DNA from: Monocercomonoides exilis PA203 | Taxonomy: Eukaryota > Protista > Preaxostyla | NCBI GenBank assembly: GCA_001643675.2 | Contig: LSRY02000011.1 | Span: 806,001 to 870,000 of the forward strand | DNA: 64,000 nucleotides | Direction of reading: 5' to 3' | In this document: in pieces, positions 1 through 64,000 of the stretch | How positions within the stretch are numbered: position 1 is the stretch's first letter | Layout of the letters: the number at the start of each line of letters is the position of its first letter | Program-made: the position numbers and the translations under genes | Notes under the pieces: model-generated | What the model saw: only the letters and a program-made list of their open reading frames with translations | The model's database searches: none | Told to the model about the DNA's origin: nothing

Positions 1-26
1 GTGGAGAGAATCCATCGTCTCATCTG

Positions 27-3000
27 ATGGAAGTGTTGGCAGAAAAAGGGATGTTGAAATTGGTTGAGTGCGTAATCACTTCATCGTCAAGCTATGAAAA
101 CTGTGTTTTAACAGCATCGCTGATGATTGTCCAAAAGGGGTCTGTCAGTTTTGATTCTGTTGAGATCAGTGGAATATCGTTTTCATCTGTTCCAGCATTC
201 GACGTCAGAGGCGAAAGCTCACTGTCTTTCCAGATGAACAATGTTGATGCATTTGGCATTTCTCGAGTGAGTGGAGATGGGAGTGTGATTTGTGGGAATC
301 TGGTGAATGGGATGAATGTGAATGTTTCAAGGGGAATGATGAAGAACTGTGGGTGTGAGGATGGGTGTGGAGGAGGGATGTGGATTCAACTGGATGAAGG
401 CTCGAAGATGGAGATCGGGAATGTCTCAAGTGAAGGTGCTGATGAGAATGTGGAACGTGTGACATTCAGGAGTTGCAGCTGTGTGGGGAAGGGAAATGGA
501 GTTGGAGGATATGGCGGAGCTCTTTATCTGGATGTTGTTGATGAGGATTGTGCTTTTTGCATCCATTGTGCTCGTTTTGAGGATTGCCAGGCCGAAAAAG
601 GGAACAACATGTTTGTGAATGCACAGTGTCTGAGAGATGTTGTGAGTCACACCACATTTGGCTTTGCGCATGAGGGCATGACAGACGATGACTTGTTGGG
701 ATTTGAGGATGGGTGCCGGGAGGAGTGTGTGCCACTTCTTTCATTCTTGATGGAAGCAGGGGATGTTGGATTTGTGGGAGGAGAGAAAAGCATGGACTTC
801 AGCAGATGTGGATTGGAGCATTATCCGTGCTCATCGATCAAGAGAGTGGTTGAGTTGTGGTTTGGGGCTGTGCCACGAACAATCCGAATCAAAAATGGAT
901 TTGTGCTCTGTGAGGAGGTTGTGATGGAGAGCCAGTTTTGGAATGTGTCAGGCACAACTGGAGGCACTGCGATTGAGGTTGTTGTGCCTCCTGCTCTTCA
1001 GTTTGACTCAGAATGTTTGATCAGAGTTTCATCTGAAGCATTGCTGAAAGATATGTGCTTTTCGCTTCCATCAGCACTTTCTCCAGCCTCTTCATTCATC
1101 ATTTCCTCTTCAAATGCTTTGAGTGTCAGTGATTGCTCAATTGAGCCTGCCATCGGAAACTCACTGAATGAAATCGAATTCTGTGTTTTTCAGATTGAGG
1201 GAGGAGTTCTGCACATGACAGGCTTCTCGAACAAAGGATCATTAAACACCTTGTCAGATCCAATAATCAGATGTGCTGGAGAATGTTCAGCTGAATTGTC
1301 AAATTGTGTTCTGACTGGAATTTCGAGGAGAAATGGAGAAGGAAGCTGTCTGGAAAGGAGTTGTGACAAAAAGGAAATCGAGAATTCTGACACTTCTATT
1401 GTTGATGTTATAATAATCACTAATTGCACATTCAGTGAGTATGGTGTTGAGGAGAAAGACGGTTGTGGTGGAGGAATGAAGATTTCAATTGGCAAAGATG
1501 AAGGGGTTGCGATCAATGGGTCAACCACGTTTGATGGATGCAAGACGGAGAATGAGGCAGACTCAAATGGAAGAGGAGGAGGGATGATGATAACTGTTGG
1601 AAGTGGAGGGAGCTTGAAGATGAAGGAAGTGAAGTTTGAAGGATGTGAAGTGCCATCAGGTGAGAGTGATGAGGTGGGGAGAGGATTGGGAGGAGGAATG
1701 TTTGTCGAACTTCCCAATCAACTGGGAACATTCATTTTGGAAGGAATGACATTTGAGGGATGCAATGCGTGGAAAGGAAAGAATGTGTTTCTTTCAGGTT
1801 GGGATCTGAGAGAGATTGTGAACAAAGAGAAATTCAAATGGGAGATGAGTGATGAGGAGTTGGGATCATTGGGTGAGTTGTGTGGATGGGAGAGGAAGAC
1901 AACAGGAGAGGGATATGTGATTCCACTTGTTGTGTATTTGTGGGATAATTGGAGTGGGAATGGATTTGTCACTTTTGAAAGTGGAAAAGATTTCAGTGGC
2001 TGTGGGTATTCAGTTGCTCCATGTTCATCAGTTGATCATCTTGTTTCATTGAGATACGCAACACTTGAAACAGAAGAATCAAAGATCATTGTGTCAGGCT
2101 CAGGATTGCTTCGAAGTTCAATATCATTTTTATCATCATCATCTTCAAACACACCAGTTGTGAAGATTGAAGGGGAGATATATGGAACAGTTTTGAGGAT
2201 TGCAGAAGAGAAGGAAAAAGATGGAGAAAATGGAGATGCGATGGTTGCTTCAGAAGTGATTCTCTCATTTGTGAATGTTTCGTTTTCTCTTCCAAATGTG
2301 CTTGTCCACCATCTGTCTTTCCTCAAATCATCGTCAATGAATGGTGCCCTTTCTGTGAAAAGCTGCTCATTTGCTTGTGAGGATCCTTCAAAAGAAACGG
2401 ATTTCTGCTTGGTGAAAGTGGATGGAGGGAGTGTGGCAATTGAAGATTGTGCTCTGAAAGAATTCCATTTTTCACATGGTTTAATGGAATTGTCTTCAGA
2501 TGTGAAAGTGGCAGATGTGATGAATCTGTCGATCACCAACACAAGCATTTCGGGAAGGAGTCTGATTTCGCTCAGTGAATCTGCTCTCTCATCAGCCAGC
2601 TTATTGAAAGGAGCAACGATGCTGAGAGGCAAAGAGAATGGAGATGGAGTGATGTTGCTGAGCATCAACAGCTCATCATTCACAAGCATCACATGCAATG
2701 ATAGCAGAGCCACAATTGTGAATGGTGGCTCGTTTGATGGTGGAATGAAGTGCTGTGTGGAAAAGTGTGTGATGACAAAGTGTCTGAGCGAGAAGAGCGA
2801 AGAGGGAGGAGGGATGAAAGTGAGTTTGAGGAGTGGAGGAAGTGAGCTGAAAGTGAGTGGCTGTTCGTTTGGGATGTGCATTTGTTCCATAGTGAAGGGG
2901 AGAGGAGGAGGGCTGATGATCGATGCATCTGGCCTGGGTGAAACAGAAGCAGGCACAGAGGATGCACCGCCTTTGGGGATAATGATCGAGAGCACCAGAT

Positions 3001-6000
3001 TCACAATGAATGATGCATTTGTGGGGAAGGATATGTTCATCCGGTGCAAGTGGATTGAAAAGCAGATCAATGAAACGCTGTTCTCGCTGGACTTCAGCCA
3101 GGATGCTCTGAAGTTGAACAACTCGATTTGTGGAAGCGATGAAGAGAATAGAGATATTGATCTGGTTCCGCTGATCACATTCTATTATGGCCAGCAGGTG
3201 TTTGTGGAAGCAAATGGGAGGGATATCAGACAGTGTGGAGAGCAGACGAATCCTTGCAAAAGCATCAGCCACGGGGTGTCTCACATTCAAAAGGGGATCA
3301 TGAATGCGATTTTTATTGATGGAGAAGGGGACATTGGAGGAGAGTGTGTGATGGGAGATGTGAGTGTGAAGCCAATGAAGAAGGTGAAAGCAACAATCCA
3401 TTTCAATGCAACTGTTCAAGAGATGGGAAATGAAGGGAACATGATCGCGTTTGTGAATGAGTGTGTTGTGGAGAGGTGTGTGTTTGAGTTTGGAGAACAG
3501 TTTTCATCGAGTCACAGCTGCATTATGAAAGTGAAGAACGGGACAACAGAGATGAGGGAGTGCGAATGCTTGTCATCCACATTTGTGTTGACCATTCACA
3601 GCACAATAATGGGAGTTGAGGGAGGAGAGCTGGAGATGGTCAAGTGTGTGTTCACGAGAATGAAATTGTCTGTGCCTTTGATTGAATTCATTGGGGAATC
3701 GAAAGCAGCCATATCAGAAACAAAAATAGATGATTTCGAATCGGAGGGAAATGTGATTGAAATTGGAGACAGAGCAGAAGTGGAGATGAAGGAGTTGGAT
3801 GTTCAGAACATCACTCTCTCAAGGAGTGGAAGTGCTGTGCATATGCAGAATTTGGTGAAGAACGAGGTTTTATCGAACTGTTCATTTGGAAAGTGTTTGA
3901 GCTCAAAGGAGAAAGGATCGATTGTTTCGGTGAGCAATTGTGCCAATGTGAGGTTTGATCTGTGTAGGTTCTCTGGGGATTTGGAGGAAGAAGCAAGAGA
4001 AGAAAGGAAAGCAAATGAAAGAACAGAAGAGGTTTGCAAGTGGAAAGGATCAGTTGTGGATGCCATTTCAAGCAGTCTGACAATGAAATACACCACAATC
4101 AGCAACTCGAAGAAAGGAGGGCTCTCTTTGTCAGGCGGAAGTTTTGTTATTGAGAAGGGAGAATTCGAGAACAACAACCCATCGGTTGAGGGATATCCAT
4201 CATTGAGAAGAAACATCATCTGTGCAGATTCGGGAACATTGAACGTGATGAGTTTGAAAGGGGGAGACGGTGTGTTACCAAACACATCATTTTGGATATT
4301 GGATGAAGGATGTCAATTTGGAGGGATTGCAGCTGAAAGAGCGTCCCCTTTCTTTATTCCTGTTCTTGAAGATGTAAAGAATACAACTCAGCCATCAGGC
4401 GAGTTGGAGTTGATCATTCATGGGAAGCTGCTTCTGCCGTGTGATTTGTCAGTGAAGATAAGCATGAAAAATGGAGATGAAGAGGAGATCATGAGAAAGG
4501 GAATTGACGAAGAAGACTGTGTATCAGAGAATGAAGTCCATTCAACAATTTATTTGGAATTGCTCAAAGTGATGGAAACCAAAGCTGAAGTGAGCATGTG
4601 CATTCTGTTTGGAAAAGCTGATTCTCCTTCATCAACTGAGTCTTTCATTCTGAAGAATAGAAGTGAAAGTGTTGGAAAAGGAGATGATAGAATTGCTGAA
4701 GGAGGAAAAGAAGGGAAATCTTATTGGTTGTTGATTGTTTGCGTTGCGATTGTGGTAATGTTGTTAATTGCATCCATTATATTCATTGTTCGATGGAAGA
4801 AGGTGAAGGAAAGAAACGAGGAGTTGCAAGAGATTGTGAATGATAACATCAGAAAAGATCCAAAACTGATTGAGATGGTGACGATGGAGATGTCACCTGA
4901 GGAACAGTGGAGGAGAGCAGAAAGGGAGACAGAGAAGAAAAACGAAGAGAGGATCAAGAAGAGGGTGTATGAGAAAAGCTTGGGACATTCCGAATCCTCA
5001 GAACATCTGCTGTCTGAGAGTGGATCAACAGAATATATTCTGGGGAAGGACTCAGACAAGATCCCCGAATGGGTACTGGAGAAAGATGAAGAAGAAGAGA
5101 TAAGGAAGAGAACACCATCTCCATCGATCTCATCCTCTTCAACAACTGATTCAGATTCAACTTTTGTTCGGAGAGAGGACTTGTGCCCAACCACTTCATC
5201 GATGTCAAATCTGGTGGATGCGATGGCATGCTCTTCGCCTCATGAGAAGCTGATTGTGGATCTGAGGGATTCTCTGTTCATGCTGCTTCATGGAAGGAAC
5301 GAGAAGAAGGAGATGGCAATAGGAAGTTTGCAGGAGAGGGAGGTGACAGCAGCGCAGATCCTGTTCTGGGTGGCAAATGGAGCACTTCATTCGTTTGATG
5401 AAATGGAAATTCCACTTCAATCACTGGCAAATCTGAGTCCGCATATTGTGCTATTCTCAGAACATATGGTCATTTGCATCGTGATGCATTCAGACCTTTT
5501 ATCAGATGATTCTGATTCTTCTTCTATCTCTTCATCAACCGTTGTGACATCTGCAAGTGATGATGAAAGTGACTCTCTTCCCTCCTCTGCGTTTGAGGAA
5601 GAGAACGAATTCAAAAAAGAGTGTTTGAGATGGAAGGCGCCTGAGCAGCAGATGAACAAGAAGATGGAAGCAACAAAGGAGTCAGTTGTGTTTTCGATTG
5701 GGATGATGCTGTGGGAGTGCCTGACACTGCAGATCCCGTTTGGGGAGTATGATGCGGAGACGGCTGGGCAGAAGATTGTCCATGGAGAAAGACCAGATGT
5801 GAAGAAGATGGAAAGCGTGAAGTTTGAAGATATTGCGAGGAGCTGCTTGATGAGTGCTGGAGAAGACAGGCCGAGGCTTGTTGATGTTCGTCGTATGATG
5901 TTTGAGAGGATGCCTGGGGCAGCCATGCTGATCACTCAGTCGGATGCCATATGCGACAGCGATGATGGATGCGGAGGAGACAACAATGACGGAGGCAGAG

Positions 6001-6071
6001 TTGGGAACGGAGCAGACAAAAGCCAAGTGAAGAGAAGAACCACAGAAGTTGAGAATGAGAGAAATCAATGA
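27..6071 (+). CDS. Giant single-pass receptor-like protein (5'-truncated by window): repeated Cys/Gly beta-helix-like ectodomain modules, TM helix, cytoplasmic degenerate TK/TKL-like pseudokinase
   Basis: 2014-aa ORF; the frame is open to the window edge (GENPSSHLM from nt 3). Repeated GxGGG and GxDxxxCGxxxxPCxS motifs. TM segment WLLIVCVAIVVMLLIASIIFIV is followed by RWKK. Kinase C-lobe motifs LRWKAPE, SVVFSIGMMLWECLTLQIPF and EDRP. Paralogous to 33248-42286. Confidence 0.85.
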   Translation: MEVLAEKGMLKLVECVITSSSSYENCVLTASLMIVQKGSVSFDSVEISGISFSSVPAFDVRGESSLSFQMNNVDAFGISRVSGDGSVICGNLVNGMNVNVSRGMMKNCGCEDGCGGGMWIQLDEGSKMEIGNVSSEGADENVERVTFRSCSCVGKGNGVGGYGGALYLDVVDEDCAFCIHCARFEDCQAEKGNNMFVNAQCLRDVVSHTTFGFAHEGMTDDDLLGFEDGCREECVPLLSFLMEAGDVGFVGGEKSMDFSRCGLEHYPCSSIKRVVELWFGAVPRTIRIKNGFVLCEEVVMESQFWNVSGTTGGTAIEVVVPPALQFDSECLIRVSSEALLKDMCFSLPSALSPASSFIISSSNALSVSDCSIEPAIGNSLNEIEFCVFQIEGGVLHMTGFSNKGSLNTLSDPIIRCAGECSAELSNCVLTGISRRNGEGSCLERSCDKKEIENSDTSIVDVIIITNCTFSEYGVEEKDGCGGGMKISIGKDEGVAINGSTTFDGCKTENEADSNGRGGGMMITVGSGGSLKMKEVKFEGCEVPSGESDEVGRGLGGGMFVELPNQLGTFILEGMTFEGCNAWKGKNVFLSGWDLREIVNKEKFKWEMSDEELGSLGELCGWERKTTGEGYVIPLVVYLWDNWSGNGFVTFESGKDFSGCGYSVAPCSSVDHLVSLRYATLETEESKIIVSGSGLLRSSISFLSSSSSNTPVVKIEGEIYGTVLRIAEEKEKDGENGDAMVASEVILSFVNVSFSLPNVLVHHLSFLKSSSMNGALSVKSCSFACEDPSKETDFCLVKVDGGSVAIEDCALKEFHFSHGLMELSSDVKVADVMNLSITNTSISGRSLISLSESALSSASLLKGATMLRGKENGDGVMLLSINSSSFTSITCNDSRATIVNGGSFDGGMKCCVEKCVMTKCLSEKSEEGGGMKVSLRSGGSELKVSGCSFGMCICSIVKGRGGGLMIDASGLGETEAGTEDAPPLGIMIESTRFTMNDAFVGKDMFIRCKWIEKQINETLFSLDFSQDALKLNNSICGSDEENRDIDLVPLITFYYGQQVFVEANGRDIRQCGEQTNPCKSISHGVSHIQKGIMNAIFIDGEGDIGGECVMGDVSVKPMKKVKATIHFNATVQEMGNEGNMIAFVNECVVERCVFEFGEQFSSSHSCIMKVKNGTTEMRECECLSSTFVLTIHSTIMGVEGGELEMVKCVFTRMKLSVPLIEFIGESKAAISETKIDDFESEGNVIEIGDRAEVEMKELDVQNITLSRSGSAVHMQNLVKNEVLSNCSFGKCLSSKEKGSIVSVSNCANVRFDLCRFSGDLEEEAREERKANERTEEVCKWKGSVVDAISSSLTMKYTTISNSKKGGLSLSGGSFVIEKGEFENNNPSVEGYPSLRRNIICADSGTLNVMSLKGGDGVLPNTSFWILDEGCQFGGIAAERASPFFIPVLEDVKNTTQPSGELELIIHGKLLLPCDLSVKISMKNGDEEEIMRKGIDEEDCVSENEVHSTIYLELLKVMETKAEVSMCILFGKADSPSSTESFILKNRSESVGKGDDRIAEGGKEGKSYWLLIVCVAIVVMLLIASIIFIVRWKKVKERNEELQEIVNDNIRKDPKLIEMVTMEMSPEEQWRRAERETEKKNEERIKKRVYEKSLGHSESSEHLLSESGSTEYILGKDSDKIPEWVLEKDEEEEIRKRTPSPSISSSSTTDSDSTFVRREDLCPTTSSMSNLVDAMACSSPHEKLIVDLRDSLFMLLHGRNEKKEMAIGSLQEREVTAAQILFWVANGALHSFDEMEIPLQSLANLSPHIVLFSEHMVICIVMHSDLLSDDSDSSSISSSTVVTSASDDESDSLPSSAFEEENEFKKECLRWKAPEQQMNKKMEATKESVVFSIGMMLWECLTLQIPFGEYDAETAGQKIVHGERPDVKKMESVKFEDIARSCLMSAGEDRPRLVDVRRMMFERMPGAAMLITQSDAICDSDDGCGGDNNDGGRVGNGADKSQVKRRTTEVENERNQ

Positions 6072-6779
6072 AGTGCTTCTAAGAAACTTTACAGAAAAAC
6101 AGTTTCAGTTGGAATTTGTCAAATGCAAGAATTGATGGATGCGATTGTGAATTTGGATGTTTGGGTGTTTGTGCACTTGGGTTGCCTCACGAAGGTGCTG
6201 TGCAAGTGCAGATCATCCGCTTTGTTGTTTTTGTTTGTTGTGTTATTTTCCCATTGTAATTCCTTTCTTGTTTTCTTTCCTTCATCAACTCAATTCAATG
6301 TTTTTTTTTTCTTTTTCGAAATGAAAGAAATACACATTTAAGAGATTCTTTTGTGGTTTCCGTTCCAGATGATTATTTGACACAATAATCGAGCAAATGA
6401 ATGATCGGACAAGCAATCATCGATACACAATTCAAATGCGTTGGAGCAAAATCAAGTGTTGTTGTGTGTTTTCAGAATGAATGATTGATAATAATCATTT
6501 TTTTTCCTTTGACTGGTGATCATCAAAAAATGATGAAATTGAATAAATCGCAGCAATCTGCTTGGTGATAAACCCAGATTTGTTGAAAATGTCCCCCTTC
6601 TTCGCTTCTTCTCTTTCGTTTTTTCTCCTGTTATCTCTTTTCGGTTCCTCATCGAGGTTCATGCTCAGATCGTTGTGTGTTTCCGATTTCTCCTCTCAAC
6701 TTCTGCTTCCATCAGTTGTTCCGCTTGATTGGTAAATTCCCAATTGATCAGAAGCAATAAAAACAAACTCTTCGGCTCC

Positions 6780-7549
6780 TTTTGCTGGCTGACAAGCAAG
6801 GCAAGACAGGTTGTGATGTTCCTGATGATATTGGACAATTTCTTTGATTTCATTCAAATGCTGCTCTTCATCCAATTTCTCATCAAATATGAAAACATCA
6901 ATATTATCAATATCGAAAAAGAAAAGCGTACCACCAAATACCAATGACTGTCCAATGTCAACAAATGCCATTTCCACTTCTTTCTGAATTTTCTCTTTTT
7001 CCTCTTTCTTCAACACAACTTCCAGAAGACAAGACATACATATTGAAATTTATTCATTGGAAATCATGTTTCCAAACAACAAGCAGCATCCATAAAGGTC
7101 AAAAAGAATAGTTTTGTTTCTCAATTCTATCGTCTCATTATCATCAACAATCGTCTTTTCTTTTTTTTCAAAAAATAAATCTAATCAAGAATCATTATCA
7201 ATGATTATTCAGCATTCACGTCAAGATTAATTGATATTCAGCATGACTCATCAACAAACGCACAGTTTCCATCGACAGTCAATTTTCTGCAATCATTCCT
7301 TCGTTGAAATTAAACAGACCGATTGAGAAGAGAAAAAATTATTCATCCTCATTCATCTCTTTTTCAAATACAATCAGTTCTCCTTTTTCTGTTTCTGTCT
7401 TTTTTCAGTGCAACCTTCCAGTTCAGAAAATATATCATCAAAAAAAAGAAAAAATAGCAATATTCAATGCTTTTGTGCAACTATATGTCCACTCAGAAAT
7501 CTTTTTTTTGTCGAACTTCTCTTGTTTTTTCAAAATTCATTTCAGCCAT
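6780..7549 (-). pseudogene. Decayed copy of an expanded family of helical hypothetical proteins (Monocercomonoides-like)
   Basis: Fragments interrupted by stops and frameshifts: IFSELEGCTEKRQKQK, LSMETVRLLMSHAEY, LFDLYGCCLL..ISICMSCLLEVVLKKEEKEKIQKEVEMA, LNEIKEIVQYHQEHHNLSCLACQ. The family is recognised from memory, not by search. Confidence 0.6.
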
Positions 7550-7906
7550 GAAAAATACTAATTTTAATTATTAAATTTGAATACGCACATATTTGGATAA
7601 AAGAAATGAGGTCAATTTTTAAATGGAACTTTTCACATTATTTGCACTTTTCATGTTTTTGCTTGCCTACAACTGAAAAGCACTGAAAAGCTTTCAGCAC
7701 TTCAAAAATCCTTTTAAACCAGTTCAATTCAGTTTATTTACTGCAACATTATTAATTTATTTATTTTTTTTTCATTTTTCATTTTTTTTTTTTTTTCCGT
7801 CAGGATATTACGCTTTTTTGCAAAATTCAAAAAGTTATTTTGGTTAATGTACAAGATACGACCGGAAACAAAATTGTCATTTGAAACAACCATGATTATA
7901 ACATAT

Positions 7907-8161
7907 GGGTGATTATTTTTGAAGTCATAACTTTTTTCGGATTGTTTATTTTTCAAAGATTGTTTATCCTTTGTGAAAAATTTTTGTTTTCAATTGTTAA
8001 ATTATTAACAACTGTTTTGAAAACAAATGCTTTTGCTCATATAAAAACGAAAATATCTTTTGCATGCCTTTTCCATTTTCTGTGTTCTTTTGTTGTTTTT
8101 CAAGAAAAATTTTCGAACCAAAATTTTTGAAAGAAAAATATGTTTTCAAAAACAATCACCC
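7907..8161. mobile_element. 255-bp MITE-like element with GGGTGA terminal inverted repeats
   Basis: Left end GGGTGATTATTTTTGAA (7907-7923) and right end TTCAAAAACAATCACCC (8145-8161) are 16/17 complementary. ATAT flanks both sides (7903-7906, 8162-8165). Confidence 0.6.
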
Positions 8162-9352
8162 ATATTGTGCACGTATATTTTTTTCTGCTGATTGTTTGCG
8201 GAAACTGTGAAATATGAAAATTTCAATTTTAGTGAAAAACAAATATCCTTTTCAATTTTGATTAAAACAAATAGGTTTTAATTGGTTTTTATTTATTCGC
8301 TTTTTTAATCGCGGTTTTATTGTTAGTGTTTTATCCAAAATCAACTTGTTTGGATTGAATTCTGAACACAAATAGCTTTTTTTTTTTAAAAAAAATATTT
8401 GTCATGGATCAAAAAATGTTCTATTCAAATTGTGTGGGAATTAAATTGAACGTACGAAAAACATGTTTGAGTGCCTTCTGGTCGAATTTCAATTATTAAT
8501 CTGTTAATTGTGATTTTTGTGGAATGTAATTGATGTCAAAAATTTTATTCAATACTATATTTAGATGGAAATGATATTTGATTCGTTTTAAAATGAAACA
8601 ATCCGCTCAAAAGAAAGACAGAAGAACTTTTTGAAACAGGTAAAGGCATATAAAAACTTATCATAGTCATTGAAAAGTTCATTAAATCAATATATTTTGG
8701 AGCATAACTGTTTATAAATATGCATATAATGCATCCAGGGTTGAATATTTGAAATTCAAAAATGTGTTTTTAGAATATTCACCAAAAATTATTCAACATC
8801 GAAAAACTTTAATTCGAAATCGAAAAAGTTGATAATTTGTTCATAATTTCAATTAAAGTCAAGACCAAAAAAGTTTTATTGAAACAAGTGTTAATAGAAA
8901 CAAATGTTGATTAATTAATAATGTTTTTCTTTCGTTTTTAACAACTGTTTTCTATGGCATGGACTGATATCAATCGATTCTTTTCTCATTTTCAAGATTG
9001 AAATTGTTTTATTTTATCAGTTTCCAATGCAATAAATGAAAAACAAAACATTTTATTTTCTGGAAATGAAATAAAATTTTGTATTTTTGTGCACAAAACA
9101 AGATCATGAACTATCCTATCACTTTTATTTTTTGCAAAAATTGCTTATAATGTCCTGAATACATGTGAAGAGTTTTATTACAATTCAGTTTTATCCTATT
9201 TCCACTATTTCACACAATCAAACAATAAAAAAACATCAAAAAATATTTTTCAAATTGAAATTGACAAATTTCTCAGATCAATAACTGAAAGAAAAGCAAC
9301 TGACATGAGTTTGAATTTTTAAATTTTTTTCAAAATTTTTCAAGATAAAAAA

Positions 9353-9455
9353 TTTTCGATGTTGAATTAAACTTTTTCGATTTCGAATTAAAGTTTTCCG
9401 ATTTCGAATAATAAATTTCAATCTTGAATTAAACTTTTTCGAAGTTGAATAATTT
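9353..9455. repeat. Five ~21-bp tandem units (TTTTCGATKTYGAATTAAAST-like) with an inverted copy at ~8773-8830
   Basis: Units begin at 9353, 9374, 9395, 9416 and 9436. The reverse complement of 8773-8830 (aactttttcgatttcgaattaaagtttttcgatgttgaataatttttggtgaatattc) matches 9370-9402 and 9435-9468. Confidence 0.8.
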
Positions 9456-9599
9456 TTGGTGTATATTTTTATAAAAATAAAAAAATTTGTGGGCGTAATC
9501 AAACTTGTGCACAAATAGTTTGAAATTCAATATAAAAATAAATTCATGTAATAATTTCTCTTTTTTTGTTCAAATAAAGATAACATGTTTTGAAACGAT

Positions 9600-10690
9600 A
9601 TGAGAAAGATTAATGATACAAAAGATGAAACATTTGCGATGATGAATATAACAAGGGATAACGACGAAATGTGGAAATGGTAAATGGATGTTTTGCATAT
9701 GTTTCGTCCAAAATAATGTGCGAATTGCAGAACAATCATGAATGTTGAGAAAATTGATCACAGGCGAAGACTGAAGTGCAGCAAATGTTCGAAATGCATT
9801 TCATTGCTATCTGAAACAGCGTTTTTCAAAAAATATTTGGAAATTTTTGATCATAATTCAAATTATTTGAAAATTTCATATCGACACACAAATTTATCAA
9901 GCAAGTTTATTAACAAATGCAAGAGTGATATTTGTTGGCTATTTTTAATCAATTGCTCATGCAAGTTTTTCTTCGTATTCCAAGACAAATTTACAGAAGC
10001 TAGGAGGTTAAGAGATAATTGTGGAGATTGATGAAGCCATATTGAGGAAAAGGAAATATGACAAGGGAAAGAAAAAAGCCAAATTTGGATATTTGGTATG
10101 ATTGAAAGGAACGTTGAAGGAAAGAAAGGAAAATATTTATTGCTATGAGATCCAAGAAGAAAGTGAAGCACATTAATTCTGATCATCCAGACAAATGTGA
10201 TTGAAGGAACGATGATCAACTCTGATGAATGGAAAGCATATCAGTGTGTTGAGACGAAGGGATATAAACATTTGACGGTATGTCACAAATACAACATTCG
10301 TGATCCTCTCACTGGAACTTGCACAAATTTGTGAGAAGGAACTTGGAGTTTGCTTTGAAAAAGTTTCCCTCGAACAGGAGTCAAAACAAGATTTACTGTT
10401 GTTTTTTTGAAATGAGTTTCATTGGAGAAAGAGATGAAAATTTAACAACAAATGAATTTCTCTCTCATATCTTTTAATACAAACCAACAAATGACACAAA
10501 CGATCAAGAATCAGAAAGTGTTTCAGAGGAAGACATCACAATGGAGATTGATGATGATGAAAAAATTGATCATAAAGAAAAAAGTGATTATGATGTTCCA
10601 ACAATTGAATTTGAAGATAACAAGGACGATGATTTCGATCATTTTGGAGCAGGAGATGAAGATGACGCATCACACTTTGAGAATGATTAA
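9600..10690 (+). mobile_element. Merlin (IS1595/ISXO2-like) DDE transposase pseudogene
   Basis: Reconstructed across stops and frameshifts: Zn ribbon CANC...CSKC, KLGG*EIIVEIDEAILRKRKYDKG (D at 10030), IWIFGMIER, GTMINSDEWKAY (D at 10224), GYKHLTVCH..DPLTGTCTNL*EGTW (E at 10335), NEFHWR (10411-10428), and an acidic tail to TAA at 10688-10690. Confidence 0.9.
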
Positions 10691-11007
10691 GAATTATGAC
10701 ATTTTTTTCTTCACAAGAAACTTGATATAAAAAATCGTTATTTCTTTATCATATTTTCTTTCATTCCATTTGAAAATATGTTATTTTTTTTCAAATTTCT
10801 TTTTATTATATTTGGTAATTATTTTTTAATTCTTATTTTTCCATTCAAAATTATCGTTTCGAAAAATTTTTTTGAATACAAACAAATGAACTTTGAAAAA
10901 TGAAAAGACTCAATAAAGACATCTTTTTGTTTATTTCAGCTGAAACATTTGTTTTTCAAATAGTTGAGATAATTATTGTATTTGAATTCAAAATCACTTC
11001 CCATTAA

Positions 11008-11008
<1 letters not shown>

Positions 11009-11057
<49 letters not shown>
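11009..11057 (+). repeat. A49 homopolymer
   Basis: Directly visible run of 49 A. Confidence 0.95.
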
Positions 11058-11061
<4 letters not shown>

Positions 11062-11084
11062 AAAAATTTCCCCCAACTGAAAAT

Positions 11085-11109
11085 GTTATGATTTCAAAAA
11101 TAATCATCC
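11085..11109. repeat. Further right-hand TIR of the GGGTGA family
   Basis: GTTATGATTTCAAAAATAATCATCC is 23/25 identical to the reverse complement of 7907-7931 (GGGTGATTATTTTTGAAGTCATAAC). Confidence 0.65.
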
Positions 11110-11246
11110 AATAATGAAACATTTTAAAGGGGAATTTTTCGAAAAAATGTGTTTTTCTGAAAACAAAAGATTGCTCAAATTCTCGGAGTTGAACACTTTT
11201 TTTTTTATCACATTGTTAACAATTATGCAAAAAAATTTTATTATTT

Positions 11247-14200
11247 GGGTGAAAATTTTTGAAAAATCACCACAGATCAAAATTATAATCCCATTAATTT
11301 TTTTAAAATTTTTTTGTTTCCATTTCAACACTCCTACAGCACTTTTATCTGTATAATGTCACATATGAACATATTTTCATAATCAAAAAAAAAGAATTTT
11401 TTTTATGAAAATTTTAAATTATTGTGATCAACAAAATTGTGTGTTTATTCAAATTGGAAAAAGGAAAAGCAAGTTGGTTTTTAATTCAATTCATTTTATC
11501 GAATGAAATAAGTGCTGGATGTTTTTCCTATTTTAAACGGATGATGTTTGTCACTTTATATTTGCAATTCATTTATATTTGAGTCTTTCTCTTATCCAGA
11601 AGGCTTATTTAGTGCGATGTTGGAATGTTCTTCATTATCGTTTATAACTTTTTGTGATAAATCTTTTGTTATGGAAAATTCCTGTTCTCATCATCAATAA
11701 TCTTATAAAAAGTATCTTTTGCGAAATAGATCGATTTTCTTTAAAAACGGAAGTGTAATTTTACAAGAATTCTCTTCTATAAGATGTCACATTCTTTTAT
11801 CTTAAAAACAAACTTTTGTTATCATGAGAAATTCTGCTTCAACAGATCGGGCTGTTTTATATTCTCATTGTTTTCAATTATTATGAAAGAGCCAAAACGA
11901 ACAGATTGCAAACTATACCTTCAATAACATGTCTGTGAACAGTGTTTTATGCATTTATAACAAATTGGAGCATTAATGCGAATCGAGATTTCCGTGGGTG
12001 GAGAGACGATTATAAATAGACTGATCAAATTATTTTTGCTCTTTCATCTTGATTCACAATCCAGACCTACGTTTCATCGGATGCTGTTTCCTTGGTCTTT
12101 TCTCCTCATGCACAATCCTGCCAAACTCCTGTGTTGAATGATACGATGTGGAATACTATCTTTGGAAATAACTGTTGTAATGATCTCATTGCATCACAAT
12201 CACGATTATCAATCAATTGTTATTTTACACCTTGCAACGACACAACTGACAATATCATCTCTTTTCCTGACTTCTTCTGGACAATGATGAATGCTTCATC
12301 AATTTCTAGGCCACATAACAGGAAAACTATTTTCACACATTTTTCAACATCATCATCTTCTTCTTCCTAATCTTCTTTTTCTTCTTTTTCTTCATCGCTT
12401 TCTTTTCATCTTTTTCTTTATTCCATTTGTTTTATTCATTAAAATGCAGTATATAACAACGCATTTTTAACGTTAATTTCATATTTATTGTTTTTTAAAT
12501 ACTGTCAATAAAAACGAAAGACAAAAGAAACATGATCCGAAAGGCGGATGAGGAAAACGAAGAAGAGAGTGAATTTTAAAGAATGAGAAAAAGATGGTAT
12601 TCAGCATGATAATGTTGATGGAAATGAATAAGTGTGGAGGTGAAATCGAAGGATCGATCTCCCAATATCCAATCGATCATTGGAGCATGATATTGATCGT
12701 AAAATCTTTTTTCTCATAACTTGTTAATGTTGTGATAAAAAAGCGGACAACAAGGCGCAGTTCCTTTCCTCTCCCTCTTCAACGGTTTTATCTTATTTTT
12801 CTTCATCACTAACTACACATTTCCATTTTGCAGCTAAAAACAGACAGTCTCTTTCATCTTGATCCTCCCTTGAAACAGCTCCACAAAATCCTTCAGCAGC
12901 CGCACTATCTAGAGCGACAAGGTCGCTCTTCCTTCTTCGCAATTCTAGATTTCACAGCGTTCGCTCATTCCCTTATAGACATACCAAATGCTCCTTCGCA
13001 AGATTGTCCAGCTCATTCTTCTGCAGCTCACGTTGTCAGTTCACCATCTTCGCAACCTCGCTCTTCTCAGACGCCTTCATGGATCCCTGCAGGTTTAGCT
13101 ACATCGCACACATGTGTCAGCTGCAGGCGTGGAGCGAAGAAACCGTTGCGCTGATAAGCTTCCCACACAAACGCAAACGACTGCAGACAGCAGCCAGATA
13201 GCATGTAAGTATCTCGGAAGATCTGCCACAGCAGCATCGTAGGTGTTTGCAGATTCTGTACGCACAGAGAGAAGAGATTCCTGCTCCGAACACATGAGCC
13301 CTCTGAACGCTGACGCCGACGATGTTTGCTGTGATGCTGATTTCGATAATGTCGATGTGTGACTGCAGCATTATGCATCATACAGTGCTTTTATCACATC
13401 CATCTGCTTAGCAGCTTCTCCTTGGCAGAAGGAGGATAGAAACTTCGAATTATCAAAAAAATCTGCATTCCTATCATTCACATTGAAAAATGCTTTTCGT
13501 CTCACTCATTAAAATTCAGGACGAAAAATACCTAACATTTCATCTTCATTTCTTGTTTCAACTGCACAACCTTCTTTTTCTCACTTTCATACTCATTTCT
13601 CTGCATCTTCTCGCTCCTCAAGGTTTTCCTCCTTGTTCTTCTGCACTTACCCACGTCTCGAGTCGAAAATTTACCGTTAAATACGTTCTGCTTCACCAAA
13701 AATACATATTTCTCACAAGGAAAAAGAAACAAGAAAAATAAACTGTTGTTCTTCGGGGTCTCATTTGTATTTGATACACACGAAAGGCTGATATCCAATA
13801 CAAATAATTACTGCATTCCACAAAAACTTATTCTCTTCATTTCTCCTCCTCCGGAAGTGTGAAGCAGATCATTGTGTTAAAATGAATGGAAAAAAAAGTA
13901 AAGAAACAACCGACCATGCAGCTAATGGTTTTTTGTATGAAAACTCTTTGAAAATATGATCAACATTTATACACACTTTCTTTTGAAATTCATTCCTTAA
14001 TGATGAAAGTGAATTTCACATTTCGATCATTAACATTTTTGGTTTTTGTTAGGAAAGATATTATTGTTTAATAGCTTTTGCAAATAAATAAAAAAGTTCA
14101 TTACTTTTTATTTTCGTCTTCTTCTTAATTCATTGGTAATATTAAAGGTGAAAATTTTAATTTCTAAATTTCAAAAAGTTGGAGATAAAAACCTTATGTT

Positions 14201-14542
14201 AGCATTATTTATTTACATAACAAATTCATTCAGATAACAGTTGTTTTGATTCAAACAAAAGAAAAGCAAAACTCATGTTATAGAAAAAATTTCACAGCAC
14301 AATAAAACTAAAATTCGTTTCAAAAAAACGTGTGGAAAAAAAAAACAAATAATCAAATTATCAAGTAATAAGCAGTCAATAACTCAATGAAAGTTAAAAA
14401 TATAAAGACGATAAATCCAATTAAATGAGAAAATGTGTTAAAAAATCTATAAAGAAATAATTACGGTCAACGAAAAAGATGTTTCGTTTTTTTGTGGGAC
14501 AGATCAGACTAAAAAAAAGTGATTTTTCAAAAATTTTCACCC
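11247..14542. mobile_element. 3.3-kb non-autonomous TIR DNA element with perfect 24-bp TIRs and putative 4-bp TSD
   Basis: GGGTGAAAATTTTTGAAAAATCAC (11247-11270) and its exact reverse complement GTGATTTTTCAAAAATTTTCACCC (14519-14542). ATTT lies immediately outside both ends. No intact ORF inside. Confidence 0.7.
12840..13440 (-). pseudogene. GC-richer decayed coding fragment inside the TIR element
   Basis: Sharp GC rise over the flanks. The minus strand gives protein-like pieces (LQSFAFVWEAYQRNGFFAPRLQL, SMKASEKSEVAKMVN*QRELQKNELDNLAKEHL, VRLLKDFVELFQGRIKMKE) broken by stops and frameshifts. Product unknown. Confidence 0.4.
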
Positions 14543-15356
14543 ATTTAAAACATAATTATAGCGACTGCGATATGTTGTCATTAGCCCAGTTTACAATAAC
14601 GTTTTTATCATACACGCGTATTTTTATTAACGGTCGAATATTGTGCAATTACAGAACTTTTAATCACAAACCAGGCAATTCACAATAAATTTATGACCTG
14701 TTTTGAATGACATTTGCTTCCAACCATTAATCGTAAAATTCTTTTATACAATTTCTTTTTTCTTGGTTTTTTCTCATTTCATTTTTTTTCAACAAGCTTT
14801 CTGAAAACTGATTTTTTATATGCAAAAAACTTTCAATATTTTCAAAAATAAAATTTTTATTAAAATATGACTTTAATGAATTACTCAAAAAATAAGTTTC
14901 AGCATCTTCAATTCGAATTGAATTTTTATCAATAAAAAATATTGAACAATACAGAGCAATACTGGCTACATAAAGCTGAAACATATTCTGAAGCATATCA
15001 GGAAAATAAAATTTATCATTTGAGTTAATTATTAAAATACCACATTATTCTGAAAATCAAATATATGTATTTTAAAAAGGGATGACACAACAACGAAATT
15101 ACTGAAATATTTAAAAGAAAACAATATTAACTTTGATTGAAAGGGCATATGCATCAGTATGATATTTGAAGAAAAAGAATGACAAGAAAAATTCCGCAAA
15201 TTCAATGAGCATCAAAGTAAGCTTCAGATAATAATTGACATGGCTAAAGAAAAAAAGATTGCCATAACCCATTTCACCGTTTCCAATTTGATCCATCTAA
15301 AATCATTTTAATAATAAATATTTAAATGATAAAATAAATAAATGAATCTTTACCAA

Positions 15357-17102
15357 CTATACAATATTAATATGAGACAAACTGTATGAAGCTCTGATAT
15401 TTTGAGCCCCGCCAGATCCAACCATCGCAACAGGAATTCCTCCAGCACGAGTTGAACTGAAAGGAGGAAGAACAAAAGTGCCATCTCCAGCACCACTTCC
15501 GCTTATGCCAGAAGAAGAAGAAGATGATGATGACGACGAAACGAACGAATATGATTGAGACACATCAACCTCTCCTCGCTTCTTTTTGCCTCTGCTTTCG
15601 TTTTCTCTTCCACGTTCAGTCAACGAGCCCAGCCCAAACGACTGCTTCTTCCCCACTCCACTTCCTCCTCCGCTTCCGCCCCCCATCCCCAAACCCAACC
15701 CCATGCCCATTCCTTCTGACTCGCCATACACTTCTCTTCCACCTCCCACACCACCTCCGCCTCTCGTTCCTCGTGCTGTTCTCCTTGGCGATGCTATCGT
15801 CATGATTGACCGCTCTGTCTTGTCCCCACGCTCTCCTTGTGCAGCTCCCCGCGTCGAACCCCGCGGCGTGCCTATTACTCCAGTGCGCTCGCTCTTCTCC
15901 CTCGCCATCGAAAGCGACGGAATGTTCATTCCTGAATACGCGCCTTGCCCAATCAGCGACGACTTCATAGAAAGTGATGCTGTGGACGCTGTGACAGATG
16001 ATGAAGGACCTGTTGGAGGAAGCTGTGATACATACGACGAGCGGAATGATTGCTGCGTTTGATACTGCTGCGACCCAACCCCGCTGCTTCCAAAAGACTG
16101 GCCCGACGCCGTCTGCACAGGAGAAGACGACTGATTAGGCACAATGACTGAAAAAGAAGGTGAAGTGGCTGTCTGCCCTATCAGCACTTTGCCTGTTTGT
16201 GTGGTGTGTTTCGGAGTCGGACGAGAGCCTTTTCGTTCTGCGGTGGCCAAACCGTCTCTCGGTGGCTGTGGTGGAGGAAGATAATGGCCAGAATAAGTGG
16301 GTTGGTCAGATCGCTCATTGCAATTATTGTTTGCTGTTGAAGAAGAAGAAGAAGATGATGATGACGAAGAAGATGTGCTTGAACTTGAAGAAGAAGAAGA
16401 AGAAGATACAAACACAGAAGGCGAATCTACATCTGCGGTTCTCACTTGCCCGCCTGATGCATTGACAGCTGTCTGTGAAGAAGACGTTGTCGAAGAAATC
16501 GACGACAGATTCACAGTGTTCTGTGCCGTCTTTCGCGGAGTCGTTGCCACAGTGGAGATAGTTGAGGAGAACGTTGACTGGCTGAATCCTCCTCCTATCG
16601 AAGTGGTCTGAGCATTTGAAGCAGAAGAGGAAGGAGACGAGAATGTCGAAGACTCTGTCGATGAAGTGGAAGTGGATGGTGCAATGCCAGTGGCTGAAGG
16701 GAGCTTGTTAGACGTGGTGATGGAAGACGTGGAGGATGTGTGAGGGTTTGTGGTGGATGAGGAAATAGAAGAAGAAGAAGATGATGATGATAATGAAGCA
16801 TATGAATTTGACATTGTGGATGGTTTTGATGATGTTGAAGAAGACGTGAAAGTGGCAGGTGGAAGAGCGGTGTGTGGGTGCAGGCTGTATGCTGCTGATG
16901 CACGATATGATCGTGATGGGTCAGCTGTTGAAGGGCCAAGATGAGACTTTTATTAAAGTTCATAACAGAAAACAATAAATATTATTATAGTAATAATGAA
17001 TAAAAAGTGAATAAATTAAATACAGGAATAAAAATATTGAAAAATTATTAAAAAAGAAGAAAACAAATATTAATTAAATGTTAACAACAACAACAACAAC
17101 AA

Positions 17103-17155
<53 letters not shown>

Positions 17156-18596
17156 ACTGTAAAAATAATAAACATACTCCAATTATCCAAGGGTGCTGCA
17201 TGGCCTGGTCAGGCTTAAACCTGTCTTTTGGATTCCATCTTAAGCATCCCTCCACAAACGAGATAAACAGCGGATCTGCTCCCCGCAGCACGCTCTGCAG
17301 ATCCTTCGAGTTAGGCCTGCGCCTTTTCCCCTGTGAGTTCGGCACAATTCTCGGGTTGTTGTGCGAGTCGAAGAAGTGCTTCTTTCTCGAAGATTGCTCA
17401 ATCAGCTGAATGGGAGGGACACCAATAACCTCCATGATGCACGCCAGCTGCTCCACCTCGTCTTCGCCAGGAAATATCGGGTAACCCGTAAACAGCTCAC
17501 ACAAAATACACCCCAATGACCACATGTCAATTGCGCAGTCGTAGCCAAACCCCAATATCACCTCGGGCGCTCGATAAAAACGTGACTGAATATACGAATA
17601 GATTCGCTCGTTCACAAAGCATGACGAGCCGAAGTCGATAACCTTGATGCCTGATTTGTTTGGGTTCTTGAGAAGAATGTTTTCTGGCTTCAGATCACAG
17701 TGAATGATGCGATGTTTGTAGAGATAAGACAAAGATTGCAGAATTTGAATTGCAAAGCGTCGAATAAGTGATGTGGATAGTGATACAAAGTTAGCCTCCT
17801 TCATGAACTCATACAAGTTTATTGATAGCAGCTCGAAAGTCAAACACAAATGCCCACGAAAATAGAAGAAATCATACATTCTAACGTTATTCATTCTATC
17901 TTCTGGATCGTTGTCCCTGATATATTCTAAAAGCTTAACTTCCACAAGGCCTTGCCGATGAAATCGTTTTTTGTTTCTAATGACCTTCAATGCGCAATAA
18001 GTGTTATGCTTATGGTCCAGAACCCTTACACATTGCCCAAACGATCCTTTTCCAAGTACTTCCACAATCTCATATCGATAAAGCACATGATCATTAAGAT
18101 ACATTCTATAATCACCATTTTCATCATCATATCCACAATTATTTGCATGAGCAGGATTTGCATGAATTTTCTTTTTTGAACGTTGACCGAAATAAAACAC
18201 TTGCGGAAACTCAAGAATTTCACCGTGCTCATACAGCGTCAAATCACGAGCAAAATGCTTTAAAACGAATGTAGGCTTCATTGGGCCTTTCGCTTCAGGT
18301 GTTTGTGATTGTGTATTTGGAGACGCAGGCTGAGAAATTAATCGAGAAAGGCTTGGCGACTGGCGAGGTGTTGAAACAGCTGTTACTGCAGGAGACGAAG
18401 CTAATTACATTAACAACAATATATAAAAAAGTTTGAAGAATTTTATAGTTTATTGTGAAGATTGAAGTGCATGAAAAGAAATATCAATTATTATCGAACA
18501 TTTTACATTTGTCATAAGCACAGCCGAATTCTGTTCTGCTGATGTGTAATCATGAGCGTAATTATTAATAGCAACTCTTGTTCCAGAATCCGCCAT
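15357..18596 (-). CDS. DYRK2: Dual-specificity tyrosine-phosphorylation-regulated kinase, class 2 (DYRK2-like), with long Ser/Gly-rich C-terminal tail; ~969 aa, 3 exons
   Basis: DH box NCGYDDENGDY, GKGSFGQC, ALKVIRNKKRFHRQG, HCDLKPENILL, DFGSSC, and YxY activation loop IYSYIQSRFYRAPE. Exons 18596-18500, 18400-17178 and 16946-15357 are joined by phase-compatible GT-AG introns. Confidence 0.9.
17085..17154. repeat. (AAC)n microsatellite plus A49 tract within DYRK intron 2
   Basis: Directly visible. It explains the poly-F/poly-L end of ORF 17070-18281. Confidence 0.9.
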
Positions 18597-18803
18597 GATT
18601 CCCCTTGAATTCTTATTTGAAAATTTTTATTGAAAACGAATACCCATACTTATATCATCAACATTTAAAATACCAAAATTTCAAAGTGTAAAAATTATTC
18701 TCGGTGAATTCTACAGTTTATTTAAGTCAAGGATTTAATAAAAACAATTTTTTATTGACAGAAATTCATTCATTGGTACAAAAAAAATAAATTTATAAAA
18801 ATG

Positions 18804-20943
18804 TTATTTTTTGCTTTCTTCTTCCCATCCTTCTTCAGTCTTCCACACCCCTTCTTCTTTATGATCCTTATTCTTTTCTTTCTCTTTTGGAATTGTTCCC
18901 TCAAGTTTACCTTTTACATTCATCCAACAACGATGAAAGTCTTCTTTCATCATGAGAGTTGAATCAACTTTTAGCATTTCTTCCATGTCTGCTTTTGCTT
19001 CTTCGTCTCTATCAACCATCGCATACAGAAGCTGCCTGTTATGAAGTGCCTTCATCCGATAGCGTTGCCTCAGATATCGCAGCCCCAGCGCTTCCGTGCA
19101 CGCTTTAATCCCCTTTTCGATTGGAGTCTCTTTGAATTCCTCAACAACTTTCGCCAGTTTCACACAGCACACAGCAACGTTTGTCAGAATCACTTCCTTG
19201 GCTGCACACACACACTCCTGGACGCTGTGATAAAGCTCTGTTTTTTCTGGGGTTGGCAGATCTTTCGGGTGAAGTGGCTTTTGCATTTGATTGGCTTTTG
19301 ATTCAGTTGCTTCATCTTTGTCATTCTTTTGCTTGTCTTCATCCTGCTCCTCTTCTTTTGTCCTTTCGCGCTGGAGTTTGTAGTATTCGTTTCTTTCCTT
19401 TCTGAGCTTCTTTATTTTATCATAGTACTCCTTCCATTCATCTCCGCACCACAGCTCCCAGTTGTCAAACATCCTCATTGCTTTGTAATATGATGCAAGT
19501 GCTTTGCGTGGGGCTGTGTCAATTTGCTTGTTCCCTGCGTCTTTCTCAACCCGGGCAGCAATAAGTGCATCTCTCAATGTGATGTCCTTTGGCAGCACAA
19601 CAGAAGGAACGAAGTCATTGTCACTTGAATGTGAAGGATCAGAAGGATCTGAAGAAGAAGATGATGAAGCCACATCTTCTGAATTCTCCTCTGATTCTTT
19701 TTTCTCCTTCTTCATTGTCGAGTCTGGCTCAGTCAACACGCCAATATGTGGAATCCAGTCAACAAGCTTTATTTTGAATGTGATCCATTTGTCTCTCTCT
19801 TCTTCTGGGTATTCACCTCCATTTCCGATGGACTCATAAGCAAGCGACGGACTCACAATAAACAGAGACTCTTCGCCTTTCCTCATTCCTTCAACCAACT
19901 GCATGATAAGTTCAGTGATGCAGTCTGAGCCTCGAATCGGCTTGCCCAGGTATCCTGCTGATGTGGACATTGAAACTGAAGAAGAGGAAGAAGATGATGA
20001 TGAGTTTTTGTCGAAATGTCTTGGAGGTTGAACGTATTTGACAACTTCATCTTTTCCAATCGTGAAAATTAACCGCCTTGATGAAGTGAAGAACTCGGTA
20101 AGATGAATGAACACCTCAGAAAATGGCGTAGGCATACGCGGATCGCTGAATTGGCAGCGGAATGCCTTTGCAGTGAATAGTTCGCTCGTTTTGATTGCTG
20201 ATGACTCCGGCGGAGTTGCTATTTGAGCTCCTGGTATCAACACTCTCTTCAATACGCTACCATCTCCGGTGTACAATTCGTATCCGCGAGGGAGATATAC
20301 TGGAGATTGAACAAACATGTCAAATCCGAAGCTATCACTTGTTATAACATCTTTTGACGAAGATGAAGTGGATGATGAAGATTCATGTTCATCAGAAGAA
20401 GTAGAAAGCCCCCGAAGTTTAGCAAGAGCACTTTTCACATATTTTTCATTAGAATAAGTTTCTTCAAATTCTTTTGTAAATTCATCTTCTTCAACACCAG
20501 CTGCATCAATCAAATCTTTTTCATCCACAGTTCTGAACAACTCGCCTTTGGCAGAAGTTATCCCTGTAAATGGAGTAATTCTTTTTACTCGAAACTCTGG
20601 TTGATCATCGACTTGCAAAACTTTGGACTTCTTTAAGATCTGGAAAAAAGTTAAACAGATTAATTTTTATCTCCAAAAACTGAAGGAAAAACAAAGAGGC
20701 ATACGTTAAATACTTCTTGTGCATCAGTTGTTATTGAATGAAGTTTTGGATAACTTATGAGTTTTGATATTGTTATCCATCCTGGAAAGAAAGTAATAAA
20801 GAAATTCAAATATTAAAAATCAAACCATCGTTATTTTTCAAAATATCCATTGTAAATTCATCCTTTGCGAGATTTTTATCTCCTAAATAATGTTCCACAA
20901 GAGACAAAATGTCTTCTTCTCTCAAAACATCAGAATTACTCAT
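18804..20943 (-). CDS. La motif - FKBP-type domain - TPR fusion protein; ~676 aa, 3 exons
   Basis: Exons 20943-20826, 20781-20705 and 20639-18804 (introns 44 and 65 nt, GT-AG, phases 1 and 0). Spliced N-terminus MSNSDVLREEDILSLVEHYLGDKNLAKDEFTMDILKNNDGWITISKLISYPKLHSITTDAQEVFNILKKSKVLQVDDQPEFRVKRITPF is a La motif. FKBP motifs: GDGSVLKRVLIPG, GMRKGEESLFIVSPSLAY, ITFKIKLVDW. TPR motifs: EKDAGN..ALASYYKA, LTNVAVCCVKL, KALHNR..EAKADMEEMLKVD. Confidence 0.85.
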
Positions 20944-21100
20944 ATGTGACAAAAATTATGTGAAAAAGATCAGAATAATGAAATAAGTTTTTATTTTTTC
21001 TTTTTTCAAAGCAATAATTCACAAAAATACAAAAATACGACAAAACATAAAACACTATAGATATAAAATTTATTAAACAAATTTGGATTTATACATATAT

Positions 21101-24100
21101 TTACCAAGTTAAAATGCAATCTTCATCATCCAGCAACATTGCCTTCATCCTATCATAGTCACATGTCCGAGCATAACTCACCATCTTTCCCCATATTGTA
21201 TTGTTATCTAATTCTTCGTATTCTCTAATGAAGTTCAGCATCAGCTCCTGTGTTATGCTCCCTGGTGTATTGTGTATCTGTACATCCAGCCCGCTCCTCG
21301 ACATCAGCCAGAATATCTTCACCAGCTCTTCGCAGTCATCAGCAGGCGCATACGGCAGCACATGTTCTTTCACCGTCGCCTGGAGCTCCTGCATCCGCGT
21401 TGACAGGTAGTGCACGGTGCCTCCCGATATCACCGCCTCGTTCGCAGGCACTGACCTGCCGAAGTCGATGATGAACGCCTCTTCCTTCGCTGTCCCTTCT
21501 TGCAGCAGCACAAGATGATCCATTCGAATGTTCCTGTGCACTCTGTGCTGTGCGTGCATCACCTGCAGCATGGTAATCATATCGAACATGTGCTTCCCCA
21601 AGTGCGGCGACGTCCACGGCCACGACTTGCCCACCGGTGCACACACAAGAATGCGGTTCAGCTCTTCCCAGCAGACAAACGAATTGGCATGGGGCACACC
21701 CGAATCCATCATTGTCTGCAGCACAATGATTTCATTCATCAGCTCCTCTGTCTTCGCATCCATGTACACTTTGAACGAGCAAGGAACCATCGTCCCGCTC
21801 TCGTGAACCTGCTTGCGAAGCCAAGAAAGCGAAGACGTCTGCATCTCCGTTGGTTTTTCCTCTTTCCCTTCTTCTCTTTCTTCTTTTTCTTCATTGCCAT
21901 TTTTGTTCTTATTCTTCTTCTTTTTCTCCTCCACCTCACCAACTAAACAATAGCTCTTCTTCCCATACCCCACAATATCTACAAACGTAAACCTAAGCCC
22001 ACACAGCTCACACCGAGGAATATACCCAAAGAAAGACGGTGGCTGATTCAAAATCCACGAAAAATTCGCAAAGCTCGTCTCATCACTAAAAGGCCTCTGC
22101 GATCCATACACAACCGCACACGCGTTTCTGTGTCTATAAGCCACAAACACCTGATAGTAGAACGGGGTCATGGCGATGGTGACGGCGTAGTAGCGCCACG
22201 ACTGCTGCTGCAGGAAGCGCTGGGCGTGGCTGACGGCCTCGGCTGTCTGCTCGGCCGTGAGCTTCTTGCGGCTGGCGATGTAATAGTCGCTGATGTCATC
22301 AGTGGTGGATGGGATTGACTGGAGCATTGAATGGGTCAATGTGTGTGTGCGGCAGGTGTGTGTGCGAGGAGGGAGTGGGGTGGAGGAGAAGAGGGAGCTT
22401 ACTTTGGGGATTGGGCGATCAGGAGAAATGGAAGGAGAAGGAGAGGAAGAAGGAGAGGAAGAGGAAGATGATGGAGAAGGAGAAGAAGAATTTGCTGGAG
22501 TTGCAGGTGAAGGTTTTGTGACCATTTTTGAGAGTATCTGACGCTGCTGCCGAGATGTGGATGGAATTCGGATGGGTATTTTGGCGTTGTGTCCCAGAGG
22601 TGAAAGATCGAAGTCAAAAACTGTGATTTCTTTCTTCTGCTCTTCAAGCTTTTTGATTTTCCGCCATTCTTCGTCTCCAAACTTCTCTGCTGTTGATGAA
22701 GAAGAATGTGAAGAAGTTTTTTCATCATTTTCACAACTTTCACAATTCTCTTTTTTCTCCTCATTCTTCATCTCTTTCTCTTTCTCCTCTTTCTTCTCCC
22801 CTCTCTTCCTCTTTGTCTTCGTCCAGAAGAAGTCAAAAATCGTCACATGATCCCTCGATCCACCTAATCCACCTGAGCATGGCTCAATCGACGCCACAAG
22901 TGTTGGCGTGAAGTTTCCAATGAAGATTCCGACTTCAGAGCAGATGCTGAGATACAAATGGCCATACGGCTGAGATGTTACGCACATTGGACGGTTGGCG
23001 GCTGTGAGGGAGCTGAGGGATGGCTTAGAGGAAGAAGAGGAAGAGGGAGAAGAGGATAAGTTAGAAGAAGAAGATGAAGAAGACATAGACGAAGAGTAAG
23101 AAGGCAAAGGAGAAGAAGTCACTGAATTTGAAGGAGAAGAGGAAGAAGGTGTATTTGACTTTGGCAAAGCTGGAGAATGTGGTAAAGACGCATTCACAGG
23201 CCCAACTGATGATGATGACTGCAGAGCAGCAGAAGCAACCTGATCAATCAGCTGAGGAACAGTCGGCTGCTGTTGAAGCTGAAGTTGCTGTTGCTGATAC
23301 TGCTGCTGTTTTTGATTCAACAAGCCAACCGACCCATTCGAAAAAGCAGCGCTTCCATTTGCCTGTGCAAAGTGGTTCTTCACAAAGGGGACGCTGTGTG
23401 ACTCGAACCACTTGCTCTGCTCAGACGGCGTTTTCAAGGCGAAAGAAGAAGGAAGCAGATCAACTGGCAGAGGAGAAGGCTCAGAACGAGCAAAGGAAGA
23501 AAGCGGAAGAGAAGGAGAATCTGCGCCTTTTGTTTTTAAATTGAGAGATTCGTCCAGTTGGAAGAGGGGGATGTACGTTGGGTTGTACTTGATGGTGTTT
23601 TGGATAGGAGCTGGGTTTGGATTTGTTGCTTGTTTCTTTGAGGTGTCCTTTTTGTGCTTTGAAGAAGAAGAAGAGGAAGAAGAGGCTTTTGAACTGCCTA
23701 CACCTTCAAACCGAGAGCGATCAGCTTTTCTGTCTGGCAGAATCTTTGAGAGAAGAGAGGATAAAGGCGAAGCATTGCCAGACTTATTGCTGTTGTCACT
23801 GGAATCTGAGGAAGAAAAGGAAGAGGAAGAGGAAGAAGAAGAAGAAGCAGAAACAGAAGGCAGTGATAGCAAGCTCTTCTTCTTTGACCCCCACTGTTTC
23901 GACGACGGTGATGAGATGCCATCAAAAGGCGACACTTTGCTGTGTGAGCTGCTTGTCTGCTGGATTCTTCTGTCTCTTCTCGATTTGCTTGCTCCTTCAG
24001 CTAAGTTATTACTACCACAACTGCCACTGCCATTGCCACTTCCGCTGCTTCTTCTGAGGTGCTCTGGCAGATCGTCTTCAGACGCGACGGTGAAGTTTGT

Positions 24101-27100
24101 GTGTTTCGGGTTCGACATCAGCAGCACAGCAGGAGGAATAGCAGAAGTGTCTGGGATGGGTAGAGAAGAAGGGGTGTGATCATCATCATCGTCATCATCA
24201 TCTCTTCTGCTCGATGAGAAACCAGAGGCAAACCCTCCACTTTGCATATGCTGCAGCGAAAGAGAAAGCGAAAGCGAAGACGCACCGACTGAGGCGGCAG
24301 CACGGAATTTGATGTACATTGCCTCTTTCTCTTCGTCTGATGTGCCATAAATGCACAAGCGATGACAAGCATTGGCTCGATACCGCTTGGGCGAAGGGCC
24401 GTATTGAAAGCGCTTAAGCTCTTCATTGTGCAGCGCGATTTCTTCCTCTTTCTTCACTTTCTCCTCTTCCATCTCCTTCGCCCTCTTCTTCTCTCTCTCT
24501 TTGATCCGCTCCAGCTGCTGCTTCAGCTTCAATCTTTCCTTCTCTGCCTCAAAAAGCTGTTTGTTCCTCTCATCAACTGTCATTTTTCCCCTTCGCTTCT
24601 TCTTCTTTTTCTTCTGCGCAATATACGCAGACCCCATCCCATCAGCTGCCTTTCGGGCCATCGAAAACAATCTGATAGCTTGCCCTTCTGTGTCAAAGAA
24701 CTCTTCGTCTCTGTGGGAAAACTTGAAGGTGTCCTGGAAGTCCATGTATTGCTCCCAGGCCTCGTGGTAGTAGGTAAGGGAGTAAGGCATCGGGCGCAGA
24801 GGAGGCGATTCTACAACAAGCGGAGGAGATGGGGTGATTGGGATGCTGTCTGGATCAGTGGAAGAAGAAGAAGAAGAAGAAGATGATGATGATGAAGAAA
24901 TAGGTGATGATGTTGTTGGATCACCATTTAAATATGATGAAATATCTGTTGAATTCATTTCCTCTGAGCCATTCGGATGCAGCGGCTGTGGTTTTGACAA
25001 CAAAAGTAAATTCCCATTGGCATTAGCAGAAGTAATTTCACTTGCCTGCTCCTTCTGAACAGTGTTTGAAGCTTCAGGCATCAGAATCTGTGGCGGTTCG
25101 TCCATTAAGCACGAAGCATCAGCTGTTTGATTGGAGCTTATTGCTTCTGCTTCTGTTAATGTTGAATATGGCGAGCGCAAAGACGAGAAAAGGGTTTTCT
25201 TCTGTTTTTGGTTGAGAAGCCTGCTGTTAACCTTCCCATTTCCTGAAATGTTGTTACTATTCGATTCTTCTGTGCTTTTGGAATCAACATCAGCTCCTTC
25301 ATTCCCACTCTGCTTCATCTTCTGCTTCTGCTTCTGCTTCTCTTTTTCCTCCTCTTCTTCCAACCTCACTTTCTCGTTGTACTCTTTTATCCTCGCATCT
25401 CCTTCAATCAGCTCCACCTGCCTCGACAGCGCCACAAGATGTGCCAGCGACTCCTCAATTTCTCTGTTCTTTGGCGGCTGAAGTGGAATTGAAGGGTCAA
25501 AATAGCCAATCAGCGTGTCTTCAGAGGGAACAAACGGACGCAGACTGCGAGGCTTGAATCTTTGGGATGGTTGTGGAGACTGGGGAGAAGAAGAAGAAGA
25601 AGAGGATGAAGAGGAAGAGGAAGAAGAAAGTGGGCTGTTAGATGATTGAGTAACATTAGTTGTGGCAAAAGTGACTTTTTTATCTTTGCTGTTATTATTA
25701 TTATTATTAATGCAAGCATTGTTCTGTATATTGATTGAATCCTTATTATCACTACAAGTCTCTTTCCCCTCTCCTTTCTCCCCTTCTTCTTCTTCTTCTC
25801 CTCCTTCTCCTCCTTCTTCTTCCTCTTCATCGTCCATTTTCTTCACCTCTCCTTTCGCCTCCTCCGCCACCATCTTCCTAATCTCCCTGTCATCCAATAT
25901 CTCCTTCATCTGCCCCCATCTCGAACCAGACTCTGCTTTTCCTCCATCCAATCCATCTGGATCGATATATGGCATTTCCCCTGTATCGTGGAATAGGTTG
26001 TCATCAAGCTCTTCTTCTTCAGTTGCTGCTTCTTCATTTAATTGTTCAATTTGCTCTTTTTCTTTTTCTTTTTCTTTCTCTCCTGTCCCTTCAGTCAAAT
26101 TCCCTTTCTCCTTCGCATCATTCCCTTCCTTCTGTGCTTCCTGCTTCTGCCGTTCTAAATCCTCCTTTTCCTTCTTCAATTTGTTCTCCCTCTCTCTTCT
26201 CAGCCGCTCCGCCTTCATTCTTTCTTCTCTCTCTCTCCTCTCCATATTCGCAATCGCATTCTTCTCCCTCTCCTTCTTCATCGCCTTCTCTTTCTCCTTC
26301 TCCTCCCACCGTTTCACCTCCTTCGCTATCTCTTCTTCCCTCTCTTCTCCATAATTCCCTTCCACCTTTGGAACCAGAAACGGAACAAGCTTCTTTATCG
26401 GCCCGTTGAACTTGACAGTTTTCTCGTCCAAGCAGCAAAAGACGGCTGTGTTTGACGATTTTTTCATAGGCGACCAGCCATTCATCAGGCAAATGAACAA
26501 CATCAGAGCAGAAACAGCGTATTTGTTCTCTTCCACTGTTGGGATACCATTTTTGCTGTCTTCCTCTTCTTTTCGCTGGGATTCGAGAAACTCGGCTTCA
26601 GAATCACTGGAGTTGGAAGAGAAATTTTTTGAGGTTTGTTTTGGTTGATTCTTGTGCTTGTGATGTTTGTGTTTGGTGTCAAAGATAAGAGAAGAAGAAG
26701 AAGAAGAGGAGGAGGAGGAGGAAATGTTTTCATTATCATCTTCTTCAGATGAAGACGATGAAGAAGAAGATTCAGCTGAAGATTCGTCTTCATCATCATC
26801 GTCATCATCATCTTCTTCTTCATTCTCTCTGAACACAAGTTCCTTGTCTGGCTCTGCTATTTCTCTATTTGCACTCATCTTTTTATCTTCCCCTTTTCTG
26901 TTTTCTGTTTTTCCTTCTTTTTCTCCTTTAACATTCTTCTTTTGTGTCTCTTTTTGAGACAATTTCGATTTTTGAATTGGCACATTTCCTTCTTTTCTTA
27001 AGAATTTCCTTTTGTTATCTTCTTCTTCTTCTTCCTCATCATCATAATCTTCTTCTTTTCTGTTTCTTTTATCTCCATTTCCCTTTTTTTTCATTCCCAG

Positions 27101-30100
27101 CAGCGGTTGCAGTGATCCTATTGATTCTAGATCTGCATTCAATTTATCTTCTTCTCTTTCTCCTCCTCCTTCTTCTCTTTCTTCTTCACTTACTTCATCA
27201 TATAAACCATCCACTTCTTTCAACGAATCTTTTCTTTGCTCCAATGAAGATCGCTTGCGTTCTTCTTCTTCTTCTTCTTCTTCCTCTTCCTCTTCTTCTT
27301 TCTTCTTTTTCGCTTCTTCCTCTTTCTTCCTCTTCCTCTCTTCTCTTCTCTTCCTCCTCTCTTCCTTCTCCTTCTCCTTCCCTTCCATCTTCTTCTCTTC
27401 CTCTCTCTTCCTCATCATCTCCTTGTTCGCTTTCTCCCTCTCCTTCTCCTTAATCTTCGCTTGCCTCTCTTCCAACAATCTAACTTTCCTTTTCACTTCC
27501 ATTTCTTCCATCGCTCCTTCCAACAGCCTCAGAAACATAAACGACTGCGGATGGTAATGCCCGCCAAACATGAAGTGGCCTGGCTTCTTGTATATTCTAT
27601 CCACACGCGAGGGAGGTAAGTCCAAGTTCCTCTGGTCCCACGAGGCGTGGAAGTAAGTTTCGAAGCGGGACGGGTAGAACGGGATTGGGGTGGAGAGATA
27701 GACAGGAGGAGGGTTGAGGACAAGAGGGTGGGCTTTGGGTTGGGAGGAGGAAGAGGAGGAGGAAGGAGAAGAGGACGAAGAAGTTGATGAAGGTGTAACA
27801 TCACTACAAGAATTCTGATTAAATGTTACATTTTTCTCATTTGAACACTCATTCTGTTGTTTCTGCTTCATCTTTGCCATCAGCTCTTGGAGATTGTCGC
27901 ACACTCCAACACTTGCTGCGCCCACTTCACCAGGGGCGCCTATGTTGTGTGAAGGGAATTTTGGTTTGTTTGAGGATAAAATAGAAGAAGAGGATGAGGT
28001 TGAAGAGGAAGAGGAAGAAGATTGTGATGGTGATGAAGAGGAAGAGGAAGCGGAAGAAGAGGAAGAAGAAGGAAAGAAAGAAGTTGATGGAGTTGTGGAT
28101 GAAGTGGCAGATAGAGAATTTGAAGTGGACGTCTTTGAATCAGAAGATGAAATGTCAGAATGTGTTTGCGATGATGATAAAGCCGAATCCGAAGCTGAAG
28201 GAACACAAGAAGAAGAAGAAGAAGAAGACGAAGAAGAAGCAAAAGGAGCATCATTCACAACAGCACCACCACCACCACCACCACCCTCCCCTCCTTTCTG
28301 CACCACCACCATCGCATTCGTCTGCTGCATCTGCAGTGGAGACGGCGCAATCACCTTTGTTGTCGGAGTAATAACCTTCGGCTTTGCGATCTGATCAATC
28401 GAGAGCTTCAGTCTTGTTGGCGTGAAGTTCCTCAGAGTGAATGTGGGCTTAGCAATTTCGTCTCTGTCGAGGGTGAGCGACCTGGCGGCGATGACAAGTG
28501 AGTCCTCTCTGGTTGACAAGGGCACTGTCAGCTTCGCCTTCCACTTCTTCTTCGCCCGCTCGCGCCGCTGGCTGCGCCGGGTGATGGCGGGGAGGCTGTT
28601 GGTGTTGGTGGAGTCGGGGTGGGTGGTTTTTGAAGAGAGGGAAGAAGTATTGGTATTATTAGTATTATTAGTATTAGTATTATTAGAGCTGTTATCATTA
28701 CTGCTATTGTTATTGCTATTGCTATTTGTGTAGAAGTCGTCATCTTCAAATGATTCATCGGATGAATTGTCCACAATCAAGTCAATATACTCCCTTTCAC
28801 TCAGTCTCCTCTTCCCAATCTCAATTGCTCTTTCTTTGCCTTCTGCACTCCCTCTCATTTTCTGGGTTTTTCTGCTTCGGCTGTTGGCTTCGTCATTTCC
28901 GCCTTCGTCACTTTCTCTAAATGACCCCAAACTGTTTCCTGAATCATCATAGAAGTCATCGTCTTCTTCGCTGTCGTAATCACTTCCGCTGTAATTATCG
29001 TCATCTTCTTCTTCGTCGTCATCATAACAATCATCTGTACCATCTGCTCCATCAGAATCACTTGATTTGTAATCCATTCTTCTTCCACTTCTTCTTCCCC
29101 CCACTCTTCCTCTTCCTCTTCTCCTTCTCCGCCTTCTCTGCCTTCTCCCTTTATCTGCTCTCCTCCTCTTCAACTTCTCAATCCTCTCCACTCTCTTCTT
29201 CTCTGCCTGCCTCTCGTCCTCTTCTGTCAGCATGCGAAATTCTCTCTTCCTGTCAGGAAACTCGAACTCCAGCACAACCACCAGCCGCTGCGCCTCAAAC
29301 GAGTCCTGCGGGTCCTCAATCATCTGCAGGAATTTGATCAGCTCGCCTTTCAAAACAGGCTCCACACGCAATTTGCACAGCTGCCTGATCAGAAGCAGTA
29401 CAGGGCGCACAAACTCTGTTGCCAGGAGATCGCAGTCACACTCAGTGAGAAGCACCTCGACACATTCAGACAGGTCGGGTGCCCCCTTTTGAGGGAAGGA
29501 CGAGACACACTCCAGAAGAGTCTCTATCAGAAGGAGGATGCTTGAGCGGACGTGGGGATCAGAGGCCTGTGGAAAGAGGAGGAGGAAGAAGAAGAAGAAG
29601 AAGAAGAAGAATTAGAATAGATAGATGGATATCCAAATATATACATCAATTCACACATTCATTTAAATTCATAAAACCAGATTACAAAAAATAACATCAG
29701 GGAAATGCTTTAGCACACCATGTATTGAAAAAGCAATCTGAAATACATCAATGTGAACATGGAATAATTCTCTCGACGAGGAAAAATTCCATATGACACT
29801 GTTTCATCACGATATCTACCGCTTACAAACAATCGCCCTTTTTGCTCAGAATTTTGAAATGGAAACATTTGAATTCCACCATGAGGAATGGGAACTCGCT
29901 CTGGAAGAGTTAAATGAATTGTTGCTTTTTGCAGAAATGGCCAGAAAAATGACTTCAAAAACAAAACAATGCAAAAATAAAAAAACAATCTTGGTAAATA
30001 AAAAATGAAGCATACAAATGCGTGTGGATATTTTAAACTTATACGGCATAAAACTACTTCAAGCAGGCGATAGTCAACAAAAAGTGGAAGATCAGGAGAT

Positions 30101-30354
30101 GAAGCAATAATATCCAATTTTTCCTTAATTATTTTAGCTTCTAGGCCTTCTTCATCAACAACTTTTGGGCATCTATTCAGTGCAACAACGTATTCGTGAG
30201 GAGTATCAAGAGCTAATTCATTTCAAAGCATTTCAAAAAATTTAATAACAATTTAAATAGATAAATATTTTAAAAAATTCATACGCGTATTGTAAAATCG
30301 TAGAACTGCTGGATCTATTTTATGTTTTTGAGAAAGAAACAATTTATGATCCAT
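21101..30354 (-). CDS. ~2,990-aa low-complexity protein with C-terminal degenerate fungal-type/CK1-like kinase domain; 4 exons
   Basis: Exons 30354-30285, 30212-30016, 29952-29719 and 29566-21101 total 8967 nt, in frame. C-terminus: HRVHRNIRMDHLVL, AFIIDFGRS, GTVHYLS, DDCEELVK. The body is poly-S/E/K/N tracts separating short ordered blocks. Confidence 0.75.
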
Positions 30355-30702
30355 TTGAAAACGCTCTTAAACACGCAAATATGAGTTAACTTTTTCTTAA
30401 AAAATATTTATAATTCCATTTGAATAATGTTCTTAGTGGTTCTAAGAAGAGAATCAAACCCAATACCCTTCAAAATTTGTAATTAAATAAAAACACTCAA
30501 ATAATGGGCACAAAATTTTTACTTCATGATGAATGAAATCTTGTTTCTAAAAATGCAAAAAAGAGTGCACACTGTAAATGAAATTATAAAAGAAACGGGA
30601 CATAATTTCAATAAATCAGTAAGAACAAATCAATTAAATAAAAAAATATCACTTGAATCAAAACATTAACCAATGGATAGAGCGACCTTTCAAATAAAAT
30701 AA

Positions 30703-31998
30703 TTATTTCTTCCAAGCTTCATATCCGAATATTGCTTCTTTCCCCAGTTCTTCCTCAATGCGAATAAGCTGGTTATACTTTGCTGTTCTCTCGCCTCTGC
30801 AAGGAGCACCTGATTTTATCTGGCCGCAACCCAATCCTACTGCCAAGTCCGCAATAAACGAATCTTCTGTTTCTCCAGAGCGATGCGAAACCATAACAGA
30901 CCAACCTGCATCGAGAGCAATTTTCGCTGCCTCAATCGTTTCAGAAACGGTTCCAATCTGATTCACTTTCAGAAGTAGAGACGTGCACGATTTTTTCTCA
31001 ACTGCCATTCGAATGCGTTCAGGGCACGTAACAAGCAAATCATCTCCCATAACTTGTATCTTCTTTTTATTCATGACTGCAGTAAGCTTTGCGAATGCAT
31101 CAAAGTCGTTTTCATCAAATGTATCCTCTAAAGACACAATCGGGTATTTTTCAACCATTTGCTCAAATATCATCTGCATTTCTTCGCTGGTAATCTTTTT
31201 GTGTGTAGTGTCTTTAAATCCAAGATCGTACATTTTCTCTTTGCTTTCGTAAAACTCCGACGCAGCTGGATCAATGCAGATTTTAACACGGCCAGTGTGA
31301 CCTGCTTTTTCAATGGCTTCCACGAGCAGTTCGAGCGGTTCCATCACGTCAGTTACTGGAGGAGCAAACCCGCCTTCATCTCCAACATTTGTAGCATCCA
31401 AGCCAAATCTTGCTTTCAGAATCTCTTTCAAGCAGCCATAAACTTCAGCTCCCATTCTTATGGCCTCAGAAAACGAAGAGGCAACACATGGCGCAATCAT
31501 ATACTCTTGAAAGGGAAGTTTATTTCCAGCATGCTTTCCTCCATTTATCACATTAAGACTTGGAACTGGAAGTCGCAGAGTCGAATTTCCAGATAACTCT
31601 GCAATATAACGATATAAAGGAATACCCCTTTCAGATGCAGCAGCCCTGCATGCAGCTATTGAAACAGGTAAAATTGCATTTGTTCCAAGTTTTGATTTCT
31701 TCGGGTCACCATCAAGATCACACATTATTTTATCAAGAGCATGTTGATCCATAATCGATTTTCCAATCAAAGCGGGGGCAATAACAGTGTTTATATTTGA
31801 AACAGCATGAGTAACTCCTTTCCCCAAAAATCTGCTTCCTCCATCACGCAATTCAACAGCTTCATGTTCACCCGTTGACTTTCCAGAAGGAACAGCCGCA
31901 CGAAACATTCCTTTGTCAGTAAATAAGTCAACTTCTACTGTTGGTAGAGCACGTGAATCGAGTATCTCGCGTGCAAATATCTTTCTGATTGTTGACAT
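30703..31998 (-). CDS. ENO: Enolase (2-phosphoglycerate dehydratase), 431 aa, intronless
   Basis: [81 protein letters not shown]. Likely start is the ATG at 31998 ([10 protein letters not shown]). Confidence 0.97.
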
Positions 31999-33247
31999 TG
32001 CGTTGTCTGGATTGTTTGAATAACGCCACAAATTTTAAAAATTAAAGAAACCAATAAACTGCATACGTTATTCAGTAATATATAAATTGTAAACAACTTC
32101 TTTTCAACATTCGCAAAAAAATTCTTGCTATTTTGAAATTTTTATAAAGGCTGAATCGAAAGAAAAATTCAATTTTTGCAAGTTGGAACAAAATTCAGAA
32201 AGCTTTTAAATTTCTTTCCACATCTTCTATTTTTTTATCTTCATTCAAACAAACCATATCAAAAATGATCAATTCATAAGTTTTGATGGGTTATGATCTT
32301 ATTGTTTTGCATATTAATCATTGTAGCAAACTTTAATCGAAAAGAAACGTGTATTATCTTACAAAACATTTTATAAAATATCAAAAATATACGTGAAATA
32401 TGTTTTGAAGGATTTTTTGAACAGTTTGAAAGATAATTGGTTATTTTGTATTCCTTCGGATTTGAAGGTTGCAATCAAATTTAGAAAATAACTACATGCA
32501 AGCATTTTTAAATTGTCATCAAGGTTCTATTAAATTTTCGGTTTTCTGCCTTTCTTTATGGAGAAATTTGTAGAAAAGGTTAAATCAACTATTTTGCTGT
32601 TGAGTATCCTTCATTGGTTTTCAAAAGCAATTTTGTGGTTTACAACTTAAAACTTTTATTTGCAGAATTGAAGTTGTTTGGATATTTGCGAAACGTTGCA
32701 ACAGGCATGGAAGAATAAAAGATTGTTTAATTATTGATGATTTCACCGAAAACCAGACAGTTGCAAAGATCTTTGCTTTCACAACGAAATGCATGAATAT
32801 GGATTTATATCTTTAGGAGATTAGCAAATATGAGGTGTTTTGGAAAGAAAACAAATTTAAATGGAGTTCAACAGAGCAAAATTACTGAGTCAATTAGAGA
32901 TTGTTCAGAAAATGAAAAAATAAATGCGTCCAACATTTCCTTGAATAGCAGAAAAGCGTTTTCTGAGAAGCGAAAATATATCATTTCTTAAATCATATTG
33001 ATATTTTGAAAGCAAACGTTGTAAAAAATAAGAGAAAAAGAATGAATAAAATAATATCTTCAACAACCACAACAAAAGCAATTAAACATGGAACTGTGGC
33101 TGGCAACTATGACTTTTAAAGAAAAAAATCGATACATAATTTTGTTTGATTTGAAGTTACAAGGAATAATATGGGTTATATTGAATATATAAATATTCCT
33201 GCGCATCGTCATTTTCTTTACAAGGCAAATATCATCACAGCACTGAA

Positions 33248-36200
33248 ATGTATCTGACATTTACGATTGTTGCAAGCTGCTTTGCAATTTTTAACTCGAA
33301 AGAATTATTGGGCAAAGAAATAAATCAATTAGATACGACAGTTATGCTACAATTACAACAATTCAACAGTAATACAAGAGCGCAGCAAATTTTTCAATAC
33401 AGTTCAATTCTTTCGACTCTTCAAGTGAAAAATTCATCTCTAAGTGCGTCAAATATTTTGCAATATCATTCAGAAAGAGAGCCTTGTTTTTTTGTTTGCA
33501 AGAGAGGACATTTAAATATCAAAGAATTTACGATTTCATTTTCATCAAAAAATAGCCCATTTGCTCTTGATGAAGGATTCATCCATTCTGCGAATCTTTC
33601 TATCTTCACATTCAAGCCATTTGCCCATATTCCCAAACTTTTTTGCTCGTCTTTGCCAAAGAACTTTGACAATGGAATTAGGGAAATCATCCTTTCCGAT
33701 TCTTCGTTTTCATCATTCAAACTTACATCAATACCATTTTCAACACCGAATGCGAGTTGCTTTGTGAAAGCCTCTGGCTTGAAGATGGCAAATATTTCTG
33801 TTGCTTCAGGAGCGCAAAGAGAAATGGATTTGAGAGCGAGAACAGAAACAACGATTGAGGGATGCTCGTTTTTCAGTGTTTGGGATGTTATTTATGGGGG
33901 CATTTCAAGGTCAGTGAACAGCCCATGTGCTTCGCTGAGAGCAACAAACTCCTCATTCAAATGTTGCTTTCGGACGATGAATGTTGATGAATCAGGCGGA
34001 AGCAACATGACAAGGCAGGAACTGGGAGCAGATGAAGCGCATTCTTTCACTGACTGCACGTGGAGCGATAAAAATACTACAGATGTTGGCAGTTCAATTT
34101 TTTTGAGAGGAAGTTCAACTCTTGAATGCACAAGATGCACATTCAAAAATATGATACAAAGCTATGATGGAACAGTCGATGTGCAATCAGCAGCTGGGGT
34201 GAAAATGTCCTATTGTAATTTCACAAATTGTATTTCATGGATAAATACTGGTGGAATGATTGTTTATAATCTGAAAGGGGATTACACTTTTTCAGGATGC
34301 ATTTTTTGCGAATGCAAAGCAATTGCAAACTACTCAGGAGGATTACGTATTCAACAGCTTTCTGGAAATGGAACCGAGTCAATTGAAAAATGTAGATTTA
34401 TTCACAATGAAGCAGGATCATTTTGTGGAGGATTATATGTGGAACTTCACTCAAACTCATATTTAATCTCAGAGTGCGAATTTGAAGGAAATATGGCAAA
34501 TGGAACAGGAACAGGCACTCTTAAAGGAGGGGGTGGGGCTATTTTCATGATAACAGCAAGTTGGATGGAAACTGATACACCTCCAAAAACAATTTCGTTT
34601 TGCTTTTTCAGTGGCAACAAGGCAGAAAATGAAGAAGGCCACGATGTAAAAATTAAAGACTCTTTTTTGAAAGGTACACCATTTGAATCATCGCTCTCAA
34701 CAACATCAGCAAAAAGAGTGTTTTACAACGACAGCCAAACAGATTACGATGTATGGCTTCCAACAATCCAAACAACATATGCCAGAGCAGATGGGATTGA
34801 AGGTCCTATCTGTGGGACAACACAGACCAGCCCATGCAACATGATTGAGCAGGCATTCAACATGATTGAGAAAGGAGCAGAAGGAACAGTGAATATCCTT
34901 CAATCGACCTTTTCTTCAACGGCTCTATTCATTGGAGGAGGAGACATTTCATTCAAAGGCGAAAGCGAGAGCGAGTGTATCATTTCCACAAAATTGCTGA
35001 ATTCACATGAGTGTTTGTTCACATTGGATTCGGGATCGATGGGATTGACTTTGGTGACAATTCGTCACAACAGCGCAGAATCATCATCTTCATTGTTTGA
35101 GATGAGAACAGAAGCACAGAGTCTGACACTGAAAAATGTGATCATATCAGGGGCAGACGATGGGCAGACACACTCATTTGTTGTTTCACCATTCAAAGTG
35201 ATACTTGAGAAAACGAAGATGGAAAACTGTTTGATTGAGGATATTGGTCTGGGAGATTACTCATTGTTTGAGGAAGAGGAGGATAGTGGAGTTGGGAGAG
35301 GGATGCTGGGTAATGTGACGATCCAAAGGATCAGTCGGATGAGAGGAAATGGGGTGATATTCAGCACTGAAAGTGAGAGAAGCGATTCCTGTGAGCTGGA
35401 GAACGCCACATTCAGAAACTGTGTGTGCAAGGAAGGGAATGGAGGGACCATTGCATGGAGTATTGGTCAAAGTGGGATATTCAAGATTGGCAGAGGAGAG
35501 GTGACAACATTGATTGGGGAGTGTGGGGCAGAGAAAGGAAGTGGGGAGGAGAAGGGAAGAGGAGGAGGTGTGTATTTGGAGTTGTCAACCCCATCAAGTG
35601 TGTTTGAGATTGTGAATGTGAGATTTGAAAATAATTATGCAGAACATGGGATGAATGTGTTTATTGCTTCGAATCAGCTGGAATTGGTTCCGAAAGGGAG
35701 ATTTGGATTTGTTTCTGATTTGAGTGAAAAAGCAAATGAAGTGGAGGGAGTGGGAGACACGAACAATGCAACACTGGTGATTCCGATTGTGTGCTATCTC
35801 CTGGATGTTCCGAGGAGTGAGATCTATGTTTCAGCTTCGGGAGCTGATCATCCTCGGTGTGGGCACACATTTTTCGAGTGCCGAACACTGAACTGTCCGA
35901 TTGAGAGGGAAGAGAACACACCAGCAGATGGAACAACAACAGCGACAATCAAAGTTTGGAATGGAATTGAGGTTTGTTCACCAGTGGTGTTTTCGAAAAT
36001 GGTTAGAGTGATTGAAGGAATAGGGGATGATGGATCGCTTGTTATTGGAGGTGAGGAAGCTTGCAAAGGAGATGAGGAAGGATGCGACGGAGTATTTATG
36101 GTGCTAAATGAAACAAGGATAAGGAAGATCGAGTTGGTGATGCCATCTGTTCTTGAGTATCATGAGGCGATATTCCAGTTGAAAGGAGAAACACTGAATT

Positions 36201-39200
36201 TGAGTGAATGTGTTGTCACATTTGGAGTTGGAGTGAATTTTGTGGAATACAGCTTGCTGGTTGTGGAAAAGGGAGAGGCGAATGTGACTTCACTGAGATT
36301 GGATTCAATGAGGTTTGAAAAGCCTGGGATAAAAGCTAATGGGGGATTGTCATCTGTCTCGTTGAAGAATGTGGAGCTGAATGATATCACCTTTGGAGGA
36401 GAAAGGGGGTTTATAGTTTGTGAGAGAGGAAGCACACTCACAGGAGAAAGTGTGATTGCCAGTGGGTGCGAAATCGGAGAAAGCAGTATGATTTGGGCAG
36501 GAAGCAACTGTATTGCGAGGATGAGTGAATGCAAGTGGAGTTCATGCAATTTTGTTGATTCAGGGGCGATAAGAGGGAGTGAAGCAAAGGAGATATCAAT
36601 CTGGGGATGTAATGGGAGCAATATCAGAGTCAGTGAAGGAGATGGAGGGATTGTGTATGGAGTGGTTGGGGAGGGAGGCATGGTGGATGTGTGGAACACG
36701 AGCGTTGAGCGGTGTGTGGCAGAAAAAGGGAATGGAGGAGGGATGAGGATAGAAATGAAAGGGGATGTACAGCTGAAGATCAGGAGCGAAGAAGAAGTGG
36801 CACTGATGAAGAAATGCGCAGCGGGAGAGGAAGGGACAACGAATGGAGGAGGGTGTGGAGGAGGGTTGTGGCTGGGGATTGAAGGAGAGAGATATGGGTT
36901 TGATTTGAGTGGAGTGAGGTTTGAAGAGAACAGAGCAAGGAGTGGAAGGGATGTGTATGTTGTGTGTGATGATATGAGGAGGGTTGTGAATGGAAGCAGT
37001 TTCTCGTTCAGTGGAGGAATAAGTGAGAGAGAGAATTCGCTGATGGGGAAGGATGGGCAGAAGTTTTTGAGTGAGGTTGATCTGTTCATATTCATTGATG
37101 GATACAGCTCGTCGATCATTGAGGTGGAGAGTGAGAATGGAGACAATGGAATCTGGTGTGGGGAGGAGAATTGCCCGTGCGGGAGTGTGGATTATGGAAT
37201 TGGGAGGCTTGGTGGAGAGGGAGAAAAGAAAATAGTGATAAGTGGGAGCACGAGTGTTGAGAAGGTGGGAGATGTGAGTGGAGTGAGGATTGAAGGGAAA
37301 TACAACAAGAAAAAGAAGGTGGTTGTGGAGAAAGGAATTGAAGGAGAAGGGGAAAGTGTTCTTGATTCGAAGGGATTGAGTGTGTTTGTGAATGTTGGGT
37401 TTGAATTGCCTGGATCATTTAACCAGAGGAGAGAAGTGGTGATAAGCTTATCAACAGCAAGTGGTGTTTTGGAGATGGAATTGTGTTCGTTTTTGATGCA
37501 GGAAGGGGAAGAAGAGGCGATTGAATATCGAATCATCAAAAGCAGTGGACAAGCTGTGAGGATGAAGTGGATATTGATAAATAACTTCAAGACAAAAAAG
37601 TGTCTGATGGATCTTTCTCTTCTTGGGATGGAACAGAATGGAGGAGAGAATGAAGTTGTGAGCATCAGCAACTGCTCGTTTTGGAGTCTGTCGGTTGTTG
37701 GTTCTGATGAGTCAGCTGTGATATGTGCCGATGTGAGGAAAGTGATGAAGATAGAACAGAGCAACATGAGTGACATCGCAGGTGGAGAGAGCATGAGTGG
37801 TGGGGCAGTGAGGGTGCATATCCTTGATTCAGGGATGATTCATGTGAAAGAGGGGATGCTGGAGAGGTGTTTGGCAGAGAAGATGAATGGTGGGAAAGGA
37901 GGATGGCTGTATGTGAATTGCGGTGAAAGGAGGGGAGGGATGCCATTCAAGTTTGAGGGTGTGAAGTTTGCTGAGAACGAGGCATTTGTGGGGAAGAACA
38001 TGTTCATTTTGGATTCAGATCTGAATGTGACAGTGAGGAGTGAGACATTTGCGATTGATGTTGAAGGGATGGAAGACGATCAGAATCTGTTTGCTGGAAG
38101 TGATGAGAAGCGGATCAACACAGATCTGTTGCGATTTGTGATTGAATACAGGAGCGAGAGGATTGTGGTGTGGGAAAAGGGAGATGATGTTGTTCGATGT
38201 GGGAGTGAAGAGGATCCGTGTGAGACATTGGAAATGGGGATGAGGCACATTGAGAGAGGAGGAGAGAGAAAAGTTGTGGGACTGAAGGAAAAGATAAGAG
38301 TGGAGGGAGAACATGATTTGAGTGGGTTTGAAGTTGAATCAGTGGGAGCAGGATATGATGAGATGGAATATGGAGCAGTTGTGTTGGGGAGTGAAGGAGA
38401 AAGTGGAGCAAAAGTGTGTCTTCGGAACAGTGGAGCAGTCACTCTGAGAGCACTGGAGATGTGTGTGATGAATGTTTTGGAAAGTGGGGAATCGGGGATG
38501 ATTGTGAGTGAGGGAGGGAAAGTTGAATGGGAAGATTGTTCAATCTCATGGAAGGGAAAGAAAGAAGGAATGGGAGATGTTGCATTTTGTGTTGTGAAGA
38601 AAGGGGAGCTGGAGATGAAGAGGTTCAAAGTTCTTTCGTATTTTGGGAAGAGAAGTATGTTTGTGGTGGGTGGAGAAGTGGTGAGTGTGACTGATGAATT
38701 CACAGTTATTGAAGCGAAATTGGAGAGTGGGAGTTTGTTTGAAATTGAAGGAGAGATTGACGAAAGAGTTGAAGAGGGAGCAAATGGAGGAGGTGAGATG
38801 AGAATGAAGAATTGCAGTATTGGATCTGTTGAAGGGGAAGGAACAGATCCGAGTGTTATTTCGAGCAGGAGTGGGAGTGGAGTGAAACTTGTTGTTAAAG
38901 ACTCACTGTTTGAAGGGTGCAGTTGTGGGAGAAGCACAAAGGGAGGTGAGATGCTGTTTGAGTTGAATGAAGGAGGGTTGTTCGATGTTGTGAACACGAG
39001 TGTGAAGCAGTGTGGATGTTCTGTGAGCGAAGGGAAAGGAGGCGGTGTGTATCTGAAGACTGAATTGAGGGGGGAGCTGGATTATGTGTTTGATGGGGTG
39101 ATATTCCGAAGGAACACAGCATTCATCGGGAATGATGTGTTCATTGTGTGTGACTGTATTGAGAGGCAGATCAACGAAACACAGTTCAACATCGACTTCC

Positions 39201-42200
39201 GTGATGTGGAGTTCATCAGGCAGAATGCGATCTATGGGATGGATGCGGGAGAGCACAAAGAGGAGGCTATGGACTTGATGAGTCTGATTGTGAAATACCA
39301 GTCAGACACGATTGTGGTGTCGAGCAAAGAAGGGAAAGGGGGAAGCAATGAGCAACAGTGTGGGAAGCCTTCACTTCCTTGTGCTACGATTGGATTTGGG
39401 CTGAGACATCTAACACACGATTTCTTCAGCCAGGTGTTTGTAGATGAGGAATCTGTGATTGATGAGGAAATTGGATTGGAGACACTTACACTGAGCGGGA
39501 TGCATGAAGTGCAGAGTCGAGTGATTGTGAAAGGGAGGATGAATTGCAGCAAAGAAATGATTGTGGAGACAAATGGGCAGGTGTATATTCGATGGATTCA
39601 ATTTGCATTTGAAGAAGTGGAATCAACACCAACTCCACTTCCAACGGAACATTCATCGTTCATGAAGATAAGTTCAGGAAAGACATTTATCAGCATGTGT
39701 TCATTTGAGGAAGTGAGCTTGTCTGAGAGGGAAATGGTGGAAGTGCCATTCTGTTTGATATTCGTGGAAAGAGGGAAATGCTCAATGCGGAATGTGAGTG
39801 TTATATGGCTTTCATTTTTGAGTGAAGCAGCCATGATTATGGAAGAGGATACTGAAGTGAATGTGTTACTATTCAGAAATATTGAGGGAAAAAAAGATTG
39901 TTTGAAGATCAGCGGAGCTGGAAATTCGAGAATGGATAATGGATGGATGGGGAGTGCGAATGGAAAAAAAGAAGAAATGATGAATAGAGAAGAAAGTAAA
40001 TTTTCATTTTCGATTTTGTCATCTTCATTTGAGAACATCACATGCGTGGATGAGAGTGCAGATGTGATTGATGTTGAGGAGATGGAAGGAAATGTGGAGT
40101 TTTCGAACTGTTCATTTGGTGGGTGTTCATCGAGAAGAAAGAAAGGGAAAATGATATCGCTTTTGAGGAGCAAAAACATTCAGATGAGGCAATGCTTATT
40201 TGATGGGAAAATAAGTGAAAATCAATCGAATGAAGAAGTGGATGTGTGCAAATGGAATGGATCAGTTGTTGAGGTGAAGGAGAGCTCAGGGGAGATAAGG
40301 GATACGAGTTTTGTGAACTGCTCTGATGGAGGTCTTTCTATTTGGGGAGGAAGTGTGGAGATTGAAGATGGCAAATTTGACAACAATAACCCATCAATTG
40401 ATGGATATCCATCATTGAGAAGAAATATCATCTGTTCTAATTTGGGGTCGTTGAATGTGATGAGTTTGAAAGGAGGAGATGGATGGGAAAGAAACACATC
40501 ATTGTGGATTCTGGATGAAGGATGCGAATTGGGAGGAATTATTTCTGAGAGATCATCATCACTGTTCATTCCAGTTGTGGAAGAGGCGAGGAATGAAACA
40601 GCATCTGATGGGAGAACAATCATCACGCTGACTGGGAGACTTCTTCTACCATGCAATATTTCGTTGAAGTTGAGCTTCAGGAATGGAAGGGAAGAGGTGG
40701 TTGAGAGCTATGGGATTGGTGAAAAGGAAAGTGTGTCAGAGAACGAAATTGTTGCAGTTGTTTCATCGGCTCAGATGGCAGCAGTGGGAGCAGAGACGGA
40801 AGTGTCTGTGAGTCTTCTGTTTGGAAAGATTGATTCGCCTTCATCAACTGATTCATTTATTCTGAAGAACAGAAGCGAAACCCAAGGAAAGGGAGATGAC
40901 AGAATTGTTGAAGGAGGAAAAGAAGGAAAATCTTACTGGTTGCTGATCGTGATAATTATGGGAATCATATTGATAATCGTTCTTGTTGTGTCCTTTGTTC
41001 TGGCAGTTCGATGGAGAAGGGCAAAGAACGAGAATAAAGATCTGAGAGAGATTGTGAATGATTCAGTGAAAAAGGATCCAAAGCTAATCGAGATGGTGAC
41101 GATGGAGATGTCACCTGAGGAGCAGTGGAGGAGAGCAGAAAGGGAGGCAGAAAAGAAGAATGAAGAGAATGCAAGGAAGAGGGTGTATGAGAAAAGTTTG
41201 GGACATTCAGAGTCTTCAGAGCACCTTCTTTCTGAGAGCGGCTCTACTGAATACATCTTGGGGAAGGACTCAGACAAGATTCCAGAATGGGTGCTGGAGA
41301 AAGATGAAGAAGAAGAGATAAGGAAGAGAACTCCTTCACCTTCAATCTCATCCACTTCAACAACTGATTCAGATTCCACTTTTGTTCGTGGGGAGGATCT
41401 GTGCCCCACCACCTCGTCCATGTCGAATCTGGTGGATGCAATGGCCTGCTCATCTCCACACGAGAAATTGATTGTGGATTTGAGGGATTCGCTGTTCATG
41501 CTGCTGCACGGAAGGAACGAGAAGAAGGAGATGGCGATTGGAAGTTTGCAGGAGAGGGAGGTGACAGCTGCTCAGATTCTGTTCTGGGTAGCGAATGGAG
41601 CACTCCACTCATTTGATGAAGAAAAGGAATTGCCTTCTCTGGCCAACCTCAGTCCGCACATTGTTCTGTTCTCCGAGCACATGGTGATCTGCATTGCCCT
41701 CCACTCCGACTGCTCATCTTCAGATGATTCTGATTCATCATCCATCTGTTCGATGTCCATTGTTTCTTCATCCTCGTCAAATATTTCAGTGAAGAGCGAG
41801 AGATTCACCGACTCACCACCACCTTCATCAGCGTTTGAGGATTGTGAAGACAACAGGAAGGAGTGTCTGAGGTGGAAAGCACCCGAGCTGCAGATGAACA
41901 AGAAGATGGGAGCAACAAAGGAGTCAGTGGCATTCTCGATTGGGATGATGGTGTGGGAGTGTCTGACACTGGATATCCCATTTGGGGAGTATGAGGCAGA
42001 GGTGGCAGGAGATAAGATATCGAAAGGAGAGAGGCCGAATGCTGAGAAGATCCGAGGGAGTGAGCTCTATGAGCTTGTTTGGTCATCGATGGGAAAGGAC
42101 TGGAACGATCGTCCGACACTGAGCGAGATGAAGCGGGAGTTTTATGGGCATTTCCCAGAAGGGGCTGTGATTGCGACGATGTCGGATGCGATCTGTGAAA

Positions 42201-42286
42201 GGGGTGGGGGGAGTGCGAGAGAGAAGGGAGGCAGTTTTGTGAGTGGGGAAGAAGTCTATTCGACAGTTTTTGAGAACACATCATAA
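33248..42286 (+). CDS. Giant (3012 aa) single-pass receptor-like protein with five Cys-hinged beta-helix-like ectodomain modules and TK/TKL-like pseudokinase tail
   Basis: Uninterrupted ORF with a hydrophobic N-terminus. GGG/GGAI and FxxN motifs; five GxDxxxCGxxxxPC-type motifs. TM segment WLLIVIIMGIILIIVLVVSFVLAV-RWRR. LRWKAPE and SVAFSIGMMVWECLTLDIPF. The tail is nearly identical to that of 27-6071. Confidence 0.9.
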   Translation: MYLTFTIVASCFAIFNSKELLGKEINQLDTTVMLQLQQFNSNTRAQQIFQYSSILSTLQVKNSSLSASNILQYHSEREPCFFVCKRGHLNIKEFTISFSSKNSPFALDEGFIHSANLSIFTFKPFAHIPKLFCSSLPKNFDNGIREIILSDSSFSSFKLTSIPFSTPNASCFVKASGLKMANISVASGAQREMDLRARTETTIEGCSFFSVWDVIYGGISRSVNSPCASLRATNSSFKCCFRTMNVDESGGSNMTRQELGADEAHSFTDCTWSDKNTTDVGSSIFLRGSSTLECTRCTFKNMIQSYDGTVDVQSAAGVKMSYCNFTNCISWINTGGMIVYNLKGDYTFSGCIFCECKAIANYSGGLRIQQLSGNGTESIEKCRFIHNEAGSFCGGLYVELHSNSYLISECEFEGNMANGTGTGTLKGGGGAIFMITASWMETDTPPKTISFCFFSGNKAENEEGHDVKIKDSFLKGTPFESSLSTTSAKRVFYNDSQTDYDVWLPTIQTTYARADGIEGPICGTTQTSPCNMIEQAFNMIEKGAEGTVNILQSTFSSTALFIGGGDISFKGESESECIISTKLLNSHECLFTLDSGSMGLTLVTIRHNSAESSSSLFEMRTEAQSLTLKNVIISGADDGQTHSFVVSPFKVILEKTKMENCLIEDIGLGDYSLFEEEEDSGVGRGMLGNVTIQRISRMRGNGVIFSTESERSDSCELENATFRNCVCKEGNGGTIAWSIGQSGIFKIGRGEVTTLIGECGAEKGSGEEKGRGGGVYLELSTPSSVFEIVNVRFENNYAEHGMNVFIASNQLELVPKGRFGFVSDLSEKANEVEGVGDTNNATLVIPIVCYLLDVPRSEIYVSASGADHPRCGHTFFECRTLNCPIEREENTPADGTTTATIKVWNGIEVCSPVVFSKMVRVIEGIGDDGSLVIGGEEACKGDEEGCDGVFMVLNETRIRKIELVMPSVLEYHEAIFQLKGETLNLSECVVTFGVGVNFVEYSLLVVEKGEANVTSLRLDSMRFEKPGIKANGGLSSVSLKNVELNDITFGGERGFIVCERGSTLTGESVIASGCEIGESSMIWAGSNCIARMSECKWSSCNFVDSGAIRGSEAKEISIWGCNGSNIRVSEGDGGIVYGVVGEGGMVDVWNTSVERCVAEKGNGGGMRIEMKGDVQLKIRSEEEVALMKKCAAGEEGTTNGGGCGGGLWLGIEGERYGFDLSGVRFEENRARSGRDVYVVCDDMRRVVNGSSFSFSGGISERENSLMGKDGQKFLSEVDLFIFIDGYSSSIIEVESENGDNGIWCGEENCPCGSVDYGIGRLGGEGEKKIVISGSTSVEKVGDVSGVRIEGKYNKKKKVVVEKGIEGEGESVLDSKGLSVFVNVGFELPGSFNQRREVVISLSTASGVLEMELCSFLMQEGEEEAIEYRIIKSSGQAVRMKWILINNFKTKKCLMDLSLLGMEQNGGENEVVSISNCSFWSLSVVGSDESAVICADVRKVMKIEQSNMSDIAGGESMSGGAVRVHILDSGMIHVKEGMLERCLAEKMNGGKGGWLYVNCGERRGGMPFKFEGVKFAENEAFVGKNMFILDSDLNVTVRSETFAIDVEGMEDDQNLFAGSDEKRINTDLLRFVIEYRSERIVVWEKGDDVVRCGSEEDPCETLEMGMRHIERGGERKVVGLKEKIRVEGEHDLSGFEVESVGAGYDEMEYGAVVLGSEGESGAKVCLRNSGAVTLRALEMCVMNVLESGESGMIVSEGGKVEWEDCSISWKGKKEGMGDVAFCVVKKGELEMKRFKVLSYFGKRSMFVVGGEVVSVTDEFTVIEAKLESGSLFEIEGEIDERVEEGANGGGEMRMKNCSIGSVEGEGTDPSVISSRSGSGVKLVVKDSLFEGCSCGRSTKGGEMLFELNEGGLFDVVNTSVKQCGCSVSEGKGGGVYLKTELRGELDYVFDGVIFRRNTAFIGNDVFIVCDCIERQINETQFNIDFRDVEFIRQNAIYGMDAGEHKEEAMDLMSLIVKYQSDTIVVSSKEGKGGSNEQQCGKPSLPCATIGFGLRHLTHDFFSQVFVDEESVIDEEIGLETLTLSGMHEVQSRVIVKGRMNCSKEMIVETNGQVYIRWIQFAFEEVESTPTPLPTEHSSFMKISSGKTFISMCSFEEVSLSEREMVEVPFCLIFVERGKCSMRNVSVIWLSFLSEAAMIMEEDTEVNVLLFRNIEGKKDCLKISGAGNSRMDNGWMGSANGKKEEMMNREESKFSFSILSSSFENITCVDESADVIDVEEMEGNVEFSNCSFGGCSSRRKKGKMISLLRSKNIQMRQCLFDGKISENQSNEEVDVCKWNGSVVEVKESSGEIRDTSFVNCSDGGLSIWGGSVEIEDGKFDNNNPSIDGYPSLRRNIICSNLGSLNVMSLKGGDGWERNTSLWILDEGCELGGIISERSSSLFIPVVEEARNETASDGRTIITLTGRLLLPCNISLKLSFRNGREEVVESYGIGEKESVSENEIVAVVSSAQMAAVGAETEVSVSLLFGKIDSPSSTDSFILKNRSETQGKGDDRIVEGGKEGKSYWLLIVIIMGIILIIVLVVSFVLAVRWRRAKNENKDLREIVNDSVKKDPKLIEMVTMEMSPEEQWRRAEREAEKKNEENARKRVYEKSLGHSESSEHLLSESGSTEYILGKDSDKIPEWVLEKDEEEEIRKRTPSPSISSTSTTDSDSTFVRGEDLCPTTSSMSNLVDAMACSSPHEKLIVDLRDSLFMLLHGRNEKKEMAIGSLQEREVTAAQILFWVANGALHSFDEEKELPSLANLSPHIVLFSEHMVICIALHSDCSSSDDSDSSSICSMSIVSSSSSNISVKSERFTDSPPPSSAFEDCEDNRKECLRWKAPELQMNKKMGATKESVAFSIGMMVWECLTLDIPFGEYEAEVAGDKISKGERPNAEKIRGSELYELVWSSMGKDWNDRPTLSEMKREFYGHFPEGAVIATMSDAICERGGGSAREKGGSFVSGEEVYSTVFENTS

Positions 42287-42944
42287 GCAACAAAGAAGAC
42301 AGAAAAGCAGGAGATGAAAGAGAAGTGAAGAGACATGAATCAGAATCTTGAGGAAAAAAAAAAGAGAGAAAGAGAGAGATCAAAGAGGAATGTGATATTT
42401 TTTTACATCGAAGAATCATCGGGAGTGTTTATGAGATGTGTTTTGCAATTTGGTGGTGTTTCTTCTTTTCAGTGTATTTATTTTTATTTTTTTGATTATT
42501 ATTTGTTGAGAAGAGGAGTTTGTTTGATTTTGGATGGAAGTGATTTGACGATCACGCAGTTGTTCACAGCTCAAAGAATGATTGTTGCTGTTGAAAGAAT
42601 TTAAGCTTATTTCAAGGCTCTTTCTTTCATTTATTAATAAAATTACACAGCGAAAATAAAGGAGCTCATTCTTGTTTTTACAGAAAAATCAAATCATGAA
42701 AAAGCGACGTGCAGACTTCCCAAAATTTCCTTCAACTCATTATTATTTTTTTTCCCCTTTACGAAGACAAATAACAGAATTTTTCAATACATAAACAAGA
42801 TATAAAAATTAAGCCTGGTAACTTTAAAATAAAAAAATCAAAATGTTAAAGATAATAACACCATAATTCCGAATTTCTTCAAATATAATTATTTATTTTT
42901 TTTAAATATTTAGAAAAATGGATTTAAAAACAGATCTTATTTAT

Positions 42945-44528
42945 TTACTTGTCTTTCTCTTCTTCATTACTTGAACAAGTTTTGTACATATCGCAGAAGA
43001 ATGCTATCATTCTTGAATAATTTTCAAGAGTTAGACTTTCATTTGTGGAATGTAGCGTTTCTTTATCCCTGTTTGAGACTAACATCGGAGTAAATCTGTA
43101 GACATTATCAGATACTAAATAATACTTCGCCCCGTCAGTCCCTCCCATCACCAAAAATGGAGAGGTTATAACACCAGGAAACACTTTTCCAATGGAATTA
43201 ACAAGACGTTCGTAAGCCTTGCAGTTTGTCGGAGAAACAGGAGAAGGTTCTTCTGCCAAAATTGGACGAACAGTAATCGACATTCCTGTTGCATTTTTTG
43301 ATGAAGTTGTAGTAGTAGTTATTGTTGTCGAAGAAGAAGAAGCGGAGGAAGAGCTGTTTTTTAGTGAACAGTCTGAATCAGAAGACGTGGCTCCAATCAC
43401 ACGTTCGATATAATTTTGTGCATTTTTTGCGCTGTCAGTCGGCAGAATGCGGCAGTTAACGATGGCAGTTGCGTGCTGTGGTAACATGTTGGGTTGTTCT
43501 GATCCTTTCATCATTGTCGCAGCGAAAGTTGTTCGTATAATGGAATTAGTGCTTTCATTCTTCCCGAGAATCGATTTTATAACTGGCTCGAACAAAAACA
43601 AATTAGCCACTGCCACTTTAACCATTAGTCCCATTTCAATGCATATATTCTCCAGGAGTTCTCGAACCACAGAAGTCAGAACTGCAGGTCGTGGATGAGC
43701 TTCAAGCTTGGTGATGCATGACGATAAAATGCCGATTGCTGTGTGTTGCGGAGGCATTGAAGAGTGACCACCTGGGGATTTCACAGAAATCTCAAAGTTT
43801 GCTGCTCCTTTTTCAGCAACCCCAACAACAGCAATTGGCGACTTCACTCCAGGAATAACTCCTTGAACCACAAATCCTCCTTCATCATAAACTCCATCAA
43901 ATCGAATTCCCTTTGAATGAAAATATTTTGCGATATTTGTTGCACCCTGCTTTCCTCCAACTTCTTCATCAAAGCCAAAAGCAAAATAAATATCTCTGTC
44001 AGGTTTGAAATCCTCCTTCAAAAGTTTTTCTATTGATTCCATATGAGCAATAACCTGAGATTTGTCATCGAGAGTGCCTCTTCCCCAAAACCTTCCTTCG
44101 GCAACTTGCCCAGAAAAGCAAGGATATTTCCATAATGATTCAGTTCCTGGCTCAACACGAACAACATCATAATGAGATGTAAACAGGATGGGTAGCATCT
44201 TTTTTGATGTTCCATTCCATTTATAGACAAGTCCATATGTGTTAACTCTTGTAAATTCAAGTGATTTGTGAAGAAGCGGATATGTTTTTCCAACGTATTC
44301 AACAAAATCATCAAACGGTTTGAGATCAGTTTCTTCGTAGTTTGCATTACTAACCGTTCTAATTTGAATTGCGCCCTGAAGTCGCTTTATCATTTCATCT
44401 GTTGGAGGTGGATATTCAGGCATTTTTGCTTTTTTAGTCAACATTTTCGGTTTGAATGACACAGTCCGATAAATTATAACAATTACCAATAAAAGTAATC
44501 CAATTAAACAGAATTTAGTAATTATCAT
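42945..44528 (-). CDS. M20 family metallopeptidase/amidohydrolase (carboxypeptidase S / PM20D1-like) with N-terminal signal anchor
   Basis: Metal and catalytic motifs SHYDVV, GRGTLDDKS, GFDEEVGG, DEGG, GGHSSMPP, GGTD, LHSTNE. Hydrophobic N-terminus; intronless. Confidence 0.92.
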   Translation of the reverse strand: MIITKFCLIGLLLLVIVIIYRTVSFKPKMLTKKAKMPEYPPPTDEMIKRLQGAIQIRTVSNANYEETDLKPFDDFVEYVGKTYPLLHKSLEFTRVNTYGLVYKWNGTSKKMLPILFTSHYDVVRVEPGTESLWKYPCFSGQVAEGRFWGRGTLDDKSQVIAHMESIEKLLKEDFKPDRDIYFAFGFDEEVGGKQGATNIAKYFHSKGIRFDGVYDEGGFVVQGVIPGVKSPIAVVGVAEKGAANFEISVKSPGGHSSMPPQHTAIGILSSCITKLEAHPRPAVLTSVVRELLENICIEMGLMVKVAVANLFLFEPVIKSILGKNESTNSIIRTTFAATMMKGSEQPNMLPQHATAIVNCRILPTDSAKNAQNYIERVIGATSSDSDCSLKNSSSSASSSSTTITTTTTSSKNATGMSITVRPILAEEPSPVSPTNCKAYERLVNSIGKVFPGVITSPFLVMGGTDGAKYYLVSDNVYRFTPMLVSNRDKETLHSTNESLTLENYSRMIAFFCDMYKTCSSNEEEKDK

Positions 44529-46548
44529 TTCAAAGATTTAACGATAAAGTCAAATAATCTTTTTCGAATATTCCCCTAATTACATAATTTCGATCAAAAA
44601 ATGTTTTGATTCATATATATTCATAATATTTAAATGTTTGCATAAATATTTTTCACTTGGTAAAGATACATTTTTTCCTTTAGAGATTTAAAGTTTATTT
44701 TTCTTTGAGCTCCAGATCTCAAATTTTTAATAACATTATCTGTTTTGTATGAAATTCACAAGGTTACAAAAGCAAACATGAAAAAAGATTGCGCTTTCAG
44801 AAGCAAATGAATCTCAAGATGAATCTCCGAATGCTATTTTTCTGATCAATGGGGAAATTTGGTAGATTGAAAAGATATTGTACAGTGAAAGAAGCATGCG
44901 CTTTTTTGATTCGAAACAGACGCTTCCTAGAATGAAAGACAAAAAGAAGAAAATTATTCATGAATAACGTTGAGCAGAATATGGAATGTGTCTTTGAACT
45001 CGACATTTGTTAAAACACGACTGCGAACGTTTAACAACATCTTCTATTTTACTTGAAATTTTTTAATAAGCGATCTTTTTGAGCTCTAGATGGAACAACT
45101 ATTAGCTTTTTTCTCACGTTCGATTTTTTCAATTGCAATTCTTCTGAGCAGCCAAAAAAATCTTTGAAGGAAACTTTTGGAAGATACAAATCTTCTGAAT
45201 CACTGAAAGCATCTGATGTTGCTCGTTCTTCAAAATAGCCAGCACAAAAATAAAGCGTCAAACAGAGAAAGAAAAACTTATTTCGGAAATTGCAGTTATA
45301 TCCCACAGAAATTCTGATGAACAATGCTTGAATGTTACAATTCCATTTTCTTTGCGAATATATCTGTTTAACTGCTGTGTGATTTTTCCTTTTTCTAAAT
45401 GACTGAAATTTTCATTTTTGAACAGAATGAACTGATCCACTTTCACATTGATAAGAGAATAGAAAGAAGAGGAAGAAGATGACGATGAATCCGGTTAAAC
45501 AAGAAATTTCATTCGCTCAGCAATTGACTTTGCTGATAGAAGAGATTATTCTGATGAATCCAGATGCAATTTTCACCCTGTAAAGAAAACGCTTGTCTGC
45601 CTCAAAGAAGAGTTGACTTAACGAGAAAATGATTGACTAGATGCATTCGATTTGTCATTTTGAGCTAAGATGTTTATAAGCAAAACACAGAAGATGGGAA
45701 ATATTCTTGTGTGCTTTGCTTAACGAACGATTGAGAGAAAAAGGTGAATTCAAAGAGCAAGAATACTCATCAAAGCTATCTTGAAGATGATTTATTTTGT
45801 TGTCCAGAAGCAAACTCAAAATACTTATCAAAAATCTGCTGCTTGTCAAATCGTCAAAAAGATTCATAAAGAAAATAGATGATATGGATTATGAAGTTTT
45901 GTGCGATAAGTTGATGAGCTTTGTTGATTTCATTGTAAGAAAAAAACTTACAGAACTATCCATTTCGTATGCTAATTTATGTGAATGATTGCTCTTTTGA
46001 GTTTTCAAGCTGTGTATTTGATTTTGAGCTCAAAAAGAATTCATCTCTCTTCATCTGATTCAACTTCCAATTTTCTCTTCTTTTGTTAACTAAACATCCC
46101 AATCCAATTTTGTGAAATTAGAATTTCATGGATATGAGTGTTTTTAAAAACCCACTTTGCTTCAAAATTGTCATTTTAAGAATTTGAAAAACTGTGATAA
46201 TAATTCTTTGTTTTGATTTAAAAACGAATTTTTCTAAATTTTTAGCGCCTTCAATATCAAGAGTTTATATATATGTATGGAAATATTTTTACTCAATACC
46301 GTATGTTTATGATTCAAAAATTGTGAGTCTCAATTTTTTGAAGAATTAACTCGATCAAACCTATAATAAAAATCTGAATTATTCTTGTGATAATTTTTAT
46401 TCGTATGCTGCAACTTTGCTTTCTTTCTTTTGTATTCAAATTAATTTTTCATATATACATTATTGCAACTATTCTATTTTATGAAAATTTGTGTTGTTTT
46501 CATTTTTTATTCGCATTTTAGAGATTATTGAAAAAATCCAAAATATCA

Positions 46549-49500
46549 ATGAGCACATATTTTTCTGAATCCATGACTTTGTCATATCGTCCAGATCTTG
46601 GTGTATGCTCGATTGCCGCACGAGATATTAAAGCTGGAGAAGTTATCTTGGAGGAAAATCCATTAGTCTATTTAGTCGTTGAATCAATTGAAAAAAATGT
46701 TTGTCACAATTGTTTGAAGGAACTGCCCACTAGCGAGCTTATAGAATGCGATTGCAGATATGCTCGTTATTGCTCGTCGGAATGCAAAAAAGAACATTGG
46801 ACAAAAGAATTTCATTGCGATGAATGTGAAATAATAAAAAATACTCCAAGGCCAGATCCCTTAAATTACTTTCTTTTATTGCTTCGCTTTTACATAAGAA
46901 TGAAGCACTCTGATTCATTAAGTAATGAATGGGACAAAGGCGAAATGGTTAAATACCTTACAACCAACCTTCAGACTCGCAAAAAATTCACTGAAGAAAC
47001 ATTTAAAAGCGAAATGGAAAAAACGTATCCCCGCAAGCGAGCACATGAAGTGGCGGATTTGTTGTTTGTTGAAGATCGACCAGACACTGTAAAGGATATG
47101 GAAAAGCAGTATACGAGAATGATGTCGATGCTTGTTAATGCGAAGCTTGGTGTGGATGGGCGCGGCCCAGGGCGTGTGATGAAAGGCGTGAACTGTGTGG
47201 AAGAAGGCTCGCTGCTGTTGCTGAAGATGATCCAGGCAGAGCACTCGACGGAGACCACAAAAGGCGGGGTGGCGAAGATCTGGGGGGTGTTTCCGAGGCA
47301 GACGATGATGGCGCACAGCTGCTGGCCGAACTGCGACTTTGTGTTTGACGGCGCGAAGAACTACAAGCAGGTGGCGCTGCGGGACATCCGGAAAGGGGAG
47401 CCGATCTTCTTCAAGTACAGCGAGACAGCGCGGTCGCGCGTGGTGCGGTCGGAGGTGCTGAAGGAGAAGCACCACTGCCTCTACGGCTGCAAGTGCCCAA
47501 GGTGCCTGGCGCCTCCGACGATTCGGCCGATGAAGCAGATGCGGATGTGGACAAAAGAGCAGACGGCGAAGCGGAGGGAGAAAGTGCGTGCGAGAATCGA
47601 GGAGGTGGAGAGGGAGAGGATGTACAGGGAGATCAATGAGAGGAGGAAGAAGGAGGAGGCAGAGATGCTGGAGAGGAAGAAGGAAGAGGAGGAAGAGGAA
47701 GAAAGGATGCGAAAGGAAGCTGAAGAAGAGAAGAAAAAGAAGAAGGAGAAATCAGGTTCGTTTTTCTCGAAGCTGTTTAGTGGTTCACTTTTCTCAAAGA
47801 AGAAACCAAACAGCGAAGTTGCCAATGCGCCTGATGACTTGGATGATGAGAGGAATCTGATTGAAACACAAAGGAAAGCAGAGAAAGAGAGACTCAAAAG
47901 AGCTTCAAATACAACTAGCACTGCAAATTCAGCATCAGACAGCACAGCTTCAATCGACTCATCATCGTCTTCTTCTTCTTCTGCTTCATCCAAGCCAGAT
48001 CCTCACTCGCCCTTTCAAGTTGCAAAGTGTGGTGTTCCGTATGTGATGACACGGAACACGATTGAGATTCCGTATTTGGGCTTATCATTGCCAAGAAAGT
48101 ATTACACAATTGAAGACGTGCCTTTCTCTCTGTTCCTCTTTCTGAAGGAAGACAACCCGTTCAACTTCAACATGAAGACAAACAAATACACCACTTTCCA
48201 TTCAGAAGCGAGTGAAACCATAAAACTTGCGATTGCTGGGCCGACCGAGCCGTCGCCGTCGCTTTCTTCGTTCACATTGGCTCATTTCCCTTCAGCCACT
48301 GGCCCACCATCGTCACATTCTTTGGCGAATGCTTCTGCTTCTGCTTCATCATCATCATCATCTTCTTCTTCTTCTTCTTGTTGTTGTTGTTGTTGTTCTT
48401 CTCCCTCTCCCACTTCTTATTTCACATCAGATGCCGATGGCTTCTGTGAGGAAGAAGTCGACGACTGGCTGCAGGACTCGTTTGTGTGTGAGTGCGGTGC
48501 GATTGTGCGCTTTGGAGAACGAAGCACTCTATGTCCGATGTGTGAAAGAGACACAGAGGCAGAAGAAGAAGCGAAAGCAGCAAGGGAAGTAGAGAAGAAG
48601 ATGGACGATTCGTGGCTGGATGAGCTGGATGAAGACTCGGACGAGACAGAAAAAATGGCGAGGGAGATAGAGAAGGACGAGGAGAAGGCGAAGAAGAAGG
48701 CGGAGAAGAAGAAAATGGAGAAGGAAAAAGAAAAGAAGAAGGAGAACGAAAAGAAGATGAAAGAAAAAGAGAAGAAGAAAGGAAAAGGAAAAAGCAAAGA
48801 CGAAGATGATGAGGGTGAGGAAAAAGAGGAGGTAGAAGAAGAAGATGAAAAAGAAGAACATGATGATGAAGATGAAGAAATAATTGTAGACGGGTACAAA
48901 GAAGAAGATCTGGACCAACTGGATGTGCGAAAGAGAGAAACGCGGCAGGACCGATACGAAGCGAGCGAAAAACGGCGGAACGATTTTGAAGTGTTTTTGG
49001 ACAAGTTCTCAAAAGTGGATTTGTTGAGGACGGGGACGAATATAACAGACTTGGAGCAGCAGAAGATGTTCAACATGGCACTGGGAGAGCTGGCGAAGCA
49101 GCCGATTGTGACGAAAAAGTGGATCAGCAAGTTTGACAGAGACAAGAAGGAGATGCGGAGGAAGTTGGAGTTGGAGAGGAAAGCGGAGATGGAGAAGAGC
49201 GCAATGAGAGATGGAGAAGGTGGGGGAGCGGTGCTGGGAGCTTCGGGTTTGTCTGCAGCGCAAACAGCTGCTGGAATAGAAAGTGCGTCTTCTTCCTCTT
49301 CCTCTTCCTCTTCCTCTTCCTCTTCCTCTTCCTCTTCCTCGTCTTCCTCTTCTTCTTCAAGTTCATCTTCCACTTCCAAAGACTCAGAGCCAGAGCAAAC
49401 GTTGACGTTCCGTCTGCATCCGTCGCACTATGCCTTTTATATGACTGACTGCGAGAAATGTCTTCAGTTCTCAAAGGAAGAAAAATGGGAAGAAGCATTC

Positions 49501-50121
49501 GAGATCGGAAAGGGTCTCTATTTGAGAAGAAGATGTATGTCTTTTATTAATTTTTGAGATTTAAGAGAAAGAAAAGGAATTTTTTAAAATTTCTTTGTGA
49601 TGATGTAAATTTGTGTGTTAGAAAATATTTGAATGACGTGAATTTGTTTATTTTGATAGCAAAAAACATTATCATTTCTTTAATTCAAACAACTCATCTT
49701 CATCTTTTTCCACATTCTTTTTATTCTTATTCTTATTCTTATTATCTCTATTAACCTGTCAGTTCTTCTTGGCGGCGGGCTTGATGTGAAATGCACGGAG
49801 CATCTGTACAACGCGGGTCTTCTTTTGGAGAAGATGAAGAGATTCAACGAAGCATTTGTGTTTTATCTGCTGTGCTCTGAGATTATGCGGCACAAGCTGT
49901 ATCATCCAGAGAACCCAGTCCTGGTTCGATGCGAAGGGAGGTTGAGAGCAATTTACGAATTTCGGAAGAAAGTGGAAAAGGCACAGCAGGAAGAGAAGAT
50001 CAGGGCGGAGAAGGAGAGGAAGAGGATTGAGGCGGAAAAAGAGTTCAATGAGGTGGTGAAGGAGCAGGAAGCAGAGTTTGAAAGGAGGAAAAAAGGGAAA
50101 GGGACAGGAAAGGATTTGTGA
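46549..50121 (+). CDS. SMYD-like SET/MYND zinc-finger protein with long charged insert and C-terminal TPR-like helices; ~1114 aa, 2 exons
   Basis: Split SET: GVCSIAARDIKAGEVILEENP ... AHSCWPNC ... ALRDIRKGEPIFFKY. MYND: CHNC..CDC..YCSSECKKEHW..HCDEC. Post-SET CKCPRC. Phase-1 intron 49535-49762 joins ORF 49786-50121. Confidence 0.88.
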
Positions 50122-50680
50122 GTGGGGGTGCAAAGGATGATCATGTTCCAATAAAAAATGTTTCACTTGACATATTTCTTCATTCATGATTCAATTTTTT
50201 TCTTATTTTATAACTTCATCATCGTTTTTTTTTTCTTCCTGGCTTTATTTATTTGATTATTTATTCTGTTGTCTAATAGTCATTTGCGTGATTTCACTGT
50301 GTTATTAACTTTATCTTACTCCATTTTTCTCTTCACAATCACCTTCATTTTTTGATTATTCTTTTTAAACTTCTTTTGAACATTTGCTTGATTCGCAATC
50401 ACAGAATATTTTTGTGCACCAAAAATCGAACAAAATTATTAAAAGTTATTTCAAGGTGAATTTACACTTTTTAACAATTGTACCAAATTCACAGCTATTT
50501 GTTTGAAATTTTGTAATTTTGTAAAATGTTGCTGCTTTAAAAAAATAATAAAGAATGAAATGAATAAAAGAAACGAAAACAATAATCTTTTTCAAAAACA
50601 GAAAAGAAAGGCCTTATAATTTGAATTACAACCTCCATCTTCTCTCCAAACAACCTAATTAAATACAAAAATCATAATAT

Positions 50681-52516
50681 TTATTCGTAATAATTTATCC
50701 CCATCGCTTCATAACATTTTTTAATATGTTTCAGTCTGACCTGAAAATCTTCTCTATTTTTCCTCTCTTTAGAGCTCCACAGTGCCTCTGCAAGTGCTGC
50801 CGTGCGGGGAAACAGCCTTCTGTCGCATTCGCTGTCGCTTTCAACATATTCTGTCCACAAGCAACCTTCCCCACCAAGCACCTTCGCCCGCTCTGCTTCA
50901 GACAATCTTGATGGTGCCGGCAAAAACGAGTACACATCGTCAATTGTCACAAGAAATTGTCTGGCATGTTTTGTACGTGCTGCCTCTTTCGACGTTTGCG
51001 GAAAGTCAAAATAAGTCTGATCAACAGGAGTTGATACCACATCGTGCCCACTTTTCAGTGCTTGCTCAAGCGCTTCTTCGCCTCTCCAGGCAATCACAGT
51101 GACGGAAGACGGATCTGAAAACGCTCTTGTAGTGACAGCATCATCACGCACAAGGTATTCATCAGGGGTGTTACTGAATGAGGTGGATGAAGTGGATGCA
51201 GAAGATGAAGTGCGTGCAATTTGAGAGAAGGAAGAAAATGATATAGCTGATGATTCTGATGTGATCGAAGTGGAAAGTCGCTGTGATGAAGATGATTCAT
51301 CTTCAACACTGTTGGCATTCTTATTTGCGGATCGACCTCTTTGTGAAGCTTTTGTCATGACGTCATCCAAAAAGAAAGTGTTCATTTCGTCTAATTCGTC
51401 GATTCCTGCATCTTTCATCACTTTCGTGCATTCTTTGCAAGCCAACCACTCTCTCAGCGTCACCTCATCTCCTCCCAAGCATATTTTCGTCCCGGCTCCT
51501 CCAAACATTTTCCTCGCTTCGACGATGATGTTCGCCAATGTTTCGCGAACAGACTCCTTCACACAGCACACACATCCAATGTGCCCCATTCTGGATGGAA
51601 CAGTACGGTTGATGGTTGAATCACAGCTTAATGAAGGAATTGAAGCAAGCAATGCAGCAGCATGACCTGGAATTTCAATCTCTGGAATAACTGTAATGAA
51701 CAATGACTCAGCATATGAAACAATAGCCTTCACATCGTTAGAAGTGTAAAAGCCACCATAGTTCCCATTGCTAACATATCCAACTTCTTCATCGAATAAT
51801 CTATTATCACTTTTTGAATTTGAAGACATAGTTTTATTTGCTCTAAAAGCACCAATTTCTGTAAGAGAAGGATATTTTGCAAGTTGCAATCTCCATCCTT
51901 GATCGTCTGTAAGGTGCCAATGAAACCTATTCAGTTTGTGGTATGCCATAATATCCAAAATTGTCTTTATTTTATTCACCGAAAAGAAGTGTCTACTGCA
52001 ATCAAGCATAAGTCCTCTGTATTCATATTGAGGAGCATCAGCAATAACACCACATGGGATGGACCAAACAATTGGCTCTGGTATAGAAGATAAATGCTCA
52101 ATTTTCTCAGAAAGCAGTTGTCGAAGGGTTTGGAATGCATAAAACAATCCAGCTTCTGAATTCGATTCCACAATTATTCTGTCTTGCTTGATAGTGAGGT
52201 GATAAGCTTCTTCAGATGTTAGATTCACTGAAGTTGAAATGATAATTGAATTGTCAAATTGATGAGAAGCATTGTTTTCAACAACAGATTCTTCTAAGGT
52301 ATATCCGCACACACTATTTAGTCGCTGCTGAAGAGGTTGAAAACATTTATGATACGAACTTGTTTGAAATGGAAGTAGAATTCTCGTTGTTTTACTCAAT
52401 ATGAAATGTCCGGGCAATGAATCGACAGATTGCGGATTTGGAATAATGTGAAACGCATTTTTGCTTTCACATTTTAAATTATGCAATAAAAATATTTCTA
52501 ATAACACAAAAAGCAT
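50681..52516 (-). CDS. Beta-N-acetylhexosaminidase, glycoside hydrolase family 20, secreted, intronless
   Basis: Signal peptide; GH20b N-domain (IIPNPQ, EAYHLTI, GLFYAFQTLRQL); YRGLMLDCSRHFF, FHWHLTDDQGWR, VIPEIEIPGH, catalytic GGDE, GGEGCLWTEY, FPRTAALAE. Confidence 0.95.
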   Translation of the reverse strand: MLFVLLEIFLLHNLKCESKNAFHIIPNPQSVDSLPGHFILSKTTRILLPFQTSSYHKCFQPLQQRLNSVCGYTLEESVVENNASHQFDNSIIISTSVNLTSEEAYHLTIKQDRIIVESNSEAGLFYAFQTLRQLLSEKIEHLSSIPEPIVWSIPCGVIADAPQYEYRGLMLDCSRHFFSVNKIKTILDIMAYHKLNRFHWHLTDDQGWRLQLAKYPSLTEIGAFRANKTMSSNSKSDNRLFDEEVGYVSNGNYGGFYTSNDVKAIVSYAESLFITVIPEIEIPGHAAALLASIPSLSCDSTINRTVPSRMGHIGCVCCVKESVRETLANIIVEARKMFGGAGTKICLGGDEVTLREWLACKECTKVMKDAGIDELDEMNTFFLDDVMTKASQRGRSANKNANSVEDESSSSQRLSTSITSESSAISFSSFSQIARTSSSASTSSTSFSNTPDEYLVRDDAVTTRAFSDPSSVTVIAWRGEEALEQALKSGHDVVSTPVDQTYFDFPQTSKEAARTKHARQFLVTIDDVYSFLPAPSRLSEAERAKVLGGEGCLWTEYVESDSECDRRLFPRTAALAEALWSSKERKNREDFQVRLKHIKKCYEAMGINYYE

Positions 52517-52700
52517 TTTTACACCAGTTTAAATTAAATATTCAAATAAATGTATGGGTTGAAGGTGATAGAAATAATATTGAGAAGACTCAATAATAAA
52601 TTTCAAAAGTGAATAATTGACATTGTTCATTCATAAATGAAAAATGCAATTTTGATCCATAATAATTTAGATTACTCAAGTATTTTTTTATTTTTTTGAG

Positions 52701-55700
52701 ATGCCTCCTCGAAGAAGAACTTCCATCAAAAAAAAGTATGGAATCTTTTATTATAAAAAGCGTTATTGTTTATTTTTTTCGGAAGAACAAATGCTGATAA
52801 TGCGGATGCTTCAGAAAACAAAGTTCCATTAAATACATCTGAAACAACAGCTTCTGAAATTGAGTTCGTTTTGAAGCGTTATTGTTTTAATTTGGGCAAT
52901 ATTTTATATAATTCTATTTTATTTTTGATTCTTAATTGAAGTTTTGAACATCCAGATAAGACCATAAGCCAGAATTCAAATAAAGTTCACTCACCATCTG
53001 TACGAAAAAGCAAAAGTAAGCTAAGTACAGAGCCAAGTTCACAAGGTCAAAACGATGCAATGAATGATGAATTAAAAGCAGATAATGATGATATTTTCAT
53101 GCTGAAACCAGAAAAAGTAAATCCGAGAAAGGAAAAATCAAATGAAAAGGGACATAAAAGAAAAAAGCTTGATATAGAGGATGACAAAAACACTAAAAAA
53201 GATCCGCAAGTAATTTCAAACGATATTTTTACGCCACCTCCTCTTTCAGCTATTCCTCCCCATCTTCTTCCGAAAATGTCTGAAAAAGGAGGTTTAATAT
53301 CATCCAGCATCTTGGAGAAAGGTGGTCTTATTCCTGTTGGCGCTAAATCAGATGAAACAAAAGAGTTACCTTATGGTGAATCAGCTTCTGCTTCTCTTCC
53401 TGAAAGCAATAAACAAAAGCAAACAATTCCGAAAACTGAGGTGAAAAAAGAAGAATCGCCTGTTTTAGAAACTTCCAATGGAGGAAAACCAACATTGGAA
53501 AGCCCACATCAAAATTCTGGAAATATTATCAAAGAAGATGAAAGTGAAATACTGAAGCCAGAAGTCAAAGATGACAACAAAAAAACTGCGGTTGTGAATC
53601 CTCCTCAAAAGCCCAAGCCTTCGAGGTTAATCAACACTCTAGCTGAAAAGGATGTAAATGCAGGGAATGCTGCAATTCCATCTTCTTCAGGATTTCCAGT
53701 TTTAAGCCCATATGACTCCAAAACGTATGTTTTTTATTGTTTTATTGAGTTGTGTTTCATCTTTTTGTAATTTGCTAATAATTTGTGATGAATCATTCTC
53801 GATTAAAAAAAATATTATTATTCATTGGAAAAAACGAAATTTTCTTTATTTTCCTTATACTATTTTCTTCTTCCTCTCTGTCTAATACATTTATATCCAA
53901 AGTGATGCCCAAATGTTGTTAACGGCCAACATGCCTCGTCCTTTCGTTTCCCATCCAATTCCGAATGCATTTAACATTGATCCCCCGCCTCGTCCACCTT
54001 CGCCTTTTTCTTCGCAATCATCTCATCCGTTTCAAACGCCTGGGCGTTTCGCTCCTTCTTTTTATGATTCTCCAATGAAGATGCCTCGTGACTCGTTACC
54101 CATCAGAGCTCGAAGCAAATCTCGCACATCTCCACTTCATCCTTCTCCATCTTCTTATCCCTCATCTTCTTCCTCCCCTTCGTATTCCTCATCCATAGCA
54201 CTTCCTCCCTTTGCGCCTTCTTCATCTGCGGTTAATGCTTTTGCATCAATGGGAGTTAATAGTACAGGATACAACACTGGAATTCACATGGACAATGGCC
54301 CAATAACAAGACAAAGAAGCACAAGCCGAAAGTCAATTTCATCAGAAGCTAATCGTATTCCACAGCCAAGCAATGAAAAGCCATCAAAGGAAACTGGCAA
54401 AGACACGAAACTCAATTCAGATGAACAGAAAGATCAAAATAACAAAAACAAAGCCAAATTTTCATTTTCTTCATTTTTCAAAAACTTGTTTGAGAAGATA
54501 GAGCCAACATCTCCACAGCAACAATCGCAGCAACAACCTTTGGAAAATGTTGAAGAAAAGCATATTGAGTCACCTCAGCCTGTCCAGCCACCAGAAGACG
54601 CTTCTCAACCTCCTTCAAAGAAGGCACATAAGAGCGTGAGTGATTGGTTGAAAGTTATCTCATATATTCTGGGTTTCATTCTTTGTGTGTGGGTTTCTGT
54701 TTCTTTCACATTCGAAGCTGTGTATCGAGTGAACATATATCGGAGCGAACTTCGTTTGAAGAAAGGAATTTCTGATGCTTCTTCTTTGGATGACGCTGCA
54801 TCAGATTCTGTTTTGCATTCACTTAAAGCGATATTCCCGATTATCAAAGCAAATGACAGCATCTTGCAGTTTATGTATTTCAGCAACGAAACAAACAAGT
54901 TGATGTGCAAATGTGGAGAAGAGATTATAAGACCTTGCACACTTGTGGATTTCGTTCGGCTGCCTGCTGTCTTTACAATTTCAACATTAATTCCTACAAT
55001 TTGGTTGATTGTGAAGATAATCATTGCAATCCTTTTACTTCCAATAAAGCTCCTTTTCATGCTTCAACCCAGTAACATCTTGCGCCATTTGGGGTCAAAC
55101 TCGAATTTGCTTTCGAAGCGTCCGTCTGAAATTGATCTGATCTGCACAAACAGCTCTGCTTTTGGTGAGGCAGCGGCTGTTGTCACGTATGAGATGATGC
55201 AGCAGGTAGCTTCACAGAGAGTGAAATCGGTGTGCAGCGAGCTGTCAATGCCAACGACTTCAGTCTTTGCCTTTTGGAGAGGAAAAGAGAAGAAAACGAA
55301 CGATCCGTGGAAGAGCCTGTATCAAGAAAAAGGGAGAAGAGCGAGCTTTGGAAAGGAAGAAGTGAACAAAAGCGAGATTAGTGTAACAGGGATTGGGTTA
55401 AGGAGGAAGCATTTGGAGAATTTGATGGTGAAGGAATTTGGCCAATGGATTACAGAGAAATGCATGGAAAGAAAAAGCATAACAAAAAGTGGAGCTCAAT
55501 CCTCTATCACTGGAAGTTCATTTGGAAGAGGCAAAACAAAAGCTGAATCAGAAAAAACAGAAACAGTGGCAACTTCATCTGAGCTGATTCCTTTGACATT
55601 GGAGCAGATGAATGTTTTGTCTGCTGCTGAGGAGCTTTTAGTCTCTCCGCTGACTTCTCCATTTTTCTCCTCTCTCGTCTCTCATCTTCAGCAGCTGTTT

Positions 55701-56564
55701 CCTGGCTGCTCTACAAACCCAACAGACACCTGCTATGTTCTACCACACAACTTCATTCACGACAAAACCACAGACGAATTCATGTGCGAAATCCCGTCTT
55801 CTGGAAAGGCACTGTGGGATCTGGCCTGCTCTTCTGGCTTGTCTTCTTCTGCTGCTGAGTGCAAACCTTCTCTTCTCGGCTTCCCGTTCCCTTGCAGCGT
55901 TGGTCTGTACATCCATACGCATCGTTTGCAGTTTGCGCTGGCAACACTTTTGTTTATTGCAATTGTCGTTGGCTGTGTGTATCTGTTGGTGAAACTCAAG
56001 AAGAGACAGGCGAGTCACAGGAGAGTGGAGAAGATGACGAAGTTATCGTTGGCTCTGCTGCGGGAGCAGGCCAATCTCTCTCAAAAGGAAAGAGCTGCGA
56101 ATAGGAGATTTAGCAGTCGCGACTCGCGCTATGGCGAATTAAGCAGCGAGCAGAAAAACGAAATTGAGAGTGCTTTGGCAGAGTCGGGTCTTGACATGGG
56201 GCTGTTTACTATTCATGTGAAGCAGTTTGTGCTGAATGCGATGAAAAAGAACGAAAGAGCGCTTTTGCTGGAGAAGGAATGGAAGAAAGCAGAGGCGCAA
56301 ATAGAGAATGATGCAAGGGTGACAACCAGCTGGAAGGAGGAAAACGGAGTGCGTGGCAAAACATGGACGTGGAATTGCTCATTCTTGTTGGGATATGAGG
56401 ATGTGCCATCGCTCAGTGCATTGATGTCAGGGGAGAAGAAGGGAGGAAAGAAAAAGGGAAGAGGAGGGTTGAAAAGATTCGGTATTAGCAGAATATGGAA
56501 TAGAGCGAAAAAGGGAATGGAAGAGCTAAGTGAGGAGGAAGATGCTGATATGTTGAATAGTTAA
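52701..56564 (+). CDS. Man1/Src1(Heh1)-like inner nuclear membrane protein (MSC C-terminal domain); ~1185 aa, 4 exons
   Basis: Exons 52701-52735, 52786-52863, 52942-53724 and 53903-56564 (all phase-2 GT-AG). Long disordered N-terminus, hydrophobic helices flanking a Cys-containing luminal region, and C-terminal EWKKAEAQIENDARVTTSWKEENGVRGKTWTW matching the MSC winged-helix end motif. Confidence 0.7.
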
Positions 56565-57101
56565 TTAACAATTGAGAAAAAAAAAGGAATTCTAAATAAA
56601 ATTCAAATTCATTTCATTTCAAATGTAAAATTGAAAAGGGAGGAAAACAATCAGGATAAGTTGAATTTTCTTGAATTTGCGTGCTCTAAACGAAATAACA
56701 GTAATCAAAAAATAAACGTTCAATTCATATACAAGAATACATATGAATGTGTATTCAATTAAAGTATATCTTTTATCAAAGTTCTTATTTGTGAGAATAG
56801 CTTTGAAATATGTTAAGAACTCATTTTTTGTTTCGAGCATTTTCTTTTTTCATCACTTCAATGCAAAAAAATTGAAATTATTGGATTGAATGATATATTT
56901 GTTTTAAATGAGTAACTGAGAAATATTAAACACTAATACACAAACAGTGACACAAAAAAATAGACAATTAAAAATTAAAAATGAGAAAAATAGTGAAAAA
57001 AATAAAACATTTGAAATGGAAATAATAAGTTAATGTGAATTTTTGGTACAATCTAATATAAAAACTTGGTGTCGAAAAAGAAAAAAAGACAAACAATAAA
57101 C

Positions 57102-60100
57102 TTAAAAATTGATGAATACTCTTCCACTTTCAAACGCCAGATAACCAAATGGCTCAGATAAACTCTGTCCTCCAATGTTTCTCAGCATAACTGGATGTGT
57201 CTGAATTGAAAATCTTTCATCGTCATTATTCGCTGCAAAGAGAAATTCCTTCACAAGAGAAGTCGATTGTGGCTCAAATGGAGCAGCGTAAGAGACTTTG
57301 CAGCAGCTCCAGCGGCGCATGCGTCGAGTGCATAGCACGCCAATATGAGAAGAAGACGAAGCAGACGAAGAGAAATCCTTGTCGGGGTCAGATGATGAAG
57401 ATGCAGATGATGACGGTGAGGATAATGAAGAGTCATACGAAAGAATAGATTCTGATTCTGCTGATCGCTTTGTAAGTCCAAAGACTTGATCGCATTTCAA
57501 TGCCATCGCCTCGATCCATTGCTTGCTTCCAACCACAACCGCAGCTCGGATGCTGATTGGATCACTCAGATCGAAAACAGAGCGATTGGAAGATGACTGG
57601 GGAAAGGACGTTGAGGAAGGAGGAACCAGGGATGAAGATAATTCGTTGTTCCATCCAACAATCGAAGGAAACAGAGAAGAAGCAAACAGAGGCATTTTTG
57701 GTGCAGAAGAGAAATTAGATGGATGAAATGATACAAACGTTGAGATCTCCTTAATCAGAGCGCTTTTCCAATCCGTCAATGGCTCTCCATGCAATCCCAA
57801 TTTCAGTTTCTTTGATGGTGTTGATTCTTCTTTATTCTCTTTTGAGATGTCTGTTTGCTTTTTCTCTGTCTGTTTCTGGCTGTTTTGCAGTGAGTCAGTT
57901 TCTCTTTCTTCAGAACCAATTTTTCCTGTTGTTGTTCCATTTGGTGCGTTACTGTTCCATTTAGAGTTTGGCATTCCCCAACTTCCGCGATTATCATCTT
58001 CATCATCTTCATCCTCATCATCATCATCATCATCGCTATCATTTCCAAATCTCTTATTGCCAAAGCGATTATTTGCGAAAATCGACTCTTTGTCTTCTTT
58101 TTTATTTGCCTTTTTTCTCGTTTTTTCGTCTTCTGCATCGGCTTCTTCAGTTGTTGGAGTGAACTCCTGATAAAGATAGTGATCGTGTGCTATTGTGGCA
58201 GCCTTGCGAAACGCTGAGAAAGCGACTTGAAGAAAGAGCTTTTGATGAAATGGCTTTATAAATTTTTCACTGGACAAAGTTTCAGTTTCAGATGGCTTAT
58301 CTGAGGAAGAAGAAGAAGATGATGATGATGACTGATTGCTCTGTTGTGTCTCTTTCTGCATTGAAAAAGAATAATACGAAGAGCGATAACCAGAACCAAA
58401 GGAGTATTCAGAGTATGAAGACAAAGACGAGCCAGTTGCTTTAGCTTTTGTTTTCGGCTTTTCCCAGTTTTCTCCGTTGAGCAGTCTTCTCACAGACAGC
58501 GCAAGTGCGTTGTTTGGCAAATATCCATTGTACACTTCAACAATCTGAGGCATTGAAGAAAGCGATAAAGTGACAGATTTTGTGCTTTGTGATGAATTAG
58601 TTGATGAAGAAGAAGATGAAGAAGAGAAGGGAAATGGCTTATTGCTTCCAACTGCTGAAGTTGATTGATTTCCAAGAGGTGCAAATGGACTAAGAAACGG
58701 AGAAATAGAAGGTTTCGGAATAATATTTCCAGAAGTGTATTTCTCCGAAAAATGAACCCTTCCATCAGGCACTTCATCATCATCTTCATCATCATCGCTA
58801 TCATCCTCCACATCTTCTCCTTCCCTCCCTTTATTCGCTTTCTTCTTCTCATCCATTTCTTCTCTTTGCATCTTCCCGCAAACACACTTCGTCCCAAAGC
58901 AGCTCTCCTTTATGTGATAGCAGCTGAGGCAGACTCGCTCGTACTTCAAGTCAATCAGCGTGTCTGCTGCTGAGTTTGTATCCAGCAGAACAAAGCTGCT
59001 CAAAATAAGGCGCCGTAGAAGATGGAACTGTGATGGCGAAATCAGGTCGCTCGCATCTGGTGCTAACAATTCTTCATTTTCGTTTGCTTCGCTATTTCTG
59101 TCTGCTTCTGTAAGAGAATATGACGCTGAAGCAGCAGAAGCCACAGAAAGCTGCTGGGAGGCCTGTGGATGTGCAGGGCGAATGGAGAACTGGTTTGGTG
59201 TTGTCGAAATGACTGGAGATTCTGGCTGCTCTAAAGCAGAGTCTGCATTGACTCCGGCAGATGGCAAATGAGGAGATGAAGATAGCTGAGGTGGCTGTTC
59301 GGTGTCATCAGAACTGGAAGAGTAGGAAGAATATGCTGATTTTGAGGGGAAATCGTATGATGCAGAAGGAGAAGGTGTGCTACTTCCTCTTCTTCTTCTC
59401 GAAGGTTGCTCTGCTGAAAAGGCAGGCTCTGTTGGAGACAGAGGAGAAAGTGAATGAGCAGCAACAGAAGAAGAAGACGATGATGAAGGAAACTGATAGG
59501 ACTGAAATGGAGAGAGAGAAGGTGATGTGAGAAGAGGGGAGCTGTCCAGCGTTGGAGTTAGTGAAGGCGACTGAGGCGGAGTGATTGGGCTGAATGTGTG
59601 CGAAGATGAGTGAAACGAGCTGAAGGGAGAAGAAGTCCGAGACGATGGAGAAATGGAAGAAGAAGAAGAAGAAGAAGAGGAAGAGGAAGCAGAAGATGAA
59701 GAAGAAGAAGGATGAGAAGAAGAAAAACTGAGAGAGACGGAAGAACGCAATGGATTCAATGGTTTCATCCCGTCGCGCACCAACGGAGGCAAGTCGCTTG
59801 ACAGCTCGATCCCTTTCCGAAGCAGCGAAACTGGTGTGGTTTCTGCTTTGTGCGCCTCTTTGGCTGCTCTGTCATCCAATTTGTGGAGTATTTTGAGTCT
59901 TTTTTCGTTCAAAGCAGCCAAACCTGGTAAATCTTTTCCATTCAAAAATGAATCGTATGCTTCCCCGCTGTAAAGAGAGCTCAAATACAACTCTTCGTCT
60001 TCGGCCACAAGCTGAGTGTAGTTTTCGTCGCTGCTGAAAGACGGGAGAGAAGAAAACGTATTGAATAGATGCAGTCTGCGGGGTTCTTCTCCATTCAGTG

Positions 60101-63100
60101 AAGAGGAAGAAGAAGAAGAAGATGATGATGTTAATGAAACATTTTTGGATGAACTTTGGAAACTGCAATGCTGTCGAATGTCAGCCAAGTATTCCGCACA
60201 GCGCAGAGCAAACTTGTAATGCTGCTTTGTGAAATAGACCGGAGAAAGCTGAGAAATCGTTTCATCAGTCAACAGAACAAGACGGAATGAAGATGAGTTT
60301 GATTCTGAGTCAGTTGAAGAGGAAGAAGAAGAATAGAGTGATGATAATGAAGTGTTTGCCGATTGAGACACATCAACGTTCAGAATTTTGTTTCCTTTTT
60401 TGTTTGCATCTTTTCCATTCTGATAGTCATTCATCTTTTCAGAACTTTCATTCAATTCATTCGTTTTGGTTACTGATTCATCTTCTTCTTCCTTCTCTCC
60501 ATGCCTCTTCTTCTGCTGCTTCCTCATGCAACTTCTCCCCAGCACAGCCGCATTCTTAACTTTCAGCGGAGAAGCCTGCAGCCACTCCCACATAAGCGCA
60601 TAGAGAAGAACACGCCGCATCTCATTCAGCGCGTCCGGGTGGCTCAGCACGCCCATCAGCTTGAATGTGGACGGCTCGAAGCAGAACGTGGAGAAAGAGG
60701 CGAGCGGGTGCAGCACAAGAAAAGGACGGGGGTTTGTCAGAATGGAGAAGAATGAGGAAGATGCTTGTTTTGACTGTGAAGATGAATTGGATGTGTTGCT
60801 TAGTGTTGAAATTGCAGATGAGCCTGTTGAAGATAGGTTGTTCGTTGACTGATTGTGTGCTTGAGAATCTGGGTGTGGTTGAATAAGTGTGACAACTGTT
60901 TCAAATTCCTCTTCATCTTCATCGTCATCATCGTCATCATCATCTTTGGCTTTTCCTTCTTCTACATTCTTGCTTGTTTTTCTTTTCTTTTCTTTTCGCT
61001 TTTTTGCACCTGCATCAACTGCTGCCATCGCTCTCCTCACATTTTCCTCTATCTCCAACTCTTTCTTCTTCCTCTTCTTCTCTTCCTCTTCCTCCCACTT
61101 CGTCTTTTCCGCCTCTTTCCTCCACTCCTTCACCCTGCACACCTCCATTGCCTTGTCTACCTCTCCTATCTCGAGATGGTGGCAGCTCGTCTCCTGCATC
61201 TCCAGCCCTTTCACATTCACCTCCACACTCGTCCGGCTCACACTGCCAATCGTGACAATCAGCGTCATACACCCACAGCGGAGCATAAGCTGAGTGTTTG
61301 GCTCAATCGATGAAAGAAGAGAGGGAGTGGAAAGGTTGACGTCTGGCTCTATCTTTTCGTGGGTAAAGAGAGACGGAAGGGAAGAAGTGAAGACTGTTGA
61401 GAGAGAAAAGGACTTTGATGAAGATTTGCTCTGTTTACTGTAATCAGCAACACAAGAATTCGAAGATTCGTTTAATCGTCCTGATATTAATGTTCTGTCC
61501 TTAAGTGGATTTTGAGCCCCGAATAGCATATCCAACAACCCCGTTATAACTTCATCAGCGTTCGCTGCATAGATTGATTTCTCGTGGTTCATAATGGACT
61601 GACTGTTCAAATCGGACAAAGAATATTGAGGAGTGGACGAAGATGAAGATGAAGAAGATGATGATGACGGATTTGGTTTTGCTCCTATTTTTGAAGAAGA
61701 CAAGGCAATGGCAAGAAATGCACTGTCCATTTTTGCTTCGTCCATATCGCTTTTTGAGCATTCATCACCATAACGCGTGTCATATTCGTTATCGTCTTCT
61801 TCATTTTCATCTTGACCTTCAGAATTTCCCTTTTTCATCTGATTCCTCGTTTTATCTTTTTCTTTTTCTTTCTCCTTCAAGTTTCTTCTGGCTTGAGACA
61901 GTTTTTCTTCTCCCATCAGATTCATCATTCTCGGGATCATCATTCCTGGCAGCACCAGAAAAGGATACCCAAACACCTGCTCCACATTCGTATCCAGCAA
62001 AGAGCTAACAATAATTGACACGAATGACACCGGAGCACACACAGCAATTTGCAGATAAAGCGACATTTTGACATGAGACGACCGCTGCTGTGTGTTGAAC
62101 GGAGGCGGAGCGACTTTGGGGATTTTGACAGCTGTGATGACTGAATAGAGATAGAATGAAGTGTGCTGGATGAGGTTGAATAAACGAGAGAAGCTCACAT
62201 GTACGAGAAAGAAGAGAAACAGAAACGTTGTCAAGAATGAGCCTGGAAGGGAGAATTCGCCTTCTTCGGGGTGGATAAGGATGTTTGTGGTGACATGCCA
62301 GATGAGAGCAGCGAGTGAATGATTACGGAGGGGAGCTGTGGAGTCTGGGTGCTGCAGAGGGAAGCGGATGGCGTGGAGGAGGAGACCAGAGGAAAGGATG
62401 CTGAGAAAGAGAGAAGGAGGAGAAGGAAGAGTGGAAGATGTCATTGAAGTGGCAAGACAGAAGAGCTCGTGATATGAAATGACAAGATAGTACAGAGGGA
62501 GGAAGAATGTGTTGATGAAACGCCTGATAACAGCGAAAGTGCGAAATGCAGAAGAAGAAGGTGATGGACGCTGAGATGTATTTATATCGTTTCCTTCTCC
62601 TTCTGCTCCGCCAACTTTCTTTCCGTCAATGCGAACAAAACGGAACAGCCCAAACCAAAGTGGCTCATTGTGGAGCTCGCACCACCAGCAGAGAACCAGA
62701 AAGCAGAAGATCAGAGCATCAATTGCAATTCTGGCAATGGAAAATATTTCACCGTTAACAAAGCTGGGAGCAAGGAAAGATGTGTATGACGAGTCTGCAC
62801 CTTCGTCACTGTCGTCAAAAATTGCATTGACAAGAGCGATTGCAATCCAAAAGGCACAAAGCACAATGTCAGAAATAACAGACAAAAGTAGCGTTCTTTT
62901 GCGTCTCAAAGATGATTCACGGATCGTTGGTAGTGAATCGGTTCGCGAGGAGGACAAAACGCAAACATCATTTTTCGCTTTTATGCGGAGAAGATTTTGA
63001 GAAGTCTGTGTTTTGTTTGGTTTGTCTGATGCAGCAGATGGCGAAGGAGTGAAGCGCTTTGCCTGTAATGGTGAGTTATTCGACAAGCGGACAACTGATG

Positions 63101-63965
63101 AGCTTGTTTGTTCGTCTGAAGCATTCCAGTCGGAAGATGTATTCATAGGAACAATCTGCTTTGAAGAGAATTGTTGAGTTTTCGTCTCTTTAGCTCGTTT
63201 TTGCTGCTTCTTTGGGCGCCAAGTGAAGCAGTCCACCCAATTGTAGTCAAAAATGCAAGCAGCGACCAACAGCGATATTGTTGCTCCTGCAAAAAGAATA
63301 GCTGACAAGTTAATAATTGCTTGCCATATCATTACTCCACCGCCAACGCTGGTAAGCGTAAAAACAATAGAGGTGAGAAGCAAAGTGCCTGTACGCGATG
63401 ACGCAGAACTACCAAAGCAAAATCGAGTAAACTGATTAGCGCAATATAGCAGAAAGGCACCCAATGAGGGAATTACTCCCAGAGCAAAGAAAATTGGAAG
63501 CAAAAGGCATATTCCCATTGGAGCGCTTGATAAATGATATGGAAGTTTTTGGAAATTTGAAGAAATCGTAGCTATCCAATCGTCCTCTTCTTTCATCAAC
63601 AATTGAAATCCATCTGCTCGGCCAAAGTCTGTTATGATAAAAGTAGCGAGTATCAGATAAACAATTGGTCTCAACCAACCAATGAAATAATCGATAACAA
63701 AAATTTGTGACAATTCGTCAGGTGATTTGAACATTAATGAATATACGCAAATAGCATATGATATCCAAGAAAATATCTGATAAAATATTGAGCCAACTGT
63801 CGCAGTTTTGGGTTCTTTTAGATAAAGTGTGATAGCATGATGAATGAAGATAAATGAGAATCCCATAGCAAAGCTAAATATTGCGCTGACAATGTACGCG
63901 ATAGTCTTTAGCCCGCATGAATGAGAAAAAGCGGGTGGAATTTGCTGAATGATTTGTGAAAAATA
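57102..63965 (-). CDS. PCNX: Pecanex-like multi-pass membrane protein (5' part lies beyond the window)
   Basis: Many TM helices at the N-terminus. Pecanex_C motifs [15 protein letters not shown] and [30 protein letters not shown]. The frame stays open upstream of Met 63866 to an AG acceptor at 63966-63967. Confidence 0.85.
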   Translation of the reverse strand, partial: [2287 protein letters not shown]

Positions 63966-64000
63966 CTTGAAGGAAAATAAAGGTAATTTATTACTTTGAT

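Follow-up and report, generated by a model that had tools for sequence, protein, structure and literature searches.

The window, that is, the whole stretch of 64,000 nucleotides that was analysed, carries on its minus strand an expressed gene of the mitochondrion-less protist Monocercomonoides exilis, which has three exons and encodes a protein of approximately 676 residues. In this protein, an N-terminal La motif is followed by an FKBP-like and a TPR-like domain, as listed here with positions counted in the window.

20826..20943, minus strand: exon 1, with the ATG at 20943-20941; N-terminal half of the La motif (from translation)
20782..20825, minus strand: intron 1, 44 nt, GT..AG, phase 1 (from RNA contigs and the paralog)
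20705..20781, minus strand: exon 2, 77 nt; middle of the La motif (W-I-T-I-S-K-L... stretch, with F55 changed to Y)
20640..20704, minus strand: intron 2, 65 nt, GT..AG, phase 0 (from RNA contigs and the paralog)
18804..20639, minus strand: exon 3, ending with a TAA stop (from translation)
20571..20639, minus strand: exon-3 residues 1-23, with which the La motif ends
20301..20570, minus strand: linker, exon-3 residues 24-113; no RRM match, low model confidence
19740..20300, minus strand: FKBP-like domain, exon-3 residues 114-300 (from Pfam, hhalign, alignment A4 and the fold model)
19587..19739, minus strand: acidic, Ser-rich, low-complexity linker, exon-3 residues 301-351 (from translation; pLDDT below 50)
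18882..19586, minus strand: TPR-like domain, exon-3 residues 352-586 (from the model, Foldseek and hhalign)
18804..18881, minus strand: charged C-terminal tail with the TAA stop at 18804-18806 (from translation)

The RNA evidence for this gene consists of assembled contigs from four runs, all from one study. Both introns of the original prediction are skipped exactly in these contigs: the 65 nt of 20640-20704 are absent from contigs of runs X1, X3 and X4, and the 44 nt of 20782-20825 from contigs of runs X1 and X4. In particular, a single contig of 427 nt (X4 record 19) is made up of 20390-20639, 20705-20780 and 20825-20925, and links both 5' exons to 250 nt of exon 3. Exon 1 contributes 39 codons plus base 1 of a Gly codon that is split by the intron, and the spliced gene amounts to 39 + 1 split codon + 25 + 611 = 676 codons, the very length that had been predicted. 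The 5' exons, which had been described as hidden, are real, but they were hidden solely from an ORF track. Since the RNA contigs end 16-18 nt before the ATG, the start codon is taken to be the first ATG of the open frame. Joints and loose ends at 19647-19719, 20359-20382 and 20483-20500 were considered as isoforms and rejected, being 18-24-nt low-complexity matches to long unrelated contigs.

A small family known to date from oxymonads alone

The gene belongs to a small family, whose members are the window gene itself, an M. exilis paralog on contig C15, BLNAU_284 of Blattamonas and two metagenomic copies. When 1.84 billion proteins were searched exhaustively, nothing beyond these members came up, and the family has so far been seen only in oxymonads. 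The C15 paralog has an identical intron layout, with the equivalent of intron 1 at the same place and in the same phase, and on the metagenomic contig L017 the three parts (La, FKBP-like, TPR-like) follow one another as they do here, with an unspliced insert at the intron 1 point. Other searches were less productive. Namely, word-indexed homolog searches with exon 3 and with alignment A2 returned nothing, low-complexity words having probably filled the candidate lists, the same kind of search with the Blattamonas protein P0001 returned only P0001 itself, and a metagenome scan with alignment A5 gave 267 pattern sites and no relatives.

The genome of M. exilis also has several ordinary FKBP-TPR genes, and in our tree the family forms a clade separate from these canonical genes (100/100), while the tree does not resolve which of the two M. 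exilis paralogs is the orthologue of the Blattamonas gene. For P0001, as distinct from the window protein, every protein-atlas neighbour is an FKBP_C+TPR cluster. The family has branched from ordinary FKBP-TPR immunophilins.

A La motif of the genuine-La type without an RRM

Searches for the La motif were run exon by exon against a Pfam La cut-off of 37.1 bits. Exon 1 alone matches Pfam La (PF05383) with 21.8 bits (E 1.7e-4) over profile positions 1-27 of 59, its score staying under this whole-domain cut-off because the exon holds only a part of the domain. A genome scan through intron 1 raises the match to 27.8 bits over profile positions 2-47, and HMMER aligns exon 1 with positions 14-41 of human La. 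Exon 2 is identified by its translation and by alignment A6, in which the two 5' exons and the beginning of exon 3 together line up colinearly with complete La motifs, and exon-3 residues 1-23 align with the last La helix and strand of P0001 and L014 and, via the P0001 alignment, with human La. The La motif that had been claimed for the 5' exons is therefore borne out both by the match of exon 1 and by the three pieces that together cover the full motif.

The same motif is found elsewhere in the family. Exon 1 of the C15 paralog on its own reaches 42.1 bits, which is above the cut-off, and the paralog's equivalent of exon 2 covers profile positions 31-53. The Blattamonas homolog scores 36.3 bits against Pfam La (E 5e-9; cut-off 37.1) and matches the human La motif, its closest solved relative, with an E of 3.8e-8.

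Pfam finds no RRM in exon 3 at E up to 10, in agreement with what had been claimed, and the approximately 90 mostly low-complexity residues that separate the La motif from the FKBP-like domain, among them an acidic motif conserved in the family and a Ser-rich stretch (alignment A1), are too short for one. The genome's genuine La, on contig C36, has an RRM. The N-terminal La motif of the window gene is of the genuine-La type and lacks a following RRM, so that there is no La module. The La-motif intron of the genuine La gene lies one codon away and in the same phase; an origin of the La exons from that gene via exon shuffling is suggestive only, and we do not claim it.

As for the RNA pocket, we compared the residues equivalent to Q20, Y23, Y24, D33, F35 and F55 of human La. 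Y24, D33 and F35 are kept, while Q20 is replaced by L, Y23 by H and F55 by Y, exactly as had been predicted and identically in the HMMER alignment and in A6. In La structures, Y24, D33 and F35 contact the terminal nucleotide, and the Asp is the reader of the 3'-OH. This copy probably has an RNA specificity other than UUU-3'OH. In the C15 paralog all six residues are kept, and it would be a better candidate than this copy for classic La-type binding.

An inactive-looking FKBP-like domain and a co-chaperone-type TPR domain

Exon 3 matches Pfam FKBP_C (PF00254) with 23.9 bits (cut-off 21.1), a match confined to the profile's C-terminal half (positions 50-94), and wheat FKBP73 matches the FKBP-like domain with an E of 1.5e-3. 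Comparison by hhalign with the canonical M. exilis FKBP-TPR genes (96.8%, E 2.7e-10) is colinear over 221 columns and reaches FKBP strand 2. Two inserts interrupt the domain, one of them family-specific and placed after strand 1, the other a poly-Ser stretch. In a structure model of the whole of exon 3, its pLDDT is below 50, and a single-domain refold with a broader alignment gives a pTM of 0.58. The best 50 PDB matches of the FKBP-like model are all FKBP domains, with single-domain TM by target of 0.56-0.71, fold matches that are partly circular because canonical FKBPs are in the model's alignment.

With FKBP12 Y26, F36, D37, V55, I56, W59, Y82 and F99 as reference, only the equivalents of Y82 and F99, and possibly those of F46/F48, are kept in the FK506/PPIase pocket (A4, hhalign). 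The equivalents of Y26, F36, D37 and W59 are replaced or deleted here and kept in the genome's canonical FKBPs. The domain lacks most of the PPIase/FK506 pocket residues and looks inactive, the degenerate FKBP of the original prediction.

The TPR-like domain has no Pfam match in exon 3 and is visible by structure and profile comparison only. Its model (pLDDT 70-94) shows three TPR pairs and a capping helix, with a long, charged, family-specific helical insert between TPR1 and TPR2. The top Foldseek matches are Cyp40, FKBP52/51, XAP2, Cpr7, FKBP38 and RPAP3, with TM by target up to 0.79, and the hhalign alignment is colinear through TPR3. Compared with the carboxylate clamp of Hop TPR1 (K8, N12, N43, K73, R77), the K, N, N and K that had been claimed are present as K366, N370, N487 and K530, and the fifth position, the equivalent of the Arg R77, is N534; in the family, this position is Asn, Met or His. 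The domain is of the Hsp90/Hsp70 co-chaperone type, with four of the five clamp residues kept.

In this genome, Hsp90 ends in MEQVD and Hsp70 in IEEVD. A complex model of the TPR-like domain with the M. exilis Hsp90 tail scored 0.72, as opposed to 0.02 for the best control, a mark that 51 of 78 solved complexes attain, as do 2 of 108 mismatched pairs, with disordered-peptide partners lying outside this calibration. At least 68% of the contacts are shared between the runs, the partner pLDDT is at least 49, and the predicted contacts are those of N370, N487, K530 and N534 with Hsp90 residues 740-745. That said, such complexes are well represented among solved structures, and the pass for this reason shows likeness and not binding; it may reflect memory of solved TPR-MEEVD complexes. 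Of the RNA-tethered Hsp90 adaptor that was originally proposed, the docking of the Hsp90 tail has in this way gained support in silico, but Hsp70 is an equally plausible partner.

A chaperone adaptor for RNA-protein complexes?

What might a protein of this kind do? We would give an even chance to its being a chaperone adaptor. Namely, the TPR domain would dock the C-terminal tail of Hsp90 or Hsp70, the FKBP-like domain would have no catalytic role and offer a surface that binds clients or acts as a scaffold, much like FKBP6, AIP and the FK2 domain of FKBP51, and the La motif would grip an RNA 3' end or an RNP. Taken together, these roles lead to the proposal that a chaperone is brought to an RNA-protein complex under assembly or remodelling.

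Known systems provide parts of such an arrangement. The best sequence, profile and fold matches are TPR immunophilins (FKBP51/FKBP52, PfFKBP35 and wheat FKBP73, as well as Cyp40/Cpr7). As in FKBP-TPR immunophilins, an FKBP is followed by a three-repeat TPR with a carboxylate clamp, and the Hsp90 tail is predicted to lie in the same TPR groove as in the FKBP51/52 type. Unlike them, the oxymonad protein has an N-terminal La motif, a largely replaced PPIase pocket, two FKBP inserts and a long TPR insert, and is without the fifth clamp residue. A catalytically degenerate FKBP-like domain combined with a TPR of the Hsp90-binding type is also what one sees in FKBP6/Shutdown, AIP (XAP2)/AIPL1 and FKBP38, a likeness of fold and domain order that implies no orthology; such inactive FKBP-TPR adaptors are among the fold matches (3b7x, 7zub_C, 5mgx) and among the atlas neighbours of P0001. 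In those proteins, FKBP-like and TPR domains act as a client adaptor, and FKBP6/Shutdown acts with Hsp90 in small-RNA RNP loading, but we know of none among them with an RNA-binding domain of its own.

On the RNA side, the La motif is shared with La and LARP1, 4, 6 and 7, but the oxymonad protein has no DM15, PAM2, SUZ-C or xRRM, and the partners of its motif are FKBP-like and TPR domains. FKBP25, for its part, is an active PPIase that lacks a TPR domain. In mammals, LARP6 and FKBP25 (FKBP3) provide a case of a La-motif protein and an FKBP that are linked functionally and non-covalently (PMC4813270); they are two separate proteins, with no evolutionary link to the oxymonad fusion. Lineage-specific La motifs without a canonical RRM are known from alveolate La/DUF3223 and from the solo-La-motif LARP1 proteins Slf1 and Sro9 (PMC7928011), which have other partner domains and no chaperone-binding module.

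Does the La motif of this copy still bind RNA? It is possible, though we rather doubt it, that the protein is a divergent FKBP-TPR co-chaperone in which the motif has become a structural or protein-binding winged helix, any link to RNA being through the C15 paralog only. The three pocket replacements of this copy point that way, as do the missing RRM that would complete a La module, the still more degenerate pocket of Blattamonas (four of six residues lost, with only D33 and F35 kept) and the finding that the solo La motifs of Slf1 and Sro9 are insufficient for RNA binding (PMC7928011). However, the three residues kept here are ones that touch the terminal nucleotide in La structures, every one of the four members with an available 5' end still has the La motif, and the La motif of LARP1 is reported to bind RNA with no adjoining RRM (PMC11259064).

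Less probable, and in our opinion unlikely, is that the protein binds RNA and that its TPR takes hold of another acidic C-terminus or of an RNP protein, the FKBP-TPR part being a generic scaffold and no chaperone adaptor. The lack of the fifth clamp residue and of a Pfam TPR match, together with the large helical insert, are in line with this, the Blattamonas member has lost all four clamp residues, and an AIP-type TPR among the fold matches binds a non-chaperone tail (PDB 4apo, with a Tomm20 peptide). Against it, the four clamp residues are kept in four of the five family members, the nearest solved folds are Hsp90-binding TPR domains, and the complex model separates the Hsp90 tail clearly from its controls. 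Because of the losses in the Blattamonas pocket and clamp, and of the changes in this copy, neither RNA nor chaperone activity would be conserved across the whole family. Finally, an artefactual gene model, in which the La exons would form part of a different transcript or of an untranslated leader and translation would begin within the large open reading frame, might appeal to the ATG that the contigs fall short of and to the single study behind them, but is highly improbable and effectively refuted by the in-frame joining of all three exons on single contigs, the first ATG within exon 3 lying moreover about 110 codons in, inside a conserved region, and the three-exon layout and the La motif recurring in the paralog and in other species.

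Returning to the chaperone adaptor, one could go further and regard these proteins as an oxymonad-own class of La-related proteins, in which a pseudo-PPIase and a TPR clamp replace the RRM and one polypeptide reads an RNA 3' end and recruits Hsp90 or Hsp70; this we put forward only tentatively. It would be a sixth, lineage-specific La-related architecture, beside alveolate La/DUF3223. La-motif proteins and TPR immunophilins are each well studied, and no described protein was found that joins the two: in the literature searched, we found no description of a La-FKBP-TPR protein, as the original prediction had supposed, and Deragon's survey, which covers 345 La-motif proteins, nowhere mentions "FKBP" in its text (PMC7928011).

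With few members, all in gut protists that are hard to manipulate, the family has practical limits, and our functional statements are predictions. Within M. exilis, the RNA pocket is canonical in one paralog and half-changed in the other, a ready comparison for the contribution of the La pocket. In other eukaryotes, separate proteins do such work, for example FKBP6/Shutdown with Hsp90, or LARP6 with FKBP25. If our proposal is true, oxymonads would have, within one polypeptide, an integral chaperone adaptor that serves the assembly or remodelling of RNPs, and the family would be a natural experiment in which Hsp90 or Hsp70 is aimed at RNA-protein complexes via a reader of the RNA 3' end.

Gene structure and the La motif

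The gene does encode a La-FKBP-TPR architecture; it is expressed, and the architecture is conserved across a small family of oxymonad proteins. Searches for the gene model were run exon by exon, each exon as a separate query, and the genome scan covered the Monocercomonoides exilis PA203 genome as assembled from ONT reads (PMC8767320; 82.3 Mb in 101 contigs), in which the window is positions 806001-870000 of contig C5. The resulting model has the following parts.

20943-20826, minus strand: exon 1, with the ATG at 20943
20825-20782, minus strand: intron 1, 44 nt, GT..AG
20781-20705, minus strand: exon 2
20704-20640, minus strand: intron 2, 65 nt, GT..AG
20639-18804, minus strand: exon 3

The locus is present as assembled RNA contigs in four metatranscriptome runs from one study. 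Aligned to window positions 18700-21100, RNA contigs from three runs skip 20640-20704 exactly and those from two runs likewise skip the 44-nt intron 1, while one contig of 427 nt spans 101 nt of exon 1, the whole of exon 2 and 250 nt of exon 3. Since a spliced contig cannot derive from contaminating DNA, the splice model, which the original prediction had proposed for checking against RNA, is confirmed. The RNA contigs terminate 16-18 nt short of the ATG, and we therefore infer the start codon, namely the first ATG in the open frame; the first Met within exon 3 lies approximately 110 codons in. The codons of the three exons (39, one split Gly codon, 25 and 611) add up to the 676 residues that had been predicted. 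A spurious 'joint' and loose ends at 19647-19719, 20359-20382 and 20483-20500 were rejected, as the unrelated contigs of 2.7-5.2 kb behind them match only 18-24 nt of low-complexity sequence.

Two other reading frames of the window are also on the minus strand. At 21101-29455 there is a giant ORF of 2784 codons, most of which is low-complexity sequence rich in Ser, Glu and Lys and whose C-terminal region is kinase-like, and RNA contigs also cover 20980-21100, its would-be 3' UTR. At 17070-18281 there is an ORF for a DYRK-like protein kinase, which at its 3' end runs into a poly-Phe/poly-Leu stretch, probably a read-through intron or UTR.

Several comparisons agree with the prediction that the spliced 5' exons encode a La motif. 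Namely, Pfam La recognises exon 1 by itself over profile positions 1-27 of 59 (E 1.7e-4), and in the genome scan, with intron 1 read through, the match covers positions 2-47 and scores 27.8 bits; HMMER aligns human La residues 14-41 to exon 1. Moreover, exon 1, exon 2 and exon-3 residues 1-23 cover, as three non-overlapping pieces, the full length of the La motif both in the Blattamonas homolog and in a single-exon LARP of M. exilis. At the six RNA-pocket positions, human La Q20, Y23, Y24, D33, F35 and F55, the aligned residues are L, H, Y, D, F and Y, so that the three retentions (Y24, D33, F35) and three changes (Q20>L, Y23>H, F55>Y) are those originally described. The stated absence of an RRM also stands: Pfam gives no RRM match after the La motif at E up to 10, and the roughly 90 residues before the next domain are mostly of low complexity. 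This linker region (20301-20570, minus strand) carries a family-conserved acidic motif, E-[DE]-L-[ILM]-D-x-x-G, without known counterpart, also found in the C15 paralog (L013), the Blattamonas homolog (P0001) and metagenomic contig L017.

Other La motifs occur in the M. exilis genome (G000). The genuine La gene (L015, ~3330-4032, minus strand, G000:C36) has a La motif and an RRM, and its phase-1 intron in the La-motif Trp codon lies one codon downstream of the intron 1 position of the La-FKBP-TPR genes. These positions, near to each other if not exactly matching, hint that the La exons may derive from the genuine La gene. A La-related gene (L014, 3092-3460, minus strand, G000:C29) has a fully canonical single-exon La motif (74.5 bits) followed by an apparent RRM start, and weaker La matches lie on C24 and C51.

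The FKBP-like and TPR-like domains

Exon 3 matches FKBP_C with 23.9 bits against a cut-off of 21.1, over the C-terminal half of the profile only, and the solved protein nearest to it in sequence is wheat FKBP73 (E 1.5e-3). Ordinary FKBPs are numerous in M. exilis and include at least three canonical FKBP-TPR genes, whose profile aligns with that of the family at 96.8% probability (E 2.7e-10) over 221 colinear columns, from FKBP strand 2 through the third TPR. The FKBP12 pocket, which we take to consist of Y26, F36, D37, V55, I56, W59, Y82 and F99, is retained in these canonical genes, while in the window protein only the equivalents of Y82 and F99 remain (profile alignment and alignment with canonical FKBPs). 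Judged by sequence, the domain thus appears catalytically degenerate, as had been claimed. It also carries a poly-Ser insert and a family-specific insert of ~36 residues after strand 1. The latter (between strands 1 and 2; 20150-20260, minus strand; T-S-x-[LI]-F ... P-T-x-x-S-x-V) is family-conserved, without known counterpart, and has corresponding regions in L013, P0001 and L017. A single-domain model (pTM 0.58, core pLDDT 70-92) has FKBP domains only among its best 50 PDB matches (e.g. PfFKBP35, FKBP51/52 FK1, FKBP6, wheat FKBP73), a match that is partly circular because the model's alignment included canonical FKBPs.

Pfam finds no TPR in exon 3. The exon-3 model is confident over residues 352-586 (pLDDT 70-94), and the top PDB matches of this TPR-like part are Cyp40, FKBP52, FKBP51, XAP2/AIP, Cpr7, FKBP38, the PfFKBP35 TPR domain and RPAP3 TPR1; several of these structures contain the Hsp90 MEEVD peptide. 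The predicted K, N, N, K carboxylate clamp is found at K366, N370, N487 and K530; in place of the usual Arg at the fifth position there is N534. When the TPR region (exon-3 residues 345-592) was modelled with the last 45 residues of M. exilis Hsp90, three runs gave a score of 0.72, against 0.02 for the best control, with at least 68% contact agreement and partner pLDDT of at least 49, and N370, N487, K530 and N534 contacted Hsp90 residues 740-745, i.e. the canonical clamp groove. Of 78 solved complexes 51 score this high, as do 2 of 108 mismatched pairs. That said, a pass here signifies likeness and not binding, because the peptide partner is disordered and many TPR-MEEVD complexes have been solved. 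All three M. exilis Hsp90 copies end in MEQVD and three Hsp70 copies (L029-L031; G000:C74, C36, C11) in IEEVD, and the model does not tell Hsp90 from Hsp70 as partner. The cytosolic Hsp90 loci (L019-L021; G000:C47, C6, C51) differ in this ending from the usual MEEVD.

An oxymonad family

The paralog on C15 has the La motif, FKBP-like part and TPR-like part in the same order as the window gene, two introns matching in position and phase, an exon 1 that alone exceeds the La cut-off (42.1 bits), and all six La pocket residues. Exon 3 was searched exhaustively with HMMER against 1.84 billion representative proteins, which yielded three relatives only: BLNAU_284 (745 aa) of the oxymonad Blattamonas nauphoetae, with 36.3 bits on Pfam La and a La motif matching human La at E 3.8e-8, and two fragments from one JGI metagenome. 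The metagenomic contig behind one fragment, L017, encodes a La motif, interrupted by an unspliced insert at the intron 1 position, then FKBP-like halves and a TPR part; that of the other, L016, is 5'-truncated. Consequently, the four members with an available 5' end (window gene, L013, BLNAU_284, L017) all have the La motif. The five members form one clade with 100/100 support, apart from canonical FKBP-TPR genes, within which the tree does not resolve the branching order. The Blattamonas member has lost four residues of the La pocket and all four of the clamp, and therefore neither activity is universal in the family. Its ten nearest named protein-atlas clusters, including FKBP6/Shutdown and AIP/AIPL1, all combine FKBP_C with TPR and none has La; given scores of 0.86-0.87, these neighbours are a lead only.

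In public databases the Blattamonas protein is named automatically for its La domain, and neither FKBP nor TPR is annotated. A survey that covers 345 La-motif proteins of 135 species lists genuine La, LARP1, 4, 6 and 7 and an odd alveolate La/DUF3223 type, and FKBP is absent from its text (PMC7928011). Full-text literature searches (La or LARP with FKBP, TPR, Hsp90 or Monocercomonoides) found no La/LARP fusion with FKBP-TPR, and within that literature the architecture is indeed undescribed; the nearest case, a LARP6-FKBP25 link, is non-covalent (PMC4813270).

Proposed function

As for function, which we infer, we give an even chance to an adaptor in which the La motif would hold an RNA or RNP, the TPR clamp would hold a chaperone, and the dead FKBP domain would serve as scaffold. 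The RNA side is argued from precedent only: in LARP1 the La motif binds RNA with no RRM next to it (PMC11259064), whereas in Slf1 and Sro9 the solo La motif is required for RNA binding but does not suffice for it (PMC7928011). The main rival, that the La motif of the window copy, with half of its pocket replaced, has lost RNA binding, seems to us possible and rather less probable than the adaptor. Adaptor or not, the window protein belongs with the La-related proteins and with the TPR immunophilins alike.
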